DNA of 40,881 bases from Octopus bimaculoides (Eukaryota). Where the stretch lies: NCBI RefSeq assembly GCF_001194135.2, contig NC_068981.1, positions 4,147,507 through 4,188,387 on the forward strand, read 5' to 3'. Each line of letters opens with the position of its first letter. Positions within the stretch are counted from its first letter, which is position 1. The notes under the pieces are model-generated. The model was not told the origin of the DNA and searched no databases. It saw only the letters and a list, made by a program, of their open reading frames with translations. Below, piece by piece: positions 1 to 40,881 of this stretch. Made by a program: the position numbers and the translations under genes.

Positions 1-1
1 A

Positions 2-356
2 TGCTGGATCATAGATATAGCATCCTCAGCTGACAACAAGATATGCGATAAGGAAGAAAGAAAAGTCGAGAGATATGACAGGTTAGCTTGGGAAGTTAAG
101 CAGCTGTGGTCGAGGAGAAAGGTAGCAGTAGTACCAATGATTGTAGCAGCTCTGAGAACAGTGAGTAAAAATCTTGAGAAGTAGGGGCTGCAATAAGGGC
201 AGAGCACTTGCAGAAAACAGCACTGATTGGAACCATTTGAATACTCCGGAAAGTGCTCGAAAAATACGAGGTGTTATCTTAGTTCACTGGTAGTAAACAT
301 CTAACACCTTAGTACATCTCCAGCGTTAGAAGCTGTGCAAGGGCAATGATAATAAT

Positions 357-418
<62 letters not shown>

Positions 419-432
419 TAATAATAATAATA
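2..432 (+). mobile_element. 3' end of a decayed R4/Dong-like non-LTR retrotransposon (restriction-like endonuclease C-terminus, 3' UTR, (AAT)n tail)
   Basis: Frame 2 reads CWIIDIASSADNKICDKEERKVERYDRLAWEVKQLWSRRKVAVVPMIVAALRTVSKNLEK*. After a frameshift it reads HLQKTALIGTI*ILRKVLE. This is a PD-(D/E)xK-type RLE tail, followed by (AAT)n at ~345-432. Confidence 0.8.
345..432. repeat. (AAT)n microsatellite, ~29 units
   Basis: Directly visible near-perfect AAT run. Confidence 0.95.
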
Positions 433-693
433 GTTCTTAACATGAAAACAAACCATAGAGACCTTCAGGATTCACCTGAATAAACATGGCTTTCATTAAA
501 TTCTGAAAATATTAAAATTTTCTCTGATTTGTGTCTCATAAAACCATTAATAAACTTAAAGGAATTTTGTATAAATATTTTTTATGTATTCTGAGAGTTC
601 ATGCATTTGTGTGTGCCTGTGTGTGTGTGTGTGTATGAATGACCTATTAAGTATGAAGCTAATCTGTTCAGTGACAAACCTATCACCTTTCAG

Positions 694-784
694 GGTTGCG
701 GCTTTGGTTACCGGTACACACACCTCCCACATCTTGTTCCTTCCAAACTTCAGACGACAGAATTAGGGGTTGCAAGCCTTCAGA
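694..784 (+). CDS. RNF123: RNF123/KPC1 E3 ubiquitin ligase, coding exon (1st of 9 in window; gene starts upstream of window)
   Basis: tttcag|GGT...CAG A|gtaagt; encodes GCGFGYRYTHLPHLVPSKLQTTELGVASLQ, matching my recollection of vertebrate RNF123 GCGFGYRYTRLPHL...SLQKPCPS; ends phase 1. Confidence 0.93.
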
Positions 785-1112
785 GTAAGTGGATTTATTT
801 AGCTTTATAGCTCCCTAAAAACATTGTCATTTCCATTTCATAAAGTCACCCATATTTGTAATCCTGAGCTCCAATGACACTGGTGGTGGTGGTATTGGCT
901 GCTGCTGCTGTTTTTGTGTTTGCAAATGAAAATGTATTTCTTGGGCGTGAAGAATTAGCTAACAACACCCATGAACATTTATCAGAAGAGTTTTATTACT
1001 GTACAGACTATTAACTGTGTTGGGTTTTTTACATATAAATTTCCCCTGACTAGCTTCCTTGCTGGTGACACATAAAAAGCACCATCTAAACGTGATCGAT
1101 GCCAGGTCCACA

Positions 1113-1412
1113 TGGGTTTTCATTCCTAAGGTATTTTTTGGCAGTGGCGGTGGAAGCCAGGTCACTGCCCGGCATCAAACTCAGAATCTTGGGATCAGCA
1201 GCCCACGCTCTTGACCCTAAGATTCCGAGTTCGATTCCAGGCAGTGATCTGAATAATAATAATGATAATAACATTGAAAAATACTTTAGGAATGAGAACC
1301 CAGGTTCAAAATTTCCCCAAGACACCTGAAGAAGGCTGGAGGGTATATCAGCCGAAACGTGTTAACAACAAACAAGATTAGGACAAATATCCGTCAAATG
1401 TAAATGATGTAC
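1113..1412. mobile_element. Head-to-head tRNA/hammerhead element, locus A (left arm partial)
   Basis: Arms ~1113-1193 and ~1216-1302 are reverse-complementary. The + arm continues into GACAC-CTGAAGA-A-GGCTG...CAGCC-GAAA-CGTGTT (1321-1363) and ends at AATGATGTAC 1412. Confidence 0.8.
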
Positions 1413-1867
1413 CAACCATTTATGCTGATATTTCCAGGATCAGTCATTTCCACTCCATCATTCATCATTTCTATCGCATGCCTCTTCATCGCTCACATTC
1501 TCTCCTCTCACCCTTCCTCTCTCCCCAACTCACTCCACTACATTGCTTATGGAGGGAGCTAGGAATGGTATTGTATCTATCAAACCCACTCATATTCCTG
1601 ACCTGTTTCTTTTTGCTTAACTTAGAATTTTATTTTGTCAGATTGGTTACGTTTCACTCTTGCATATCCTTTCGGCTCTCAACTTATAGCATTTTTCTTA
1701 TTTGTTCAATAAACCAGCATAAATAGAGGAAAGAGCCTTGCTCATGTTGTTCGCAGTCCAGCTCCTTAATATCACAGCCATTGTCTCAGAAAAACATCTA
1801 AGGAGAGTCTTTATGTGGTCACTTACCTTGTTAAAAACAGTAACCAAATCTCCCTCAAATAACACCT

Positions 1868-2020
1868 TTCATCATCATCATCACCATCGTTTAACATCCA
1901 CCTTCCATGCTGGCATGAGTTGGACAGTTTGGCTGAGGACTGGCAATCTGATCTGACAAGGTTTCTACACCTGGATGCCCTTCCTAGAGTGTAGTGGGTG
2001 CTTTTTATGTGCCACCATCA
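1868..2020 (-). mobile_element. Short RTE-tail repeat
   Basis: (CAT)n CGTTTAACATCC...TTCCATGCTGGCATG...CTGGATGCCCTTCCT, the same motifs as the LINE 3' UTR. Confidence 0.7.
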
Positions 2021-2535
2021 CTTTTATATCTTTAAAAAGTAAAGAACACATTGAATAGTATAGTTCTAGATTCACTATAGCTGAATAAATTATCTATAGC
2101 CATTGTATGTTCTAAGGGATGTCTTAGACTACCTAATGTAGTTCTCACCTGGGGTTCATATGACTTTTGGAGATCTGTTATAAGATGTTTTTGTTAGAAT
2201 TTGTGTAAGATATTGCCTATGATTTAATACACTAAATATTTTAACAATATTTTTATACAATTTGTAATAATATTTAATTCTAAAAGTTTAATTAAATTTT
2301 TTTAAATATCAAATATCAAATATCTTCTAGGACCAATAGAGAAAAAAAATAGTTGAGAACCACCAGTCTAATATGTTTTTTTCCTTTGTTTAAGACTGTA
2401 GGTTGTGATTTGAAAGAGATTTGGCTGCTATTTCTAACAAAGCAAGCAATCATGTTGAAGTTCCCTCGTTTTCTCATAAAATTTATTAATACCATTTAAT
2501 TGAAATTAGTTAATCCCTTCTTCTTTGTGTTTCAG

Positions 2536-2675
2536 AGCCGTGTCCTTCGAAAGTATTTCAAGATCTTTTATCTGAAATGTTACGAGAAGATCGTGAACGT
2601 GCCATCCGTTTTCTTGACACAATGCTAAGTCAACTGAATTGGTCTTTCTCAGAATTTATAGCCATTATGCAACAG
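2536..2675 (+). CDS. RNF123: RNF123 coding exon 2 in window
   Basis: tttcag|AG CCG...CAA CAG|gtaatg; (K)PCPSKVFQDLLSEMLREDRERAIRFLDTMLSQLNWSFSEFIAIMQQ; phase 1 to 0, joins the previous exon to give SLQKPCPS. Confidence 0.95.
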
Positions 2676-3024
2676 GTAATGTATTTTGGTGGCTTAGAAA
2701 TGTCAGAGCTATCTTAATCCTTACATAATCTTATTTGTATATCATGACCATTGCCACCATCAGCAGCAGCAGCATCATCAACACTAACTACCCACAGCAT
2801 CATCATCATCATTACCACCATCATCATTACCACCATCATCGTTCTCACTGTCACTTTTCCATGCTTGCATGGGTCAGATGGAATTTGTTGAGGCGGATGC
2901 TCTTCCTGTCACCAACCCTCACTTGTTTCCAAGCAAGGTAATATTTCCACATGATTGGACGTTTTTCACAGATGACTGGAAACAAATGACATGCCTTGAC
3001 ACATGCATATACATACTTATGTAT

Positions 3025-3060
<36 letters not shown>

Positions 3061-3064
<4 letters not shown>

Positions 3065-3385
3065 GCAAAGCTCCCTTCAAGTGTTGGGCCTCAGGGAGGC
3101 AATGGCCAAGACCTTTGGCATTATGTCATGCTTGAGAAGAAGACCCATGAAGCCAAGTAAAATCGCAGTTGTGGCACATACCGGTGTCATGCAAATCATA
3201 TCCATGCTGGTGGCATGTAAAAGCACTCATTACACTTGGAGTGGTTGGTGTTAGGAAGAGCATCCAGCCATAGAAACCATACCAAATCAGACTGGAGTCT
3301 GGTGCAGCCTTCCAGCTTGCCAGCCCTGGTCAAACCGTCCAACCCATGCCAGCATGGACAATGGACGTTAAATGATGATGATGAT
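3061..3385 (+). mobile_element. RTE LINE 3' end fragment with (GAT)n tail
   Basis: Homologous to the ORF end and 3' UTR of the 9.4-11.2 kb LINE; ends ATGGACGTTAAATGATGATGAT. Confidence 0.75.
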
Positions 3386-3566
3386 TGTGTGTGTGTGTGG
3401 AAATCAGATGATGATGATTGTATGTGTGTGTGTGTATTTGTGTCCACTTATATTATACTATGATTACTTAATATTCTCATTATATTTACCCTGAACCTTT
3501 TATTTATTGTGGTGTCTGAGTTATCAAATGTTTGTTTTGACCTTTTTGTCCTTCTTCCCATTCCAG

Positions 3567-3755
3567 ATTCAGCAAGTAGTCAGCAAAACTGAGCCATGGT
3601 TTATAGATACTCGTCAACTTAAGTTTTGTGCCACATGCTTTCAAATAACTATCTCTCTTCTCCGTGTGGTTGAGATGATAGTCTCCATTTCACCGGAATT
3701 TTTTACAGATTATTCAAAGTCATCAAGTGAACTTCTCCTCACCAGATTAATACAA
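3567..3755 (+). CDS. RNF123: RNF123 coding exon 3 in window
   Basis: ttccag|ATT...CAA|gtaagt; 63 codons, IQQVVSKTEPWFIDTRQLKFCATCFQITISLLRVVEMIVSISPEFFTDYSKSSSELLLTRLIQ (inside ORF 3507..4142). Confidence 0.95.
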
Positions 3756-3804
3756 GTAAGTTTTACATCACCATCATCATCATCATTATTATTTAACTTT
3801 CATG

Positions 3805-3990
3805 AAGGCAGTGAGCTGACAAAATTGTTTGCATGTCAGGCAGAATGCTTAGCGGCATTTCGTCTGTCTTTACGTTCTGGATTCAAATTCCACCGAGGTC
3901 GACTTTGCCTTTCATCCTTTTGGGGTCGATTAAATAAGTACCAGTTACGCACTGGGGTTGGTGCAATTGACTTAATCACGTCTCCTAAAT
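3805..3990 (+). mobile_element. tRNA-headed SINE family 2 (central GCCTTTCATCCTTT(T/C)GGGGTCGAT motif)
   Basis: GGCAGTGAGCTG...TTCAAATTCCACCGAGGTCGACTTTGCCTTTCATCC...AAGTACCAG; related copies elsewhere in the window. Confidence 0.75.
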
Positions 3991-4159
3991 TTGAGGCCTT
4001 GTGCTTCCAGGAGAAAGAATTATTTAACTTCCATGTCCTGTCCTCTATATGCCTTAAATCTCTCAACTGGTACAAAACCACACCCACCTCAATACTACTC
4101 CCCATTCCTGGTCGAGGGGTTTTTGTCTTGCAAGGTACTTGATGACCCCGGTTGGTGTT

Positions 4160-4650
4160 GGTGCCAAGTAAAATGCATCCAGTGTACTATGTAAGGTGGT
4201 TGGCACTAAGAATGGCACCCAGCTGTAGAAATAATGGAACCTGGTGCGACACCTGGCCTTACCAGCTCCTGTCAAATTATCCAACCCATGCCAGCATGGA
4301 AAACAGGCATTAGATGATGAAGACCACAGTGACAATGACAACTTTGGCGCACACTGTACATTTGCTGTTAAAATGTTTGACAACCTGTAAGATAGATTTT
4401 TTCCTGCTGCACCCTTTACATCTTCATCATCATTGTTTAACGTCCGTTTTCCATGCTGACATGGGTTGGATGGTTTGACTGGGGTCTGGAGAGCCAGTGG
4501 CTACACCAGGCTCCAATCTGATCTGGCAATGTTTCTACAGCTGGATGCTCTTCCTAATGCCAACCACTCCAAGAGTGTAATGGGTGCTTTTTATGTACCG
4601 CCAGTCAGGAGTCACTGGCATTGACCACATTCGAATGGTGCTTTTTGCAT
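4160..4650. mobile_element. Tail-to-tail pair of RTE-tail repeats (+ ~4160-4322; - ~4420-4650)
   Basis: CCAACCCATGCCAGCATGGAAAAC on + and GTTTTCCATGCTGACATGGGTTGG about 140 nt downstream. Confidence 0.7.
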
Positions 4651-5050
4651 CATGGTGATGGTGATAATGCATGCACTGTAACAGCACATTGCTAAATCCA
4701 CCTTTTGTTGGTGGTTTCTACCCCTTTGCACCACTCAGGCAACAGCCCTCCTCCCCTGGGGTCTGTTTTGAGTAGTTGTTGCTGGTGAGGGTTTTATGAG
4801 GTTCAAATGCTAATCCTACCTCAACCTCTCTTAGTCTCCTTCTTAGTCTATTCTTTGACGTGCTTGTCCCTACACAACACTGGACCGAATTGAAACAAAG
4901 TGCTTTGCTCAAAAACACAACATCTCACCTGGTCCAGAAATTGAACCTACGATCTGGCAATTCTGAGTACAACACCTTAACTACTCAACCACAAATACAA
5001 CATGTATTTATTGTTGATAATTGTGTAAATAATGATAATTTCTGTTTCAG

Positions 5051-5126
5051 TTGTTGTGCCAAATACTAAATAGAATTGCAACCCGCAACGGCATGTTCGA
5101 AAATGTGATTTCATTGCCCTTACCAG
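5051..5126 (+). CDS. RNF123: RNF123 coding exon 4 in window
   Basis: tttcag|TTG...CCA G|gtttgt; LLCQILNRIATRNGMFENVISLPLP(G); phase 0 to 1. Confidence 0.92.
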
Positions 5127-5181
5127 GTTTGTCATCTCTTTTTATTTTTATTTCTATAAGATACAGGAACCAACAATAGTA

Positions 5182-5355
5182 CAGTTCTATATTTAAGAAA
5201 TGAGGAATTATGTACATTATTTACATCTGACAGATATTTATCCTCATCTTGTTTGTTGTTAACACAGCGTTTTGGCTGATATACTCTCCAGCCTTCATCG
5301 GGTGTCTTGGGGAAATTTCGAACATGGGTTCTCATTCCTAAGGTATTTTTCGATG

Positions 5356-5394
<39 letters not shown>

Positions 5395-5655
5395 CCATGG
5401 GCATATAGCGTAGTGGTTAAGAGCACTGGCTACTAACCCCAAGATTCCGAGTTCAATTCCAGGCAGTGACCTGAACAACAACAGCAGCAGGAGCAACAAC
5501 AACAACAACAACATTGAAAAATACCTTAGGAACGAGAACCCAGGTTTGAAATTTCCCCAAGACACCTGATGAAGGCTGGAGGGTATATCATCCGAAACAT
5601 TGTGTTAACAACAAACAAGATGAGGACAAATATCCGTCAAATGTAAATAATGTAC
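5182..5655. mobile_element. Head-to-head tRNA/hammerhead element, locus B
   Basis: The - arm (with tail) is joined inside (ATT)n to CCCATGGGCATATAGCGTAGTGG of a full + arm. Flanked by ACCAACAATAGT (5169-5180) and ACCAGCAATAGT (5654-5665). Confidence 0.88.
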
Positions 5656-5959
5656 CAGCAATAGTGTTAGCTACCGTGACTGAGGGCCAACAATGGTACT
5701 AGCTGCAAAGGTTAAGAATCTGCAGAGATGGTAGCTGAAGAGATTAAGGGTCAATAGTTGTACTAGCTGCAGAAATTAATTAGGAAATTATAAAGTAATT
5801 AAAGAAAAGTTGCAAGAGTCTCCATACAATATGAAGCTGTTGAGAGTATCAGAGTACATTGGGTTAATAATATGTTTAATGAATCCAATTGTTAAACTGC
5901 TAATTAAAGTAATTATGAAGTAATACCTTCTGTTGTTAACCACTGAACCTTGAAGTTGA

Positions 5960-6480
5960 TGTGGAACCATTATGCCACAAGAAAAACACCCGGTCCATTC
6001 TGTGAAGCATTTGGTGTTAGGAAAGGGCACCCAGCATACAGAAGAAACCCTACCAAAACAGACAATTGGAGTTCAATGCAGTTCTTGGGTCTGTCGGATC
6101 CTGTGAAACCTTCCAACGCATGCCAGCATGGATGTTAATTGGTGATGTTGATGAGAATGGATAAGGTACATAACACTACTTGTTTAGATGACTAAAATCC
6201 TCCTCATCATCATCAGCATCATCAGCATCATCATTTAACATCCGTAGTCCATGGGTTGGGTGGTTTTACAGGAGCTGACAAGCTAGAGAGCTGCACCAGT
6301 CTCCAGTTGTCTGTTGTGGCATGGTTTCTACATCTGGATGTCCTTCCTAACACCAACCACTTTACAGAGTGTCCTGGGTGCTTTACCTGATGATGGACAC
6401 GCACTTTTACATGGTACCACACAGGTGCTTCTACGTGGTACCATACAGGTGCTTTTACATGGTATCACACAGGTGACACC
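5960..6480. mobile_element. Tail-to-tail pair of RTE-tail repeats; right copy has 3 x 24-bp internal tandem repeat (~6401-6475)
   Basis: Family motifs in opposite orientations; unit GCTTTTACATGGTACCACACAGGT repeated three times with substitutions. Confidence 0.68.
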
Positions 6481-6692
6481 ACCATTTAATATCCTCTTTT
6501 CCATGGTTGCATGGGTCATAAGAAATTTATTGGGGTAGATTGTGTTACTAGTGGTGGTGGTGGTATCCCTTTATATACATGTTTATGTTTTAATGTAATA
6601 CCATTAATATATATATTTTTGTATGTTTGTAAAGTTCACCCCTCATTGATTTCTCCCTGCTAATGCGAATATCTTTATATATTCTTCTGTAG

Positions 6693-6783
6693 GAATGGAA
6701 GTTGTAACTCATTATCCAATTGTTGCAGCAACTGTTGGAATACTAATTCGGTTAATTCTTTCTCCAAAAGATCCAGAACGGAG
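6693..6783 (+). CDS. RNF123: RNF123 coding exon 5 in window
   Basis: ctgtag|GA ATG...CGG AG|gtaaga; (G)MEVVTHYPIVAATVGILIRLILSPKDPER(R); phase 1 to 2. Confidence 0.93.
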
Positions 6784-6842
6784 GTAAGAATTACAAGGGA
6801 TTATAGCTGTTGGCTTATCCTCCATCAAGATCATCTTGACTT

Positions 6843-7225
6843 TGTGTGGTAAGTAGCTTGCTTACCAACCACATGGTTCCGGGTTCAGTCCCACTGTGTG
6901 GCACCTTGGGCAAGTGTCTTCTACTATAGCCTCAGGCCGACCAAAGCCTTGTGAGTGGATTTGGTAGACAGAAACTGAAAGAAGCCCATCGTATATATAT
7001 ATATATCTATGCGTGTGTGTTTGTGTGTCTGTGTTTGTCCCCCCAACATTACTTGACAACCGATGTCGGTGTGTTTACATCCCCGTAACTTAGCGGTTTG
7101 GCAAAAGAGACCGATAGAATAAGTACTAGGCTTACAAAGAATAAGTCCTGGGGTCGATTTGATTCGACTAAAGGCGGTGCTCCAGCATGGCTGCAGTCAA
7201 ATGACTGAAACAAGTAAAAGAGTAA
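6843..7225 (+). mobile_element. tRNA-derived SINE with CORE-like segment (family 1)
   Basis: A-box-like TGTGTGGTAAG, B-box-like GGTTCAGTCCC, CACCTTGGGCAAGTGTC resembling the CORE domain, internal (TA)/(TG)n, tail GAAACAAGTAAAAGA; many copies in the window. Confidence 0.85.
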
Positions 7226-7768
7226 GGTATTATGTGGTATCTAGACAAGATTCCACTCAAGCACACACACATACACACACAAAATGCACACACACATACA
7301 CACACAAAATGCACACACATGTATACATACGACAGGCTTCGGTTGGCCCAGGATCAGCCCATGGTGTCATGCAGTGTGACTGAATCTGAACCCGCACAGT
7401 TGAGAAACAAGCTTCTTAACCACACAGCCACGTCTGTGCCTATTAAGAATAAATGAAAGTTGTCTTGATATAAAACATGACAACCCTTCTAATGCTGGTG
7501 CTACAATAAAACGCACTCAATACATTCTATAAAGTGATTGCTGCTGGGAAGAGCATCAGACCATAGAGATCTCGAGCGAAATGTGGTCTCCACCTCATCG
7601 AAGACAGACTGTCATGGAAAAGTAGACCCAAGAAAGTAAATTAACGATTTATTGGTTGGTTTTTAAAGGAAATAATTAAATAAATGATTTAATCATTGAC
7701 CTTTTGTTATGATATGTTTTGTTTGTGTTTGTACAATAACTCCTCCCCTCTTTTTTCTTTTTGTCCAG

Positions 7769-7902
7769 GGATTCACGTGTTTGTAGCGTACTTCTCTCCG
7801 AACCCTTGTTTCAAATAAATTCTTTAAACTTCCTCTTGGGACAGGATGAATGTGCTGAGATTGATGTCACAACTTATAAGAAACAGTTTAATCTCAGAGA
7901 AA
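7769..7902 (+). CDS. RNF123: RNF123 coding exon 6 in window
   Basis: gtccag|G GAT...GAA A|gtaggt; DSRVCSVLLSEPLFQINSLNFLLGQDECAEIDVTTYKKQFNLRE; phase 2 to 1. Confidence 0.92.
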
Positions 7903-7938
7903 GTAGGTGGTGTTTGTTTTTCTCTTTTTATGCTTACA

Positions 7939-7972
<34 letters not shown>

Positions 7973-8394
7973 GAGTTAGAATGAGACAATTGGGCACAGC
8001 TGTTTGGGAGCTGATGATGTGGCATGGCTGATTGGACATTCAGCCTGTTTTGATATCAGTACTTTTTGGCACTGGTGACACCCGTGAGCATGCACAGGGC
8101 ATGTCCCAGCACATCTTCGCCATCATCTCTCTCTCTCTCTCTCTCTCTCTCCTGCTCACTCTCCTTTCTTCTCCATGTGTCCACTGCAAGACACCCATAT
8201 CTGTCCCTTCTATACCTTAAATCTCTCAACTGACACAGAGTCACACTTGTTTCAAAGCAAAGTAATATTTCCCATGGCTAAATCAGAAATGAACAACACC
8301 TCTTGTATGGCAGTGACACTCATTTACAACTATCCCATGATGTCAAGACAAGGTTATACACACACACACACACACTGGCACTCCATCAGTTATG

Positions 8395-8700
8395 ACGATG
8401 AGGGTTCTAGTTGAGCCGATCAGCGGAACGGTCTGCTTGTGAAATTAATGTACAGAACACTTCACAGACATGTGGGCCCTTACTGTAGTTTTCAGGGAGA
8501 TTCAGTGTGACACAGAATGTGACAAGGTTGGTTCTTTGAATTACAGGCACAACACATTTTTGCCATCTGAGTGGACTGAGCAGCATAAAATAATGTCTTT
8601 CTCTCTCTCTCAAGGACACAACACACTGCCGGGTATTGAACTCACAACCTTAGGATCATGATCCAAATATCCCTAACACCTAAGCCACATGCCTTCACCC
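8395..8700 (-). mobile_element. tRNA-headed SINE family 3
   Basis: Reverse-complement match to 23560-23830 (TTCTGTGTCACACTGAATCTCCCTGA); B-box-like GAGTTCAATACC. Confidence 0.7.
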
Positions 8701-8887
8701 TACATATACCTAAATGCCCCCCACACATACAAGGAGGTTCTTCCAGTTTGTGGTTTTGTAATCTTCACTTAAAATCCATGAATCATAGAATGAAATCCTT
8801 CTGGTGTTCAGATATATTTCATCACTCTTTTGTCACAAGATATCATCTGATTAAAGCTTATTGATTTTGATGTTGTTGTTTTATCAG

Positions 8888-8979
8888 TCAGCCAAGTAAA
8901 CAGCGAAGAAATCAAACAGGTTGAAGACTTGATAGAATATCTACAAAATGAGATTGACAATAAGTCAAAACAACAGAAG
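8888..8979 (+). CDS. RNF123: RNF123 coding exon 7 in window
   Basis: tatcag|TC AGC...CAG AAG|gtaaat; (I)SQVNSEEIKQVEDLIEYLQNEIDNKSKQQK; phase 1 to 0. The second CAG 4 nt downstream would shift the frame. Confidence 0.88.
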
Positions 8980-9387
8980 GTAAATATACTAATTACTTAA
9001 TTCAATTAAACGTAATTGAAGTTAATTTTTCTTACTAAAACATCATCCAATTTACGGGCATGGCTGTGTGGTAAGAAGTTTTCTTCCCAACCACATGCTA
9101 CTGGGTTCTGTCTCATTGCATGGCTCCTTGGGCAAGTGTCTTCATCTATAGCCCCTGGACAATCAAAGCCTTGTGAGTGGATTGTGTTCTTGGGTGAAAC
9201 ATTTCATTTCATGTCGTTCCAGTCCACTCAACTATAAATGGGTCACCCTACGACAGAATAGCCCTCAGATCAGAGACATGTTGATCTGCTCATCTAGCCA
9301 GCAGGGTCGTATCATTTGAAAGCTGAAACAATGGGAAGCACATTGTGATCAGTGATGGTTGATACTACGATTGATAGATAGATAGAT

Positions 9388-11243
9388 AAAATCATCATCA
9401 TTGTTTAACGTACATTTTCCATGCTGCATGGGTTGGATGGTTTGTTTGAGATCTGGAGAGCCAGCGGCTGCACCAAGCTCCAATCTGATCTGGCAATGTT
9501 TCTACAGCTGGATGCCTTTCCTAATGCCAACCACTCCAAGACTGTATTGAGTGCTCTTTACGTGCCACCGGTATAGGAGCCTGTCAGGCAGATCTGGCAT
9601 TGACCACGTCCAGATGGTTCTTTTTACATGCCACTGGCATGGGTGTCAGTCAGGGGACATTGGCATCGACCACATTTGGATGATGCCTTTTACGTGCCAC
9701 TGGAATGGGAGCCAGTCAATGGGAACTGGCCACAGCTACAATTTTAGTTTTACTTGACTCAACAGGTCTTCTCAAGCATATCATATTGCCCGATGCATCA
9801 AGGGTACTCTTAAATGGGCCAGACATACAACACCAGCATCGGCCATGACTGTGATCTCACTTTAGTTGCCAGGTCTTCTCAATCACAGCATATCTCCAAA
9901 GATCTCGGTCTCTTGTCAATGCCTCCGTGAGGCCCAACGTTTGAAGGTCATGCTTCACCACCTCATCCCATGTCTTCCTAGGTTTACCTCTTCCACAGTT
10001 AGGGTGTGGCACTTTCTCACACAGCTATCCTCATCCATTCTCGCCACATGACCATACCGGTGCAGTTGTCTCTCTTGCACACCACATCTGATGCTTCTTA
10101 TGCCCAACTTTTCTCTCAGGGCACTTACACTGTCGTGTATGCACACTGACATTACACATCCAGCAGATCATACAAGTTTCATTTCTTTCAAACCTACACA
10201 TGTCCTCAGCAGTCATGACCCATGTTTCACTGCCATGTAGCATGACAGTTCACACACATGCCGCATACAGTCTACCTTCCATCCTGAGTGAGAGGCTCTT
10301 AGTTGCCAGCAGAAGTAGGAGCTCCCTGAACTTTGACCAAGTTATTCTTATTCTAGTCGCTACTCTCTCAGAGCAACCACCCCCATTACAGACCTGGTCG
10401 CCTAGGTAGCAGAAGATATTAACTACTTCTAGTTTCTCCCCTTGGCATGTGATAGAATCTGTTTTCTGTACATCTTCAGTGTTTATTGCCCCTGTGCATC
10501 TGCTATGCACAATTGCTCCACCTTTTATGTGTCCATAGCTTACACCAGGTATATCGTATGGAGTTTCTCCCTATGCCTTTTCTACAGATTGAGCAAGGCC
10601 ATCTACCTGAAGGGGTTTGTCATTTGACAACCTTCTTACTTACTAAGACTTTGATTTTTGCTAGGTTAACCCTAAGGCCCTTCAATTCTAGACCTTGCTT
10701 CCACACCCTAAACTTCATCTTTAGTTCTGGCAGTGACTTGGCTATTAGAGTAAGGTTCAGCATAGGGGAGCTCCCAGGGGCAGCCTGTCTTGAATTCCTC
10801 TGTTATTGCCTGGAGGACTATGATGAACAAGAAGGGGCTGAGGACTGATCCTTGGTAAACCCCTACTTCTGCCTGGAATTCTTCACTATACTCGTTGCCA
10901 ACCCTCACCTTACTGACAGCATACAGGGCTTGTGCAGCTCTTACCAACCACTCATCTATCCCCAGTTTCTGCATTGACCACCTGATAAGGGATCGGAAGA
11001 CCCTGTCAAAGGCTTTCTCCAAGTCAACAAAAGCCAAGTACAGAGGTTTATCTTTGGCTAGATATTTCTCCTGCAGTTGCCTTACCAGAAATATGGCATC
11101 AGTGGTGCTTCTGCCTGGCACAAAACCAAACTGCATCTCATCTAAGCTAACTCTCTCCCTAATTAGTGGTGCTATGACCCCCTCTGTAACTTTCATCACT
11201 TGATCCAATAATTTGATACCCCTGTAGTTATTTCTATCCAGAT
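9388..11243 (-). mobile_element. 5'-truncated, inactive RTE-clade LINE in the RNF123 intron between exons 7 and 8
   Basis: RT motifs NYRGIKLL...QFGFVPGRSTTDAIF...AFVDLEKAFD...GVYQGSVLSP (ORF 10708..11268 -). A 2-nt deletion in the YADD codons (TATGCTGAACCTT) shifts the frame. The C-terminal ...LHGSETW...YGHVARM fragments, 3' UTR and (GAT)n tail follow. ATAGATAGATAGAT flanks both ends. Confidence 0.92.
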
Positions 11244-11296
11244 ATAGATAGATAGATGTTGTGTTCATGTTTTTAATTGAACTCCTTTATTTTCAG

Positions 11297-11382
11297 TCTT
11301 TAAAAGATGAAGACGTTTGTGCTATTTGCTATGCAAATCCCATCTCTGTTATATTTGATCCTTGCGGTCACAAGTCATGCCG
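11297..11382 (+). CDS. RNF123: RNF123 coding exon 8 in window (N-half of RING finger)
   Basis: tttcag|TCT...TGC CG|gtaaga; [28 protein letters not shown](R); C-x2-C...C-x-H-x2-C. Confidence 0.96.
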
Positions 11383-11434
11383 GTAAGAAATTTGTTCTCT
11401 TTCTGATTCAGTGTTTTAAATGTTTTTAACAAAT

Positions 11435-11600
11435 TTACATTATTTACATTTGATGGATATTTGTCCTCGTCTTGTTTGTTATTAACATGTTTCGACTGAT
11501 ATACCCTCCAGCTGTCCACAGGTGTTTTGGGCATATGGTGTAGTGGTTAAGAGCGCAGGCTACTAACCCCTAGATTCCGAGTTCGATTCCAGGCAGTGAT

Positions 11601-11634
<34 letters not shown>

Positions 11635-11804
11635 TCAAAAAATACCTTAGAAATGAGAACCCAGGTTCAAACTTTCCCCAAGACACCTGATGAAGGCTTG
11701 GAGGGTATATCAGCTGAAATGTGTTAACAACAAACAAGATGAGGACAAATATCCGTCAAATGTAAATAATGTAAATAATTCCTCATCTCTTAAATATAGA
11801 ACTG
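11435..11804. mobile_element. Head-to-head tRNA/hammerhead element, locus C
   Basis: A short - arm is joined via GGG to a full + arm ending TATAGAACTG. Perfect 14-bp duplication TGTTTTTAACAAAT at 11421-11434 and 11803-11816. Confidence 0.9.
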
Positions 11805-12429
11805 TTTTTAACAAATGTTTTAATGATTTGCTTTTGAATGAATTTTATAATCTTGATATATTTTAAAAACCTGCAACACTTTAGCCTCCAACATGTTGCA
11901 CCAGTCGACTGGTTGTATCATGTTTCTGCTTCAATAATATGAGTTAAAAGCTAAAGATTTAAAGATACATCCCCGCCCAACGCTTCTTCTTCATTATATT
12001 CACCCTGATCACTTGTTCCCCATTTTACCCCCCACCATCTCTCTCTTCCATATGTTCTTGCAAACTCTACTCACCCACATTCCCTGCTCTTCTATCCCTA
12101 TTCCTATTCACCTTGTACTTTGAGGCTCTACCCTGACACCTCATCACTACTATTTATATCTCTTTCCAGCTCTACCCTGGTCAGTCCCGCATCATCACTC
12201 CCACCATCTCTTCTATATAAGATGACTAACCATGTAACTCCTCAACACGAAGAAGCCTGTACCCTTCTATCCCCTTCTCTCATACTTTAACTCCTGATTC
12301 CCTAACACAATTCCCACTCCCCTCTCTGCTGTAACCCCACCCAATTGAAGTGGATCTTAGTCTCACAAGCTGCATGGCTACTTTGCTAGTGCTAATACCA
12401 TGAAGGAAAGTACTGTAAAGTGGTTGACA

Positions 12430-12895
12430 TAAGGAACAACCTCGAGCAATAGGAACCATGTGAGAAAGCAGATGGTGCAGTGTGATGCAGTCCTTGGACC
12501 TATCAAATCCTGTCAAACCGTCCAACCCATGCCAGCATGGAAGACAGACGAATTTTGAAGCTGCCAACTGTCATCATCATCGTTTAACGTCCGTTTTCCA
12601 TGCTGGCATGGGTTGGACGGTTTGACTGGAGACTGGCAGCCAGTGGGATGCACCAAGCTCCAATCTGATCTGGCATGGATGCCCTTCCTAATGCCAACCA
12701 CTTTGAGAGTGTAGTGGGTGCTTTTTCTGTGCCATTGGCCCAGGAGCCAGTCAGGCAGGCCTGGCATCGATCACGTTCAGATAGTGCTTTTTACATGCCA
12801 CCAGCACGGGAGCCAGTCAGGCAGGCCAGGCATCAGCCACATTCGGATGGTGCTTTTTACATGCTGCTGGCATGGGGGCCAGTCAGGCGGTTATG
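12430..12895. mobile_element. Tail-to-tail pair of RTE-tail repeats with a perfect 31-bp inverted repeat
   Basis: 12512-12542 is the exact reverse complement of 12596-12626. The right copy has three ~66-bp subrepeats at 12718-12890. Confidence 0.8.
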
Positions 12896-13488
12896 TGTCT
12901 AAATAAAGTCATACATTTCCCTTCCTTGTTCAATCATCTCCTCCAACTTCCTTAAATCTCCTTCTCTGTTGGTTCTTTTCCCACGATTCTTCACGAAACA
13001 CTATTCTTGCAGCCATATCTGTCATTTTCACTTCTGACCTCACTCCCACTTCTCTTCTATCCACACATACCACAAATCCCCCACCAAATCCAGACACTCT
13101 CAACCACTTTTCCTTAATCCATTCGTTAATCCTTAATCCATTCGTTGTGCCTTCCTCAAATAAACAAAAGATTTTTGAGTTAACAACACAGAATAAGCCG
13201 ATGAATCTCTGTCTCCAAGTCCTCTCTTATGTCTAAAGTTATGACTTCATTTGTATGTTTGAGTACAACATGTGTGAGCAGCAGAGCAATGACAGATGCT
13301 ACATGTGTGAGTGCAATGAAACTCAACAGATTTACATCTTCAAAGATTCGACAAGTTATCAGCTTTCTCCCTCTGGAATGAATCACCATCATCCCCACCA
13401 CCACCACCACCACCATAACCTTGTCCTCCATTAATCTTTTAATTCCGATTCGTCGTATCCATTCAATTTGAGTTATTGTGTCTTTCAG

Positions 13489-13651
13489 AAACTGCATCAC
13501 TTATCAAATGATGAACAAGAAGGAATGCTTCTATTGTATGACTCCAGTAACATCGGTTCGTGATATCGAAAGTAATGATGTCGATGTAACAAGTACAGCA
13601 GCTGCCGGCAAGGCGAAACCCAGCAGCAACAACAACACGGAGAACAAGTAA
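13489..13651 (+). CDS. RNF123: RNF123 terminal coding exon (C-half of RING, stop TAA 13649-13651)
   Basis: tttcag|A AAC TGC...AAG TAA; NCITYQMMNKKECFYCMTPVTSVRDIESNDVDVTSTAAAGKAKPSSNNNTENK*; completes the C3HC4 RING. Confidence 0.95.
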
Positions 13652-16251
13652 ATTCACATCTTTAACTCACCGCACCCAAGAAATATCACCACCAATGCCA
13701 CCAACACCGCTGTCGCCATCTTTAGATAAAATTACAGAAAATTTTAGAGAAATAAAACTAAAGACATTGATTTTTCTCAATATTTTTCAATCTTTTAGCC
13801 ATTTCAGAAATGGAAAAAAAAAAACATGGTTTGTGTTTTCTTTTTAAAGAACATAAAGAACATATGAAATGAAATGAAAACATCTATTTTTAAGTGAAAT
13901 CTCAGAATAGTATTTGGTGGGGAATATCAAAGAAAAATTTTTTTTTTCATCTTCAGAAAAGAAAACAATATTTGGGGATCCTCGAACAAAAAAAAAAAAA
14001 AAAAAAAAAACCCGAGGCTCTAAAAAAGCACAAATATATTTAACAACTTCTTTTGAATAATAAAAAAAAAAAAGGAAAAAAATGTCATTTGCTTCTCCGT
14101 ATTAATAAGTATGTTCTGAATTCTATCCATGTGGAAGTATTCAACTAAGTCTACACACTGGATTATATACACTCTCTTCAGGTCCTTGTAGAACAGCAGA
14201 GTTAATTTAATAAATGGTTCATTGGTCTGTCTCTCCAACCAGCAAAAATATAGATTTTTAGTTTTTAGTGAATTTTAAATTAGAAAAATAACCGATAAGC
14301 ATTAAAATTTAAGTTTATAATTAATTGAGGTAGAAATACGTTTATGTCTTAAATGATATTTTAAAAATATATTTATGTAAATTCAAACACACAAAAATGA
14401 ATATTTATAACCATATTCTTAAATGTACAATTATTAAAATTGCATGTACAAGTATCAGCTCCTCTTTTGCTCTTAAGCACACTGGGCAGCCACAAGTTGA
14501 TGCCACTGGTTTCTGTTGGCTTCATGTTTCTCTGCATCCAGCCATGTATTATTGGCCTCCCTCATGTTGGTTAGGAATGTTCTTTGTCAAAGACCTGACT
14601 CTTTCATGCTACTTCTGTATGAAACATAAAAGAACACTGTGGAAAGCAACAGAAAGCTTGATGTGTTCCACCAAGGATGCCTGAGAAGGATTCTGAGAAC
14701 CTGCTGGCAAGACCACATAACAAGAGGGAATGTAAATGACTAAAAGATATTTGAAAATCGTTGAATATGTTTAGTGGTAAGAAACTCTCAAGAGAGCTGA
14801 AGGTCTTCAGAGAAGAAACCTCCCCTCGGGCAAGCGTTTCAGCCCTTAACTTCTTACACTGTAAGGGCAGTGGGGCCAGGTTGCACCCAGGTCACAATTC
14901 CTGGGTACCCTTCTGCTGACACCTTTTAGCCCTTTCTATATTGGAGAATTGTGCATTTAAACCACTTTGAGTTTCCATCTAGTTGGGACTCCTTTCCGTT
15001 GAATCAGTTTTCAAACTTAAGAAATAATTAGTTTACATATTTTACTCTGACATTAGCATTATATACACACTCACCTCCTTAACTAATTTATTTAATATGC
15101 AACTCCCTTGCGTAAACAGATTTCTGCTTGACTACTTTATTTGTACAAAATCCTTTCTATATTCTCCACATCCACATTCTCACCTGCTCTGTATTTCTTT
15201 GTGTATGTCTTTTATACGTTCAGACACAGATTTGGTTGCAAATAGATTTTGTTTACCATTTCAAAATATTGACTTTTATTGGCATAATAATTAAATTTTG
15301 TTTAAGGTAGCTTAATTTATAAATAAATTTCTAAAGAGACTGAAAGGACTTCTAGACGAATCCCCACCTCTTCCTGTCTTCAGAAATAATTCCATCTTTT
15401 AGATTATGTAGCCTATTCTTATGTTTATCTCTTAAATTGCCTTATAAAAGACTTCAGCTTTGTAAATCTTAGTTTCCTAGATAATATGAAAATAACATAC
15501 AAAAAAAGCAAATAAAATATCAAATTTGTCTTTTTTTTTTTTTTCAAAAACAGATTTAACTCGTGAAATATATTCGACATTTTAAATATACTTTTTTTTT
15601 TCCTCTTCATAAATTTCTCTCTCAGTTTTTTTTTTTTTAAAGACTTTGTTAGATCTTTAAAAAATAATGAAAATTAAAAAAGAAANNNNNNNNNNTTATC
15701 AAATATCGGGATCTAGAATCAATGAAAGGAAAAGTTCTTGGATTTCATTGACCTCCCCACCCTTCCCCCTTTTCTAGTCAAACTAGTCAGAAACTGTGAT
15801 GTCAGGCATTGATAAGACTCATCTTATATTTGATGCCTTTTTCTTTTTTTTCTTTTTTCAACTTTATTTCAACATTTTCTAAAAAATGAAAAACACCAAC
15901 AAAAAAAAATACCTTACGCTATTTATTCGTTTCACATTTTATCATAAAATCCACCTTTTAATATTCTTTTTCTTTTTATTTTACAAAATTTACCTCTGTC
16001 TATTTTTTTACATTTGTGATTTTTGCTACCATCCTGGGACATTCTGTTCCTTAACCCTCACATTTTTTTCCTTGAAGGACAGAAATATTTCAGCAATACT
16101 TTATGGTGTATGTCTTTTGAATTATTATTATTATTATTGTGAAAAATCTCAGCTTTATTTTGCTGGGTGTGTCGGAAGTGTCAGCTGTTGACAACCAGTA
16201 GACTCAGGTGACACTTGTTTACTCATCATCATCATCATCATCATTATTATG

Positions 16252-16282
<31 letters not shown>

Positions 16283-16743
16283 TGCTCGTAGTTGAGATGT
16301 TTCAATATTATTTATTGTTTTTGTTTTTTTTATTTTATGTCTGAAAAATGTTAAATGTAAACTTCAGTTTAAATGTAGAATATTGCTGTATTTTTTTTTT
16401 TTNNNNNNNNNNNNNNNNNNNNNNNNNNNNNNNNNNNNNNNNNNNNNNNNNNNNNNNNNNNNNNNNNNNNNNNNNNNNNNNNNNNNNNNNNNNNNNNNNN
16501 NNNNNNNNNNNNNNNNATATATATATATTTCAAAAGAATTCTAAGTTGAAAGCACCATTTCCATAAATGCTACAAATTATACTTCGTCAGGTTTAGAAAA
16601 ACCAAATTCTGAAGACTTTCTTTCAGAGATGAAATTAAATTTAATTACGTTAATTCAACTTACTTTGAAAGTCAAGAAACAAAGTTTGCCTTAGAAGCAT
16701 TGAGAGATGTATTAAAAGATACAGATAAGGAATTTGTCATTGG

Positions 16744-16815
16744 ATCGGTTTAGCTTAATGGTAAAGCACTGGATGCGTAATCACAAGGATGTGAGTTCAA
16801 GTCTCATGGCTAGCC
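16744..16815 (+). pseudogene. Degenerate tRNA-like sequence (pseudogene or orphan SINE head)
   Basis: D-stem GCTT/AAGC and T-arm GTGAG-TTCAAGT-CTCAT are intact; acceptor and anticodon stems pair poorly; anticodon position reads CGT. Confidence 0.6.
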
Positions 16816-16935
16816 GATGACAGATTTTTCTGCAAAATATGGCTAGTTTATCCTGTTCATGCTATATTATTAGCATCATCCTGTGTTTGAGAATAAAATT
16901 ATTTCCTTATCCATATCTTTAAATTTAATTAACTA

Positions 16936-17163
16936 TTAATCCTTTAGCATTCAGATTACATACCAAATGCAATGCTTATTTATTCACATTGTTTTGAATT
17001 ATCACGCATTATCTTGTAGATCTCATAGATTTTGATGATGTGGTTGTTTATTTTTTAGAAGGACATGACAAGGGAAGTGTCAGAGGCCAGTTCTGACCGG
17101 TTTAAACATAAAACAGGTCAATATTTTGGCCGGATATGGCCAGTTTAAATGTTAAAGGATTAA
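16936..17163. mobile_element. piggyBac-type MITE with TTAA ends
   Basis: TTAATCCTTTAGCATT at the left and AATGTTAAAGGATTAA at the right (1 mismatch in 16); non-coding interior; TTAA on both sides. Confidence 0.75.
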
Positions 17164-17439
17164 ATTTAAAATATTTCTATTAAGTTTGTCGTCCAGTATT
17201 TCTTCAAACTATTTGTATTTATTTCATGAGTGTATTGACAAAAAATGCTTGCAGCTAATAGAGAAATAAATATAAATTATTTAGTAGCAGTTAGTTGAAT
17301 ATAAATATGTTTTTCATTAGAGGGGGTGGATAAATACAAAGTCATCTACAAGTATTGCTGTATGTTTTGGTTTCACCATATTCCAAGCCAATCCAAATGT
17401 GGTCATCTCTGTGATTTCAGTTGTTTTAGATCACAGTTG

Positions 17440-17870
17440 TCATCATTATCATTTAACATCTGTTTTCCATGCTGGTATGGGTTGTATGATTTGACAGGAG
17501 CTGGCAAGCCAAAAGACTGCACCATGTGCCATAGTTCCTGCAACTGGGTGCCCTTCCTAATGCCAACCACTCAACAGAGTACTTTTTATGTGGCACCAGT
17601 GCTTCTTCACACAGCACTATTACCATCATTTTAATGTCCAATCTTCCATGCTTGCATGGGTCAAATAGAATTTGTTGGACCTGATTTTTCACAGTTGGAT
17701 GCACTTCCTGTCACCAACCCTCGCCTGTTTCCAAGCAAGGTAATATTTCCCTATGGTCAGACATGTTTTTCATGGAAGACTGAAAACGAATAGCACTGCT
17801 TGTATAAGGGTGAGGCTCATTTACAACCATTACATGAAACCAAGAGAAGAATTCACACAAACAAACTCAC
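17440..17870 (-). mobile_element. Two adjacent (CAT)n-tailed repeats sharing the RTE 3' terminus
   Basis: Two successive CATCATT..TTAA(C/T)..TTCCATGCT..CATGGGT termini at ~17440 and ~17625; the second matches the family at 2840-3000 and 27700-27900. Confidence 0.65.
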
Positions 17871-17879
17871 ACACTAATA

Positions 17880-18050
17880 ACAGACATCTTTCAGTTCCCA
17901 TCTATCCAAATCCACTTACAAGGCTTTGGTAGGCCTAGGGCTAAAGTGGAAGTCACTTGCTCAAAGTTCTGTATAGGAGGACTGAACCCAAGTCCTTAAC
18001 TATGGTTGGAAAACAAGCTTCTTAACTGCATGGCCATGCCTTCGCCTATC
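17880..18050 (-). mobile_element. SINE family 1, diverged 5' half (similar partial copies at ~7330-7442 -, ~9056-9182 +, ~36826-36975 +)
   Basis: CAAATCCACTTACAAGGCTTTGG...GGACTGAACCC...AAGCTTCTTAAC. Confidence 0.65.
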
Positions 18051-18994
18051 TGCAATAAAAAAAAAAAATGGAAATTAGAGAATCTTTTCATCTCAAATAG
18101 AAATGGTTGATCTCAGAAAGGAGAAGGGAACTACATTTCTTTAACAATAGTTTTTTTTTGCTTCAAAATGTTTATTTATTTTTACACTTTTATTAAGATA
18201 CTCTCCTACCCNNNNNNNNNNNNNNNNNNNNNNNNNNNNNNNNNNNNNNNNNNNNNNNNNNNNNNNNNNNNNNNNNNNNNNNNNNNNNNNNNNNNNNNNN
18301 NNNNNNNNNNNNNNNNNNNNNNNNNNNNNNNNNNNNNNNNNNNNNNNNNNNNNNNNNNNNNNNNNNNNNNNNNNNNNNNNNNNNNNNNNNNNNNNNNNNN
18401 NNNNNNNNNNNNNNNNNNNNNNNNNNNNNNNNNNNNNNNNNNNNNNNNNNNNNNNNNNNNNNNNCCTTGTACCAAAATTTGAAACCATTGATTATGGCTA
18501 CATTTTTGTCATTAACTCCTTGATTCCATTTTAAGTGAAAGAAATGGAAATATAATCTAAAAGTTTTCTCTAAAATTCAACAATGTTTCATTAATGGCAA
18601 GTAAAAAATAGGTTGAAATTTACACCATTTCCCTTTTATAGAATTAAAATATCAGAGCATCTTATATTGATTTTGTTACTCTTGACAATGGTCACTCCCA
18701 TGATGTATGAGTGTTTGAAGGAAAGGATTAAAAACCAAAGAAGCTGCATCTATTTGCGATGGATGCTTGAATGTGATTAGAGTCCAGGTTTGGATTTTGC
18801 TATGAAGGGGGACATTAATGATTTTGACTTTGCCTGGGATTGGACAGATGTGTATGTAAATTGCAGGATAGAATTCTTTTATTGTTCTGTTTCTTCAGCT
18901 CAAAATTGTTTAGATGCATCATGACACATTTTATGCCAAACAGATCGATCTAGGCAATAACTTTCCCAAGATGTTAAATTACAAATAATAACTG

Positions 18995-19435
18995 CTTCTG
19001 GTCTAGGCCCAAAACCTGCAGTTTGGGGTTAGAGGGCAAGTCAATTACATCAACCTCAGTATATAACTGGTACATTATTTTATTGAAACACCACCCCGAA
19101 AGGAAGGAAGACAAAGTCCACTTTGGCAGGATTCAAGCTGGAAAAAATGCCACTAGACATTAGACATTTTGTCTGACATGCTAATAATTCTGCTGGCTTG
19201 ACACAACAATAATAATAATGATCCTTTCTACTAAAGGCACAAGGCCTGAAATTTTGGGGGAGAAGACTAGTTGATTGCATCGACCCCAGTACTCGACTGG
19301 TACTTAATTAATTGACCCTGAAAGGATGAAAGGCAAAGTCAATCTTGGCAGAATTTGAACTCAGAATGTAAAGATAGACGAAATGCTGGTAAGCATTTTG
19401 TCCGGTGTGCTAACGATTCTACCAGCTCGCTGCCT
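18995..19435 (-). mobile_element. Two tandem copies of SINE family 2 (other partial copies ~20090-20190 +, ~21505-21650 +, ~31930-32040 -)
   Basis: Both contain the reverse complement of GACTTTG(C/T)CTT(T/C)C...CTTTC.GGGT. Confidence 0.7.
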
Positions 19436-19467
19436 TAATAATAATAATAATATCCAGCTGAATTAAT

Positions 19468-19875
19468 TACTCTTTTACTTGTTTCAGTCATTTGACTGTG
19501 TCCATGCTGGAGCACCACTTTTTTAGTCAAGCAAATCAACCCCAGGACTTATTTTTTGTATGACTAGTACTTATTCTATCAGTCTCTTTTGCTGAACCGC
19601 TAAGTTATGGGGACATAAACACACCAGCATCGGTTGTCAAGCAATGTTGGGGGGGGACAAACACAGACACACAACATATACACACACATACATATATATA
19701 TATACATATATACGACAAGCTTCTTTCAGTTTCCGTCTACCAAATCCACTCACAAGGCTTTGGTCAGCCCGAGGCTATAGTAGAAGACACTTGCCCAAGG
19801 TGCCATGCAGTGGGACTGAACCCAGAACCATGTGGTTGGTAAGCAAGCTACTTACCACACAGCCACTCCTGTGCC
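19468..19875 (-). mobile_element. SINE family 1, full-length copy
   Basis: Reverse complement of the 6843-7225 element. Confidence 0.85.
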
Positions 19876-21983
19876 TATAATGTTTATTACTTCAAACATT
19901 TATATAAAACAGCTCTAGTTATTGCTTATTTCCCTCTTTAATGATCAACCATTCAATTCTGTGTAATACATTCACATAGGAACACATTTTCTACTTTAAT
20001 TCCCCAGTTTATCCCAGTATTTACACTTGCTTTTTTATACTGGCTGAGGTAATTTTTGCCAATAAGAAACATTGATTCTGTATGCCCATTGAGGTCAACT
20101 TTACCCTTCATCCCTTTCAGGGTGGATAACACAAGGTACCAGTTGAGAATTGGGGTCAGTGTAATCTATTCCCACCTAAAATTATCGGCCTTGTGCTGAA
20201 ACCATTATTATTAGTCACTTAATTAATCAATTATCTGCTCAATTGCTTGATCAATCCTTTGCTAAACCAGCTGATTGATTGAACGATTGATCAGTCTTTT
20301 TGTTGCTATTCATGTCTTCATCAATATTATATCCTTGTTATTCCATGGCCTGGACTTGTTACTCCAGTTCTGTTTCAGATGAAACAGACCTGGAATAATA
20401 ATAATAATAAAGAGAATCAGTGTGTTAGTTATTGGCACAATGACCCTCCTGGGGCACAACAAGATCTGTTTCAACCCAGAGGTTCATGTCAAAAATCTTG
20501 AAAACCAAAAAGCAAAATCAAGCAATAGTTGTACAGTTTTATACTTTGTCTTGTTTTTTTGTTTTTTTTAAATGTGATAATTTTAATTTCTTGTCCTCGA
20601 GAACTTGATTCCAACTCAGATCATTGGTTTATTTCAAGGGTCAAGTAGGAATTACTAAATATTTTCTTTTTCTAGTCAGTAAAAAAAAATAAATAATTAG
20701 AAACAGTGGTGCCCCAGCATGGCCACAGAAACTAAAGAGAAATCTTTACTGTGAATCCCATCAGCCAACATAGAATAAGAAACCTTTATACTACATTACT
20801 ATCCCTTCCACACACACCTGATTATGGAATGGGGCTGGGTTGAGTGACAAATTTTGGACTCAGCAACTGGAAATCTTAAATCACAGCTTCATTTTCTATT
20901 CTCAGTTGAATTGATTCTACTTTCTGTGTACTAATATGCTCTTGAGAAGATAATGAACACCACAACATCTCTATTTAGTTTTATATATTTAAATATCAAT
21001 GGTTTTGTTTGTATTTGATTTAACCCTTGATACCAACTTGCCTGAGACTTCTGCCCCCAGTTCTAGGATACAAACTTCTGGCTGACCTAAACCCAAACTT
21101 TCCACCAAAATTCCATGTTAATTTATGTTCCAAACTTCAGCTTCGCAATGACAAAATTATTCTACTAAATTCCTCGTTGGTTTCAAAATTTCTCTTGAAA
21201 TACGTTACGCTTGTTTCAGTCATTTTTGAAAATACGACAGACAAATTCAGTGAAATAACTTTGTGGTTACCAAACTGCTATTTGCTACAAAAGTTACCAT
21301 GAAATTTTGATGGCAAGTCTTAAATTTAGGTTATTTTAAAACGGGAATGTTTGCATCATAGAAGCAGAGGTGGTCACAAGTGGATCGGTGTCAAAAGTTG
21401 ATTAAAATTCTTTACACTTGTCACAATGATCACCTTCTCCTTTTCCTCCTCTATATTCTGGCAAATTTATTTTTATTTTTATTTTTCAGTATTTTGTTGT
21501 TACAAGGGTTGTGAGCTGGTAGAATTGTTAGTATGCTGGGCAAAATGCTTAGCGGCATTTTATTCACCTGAGTTCAAATCCCACTGAAGTAGACTTTGCC
21601 TTTCACCCTTTGGCCACTAAAATAAATTGCCAGCCTTGTGTCAAAACTCTGAACCAATATTTTGTTGTGTTATAGTGATTAAATTTATTTATTCTTTTTA
21701 ATTACTACGATCTCGTTTATTCTGAATCAATTTCTCCTCAGTGTTATCTAATTGCTCCACTTAGAGACTCTCAGGGTTCAACTGACAAACCTTGCTTTCT
21801 GGGTTCTGGTGTTTCTCTACAAATCTTCCGCTTTTGATATCTTACAGCATGTGAAGCTCCAAAGAAGCATTAATATTGGTAGTGAAGTAGAATTGGTTAA
21901 GATTTAGGAATGAAAACCTGGTCACGGGATTGGCTTGTTGGGATTGTGTTTGTAGAATACAAGGCTTACTTTTACATTGATTT

Positions 21984-22203
21984 GCAATACACCCCTATTA
22001 AGTTTGTTATCAGACAGCAATAGACCCTTAAATGAGTTTGCTAGCAGACAGCAATACACCCCCTTTAATTCTTATGAAACAGCAATAGAGCCCTATTAAA
22101 TCTGTTACCAGACAGTAATGCCCCAGCCCCTATTAGATCTGTTAGCAGCACACCCCTATTAAATGTTATAGACTGTAATATACCCCTAATTAAATCTGTT
22201 ACC
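21984..22203. repeat. Degenerate minisatellite, ~7 x ~33 bp
   Basis: Unit ~GCAATACACCCCTATTAAATCTGTTACCAGACA. Confidence 0.85.
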
Positions 22204-23100
22204 AAAGTGGCTCAACATTTAAGGAATAAATGGAGGTTTTTTTTTGGTTTTTGTTTTGTTTTTACCAATTTAAAGAGCTCAATTTTTGTTGTTTGTTTAT
22301 CTCTTTAATATATTAATCTCTTTTTGAATTTTTTTTTTTATCTCATTGAAATTAATGTAACGAATCTATTTTAGTCTTCCCATTTTTTAAACACCTGTTT
22401 TCTTTTTTAAAAAAAAAACGGTTTTTTTTTTTAACTTCTAACAAATAATTTTTTCATGTGTGTGCGCTTATGTGTCACCCTGGTCCCTAATGAAATAAGA
22501 GACTTTGGTGACAAAGGACAATGGAGAACTAACCAACGTGCAAGTTTTTTGGTTTTTTAAAACTATTTTCTGTGTGTAGCAGTTTTCCAGCTTGATTAAT
22601 TAGTGATAAATTATTTCTTAAAAATTTGAACGAACCTAATGAGATTTTGAAGGTTATGTGTTTAAAAATTCTCTTTCTTTGTTTACCAGTTTTGTTTTCT
22701 TCTCAACATGATGAAATGTGTANNNNNNNNNNNNNNNNNNNNNNNNNNNNNNNNNNNNNNNNNNNNNNNNNNNNNNNNNNNNNNNNNNNNNNNNNNNNNN
22801 NNNNNNNNNNNNNNNNNNNNNNNNNNNNNNNNNNNNNNNNNNNNNNNNNNNNNNNNNNNNNNNNNNNNNNNNNNNNNNNNNNNNNNNNNNNNNNNNNNNN
22901 NNNNNNNNNNNNNNNNNNNNNNNNNNNNNNNNNNNNNNNNNNNNNNNNNNNNNNNNNNNNNNNNNNNNNNNNNNNNNNNNNNNNNNNNNNNNNNNNNNAA
23001 TTTTTAAGATCAAAATTTCCCAACCCAAACAATGAAATAAATAAAATATTTCTAATTAATATTTGGAGTTGTTTTATTAATCATTTGGTAACATAGGCAT

Positions 23101-23435
23101 GACTCCAGGTTCAGTCCCACTGTGTGGCACCTTGGGCAAGTATCTTCTACTATAGCCTCGGGCCGACCAATGCCTTGTGAGTGGATTTGGTAGACAAAAA
23201 CTGAAAGATGCCCATCATATATATATGTATGTGTGTATATTTGTCTGTTTGTTTCCCCATCATCGCTAGACAACCGATGTTGGTGTTTACATCCCCGTAA
23301 CTTATTCTATCAGACTCTTTTGCCAAACAGCTAAGTACCAGGCTTACAAAGAATAAGTCTAGGAGTCAATTTGTTCAACCAAAAGGCAGTGCTCTAGCAT
23401 GGCCACAATCAAAATGATTGAAACAAAAGAATAAA
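23101..23435 (+). mobile_element. SINE family 1, head partly lost
   Basis: Body and tail match family 1. Confidence 0.8.
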
Positions 23436-23559
23436 ATATAAAATGGGGGGGGGGCATCCCAGTCTATGGCCAGATCATGTTGAAAGCCCCAGTTCTTCTC
23501 GTCTAATCACCGTGAAGGCACATATCTTAGTGGTCGGAATATTCAGCTCACAATTGTAA

Positions 23560-23830
23560 GGTCATAAGTCTAAAACCCAGTGGCGCATTGTGCCCTTGAG
23601 CAAGTCATTTTATTTCACGTTGCTCCAGTCCACTCTGCTGGCAAAACGGAGTTATTCCTGTAATTCAAAAGGAACCAGCCTTGTCATATTCTGTGTCACA
23701 CTGAATCTCCCTGAGAACTACATTAAGGGTACACATGTCTGTGGAGTACTCAGCCACTTGCACAGTAATTCCACAAACAGGCCCTTCAGATCAGATCAAC
23801 TGGAACCCTCATCATAACTGACGGAGTGCC
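23560..23830 (+). mobile_element. SINE family 3 (further partial copy ~33190-33355 -)
   Basis: TTGTGCCCTTGAGCAAG...GCTCCAGTCCACTC...CTGTGTCACACTGAATCTCCCTGAG...TCAACTGGAACCCTCATC. Confidence 0.7.
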
Positions 23831-24547
23831 ATTTTGTTTTTTTCCCATCTGATCACCAGAATTAATGTTCCTCAGGAATTCCATCCCTGTTCATATTTTT
23901 GTCATTTTACTTGCAACAGTTTCAGCAAAATGTTAACCAACATCAATCTCACAGGTCTTGGAGGGTACTGCCCCTTCCTTCAGAATTGGTTAATTAAAAG
24001 AAAAAAAAAAATCTAAATAATGAATACAAGTCAATAGCATAACACCAGTTTTCAGGTTGTTTTTTTTTTCAAAATTTATTTCAACAAGCTATATTTAAAA
24101 ACAAGGCATTATTATTACTGTTGTTGTTGTTGTTTTGCCTTTACTTCACTTTATACAAGCTGTGCCCAAGTCTCAACCAGAGACCCATCAAGGGACAACA
24201 AGTTTCTGCATCTAAAGATGCAAACAGGAGAGGTGTCATGCAATTGAAAAACTGATGTATGTGTAAAAAAAAAAAATTCTTTTTTAAAAAAATTATAACA
24301 ATAATGTGTCAGATTGCATTTACATGGAGAAGAAATTATTATTATTATTATTATTATTATCATTATTATTATTATATAAAGCAGAGCAGTGGGAATAGCT
24401 TACAACAGATATATGAGGGTGATGGCGGTGAAAAAGGTATAGAAAAATATGAGAATTTTAATTGTAATACATCTATTAGTTCAAAAATTAATTTTTACAT
24501 AGATTTAGACAAAATTAGTTTTAGTTCCTCTCACTCATTCTGAAAAA

Positions 24548-24912
24548 TACATTACAATGTCATCACTCCCAAATTATATTATGAGGTCATAAGTCATAAT
24601 TCCTAAATTACATTATGATGCCATAAATGTGCTGAGCTCCCAAAGTACATTACTACATCATAAATAGGTTATAATTCCTAAATTACATTATGGTGTCATA
24701 AATATCTATCATAACTCCCAAATTACCTTGTCATAAATGAGGTCATAAGTCCTAACCTACATTATGATGTCATAAATGTGTTAAACTTCCAAACTACATT
24801 ACTATGTCATAAATAGGTCATAATTCCTAAATCACATTATGATGTCATAAATATCTATCGTAACTCCCAAATTACCTTACAATATCGTAAATATAGGTTA
24901 TAACTTCCAAAC
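24548..24912. repeat. Degenerate ~36-40 bp minisatellite with ~149-bp higher-order period
   Basis: Unit ~CATAATTCCTAAATTACATTATGATGTCATAAATAGGT; CATAAATGTG at 24622 and 24771 starts two longer matching blocks. Confidence 0.85.
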
Positions 24913-26667
24913 ACTAATTATATAACATAAAATGAAAACATGTTTATTTTATCTAAGATTTACTTTGACAGATTTCTCAACAATGCCATGTCTCTTCTGG
25001 TGGCTGCCAAAAGAAGGAACCGAATCATTTCAAAGACAAAATGAATTTAATCAACATTATCTATGAAACCATTGTATCCAAGAAATCTGTTTCACTCACT
25101 TCATGGAAACTTCCTCAATCTTTAGTCAAAATCAGAGTTCCCACAAAAAACAATTATGGATTGTAATTATCTGAAAATTAGAAGATAAACGTGGAGTAGA
25201 GAGAGCGTGTTGTTGATTAGGTCACAGATGGTGATGAAAGGAGTGACAAACATAACCGGTTGACTGATTGATCATATGATTAATCAAACACTCAGTTAAT
25301 TGGTTAAATGGTTAACAAGTTGATTAATAATAACAATAATAAAAGAAGTGAAATAAAACCAGCATATGTGTATTTATTGGTATAATGACCCTCCCAAGAT
25401 AAAGCAAAATCTGTTTTAGAACATTGTTAATTGCAATTGTCCATCCATTTTGGACGAGAGAAACTTCACTTCATACATAAATGCTTTCTTAAACTGTTTA
25501 GTCTTGAGAGTCAAACATTTATTATCCATATATGAAAAAAACAAAAATACTTTTAAAAAAATGTTTTGACTCTTTGGTTACCAAATTTCTGTGTTTTAAT
25601 TACTTCTGAAAAATAATTAAGAATTTGAAAGGGTTTAATAAAATAATTAAGTTTTTTTATATTTTTTAATTAGTCTATTAAACTAGAGTTTAAAGCATAA
25701 CAAAAAATTCATTAAAAAAATTATGATGGAAGGTTTATATTTAGATATGAACATTTCAAAAGTTAGGGAGTTTTGGCCAAAAGTGGTCCCAGGAAGTCAA
25801 TAGGCCACTTTGGGCTATTCAATTAATATTTAATATTTTACCAGACATAATTACGTGTAATGTGATTCAAAACAAAATGGCACTGCAATATTTGTAACGC
25901 ATATTGAACTTGTGCCACATTGACTCATCATCATCTTCCTTGACACACACACACATATACATTATAACTAAAAGACTCTGATTTCCAGTACTCCAAGTTA
26001 TTTCTGACCATCAGATAGTAATCTGAGCTTGGTTTTTCTTGAAATATCCACTGCCTGAATACCTTTTTGAAATGTGAAATGAAAAGCTTGAAGGAAACAC
26101 TTATCATTGTTCTTTCGTTTGAGAACGATATGTGTGAAAATGGCTGTTTCGAGATCAGGCTCCGGATTCCATTTCTGGTTCTCGTGGTAAGATTATTAAA
26201 AAACATCATAAACTCCATACAGTTGAAGTCACCAAATTGCATTGCTGTTTGAGCAATGTTCCAAAAATAATACTTTTGATTAATAACTTTAATTAATACT
26301 TTCCATTAATGTTTTTAAAAACGAGTGTGTATGCAGATGTTCATTTTGCATGCGCCTGCACAGACACGTAATATAAACACATAAACACTCATTAACACAT
26401 ACACACACATTTACTGAGCTACTCTGAGTACAGGAAATCAGCGCCTTTCAATGATAACATGATAGAGAATACTCTACACTTGTATTGAGTCCTTTAAATT
26501 ATAACTTCTGGTGAATCAAGAGATTTATACAAACACACAAACACATGTGCAATATAGAAGCTAGAAAAAGTCGTAACAGCCCCAGTAGGGTCCAGACACT
26601 GAGTTTGCTGTACCATCTGCTGTGCTAACCACACAAAAGCAACATTACAACTTTTGATCGCCTAAAT

Positions 26668-26955
26668 CAGTGGTTCCCAAATTTTTTCTGGCTGCTGCCC
26701 CCTTGGCACCCGGGCCTCATTTCTAGCACCCCCTCACCACCACAAATATAGACCACTTTCTGCAGCAAATTCTGAACAACTGTATTTCACAAATAAAACT
26801 TAGACCTAATTAATCTATTAATAGCTTTTTTTTTTTTTTTTGCATCTATCACCCCATTTCGGTGAACTCATTATCATCCCACTTTTCTTCAATGCTCCCC
26901 CTGAATCTTTCCACCGCCCCCAAGGGGGCAGAACTGCCCACTTTGGAAACCAATG
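26668..26955. mobile_element. hAT (Charlie-like) MITE
   Basis: TIRs CAGTGGTTCCCAAA / TTTGGAAACCAATG; 8-bp TSD GCCTAAAT (26660-26667) / ACCTAAAT (26956-26963). Confidence 0.8.
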
Positions 26956-27287
26956 ACCTAAATCAAAAGACAAAGTGGTGATGATGGCATATAAAGGATN
27001 NNNNNNNNNNNNNNNNNNNNNNNNNNNNNNNNNNNNNNNNNNNNNNNNNNNNNNNNNNNNNNNNNNNNNNNNNNNNNNNNNNNNNNNNNNNNNNNNNNNN
27101 NNNNNNNNNNNNNNNNNNNNNNNNNNNNNNNNNNNNNNNNNNNNNNNNNNNNNNNNNNNNNNNNNNNNNNNNNNNNNNNNNNNNNNNNNNNNNNNNNNNN
27201 NNNNNNNNNNNNNNNNNNNNNNNNNNNNNNNNNNNNCATCAAATTGTGATATGTTGAAATCATTTAATACGTATGGTTCGGGTTTGT

Positions 27288-27665
27288 GGCGCAGGAGTGG
27301 CTGTGTGGTAAGTAGCTTGCTTACCAACCACATGGTTCCAGGTTCAGTCCCACTGCATGACACCTTGGGCAAGTGTCTTCTACTATAGTCTCGGGCCAAC
27401 CAAAGCCATGTGAGTGGATTTGGTAGACGGAAACTGAAAGAAGCCCGTCGTATATATGTGTGTGTGTCTGTCCCCCACCACTATAGCTTGACAACTGATG
27501 GTGGCATGTCTATGTCCCCATAATTTAGTGGTTCGGCAAAAGGGATTGATAGAATAAGTACTAGGCTTACAAAAAATAAGTTCCAGGGTTGATTTGTTCA
27601 ACTAAAAGGCAGTGCTCCAGCATGGCAGCAGTCAAATGACTGAAACAAGTAAAAGAATAAAAGAA
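27288..27665 (+). mobile_element. SINE family 1, full-length copy
   Basis: GGCGCAGGAGTGGCTGTGTGGTAAG...GAAACAAGTAAAAGAATAAAAG. Confidence 0.85.
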
Positions 27666-28092
27666 AATATATGTGTGTGTGTGTGTGTGACCCCTTGTCT
27701 TGTCAGCATGTGATTGTTGTAAATAAACTGCTCCATTATAAAAGCAATGTTTTTCCTTTCTAGTATTTTGTGAAAAACATGCCTGGCCATGGAGAAATAT
27801 TACCTGGCTTTGAAACAGGTGAAAGTTGGTGACAGGAAAAACATCCAGCTGTATAAAATGCATAGCAACAAAATCTGACTGACCCATGCAAGCATAGCAA
27901 TGTGGACGTGTGCATGTGTGTTTACATTTGTGTTTTTCCAAACAAAAGTGGCAACTTTGTTGACATTTCCCCTGGTAGCAGATTGTCTGCTGGATTTTCA
28001 TCTTTAAAGATATGTGGATGAGGAGATCCCTTACTTGAAAGACAAGCAAGGGTTAGCAGCAGGAGTGGCATCTGGATATAAAAACAAGGTCT

Positions 28093-28132
<40 letters not shown>

Positions 28133-28254
28133 CCTCTAACACATGCTAGCATGGGAAAACAGACATAAATCAAAATGCTATAATACTCTAGTCAATATAT
28201 ATGGTGCCATCCAAGGTAGTGAGTTAGCAGAACTGATAGCATGGGCAAAATGCT

Positions 28255-28530
28255 TACTCTTTTACTTGTTTCAGTCATTTGACTGTGGCCATGCTGGAGC
28301 ATCGCCTTTAGTCGAGCAAATTGACCCCCAGGACTTATTCTTTGTAAGCCTAGTACTTATTCTATCGGTCTCTTTTGCTGAACCGCTAAGTTACGGGGGA
28401 CGTAAACACACCAGCATCGGTTGTCAAGCGATGTTTGGGGGACAAACACAGACACACACATACATATATATAAATGCATATATACAATGGGCTTCTTTCA
28501 GTTTCCGTCTACCAAATCCACTCACAAGGC
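28255..28530 (-). mobile_element. SINE family 1, 5'-truncated
   Basis: Tail-to-body match on the - strand. Confidence 0.8.
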
Positions 28531-29000
28531 TTGAACTTGGATCGCTGAATTCAAAATCCAGAGTGCTAAACATTACATCAAAAATTGCTAAAATATTTTC
28601 TTTAGTAGAAATATAACCAATTTATTGCACATAAACTTTGGCAACAAAATCTTATATAGACCCCCCCACACACACACACACACACACCAAAGGCTTTGTG
28701 AGAATCACTGTGCTAAAGTGAAAAAGAGGGATCAAATGATCCAGTTCTCCCTCTCTGGATGCCTAACCTCATCACTTCCAATCTACTTCAGCTTCTTCAA
28801 TGGTAAAACAGGTATTGGCACAGCTTGTTGCTTTCATTGACGAAAGTGTGTTTGTGTGGCAGGTATCGAGAGACAATGGACATTCCACTTCTCCCATAAA
28901 TATGTCTTGCATTGTCATCATTGTTCCTTAGATAAAAGATGCTAGGCATTAATAAACACCAATTTGAAACAGAAAACAGCAGCAGATCCACTGAAGATAT

Positions 29001-29460
29001 TTAAACCTTTTGATAGCAACCCATCTCAGACTGTTCATTGGTTTTTGTGATAGAAACTTCCTACTGTAAAGTGATCTAAATTTAAACCTTCCATCAAAAT
29101 TTAAAATTCCTTGTTAATACACGTTTCAAACACCAGTTCAATAATAAAGGATTTTTTTTTTCATAAATTCTTCATTATTTTAAAATTGATTGAAATAAAA
29201 GGCTGTGTACTTCAATAAAAAAATATGGTAACTAACAGGTTAAAGTGATCTAAATTAAAATCGTCCATCAAAATTTTTTTCTTAATTTATGTCCCAGCTT
29301 AATAACGACAAAGTTATTTTGCTAAATCTTTTGTTGTTTTGAAAATTAAATAAAAACAAAGGTAGTATATTTTAACAGAAATTATAGTAACAAAGGGTTG
29401 TACTGTTCTAAATTAAAACCTTCCATCGAAATTTCATAATTTATGCTTCATTAAAATTAA
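29001..29460. repeat. TTAA-ended MITE-like unit followed by ~175-bp tandem partial copies
   Basis: TCTAAATT.AAA..TTCCATC.AAAT recurs at ~29075, ~29248 and ~29408. The same family is at ~21020-21340, ~25715-25750 and ~38815-38960. Confidence 0.65.
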
Positions 29461-29707
29461 CATGAAATATTAATGGAAATATAATAAAAGGATTAAAGCA
29501 GTATCTATTGGTAGCAGAACCAAGATCAAAATGCTATCTGTTGCTCCTTTACCATCTCAAATTATTGCTTTTAATATTTTACATATTATATAATAATATA
29601 AATATATTTCATTTATATTATAAATATATTTATAATATTTTATGTTAAAATCTTTGCAATTATTTATAAATGTTAAAATTTATTTATAATTCAACCAGGA
29701 GTTAATC

Positions 29708-30048
29708 CAGTTCTATATTTAAGAGATGAGGAATTATTTACATTATTTACATTTGATGGATATTTGTCCTCATCTTCTTTGTTGTTAACACGTTTCAGCT
29801 GAGGCACTCTTCAGCGTTCATCAGGTGTCTTGGGGAAATTTCGAACCTAGGTTCTCATTCCTAAGGCCTTTTTTGATGTTATTATTAATTATTATTATTC
29901 AGGTCACTGCCTGGAATCGAACTCGGAATTTTGGGGTTAGTATCCAGTGCTCTTATACCATATGCCTGTGGGCCCATGGGCATATGGCGTAGTGGTTAAG
30001 AACGCAGGCTATTAACCCCAAGATTTTGAGTTTGATTCCAAGCAGTGA

Positions 30049-30080
<32 letters not shown>

Positions 30081-30223
30081 TCAAAAAATACCTTAGGAAT
30101 GAGAACACAGGTTTGAAATTTCCCAAAGACACCAGATGAAGGCTGAAGGGTATATCAGCCGAAATAATTGGTCTATCAACAAACAAGATGAGGACAAATA
30201 TCCGTCAAATGTAAATAAAGTAC
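29708..30223. mobile_element. Head-to-head tRNA/hammerhead element, locus D (both arms near full length, spacer-less centre GGG|CCC 29970-29975)
   Basis: 265-nt and 251-nt reverse-complementary arms, flanked by CAGGAGTTAAT (29696-29706) and CAGGAATTAAT (30223-30233). Confidence 0.9.
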
Positions 30224-32129
30224 AGGAATTAATAATATCAATTTTCGTATTGAAAGAAAATTTAAAACTTTATCAATTTAATATGATCTGGACTCTATAA
30301 GAAGAAATATCTCAAGAAATGTCAAAACTATGAGAAGAAAAAAAAAAACAAAGCTTCCAGAATTGTCTGAATTAGATCTCGGTTTTGAATTTCATAAATA
30401 AAATCACTTTACTTCATTCTGGGCAAATAAACTCCTGATTTATGGAACTCCTTTTATAGACATTTTCATACGTAAATTGCAATTCATTCCTCTTCAATAA
30501 AAACAGAGTTTTATCTTTAAATATTATATTTAAGAATAAAAATAGGAACAGCTTTCAAAAGTTGCCTTTGTATGCATTTTATTTTCCATATTTTATTAAT
30601 TAAATATTTGTAAGTAAAGTTTCCTTTAAAATTATTTCTTGTTCTAAAATAGCCATAGAATTTTTTAATATAACAAACTTTATATTTTCTAGACAAAGAG
30701 TTGGAACTAAATTTAATGAAATATTAGGAGAAAAAAAATTATAAATTCCGAAATATGAATAAGAATACTATTTCTGTTTAATATCTATTTAACATTTACT
30801 TAACATACGTTAAACAATCTGTTTAACACCTTGTTAATATCTGTTTTACATCTGTTTAACATGGTGTCAAGTTTATAGAAAGTAATTTGTTAATGAATCA
30901 AATTTAGTGCGAAATCCACAACTATTTCTAAGAAATATTTCTATTTTCTGGCTTATCAAAAATCTTAAACATATTTTATTGAGTAATAAAATCTTAAAAA
31001 GAATTGATCAGACACAAAGGTCAATAAAATTGAAATAATTTCTTTTTTATAAATGTCTTCCAGCAAAATTTCTGTAACACACACACACACACATCCCCCA
31101 CACATACAATTTGGAATGTTCTCTTTATTCTACCAGTTCTGCATTCTTCAGTAAACTTTTATACACCCACACACACAAAAACAAACAAACAAAAACCCAG
31201 TACCAATTTGGTGAATTATTTACAAAAAATAAAACAATTTTTCTTTCTTGTAGCAGTGCAAAATATTTTGTTTTGTAATGAAAACAAAATATGCTAATTA
31301 TTCTTGTAAAAATTTTTTCTTTAAATGCTCATATTTTGAAAATAAAACAAACTATTTTGCAGACAAAACATCGCAGAAAAAGAAATGCGAGATGTTCTTA
31401 TTAAAGGCTTAAAGAAAAGCTTCTGGCATTATAATTTCACAGTAGTATTTTAGCATTGAAGATTTTTACCATATTTTTTTTAAAATACAGTTCCGTCATT
31501 ATTGTTTATAATATACAAGTGTAGAGATTATTACAAAATAGGTAAGAGAAAGAATTCTATCTCACTGATACCAACTTTGTTAATTATGAATCATGATCAC
31601 AGCAGCTAAGTTATGGAAGATAATTAAGAGAAAGAGATTTCTCGAGTTGACATCTCATGTCTTTGAGTCATTGCTTTTGAATTGGCGCTGATATATTTGA
31701 AATAACTTGTGTGTAATATCCCTTATACCAAAAACCGAATATTCTGAAAGATAATAAGAACATTTTTGTTATTTGTGACAAAAGCAGTATTAGTTCAAAC
31801 TAGCAATCTGCGTATCATACTTAAAATAGACACATCATTGAAAGTCAGCTAAACTGTGCTGTACATCTTGAGAAATCTGTCAGCTATCAGATACAATAAG
31901 GCATCTAGCTGCTGCCCCCTCTAACAGCTCCCTTATTCCTCTGCCCAGCATCAGTAATTTCATTAACCAACCCCGGAAAGGAAGACGGGTAAAGTTGACT
32001 TCAGTGCAATTTGAACAAAGACTGTAGGGAATCAGAATAAGCAAATGCTGTGAGATGCCACAGGGATAACCTACAAAGGTCATGGGGTCACCCCATGCAC
32101 CCTCCTTGACCAACTTATAAAACATCATA

Positions 32130-32540
32130 ATCATCATCATCATTCAATATCCATTTTCCATGCTGGTAGGGATTGGAAGGTTACAGAGGAGCTGGCAAGC
32201 CAGACGACTACCCCAAGTGCCAACGTCTGCTTTCGCATGGCTTCTATGACTGGAGGCCCTTCCTAACACCAACAACTTTACAGAGTAGACCGAGTGCAGT
32301 TTCTTTTTATGGCACCAACAACAGTGGGATCACTAAGTAACTTACAAGACAAGGCCCCTTGACAGTGGGGTGCAGTATTGAGGCAGGTGGCGCCATGTCA
32401 GGTTTAAAAAGACTAATGTAAGAAAGAGGGACAAGAACAGGTGTCTTGAGTAGCAGACCCCCGTGGTGACCCCAGTTGCTAAGGAAAGAGGCGTCAGGGT
32501 GTCCCCTCTTGTTACAGGGAGGTGGATATAAGAGAAGTGG
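32130..32540 (-). mobile_element. RTE-tail repeat with purine-rich 5' extension
   Basis: (CAT)n terminus plus family motifs. The extension GTAACTTACAAGACAAGG...AGGTGTC is shared with the copy at ~39270-39390. Confidence 0.6.
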
Positions 32541-32730
32541 TACAGGTAGGTAAGTAAGTTCATATTACATTATATAAATAATCAAAAGTTTTCTGCTATC
32601 ATTACTAATAATTTTTATAGAATTTACTAAAAATGAGAACATCATGGGACCTAAAAGTCCAGCTGACCAGCTCAAGTTTAAAGCTCATTTGGTCAGTATT
32701 TTATATCTGTCAAAATAACAAAAATTGAAA

Positions 32731-32824
32731 ATTATTATTATTATTCAGGTCACTGCCTGGAATTGAACTCGGAATCTTGGGGTTAGTAGCCCGCATTCTT
32801 AACCACTACACCATATGCCCATGG
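32731..32824 (-). mobile_element. Solo tRNA-like head of the hammerhead element, locus E
   Basis: Reverse complement reads CCATGGGCATATGGTGTAGTGGTTAAGAATGCGGGCTACTAACCCCAAGATTCCGAGTTCAATTCCAGGCAGTGACCTG(AAT)n; no 3' part. Confidence 0.85.
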
Positions 32825-33676
32825 ACATTATAAATAAAAATAGATACAGTGTTCTTAAGCATAAAATGTTATTTTCACAAATATTATTTTCGGCAAAAAT
32901 AAACCAACACAATCAATATCAAAACATTTTTTAATAAAAATTAGTCAATTTATAAAGAATTGTTAGGTTTTTAGTTAAATGCACTGAGAAAAGAAAAGCT
33001 ATAATTACCATATTTGGTGGCATATAAGATACAGTTTTCCTCCCTCAAAACAACATACCCCTGGGTTCTATATGTGGAATTAGGTCTATATAACATGCTT
33101 TCGAAAGGGACTAAAAAAAGGCTCCTTCCCAAGCTGTAGATTCATAGGGTTGGTTTCTTGGATTCTGTAGTGTATATATTCCCTCCCTGGGCCGTGGTCT
33201 GTCACAAGATTACTCACTTTTGCCAGCTGAGTGGGCTGGAGCAATGTGAAAGGAAGTGTTTTGCTCAAGAACACAACACACTGCGCAGGCCAGGAATCGA
33301 AACCACAGTCCTATGATCATAAGTGCAACACCTTAACCAAAAAGCCATGCACCTCCACATTAAATACTTGAACTTTTTTCTTCTTTCAATGGATTCAGGT
33401 GTAGAGCTGCAGCCATGTTGGAGCAGTACTTCAATGCACCAAAAATGCACCCTGAATATATGCTACTGAAATTAGGGAGCATCTGAGTTTCAGCTAGAGT
33501 ACAAAGCAACAAAGTACAAAGCAACAGAATAGCAGCCAACATTTTTTGTACCATAATTTGAAATGATAATAATTAGTTAAGGTATTAATTAAGAGAGAGG
33601 TTTAACAGCAAGATGGGAAGTTAAACATGAAGAAGATCGAAGCAGGGGAAAAGAAAAACAAATGCCTAATGATGAA

Positions 33677-33830
33677 AGTGACTGTGTGGTAAGAAACTTG
33701 CTTCCCAACCAGATGGTTTGAGGTTCAGTGCCACTACGTGGCACCATGGGCAAGTGTCTTCTACTATAGCCTTGGGCCGTCCAAAGCACTGTGAGTGGAT
33801 TTAGTAGACAGAAACTGGAAGAAGCCTGTC

Positions 33831-33874
<44 letters not shown>

Positions 33875-34099
33875 GTATACATATATATACACGTGTGTTT
33901 GTGTGTGTGCGTCCGTTTGTTCCCCACCATCGGTTGACAACTGATGTTGGTGTGTTTATATCCCTGTAACTTAGCAGTTCAGCAAAAGAGACCGATAGAA
34001 CAAGTACTAGGCTTACAATGAATAAGTCCTGGGGGTCGATTTGTTTGACTAAAGGTGGTGCTCCAGCATGGCTGCAGTCAAGTGACTGAAATGAGTAAA
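33677..34099 (+). mobile_element. SINE family 1, full-length copy with long (TA)n
   Basis: Head, CORE-like segment and tail all match. Confidence 0.85.
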
Positions 34100-34329
34100 C
34101 GACCAAGTGTTAGTAATGAGGAAATGTGAGAAGAGAAATCAAGATGTCAATGGGAGTAAGTTCGTTTGGAAGAAACTGACGAGTTGGCATTAAACAGAAG
34201 TTGATGAGGTAAAAGAGTGAGGGTGAGAGGAGAAGAGGAGAGAGTCGGGGTGGGGTGAGTTGGGAGGGGGAGGAGACATGTACAGTGACTGTGGAAGTGA
34301 GAAGCAGGGAGAGGAAACCGAAACAATTG

Positions 34330-35060
34330 TGGTTTCTGACCTGTTGTTTAGAAGTTCTTTTGGGTAAGATTAAGGTTGTTTGTGTTCAGTAGCAGAAATG
34401 GCCCTGTCCCATGGATATGAGCCCTTACTGCATTGTGGATCATATATGATAGTAGTCTTATATTTGTGTGTCGGAGAGGAGGGAATTGCCAAGAAAGGTC
34501 ATCAGAGTTTGTGAGATCTATTCAACAATTTTAGGTGTTTGGTGATTAATGTGTATTGAAGGTTAGGTTGAAGACTGTTCTCTTGGATTATGTAGTCACC
34601 AAGAGCTTGGGTTGTTGAAAGATATGAGGTTACCAGTCTTCAATGGTCATTGTTTATGGAGGCAGGAGTTGTTTACGTTGGTGATTGGTGGGAAGTGTTT
34701 AGAGTGGCATCTGGTGAAGGTGTTTAGCTTGATGTTTGGCAGGAGGTGTTTAGACTGGTGCTGGGCGAGAGGCATTTGGATTACTGCCTAGAAGGTGTTT
34801 AGGATGGTATCTAGCAGGAAGTGCTAATGTTTGGCTCCAGCATGCAAATGTGTGACATGTTAAAGCAAGCTTCTCAGGTAAATCGAAAGCCATCATCAAA
34901 TAGGAAAGTCAGACATTAAGAGTGGAAGAGTTTGAAGTAGATAAGAACTTACCGACCCTGAGATGGAGGAAGACCAAATACAACGAAAGGCCGAGAAATA
35001 GGACCTTTCCTGAACCATGTCGGAAGAATGGTGACAAGGACTGGAAGAAGGCCTTCATTC
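34330..35060 (-). pseudogene. Possible highly decayed Penelope-like element ORF C-terminus
   Basis: Scattered, frameshifted motifs in PLE order: KVLFLG..VGKFL, NISTSC, C..KQ*PL, DYYHI*S, FC, LLNNRSE; weak. Confidence 0.3.
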
Positions 35061-36103
35061 TTTCTATCAGTGACAGCATCACATTCTGCTCTTCTTCTGA
35101 AAGACAGATTGAAATATTCTGCCCATTAACAGTTTGTATATTGCAAAAAGGAAATAGAAACACATTCACACACAAATAAATATATAAACATATATAAATA
35201 AATAAATAAATGTGTGTGTGTGTGTGTTCTTGTTTCAGTCATTAGACAGGCCATGCTGGGGCACCGCTTTGGATAAGTGAGATGCTTACAGCACCTACGT
35301 TTCCCAAGCAGTCACCCATCCAAGTACTATCTAAGCTTCACGTTGCTTACCTTCAGTGATCAGATGAGAACTGGTGCATTCTATCTATACCCAGGGTGCA
35401 TCAGTTTTTTGAGGACATCTCTTTCAAGAGCTCTAATGTTCTTCTGGCTTACTTTTTTTTTTTTTACCTTACTTTTCTGATAAATAATATCAGGTATCAG
35501 GTTGACTCAGCCAATGAAAGGGCTGTAATTGCTGTTTTGAGAGCACAGCATGATAACACAGAGATTGACCACTTATTGAAAGTTGTCCAATCTTTCATTA
35601 GCAAAGTTCAAAAGGAGTTGGAAGCTGCCGACAGGGATCTAAAATGAGCGGCTAAATGCAAAATGCATGCATAGGGTCCTAATACAGTCAGAACACTTAA
35701 CTTTGTACAAAATGTCCAAGAAATAATTGATAAAACTCCAGAAAGTCAATCACAGCTATTGCAAACGACCTCAAGTTTTCAGAATGGACCATCAGAAGAG
35801 TTGTGTATGAAGACATCCAGTTCGGTTGCATGTGATGTGGAGGGGTCAGTTCAAGTGAGATGAGGCAAGAGAGAATCATTGAATCTGGGCAAAATGCAGG
35901 TTAAAGAAGTCAAAACACCAACAGATTGAAATGCTTTGGTTTTTCTCCGATGAGAGAAATTTCAATCAGGATTAAAAGGCAAACTGAGGGAACAACAGAT
36001 GGTCATGCAAAGACCAAGATAAGGTTTCAAAGGTCATGCATACTAAGCCCCTAGCAACTGTGAAGGTTCTATGGTTCTGGGAGTTGTCAACAATACAGGA
36101 GAT

Positions 36104-36512
36104 TTAGAAATAATACATTTCTAAATCTCTCAGAGAGATTTATGCAGTAGTGATACGATGAAGTAGTTGTACGCTGTCAACTGAATGTGACAGTCCCCTG
36201 AAGGGACTAATACTACTGTTTGTTAGACCTAGGAAGCTGCACCGCTTCCTGTTGGCCTTGACACATTTCCTGTGTCCTTAAGTTTAGGGACTAGCAGGTC
36301 ATGCTATTCCAGACTGATGACGAGCAAAGACTCAGAAAAATGTCTCTGGATGCAGGCTTAGCTGGATGGAGGTGCTTGTCTACCCCTTGTATACATAAGG
36401 ACACAGGAAATGTGTCAAGGCCGACAAGAAGCAGTGCAGCTAACCCTAACCCAACAGTAATATTATTCCCTTCAGGGGACCGTCACATTAAGTAGATAGC
36501 ATACAACTACTT
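36104..36512. mobile_element. Foldback insertion (arms 36161-36280 / 36396-36512) with a central hammerhead-like motif, interrupting the mariner relic
   Basis: Arms include a perfect 27-bp inverted match (36254-36280 / 36396-36422). Imperfect duplication AATACAGGAGAT (36092-36103) / AATACGTGAGAT (36513-36524). Transposase homology resumes after the insertion. Confidence 0.8.
36308..36350 (+). ncRNA. Degenerate type I hammerhead-like motif, second family
   Basis: TCCAGA-CTGATGA-CGAG-CAAAGA-CTCA-GAAA-AATG-TC-TCTGGA: 6-bp stem I, core boxes and a GTC triplet. About two substitutions from a foldable core. Confidence 0.6.
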
Positions 36513-37101
36513 AATACGTGAGATGTGCCTTTTCACCCTTTTTTTTTTACTGGGCTTAAGAGTCAATGCTGCTGTCTACACAGAGGTGTTGGAGAAAGTT
36601 GTGAGACCCTGGATAGACAGGGTACACAATCGAAGACCCTATGTCTCCCAACATGATTCTTCACTGTCTCATAAGGCCAGGCCAACCTAAGTGTGCTGAC
36701 AAGCCAATCTCCATAATTATGTTCGTCCAGACACAGGAACTCCTAAGCTCACCAGACCTCAATCCACTGGACTATTATGTATGGGGCATAGTTGAGAGAG
36801 AGAGAGAGGTCAATTAAGTGTATATATGTGGCAGCGTGGTTAAGAAGTTTGCCTTCTAACCTTATGGCTTTGAGTTCAGTCACACTGCATGGCAATTTGG
36901 GTGTTTTCCACTACATCCCTGAGTTCATTAAAGTGTTGTGAGTGGGTTTCTTAGGTGGAAACTGAAAGACATCCATCAATAGCTGTGAAATGAATGTCAC
37001 CATCTCACAAGCAGAGTCATTCTTTACCTATTTTCTGCAAAAACATGTTTGGTAATGGTGAAATATCACAGATGAGGGTTGGTAATAGGAAGGGCATCTG
37101 A

Positions 37102-37495
37102 GTATTTACATTATTTACATTTGGCAGATATTTGTCCTCATCTTGTTTGTTGTTAACACAACGTTTCGGCTGGAATTGAACTTGATCTTGGGGTTAGTAG
37201 CNNNNNNNNNNAACCACTACGCCATATGCCTGTGGGCATAGTGGTTAAGAGCGCGGGCTACTAACCCCAAGATTCCGAGTTCAATTCTTGGCAGTGACCT
37301 GAATAATAAGAATAATAATAATATCGAAAAATACCTTAGGATTGAGAATCCAGGATCGAAATTTCCCCAAGACACCTGATGAAGGCTGGAGGGTATATTA
37401 GCTGAAACGTTGTGTTAACAACAAACAAGATGAGGACAAATATCCATCAAATGTAAATAATGTACATAATTCCTCATCTCTTAAATATAGAACTG
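37102..37495. mobile_element. Head-to-head tRNA/hammerhead element, locus F, inserted into an older RTE-tail repeat
   Basis: Internally deleted - arm plus near-full + arm. GCATCTGA duplicated at 37094-37101 and 37497-37504; the host repeat resumes after it. Confidence 0.88.
37371..37416 (+). ncRNA. Minimal type I hammerhead ribozyme motif (most intact copy; predicted GUU cleavage after 37411)
   Basis: Stem I GACAC/GTGTT; CTGATGA 37376-37382; extra A; stem II GGCTG/TAGCT (two G-U pairs); GAAA 37404-37407; loop-less palindromic ACGT helix III. Structure inferred by eye, activity untested. Confidence 0.7.
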
Positions 37496-37614
37496 AGCAT
37501 CTGATTGTACAAAAATCTGCCTCAATAAATTCTGTCCGACCCTAGCAAGCATGGAAAAGTGAATGCTAAAATGATGATGTCAATGATGATGTTACCAAAG
37601 TTTAAAGAGCTTAC

Positions 37615-37778
37615 CTTTCTTTGTAGGTGTTTTGATATTATTAAATTTCTCCATTTTACTATCTTCGTATCTTTTTGCTTCCGAGACAAAATTTTGTATT
37701 TGTTTTCTTTCTTCAGGATTCAGTTTAAGCATCTTTTCAACAAAATGCGAAATTTCCAAGTATTTCTTTTGTGGTAAT
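37615..37778 (-). CDS. Candidate orphan coding exon, 5' part hidden in gap
   Basis: Open frame LPQKKYLEISHFVEKMLKLNPEERKQIQNFVSEAKRYEDSKMEKFNNIKTPTKK ends at a strong donor AAG|GTAAGC; no family recognised. Confidence 0.35.
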
Positions 37779-38964
37779 NNNNNNNNNNNNNNNNNNNNNN
37801 NNNNNNNNNNNNNNNNNNNNNNNNNNNNNNNNNNNNNNNNNNNNNNNNNNNNNNNNNNNNNNNNNNNNNNNNNNNNNNNNNNNNNNNNNNNNNNNNNNNN
37901 NNNNNNNNNNNNNNNNNNNNNNNNNNNNNNNNNNNNNNNNNNNNNNNNNNNNNNNNNNNNNNNNNNNNNNNNNNNNNNNNNNNNNNNNNNNNNNNNNNNN
38001 NNNNNNNNNNNNNNNNNNNNNNNNNNNNNNNNNNNNNNNNNNNNNNNNNNNNNNNNNNNNNNNNNNNNNNNNNNNNNNNNNNNNNNNNNNNNNNNNNNNN
38101 NNNNNNNNNNNNNNNNNNNNNNNNNNNNNNNNNNNNNNNNNNNNNNNNNNNNNNNNNNNNNNNNNNNNNNNNNNNNNNNNNNNNNNNNNNNNNNNNNNNN
38201 NNNNNNNNNNNNNNNNNNNNNNNNNNNNNNNNNNNNNNNNNNNNNNNNNNNNNNNNNNNNNNNNNNNNNNNNNNNNNNNNNNNNNNNNNNNNNNNNNNNN
38301 NNNNNNNNNNNNNNNNNNNNNNNNNNNNNNNNNNNNNNNNNNNNNNNNNNNNNNNNNNNNNNNNNNNNNNNNNNNNNNNNNNNNNNNNNNNNNNNNNNNN
38401 NNNNNNNNNNNNNNNNNNNNNNNNNNNNNNNNNNNNNNNNNNNNNNNNNNNNNNNNNNNNNNNNNNNNNNNNNNNNNNNNNNNNNNNNNNNNNNNNNNNN
38501 NNNNNNNNNNNNNNNNNNNNNNNNNNNNNNNNNNNNNNNNNNNNNNNNNNNNNNNNNNNNNNNNNNNNNNNNNNNNNNNNNNNNNNNNNNNNNNNNNNNN
38601 NNNNNNNNNNNNNNNNNNNNNNNNNNNNNNNNNNNNNNNNNNNNNNNNNNNNNNNNNNNNNNNNNNNNNNNNNNNNNNNNNNNNNNNNNNNNNNNNNNNN
38701 NNNNNNNNNNNNNCATGTTTTTTGAAGCCTGGTATTTATTCTGTCTCTGAGTGGGGGAGGGGAGCAGGGTTGAAAAATTCATAAATTTTAAAATGTGATA
38801 CAAGCTTCCCATTTAAAAGTGACCTAAATTAAAAGCTTGCATTAAAATTTCATGTTAATTCATGTCCCAAACACCATAACGACTAAGATGGATCACTAAA
38901 TTCTTCATTATTTTGAAAATTAAGCAAAACAAAGGCAATGCATTTCAACAGAAATATGGCCATC

Positions 38965-39400
38965 AACAGTGTCATTGTTTAACGTCCATTTTCCATGCCT
39001 GCATAGGTAGGATGGCTGACAGGAGCTGGTCAGGTAGAAAACATGCCCTAAGCTACTGTGCCTGTTTTGGCAGGGATTTTACACCTGGATGCCCTTCCTA
39101 ACACCAACCACTCTGCAGAGTGGACTCAGAACTTTTTATGTGACACAGGCTCAGGTGAGGTTAGTTTTGGCAAGATTTTCACAGCTGGATGCCCTTCCAG
39201 ATACCAACCACGTTACAGTGAGTTCTGGATGCTTTTAACGTGGCACCAGCACTGGCAAAGTAATCAAGTAACTCACAAGACAAGGAATTATGAGAGGGGC
39301 AGGGGCATTTGAGGAAGGGAACTTGTGTCAGAGGGTGAAAGGTTAGAGTGTGACAAAGAGACAGGAGCAGGTGTCCTGCCACAACAGAGAGCGAGATAAG
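38965..39400 (-). mobile_element. RTE-tail repeat with internal duplication and purine-rich extension
   Basis: GTTTAACGTCCATTTTCCATGC terminus; TTTTCACA(C/G)CTGGATGCCCTTCC occurs twice (~39077 and ~39177). Confidence 0.6.
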
Positions 39401-39722
39401 AGGAAGTGATCCAGCAATGAAAGAGTTAATGACTGCTTTCCCTGTTTGCATCAGTTGGATGGTTTGATAGGAGCCAACGGAACCAGAAACCCCAAAACAA
39501 AACAATCACTAAATCGGCTTTGGACTTACCAAAGTTTTATCACCGTGGGCGGACACTGACTGATGTTTCCATAGATTTTATCAATGAAAGGAAGAACTTC
39601 TTTCCATTTATTCTGTTCACCATATGCTTGTACTGCCAAAATTACAAAACTTTCATAACAAATTCTGAAATAAAGGGAAACACAAGATAAATTTAAATAT
39701 CTTCTATATACTGTCAGTTAAG

Positions 39723-40100
39723 TCAAATAAGCAAATACAATCATTCATCAACAGGTGCTTGCGTAGTATACTTAAAATCAGATGGCCCGAACACGTAAGC
39801 AATATGGAGCTATGGCAAAGAACAAATCAAGTTTCGATTAGGGAGCAAATATTTAAGAAAAAGTGGAAGTTGATTGGTATCACAATTGGAAAAGACACAC
39901 CAAATGTAGCAAAAAGTGCTTTACAGTGGAATCCGGATGGATATAGAAAGAGGGGTAGGCCTAAGAATTCGTGGCGTAGATCAACACAAAAGGAACTAGA
40001 GAAAGGGGGACATTCATGGCAGAGTATAAGTACAGAAGCGAAAAATTATGCGACATGGAAGTCAATTATAAGTGGCCTATACTCTGCGTTGGAAGGTTAA
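39723..40100 (+). mobile_element. C-terminal fragment of a second RTE-clade LINE ORF
   Basis: IQSFINRCLRSILKIRWPEHVSNMELW...ALQWNPDGYRKRGRPKNSWRR, the typical RTE post-RT tail. Confidence 0.82.
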
Positions 40101-40312
40101 AGGCAAGAAAGAAAAAAAAGAAAAAAATATACTGTCACAAACTGTGTATATATATTATGACCATGTACACATACAAACTGTATCGTACATGTTATCAATA
40201 TGTACACCTAAAGCACATAATTTTAACATTAATACTTTTACTGGTGATATCATGTTGGTCCTGGATATGTAAAGACGTCACTGCACTCTTTGTTCTTCAT
40301 ATGCATAACATA

Positions 40313-40881
40313 CAGGGGTTGGACAAAATAATGGAAACGACTAGCATCATAGCATCATAATTTTGAAATATCTATAAAACCATCAAAAGCTTGTTTATTT
40401 TTATGTTTTTTGATTTATTATTAGTGTTGCTTAATATGTTTTGCTAAAATTGCTGTTTCTTTCCAGATATCATAAGAAAAGGGTAATTAAAATTCATTAA
40501 AATGACAGATCTATTGGACTTTCAAAGAGGTCAAATTGTTGGTGCTTTTATGGCAGGTGCTAGCATAGTGAAAACAGCCGAAATGTTTGGTGTATCAAGA
40601 AGTACTGTCTCAAAAGTAATGACAGCCTTTGAGAAAGAGGGAAAAACCTTCTTGTCGAAACAAAACTCCAGAAGAAAACCAAAATTTTCAGATAGATAGG
40701 AGCGTCAGACTATTGTGCGAATTGTTAGAAAAGATCACAAAAGTACAGCCCCCAAAATTACTACAGAGCTTAATGACCACCTCGAGAACCCAGTTTCCAC
40801 AAAAACTGTTTGCTGGGAGCTGCACAAAGCCAGATTTCATGGGAGGGCTGTAGTCGGAAAACCACTACTTTCAAAAACAAA
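40313..40881 (+). mobile_element. Tc1-like DNA transposon 5' end (runs off window); transposase from 40502 with in-frame TAG at 40697-40699
   Basis: TA|CAGGGGTTGGACAAAATAATGGAAAC TIR. MTDLLDFQRGQIVGAFMAGAS...GVSRSTVSKV (paired-like HTH), and the same frame continues ERQTIVRIVRKDHKSTAPKIT...KPLL after the stop. Confidence 0.9.

What the first reader, a model, noticed from the sequence alone, without database searches (positions are those of the whole stretch)
29708..30223. tRNA-headed, hammerhead-bearing element that integrates as head-to-head palindromic dimers (6 loci in 41 kb)
Seen: a ~280-nt non-coding unit of CCCA(C/T)GGGCATATGGCGTAGTGGTTAAGAGCGCGGGCTACTAACCCCAAGATTCCGAGTTCGATTCC (A box TGGCGTAGTGG, B box GAGTTCGATTCC), then (AAT)n, then GACAC-CTGATGA-A-GGCTG-loop-CAGCC-GAAA-CGTT-GTGTT, then a tail ending TATAGAACTG. 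It occurs at 1113-1412, 5182-5655, 11435-11804, 29708-30223, 32731-32824 and 37102-37495; five of these are inverted head-to-head pairs. At locus D the arms meet with no spacer at GGG|CCC, and the two head variants CCCATGGGC/CCCACAGGC are the two CpG-decay products of CCCACGGGC. Established: PLEs carry minimal type I hammerheads and often have inverted terminal copies; tRNA heads define Pol III SINEs; described retrozymes are usually tandem or LTR-flanked. Inference: a SINE/retrozyme hybrid, i.e. a Pol III non-autonomous element mobilised by a PLE. I cannot confirm it is undescribed.
Basis: partly seen in the sequence, partly recalled or inferred. Interest (0 to 1): 0.9.

Follow-up and report, generated by a model that had tools for sequence, protein, structure and literature searches.

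The report
Hammerhead-tailed SINE inserted as inverted pairs
A 277-base non-coding mobile element in an octopus genome joins a tRNA-like front end to a tail copied from a hammerhead-ribozyme repeat, and it almost always lands as two copies facing each other inside one target-site duplication. That is the published signature of Penelope-type retrotransposition, so this is a clean new example of a known but poorly understood process.

Summary
A ~277-nt repeat occurs at six loci, and five of them are head-to-head inverted pairs.

New points found here:
- Each of the four pairs with intact outer ends sits inside one target-site duplication of 8-12 bp, each about 1/1000 by chance. The pair is therefore one insertion event.
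- Both arms point their 3' ends outward. One arm carries a 31-nt terminal tail and the other stops at ...AATGTA. Inner 5' ends vary and join with 0-4 nt of microhomology.
- A strict minimal type I hammerhead descriptor hits one copy (37371-37416) and the consensus, and none of 200 shuffles.
- The whole 3' module aligns colinearly to ~1.4 units of a 129-nt tandem minimal-hammerhead repeat from an unrelated animal assembly. There the repeat also follows a box A/B head and forms inverted pairs with the same two 3' end positions.

These features match published Penelope-like element (PLE) insertion hallmarks.

Not shown: Pol III transcription, since the tRNA likeness is weak, and a PLE partner.

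Closest known are the Sm-alpha/Sj-alpha SINE-like elements and animal retrozymes.

The parts
29708..29972 (-). Locus D, left arm: full-length copy (head to tail) carrying the 31-nt tail at its outer end (29708-29738)
29973..30222 (+). Locus D, right arm: full 5' end, stops at ...AAATAAAGTA (short 3' end, no tail); hammerhead core mutated (CAGATGA)
29696..29706 (.). Locus D target-site duplication, left copy CAGGAGTTAAT (right copy CAGGAATTAAT at 30223-30233)
5182..5392 (-). Locus B, left arm: 5'-truncated in the (AAT)n, carries the tail (5182-5212)
5393..5654 (+). Locus B, right arm: full 5' end (CCCATGGGC...), internal (AAC/AGC)n, short 3' end; TSD CCAACAATAGT 5170-5180 / CCAGCAATAGT 5655-5665
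11436..11524 (-). Locus C, left arm: 5'-truncated inside the hammerhead region, short 3' end; joined to the right arm through TGGG microhomology
11525..11804 (+). Locus C, right arm: near full length with tail (11774-11804); TSD TTTTTAACAAAT at 11423-11434 and 11805-11816
37103..37229 (-). Locus F, left arm: full 5' end, internal deletion (unit ~72 to ~175) and a 10-N assembly gap, short 3' end
37230..37495 (+). Locus F, right arm: 5' end truncated by ~10 nt, tail at 37465-37495; TSD GCATCTGA at 37094-37101 and 37497-37504
37371..37416 (+). The only copy in the window with a complete minimal type I hammerhead: GACAC|CUGAUGA|A|GGCUGG-loop-UUAGCU|GAAA|CG|U U^GUGUU
   Evidence: (1 hit, 0 in 200 shuffles)
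1108..1216 (-). Locus A, left arm: head from unit position ~23, microsatellite replaced by a GCC/ACC-rich stretch, cut off at unit position ~141 next to another repeat; no TSD recoverable
1217..1412 (+). Locus A, right arm: 5'-truncated at unit position ~45, short 3' end; AACC microhomology at the junction
32731..32828 (-). Locus E: solo head plus (AAT)5, no hammerhead module, no convincing TSD

Best explanation
This is a non-autonomous retroposon of an octopod genome; the family is present in Octopus bimaculoides.

Composition. A ~75-nt head with Pol III-type A and B boxes (tRNA-like, degenerate) is followed by an internal (AAT)n. Behind that lies a ~170-nt 3' module that is a more-than-unit-length (~1.4 unit) copy of a minimal type I hammerhead repeat, of the kind found in Penelope-like element (PLE) pseudo-LTRs and animal retrozymes.

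Proposed mechanism.
- The RNA is made from the internal promoter. The sense strand has no T4 terminator (shown).
- The RNA is copied into the genome by a PLE reverse transcriptase/GIY-YIG endonuclease that recognises the 3' module (inferred).
- Integration is two-ended target-primed reverse transcription. The two nicks, staggered by 8-12 bp, each prime a cDNA on an element RNA. One starts at the very 3' end (...UAUAGAACUG). The other starts ~31 nt upstream, in the loop of the 3' hairpin (...AAUGUA).
- Both cDNAs run towards the RNA 5' end and may stop early or jump. Their ends are joined with 0-4 nt of microhomology. The result is a head-to-head pair inside a single TSD.

Shown: the anatomy, the single TSDs, the two fixed 3' ends, the variable 5' ends, the hammerhead motif, and the homology to a tandem hammerhead repeat. 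Inferred: Pol III transcription, the PLE as driver, and the priming model.

The hammerhead cleavage site itself seems dispensable for mobility. A subfamily with a 3-nt deletion that removes U16.1/H17 still made at least three insertions.
For: 1. Single TSDs bracket whole pairs: B 11 bp (1 mismatch), C 12 bp, D 11 bp (1 mismatch), F 8 bp. Each is matched by 2-4 of 4000 positional nulls.
2. In all four intact pairs exactly one arm carries the 31-nt extension. Every tail-less arm, including locus A's right arm, ends at ...AATGTA, within 4 nt. Craig et al. [quoted passage not shown]
3. The strict min-HHR descriptor gives 1 hit in the window (37371-37416) and 0 in 200 shuffles. The motif has the PLE min-HHR traits listed by Cervera & de la Pena 2014: no helix III, a palindromic CG at 15.2/16.2, an extra base between A9 and G10.1, a G10.1-C11.1 pair, a 5-bp helix I and a 5-6-bp helix II.
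4. The 3' module (consensus 106-276) aligns end to end with ~1.4 units of a 129-nt tandem min-HHR repeat in ENA assembly ERZ21867824. Score 124 against a shuffle maximum of 54.
5. Helix II shows compensatory U-A to C-G change between the lineages and is 88% paired.
6. In that other genome the repeat follows a different box A/B head plus body. It forms head-to-head pairs with TSDs of 7-11 bp and the same short (unit ~88-95) and long (unit ~127-129) 3' ends.
7. A second octopod-like sample (Logan SRR118693xx) has 3 of 4 loci as inverted pairs. One of them has a TSD and a one-sided tail.
8. Another SINE family in the same window has 0 of 9 adjacent inverted pairs, against 5 of 6 here (Fisher p=0.002).
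9. The consensus sense strand lacks T4+ runs while the antisense strand has T5.
10. Octopus genomes hold PLEs.
Against: - No PLE ORF lies in the window, in L004, or within 10 kb of the related loci scanned, L011, L021 and L022 (motif regex only). No PLE sharing the module could be looked for.
- The head is not called a tRNA by ARAGORN. It barely registers with the Rfam tRNA model (18.6 bits in one copy, none in others).
- No Rfam hammerhead family matches.
- Min-HHRs have low activity in vitro.
- No direct tandem (pLTR-like) copies occur in the octopus window. The only tandem trace is the degenerate 1.4-unit module.
- Variable TSDs are also made by LINEs.
- One 21-kb stretch of Octopus vulgaris holds no copy.
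Confidence: 0.7

Rival explanations
1. An ordinary LINE-dependent SINE. The 3' module would derive from the 3' UTR of a stringent LINE (for example the RTE or CR1 elements abundant in octopus), and the inverted pairs would come from twin priming by the LINE machinery.
For: Variable-length TSDs and microhomology junctions are also typical of LINE target-primed reverse transcription. RTE-type RT fragments lie in the window. No PLE was found nearby.
Against: L1-type twin priming inverts one part of a single RNA and does not duplicate the same sequence on both arms (own knowledge). The other, presumably LINE-driven, SINE family in the window shows 0 of 9 pairs. The RTE 3' end in the window (about 40100-40130, A-rich) has no similarity to the module. 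The module carries a PLE-type min-HHR and derives from a tandem hammerhead repeat. The one-sided 31-33-nt tail is a published PLE trait.
Confidence: 0.12
2. The inverted pair is itself the heritable unit. A read-through transcript of a whole pair would be reverse-transcribed, so pairs beget pairs.
For: Nearly all loci are pairs.
Against: Every locus has a different inner junction, different arm truncations, and the tail on a different arm relative to the full-length arm. These structures are therefore made anew at each insertion. The solo copy L023 is nearly full length.
Confidence: 0.05
3. A foldback or long-TIR DNA transposon (MITE) whose arms are its terminal inverted repeats.
For: The structure is palindromic, it has TSDs, and the outer end begins CAGT... 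on one side.
Against: TSD length varies from 8 to 12 bp. The two ends are not equivalent, because 31 nt are missing from one end in every pair. Inner parts are truncated differently in each copy. Tandem direct units occur in the related family.
Confidence: 0.03
4. Two independent insertions (one copy landing in or next to another), post-insertion inverted duplication, or an assembly artefact.
For: Palindromes are prone to assembly error, and locus F holds a 10-N gap.
Against: One TSD brackets each pair. Arms differ by 12-17.5%. The same architecture recurs in three independent data sets.
Confidence: 0.03

Closest known systems
Sm-alpha / Sj-alpha SINE-like retroposons of Schistosoma (Ferbeyre et al. 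1998; Laha et al. 2000; as summarised in PMC2770079)
   Same: Short non-coding dispersed repeats with a tRNA-derived head (tRNA-Gln-like for Sm-alpha) and a type I hammerhead in the body. The architecture is the same: Pol III-type head plus ribozyme.
   Different: Sm-alpha carries the canonical Schistosoma hammerhead with loop-loop contacts, not a helix-III-less min-HHR. The obligate head-to-head pairing with a one-sided tail is not, to my knowledge, part of its description. The host phylum differs.
Metazoan non-LTR retrozymes (Cervera & de la Pena 2020, PMC7229834; Li, Clavereau & Pollet 2026 bioRxiv 10.64898/2026.07.22.740005)
   Same: Non-autonomous, hammerhead-bearing repeats proposed to be mobilised by PLEs. 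The octopus 3' module is homologous to a 129-nt tandem hammerhead unit of exactly this style.
   Different: Retrozymes are defined by tandem arrays that yield circular RNAs. The octopus element is dispersed, holds only ~1.4 degenerate units with one hammerhead, and has a box A/B head that retrozyme descriptions lack (no SINE or Pol III mention).
Penelope-like elements: pLTR min-HHRs and their complex tandem/inverted insertions (Cervera & de la Pena 2014; Craig et al. 2021)
   Same: The min-HHR anatomy, an inverted 5'-truncated copy at the 5' end, a 30-40-bp tail on one end only, and frequent 5' truncation. Cervera & de la Pena also noted 'dual min-HHRs ~100-700 bp apart on opposite strands' in S. 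mansoni.
   Different: There is no RT/GIY-YIG ORF, the element is only 277 nt, and it has a Pol III-type head in place of a PLE 5' region.
Non-autonomous Chlamys PLE derivatives such as MRC1 in Chlamydomonas (Craig et al. 2021)
   Same: Short non-coding elements that share 3' ends with PLEs and form PLE-type multicopy insertions.
   Different: They are described as producing pLTRs and often head-to-tail multicopy insertions, and as sharing 3' ends with autonomous families; no Pol III-type head is described for them.
L1 twin priming (Ostertag & Kazazian 2001; own knowledge)
   Same: Both nicked target strands prime cDNA synthesis, and junctions show microhomology.
   Different: Twin priming inverts a non-overlapping part of one RNA. 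Here both arms hold the same sequence, and one start site is fixed 31 nt inside the 3' end.

Membership tests
SINE (tRNA-derived, Pol III) | Internal Pol III promoter: A box and B box at tRNA-like spacing | tested here: met
   TGGCGTAGTGG ... GAGTTCGATTCC about 43 nt apart. The spaced pattern gives 5 hits against 0.04 expected.
SINE (tRNA-derived, Pol III) | Head recognisably derived from a tRNA (cloverleaf or covariance-model match) | tested here: inconclusive
   ARAGORN finds none, even on the consensus. Rfam tRNA gives 18.6 bits (E=0.2) for one copy only and nothing for C_R.
SINE (tRNA-derived, Pol III) | Short, non-coding, dispersed, flanked by TSDs | tested here: met
   277-nt consensus with no conserved ORF; TSDs of 8-12 bp.
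SINE (tRNA-derived, Pol III) | Transcribed by Pol III; no terminator inside the element | not testable with these tools
   Only the absence of T4+ runs in the sense consensus could be shown.
SINE (tRNA-derived, Pol III) | 3' end shared with a partner LINE, or an A-rich or simple-repeat tail | tested here: not met
   The 3' end is ...TATAGAACTG without a repeat. The microsatellite is internal. There is no similarity to the RTE 3' end in the window.
PLE-mobilised non-autonomous element | Minimal type I hammerhead of the PLE kind | tested here: met
   One intact copy plus the consensus, against 0 in shuffles. Compensatory change in helix II. The features match.
PLE-mobilised non-autonomous element | Inverted 5'-truncated copy adjacent at the 5' end | tested here: met
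   5 of 6 loci in the window; 3 of 4 in each of two other data sets.
PLE-mobilised non-autonomous element | 30-40-bp tail on one end of the insertion only | tested here: met
   A 31-nt tail on exactly one arm in B, C, D and F. About 33 nt in L011, L021 and L022.
PLE-mobilised non-autonomous element | Partial direct tandems (pLTR) | tested here: inconclusive
   There are no tandem copies in the window, but the 3' module is itself ~1.4 units of a repeat. The related family has 2-2.8 tandem units.
PLE-mobilised non-autonomous element | Sequence shared with an autonomous PLE (RT + GIY-YIG) of the same genome | not testable with these tools
   No eukaryotic DNA collection was searchable. Regex scans for GIY-YIG in the window, L004, L011, L021 and L022 found none.
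Metazoan non-LTR retrozyme | Tandem array of monomers, each with a type I hammerhead, able to give unit-length or circular RNA | tested here: not met
   The octopus copies hold one hammerhead and are not tandem. The ENA relative does meet this.
Rfam Hammerhead_1 (RF00163) and other Rfam hammerhead families | Covariance-model match | tested here: not met
   No hit at E<=10 on the window, on 37200-37500 or on the related loci. This is expected for helix-III-less variants.
TIR DNA transposon / MITE | Equivalent terminal inverted repeats and a fixed TSD length | tested here: not met
   One end lacks 31 nt; TSDs are 8, 11, 11 and 12 bp.

The most novel reading that the evidence does not exclude
These elements would represent a distinct and widespread class of SINEs whose partner is a Penelope-like element rather than a LINE. 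The class would have a Pol III-type head fused to one or more minimal-hammerhead units. It would occur in at least two distant animal lineages with unrelated heads but homologous tails. It would insert by an obligate two-ended priming that starts at two fixed positions ~31-33 nt apart in the tail. Such elements would account for many of the thousands of 'orphan' dispersed min-HHRs in animal genomes. They would also offer a compact natural reporter of the unsolved PLE integration mechanism.
Probability: 0.4. Interest if true: 0.75.

Novelty: new variant of a known kind. Interest (0 to 1): 0.6.

Why it matters
PLE integration is the least understood retrotransposition mechanism. Craig et al. 2021 call for an in vitro system to explain the tandem/inverted structures and the tail.

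A 277-nt element reproduces the full PLE signature with base-pair-resolved junctions. It shows a single TSD, two fixed 3' start points, variable 5' ends and microhomology joins. That gives testable constraints: two priming events per insertion, with one starting in a hairpin loop.

It also gives a concrete carrier for dispersed min-HHRs, which reviews describe as mostly orphan motifs in non-coding DNA. It links retrozyme-type repeats to Pol III-type heads.

It further suggests that the hammerhead cleavage site is not needed for mobility. That bears on whether hammerheads serve PLEs or merely ride on them.

In practice, such pairs are long inverted repeats. They can break assemblies, be mis-annotated as exons (see P0265), and form hairpin RNAs.

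Tried and rejected
- Word-indexed protein search with the element's open sense frame: no candidates. The exhaustive representative search later succeeded.
- 20-mer scans of metagenome contigs and genome contigs: chance hits only.
- Exact look-up of a window ORF: not on record.
- RT-fragment homology searches to gather more octopus sequence. They gave only one Octopus vulgaris locus, L004, which has no copy of the element, and an unrelated ENA locus, L005.
- Look-up of the O. bimaculoides protein P0265: the gene range was too long, so no DNA was returned.
- PLE seed from paper supplements: none held.
- Regex scans for GIY-YIG and RT motifs: LINE RTs only.
- Weak similarity of the module to 40575-40601: this lies in a Tc1/mariner transposase ORF and is coincidence.
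- Idea that a palindromic 5' end (CCCATGGG) drives head-to-head joining: dropped, because the ancestral 5' end was probably CCCACGGG, which is not a palindrome.
- Hairpin-opening (P-nucleotide-like) model: rejected, because outer ends are fixed and inner ends vary, the opposite of what it predicts.
- Within-locus against between-locus arm divergence: no difference, so it gives no evidence on whether both arms came from one template.
- Literature searches for the sequence strings and for the SRA/ENA accessions: nothing relevant.

Full report
**1. What is in the window**

The window looks like a methylated animal genome: GC 35%, CpG o/e 0.34, and N gaps. An RT fragment at 10708-11268(-) is 85% identical to a predicted protein of Octopus vulgaris. 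The open sense frame of the element itself is 84% identical to an 'uncharacterized protein' of Octopus bimaculoides. It also forms the N-terminus of an O. bimaculoides gene model. The host is therefore an octopod, and the family is present in O. bimaculoides.

Self-BLAST and alignment confirm six loci:
- A: 1108-1412
- B: 5182-5654
- C: 11436-11804
- D: 29708-30222
- E: 32731-32828
- F: 37103-37495

All except E are head-to-head inverted pairs. The majority consensus is 277 nt. It runs as follows:
- CCCACGGGC, then a head with A box TGGCGTAGTGG and B box GAGTTCGATTCC
- (AAT)n
- a module of about 170 nt containing GACAC-CUGAUGA-A-GGCUGG-loop-CAGCC-GAAA-CG-UU-GUGUU
- a 3' end of ...AAATGTAAATAATGTA + CATAATTCCTCATCTCTTAAATATAGAACTG

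**2. The pair is one insertion**

In the four pairs with intact outer ends, a single target-site duplication brackets the whole pair:
- B: CCAACAATAGT / CCAGCAATAGT
- C: TTTTTAACAAAT twice
- D: CAGGAGTTAAT / CAGGAATTAAT
- F: GCATCTGA twice

Each is reached by only 2-4 of 4000 random position pairs. Locus A is cut on its left side next to another repeat and gives no TSD.

The TSD length varies from 8 to 12 bp. This fits target-primed reverse transcription and not a cut-and-paste transposase.

**3. Anatomy of the pairs**

Both arms have their 3' ends outward.
- Exactly one arm of each pair carries the last 31 nt, the 'tail'.
- The other arm stops at ...AATGTA. This holds in four of five arms; F_L runs 4 nt further.
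- The tail may sit on the full-length arm (C, F) or on the other arm (B). In D both arms are full length.

The inner 5' ends vary and join as follows:
- D: both complete, blunt GGG|CCC
- B: one arm truncated in the (AAT)n, no microhomology
- C: one arm truncated inside the hammerhead, TGGG shared
- A: both truncated, AACC shared
- F: one arm truncated by ~10 nt, 2-3 nt shared, with an internal CAG-to-CAG deletion in the other arm

So the outer ends are fixed, the inner ends vary, and microhomology is 0-4 nt. That is what two cDNAs primed from the two sides of a staggered break would give once they are joined in the middle. It is the opposite of what opening a snap-back hairpin would give.

Arms of one locus differ as much (12-17.5%) as arms of different loci (median 15%). 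The copies are therefore old, were not homogenised, and are not assembly artefacts.

A different SINE family in the same window has about nine copies and none forms an adjacent inverted pair (Fisher p=0.002).

**4. The hammerhead**

Rfam finds no hammerhead family, even at E<=10. This is expected for variants that lack helix III.

I wrote a strict descriptor with these requirements:
- helix I of at least 4 bp
- CUGANGA
- 0-1 bulged base
- helix II of at least 4 bp
- GAAA
- a palindromic 15.2/16.2
- U16.1
- H17

It finds one site in the window, 37371-37416 in arm F_R, and none in 200 dinucleotide shuffles. The family consensus also satisfies it.

The motif shows the traits that Cervera & de la Pena (2014) list for PLE min-HHRs: no helix III, a palindromic CG, an unpaired base between A9 and G10.1, a G10.1-C11.1 pair, a short helix I and a longer helix II. 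They also report such motifs in pairs on opposite strands 100-700 bp apart. The other copies are mutated.

Two subfamilies exist.
- B and F have CGUUGUGUU and a GTACATAA tail start.
- C and D_L have CGUGUU and GTAAATAA; A_R also has CGUGUU but lacks the tail. This 3-nt loss leaves no U16.1/H17 in register.

The second subfamily made at least three separate insertions, so cleavage at this site was apparently not required for mobility (inference).

**5. Origin of the 3' module**

An exhaustive protein search with the element's open sense frame gave 62 hits. Many were short ORFs with two or three repeats of ...TPEEGRRTYRPKRCGNNNKDEDNSPK....

The loci behind them come from ENA assembly ERZ21867824, species unknown. 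They share no other repeat with the window. They hold a 129-nt unit repeated 2-2.8 times, each unit with ACAC-CUGAAGA-A-GGCCGG-loop-CGGCC-GAAA-CG-UU-GUGG.

The whole octopus module (consensus 106-276) aligns colinearly with ~1.4 units of this repeat. The score is 124 against a shuffle maximum of 54. The octopus module is thus a degenerate more-than-unit-length copy. Its 3' end falls just before the point where the next hammerhead's helix I would start.

Across 20 hammerhead copies from the three lineages:
- helix II is 88% paired
- one pair switches cleanly between U-A (15 copies) and C-G (5 copies)
- the register is unique: 77% of cells pair, against 50% or less when slid

With helix I relaxed to 3 bp, two further intact min-HHRs appear in L021. 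None appear in the control loci or in shuffles.

**6. The same architecture elsewhere**

In ERZ21867824 the hammerhead units follow a different head and a ~150-nt body. The head has A box TGGCGTAACGG and B box GGTTCAATTCT, and it is not called a tRNA by ARAGORN or Rfam.

Three of four loci are head-to-head pairs with single TSDs:
- L011: TACATTTTTTT twice
- L021: CTTAAAAACTG / CTTAAAAATTG
- L022: ATTTGTC twice

In each pair one arm ends at unit position ~88-95 and the other at ~127-129. This is the same pair of end positions, ~31-33 nt apart, as in octopus. L023 is a solo, nearly full-length copy.

Short Logan contigs from runs SRR11869384-94 share another window repeat and so look octopod-like. 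They give four distinct loci of the octopus family. Three are inverted pairs, and L009 has a TSD (ATAAATAGTA) and a one-sided tail.

**7. Interpretation**

Craig et al. (2021) describe PLE insertions as follows:
- heavily 5'-truncated
- often in partial tandem
[quoted passage not shown] Every one of these features is seen here, in an element of under 300 nt with no ORF. Octopus genomes contain PLEs.

The best reading is a non-autonomous element with a Pol III-type head that borrows PLE machinery through a hammerhead-repeat tail. The sense consensus has no T4 run, which fits Pol III read-through. The 3' end can form a 9-bp hairpin, AGAUGAGGA/UCCUCAUCU, with z=-2.5, and the short 3' end lies in its loop.

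I propose two-ended target-primed reverse transcription with one start at the RNA 3' end and one in that loop. This is inference. Pol III transcription and the PLE partner are also untested.

The internal (AAT)n and the solo head-plus-(AAT)n at locus E suggest a possible origin. A hammerhead repeat may have joined the microsatellite tail of a simpler SINE, and PLEs have a microsatellite insertion bias. This is speculation.

**8. Comparison with what is known**

- Sm-alpha and Sj-alpha of schistosomes are tRNA-derived SINE-like elements with hammerheads.
- Animal retrozymes are tandem hammerhead repeats, and they are already argued to be PLE-dependent.
- Non-autonomous PLE derivatives exist in green algae.

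In the searchable literature I did not find any of the following:
- a cephalopod element of this kind
- a description of head-to-head pairs as the default product of such a SINE
- the two conserved 3' start positions
- the recurrence of unrelated heads on homologous hammerhead tails

Repbase and Dfam could not be queried. I rate it a new variant of a known kind, of moderate to good interest to transposon and ribozyme specialists.

Noticed in passing
window 35283-35395 (-): A 5S rRNA-like sequence above the Rfam gathering score (50.7 bits) but with a poorly paired closing helix. It is probably a 5S pseudogene or the head of a 5S-derived SINE.
   Followed up: no
window 6843-7226 and about eight further copies (e.g. 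19467-19861, 27302-27660, 28253-28532, 33683-34102): An abundant ~380-nt SINE family with a tRNA-like head and an internal (TA)n/(TG)n stretch. It also occurs in Octopus vulgaris (L004 1148-1530, 84-88% identity). All copies are solo, so it served as a control.
   Followed up: partly
window 40500-40881 (+): An open frame encoding the N-terminal helix-turn-helix part of a Tc1/mariner-type transposase, running off the window end.
   Followed up: no
window 10708-11268 (-) and 39759-40100 (+): LINE fragments of RTE type. The first is an RT fragment 85% identical to an O. vulgaris predicted protein. The second is the C-terminal part, followed by an A-rich 3' end.
   Followed up: partly
protein P0265 = XP_052825882.1, 'dystrobrevin beta isoform X1 [Octopus bimaculoides]': The first ~33 residues of this 94-aa gene model (MPMGIWHSGEGWRVYQPKCCVNNKQDEDKYPSK...) are a translation of the element, with the head fused to the hammerhead part. 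This is an exonised or mis-annotated repeat copy.
   Followed up: partly
protein P0002: A 194-aa 'RNA-directed DNA polymerase, partial [Escherichia coli]' on a 586-bp contig is 77% identical to the octopus LINE RT. It looks like animal DNA contamination in a bacterial record.
   Followed up: no
L009 (Logan SRR11869385), whole 1926 bp: CpG o/e is ~0.96 here against 0.34 in the window, although the contig carries the same element family. This could reflect a different methylation regime, a transcript-derived contig, or small-sample noise.
   Followed up: no
window 37202-37211: A 10-N assembly gap sits inside the left arm of pair F. This is consistent with the difficulty of assembling long inverted repeats noted for PLE insertions.
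   Followed up: no
window 1155-1172 (arm A_L) and 5477-5515 (arm B_R): The internal microsatellite is not always (AAT)n. It is GCC/ACC-rich in A_L and (AAC)n/(AGC)n in B_R. The linker between head and hammerhead module is therefore hypervariable.
   Followed up: no
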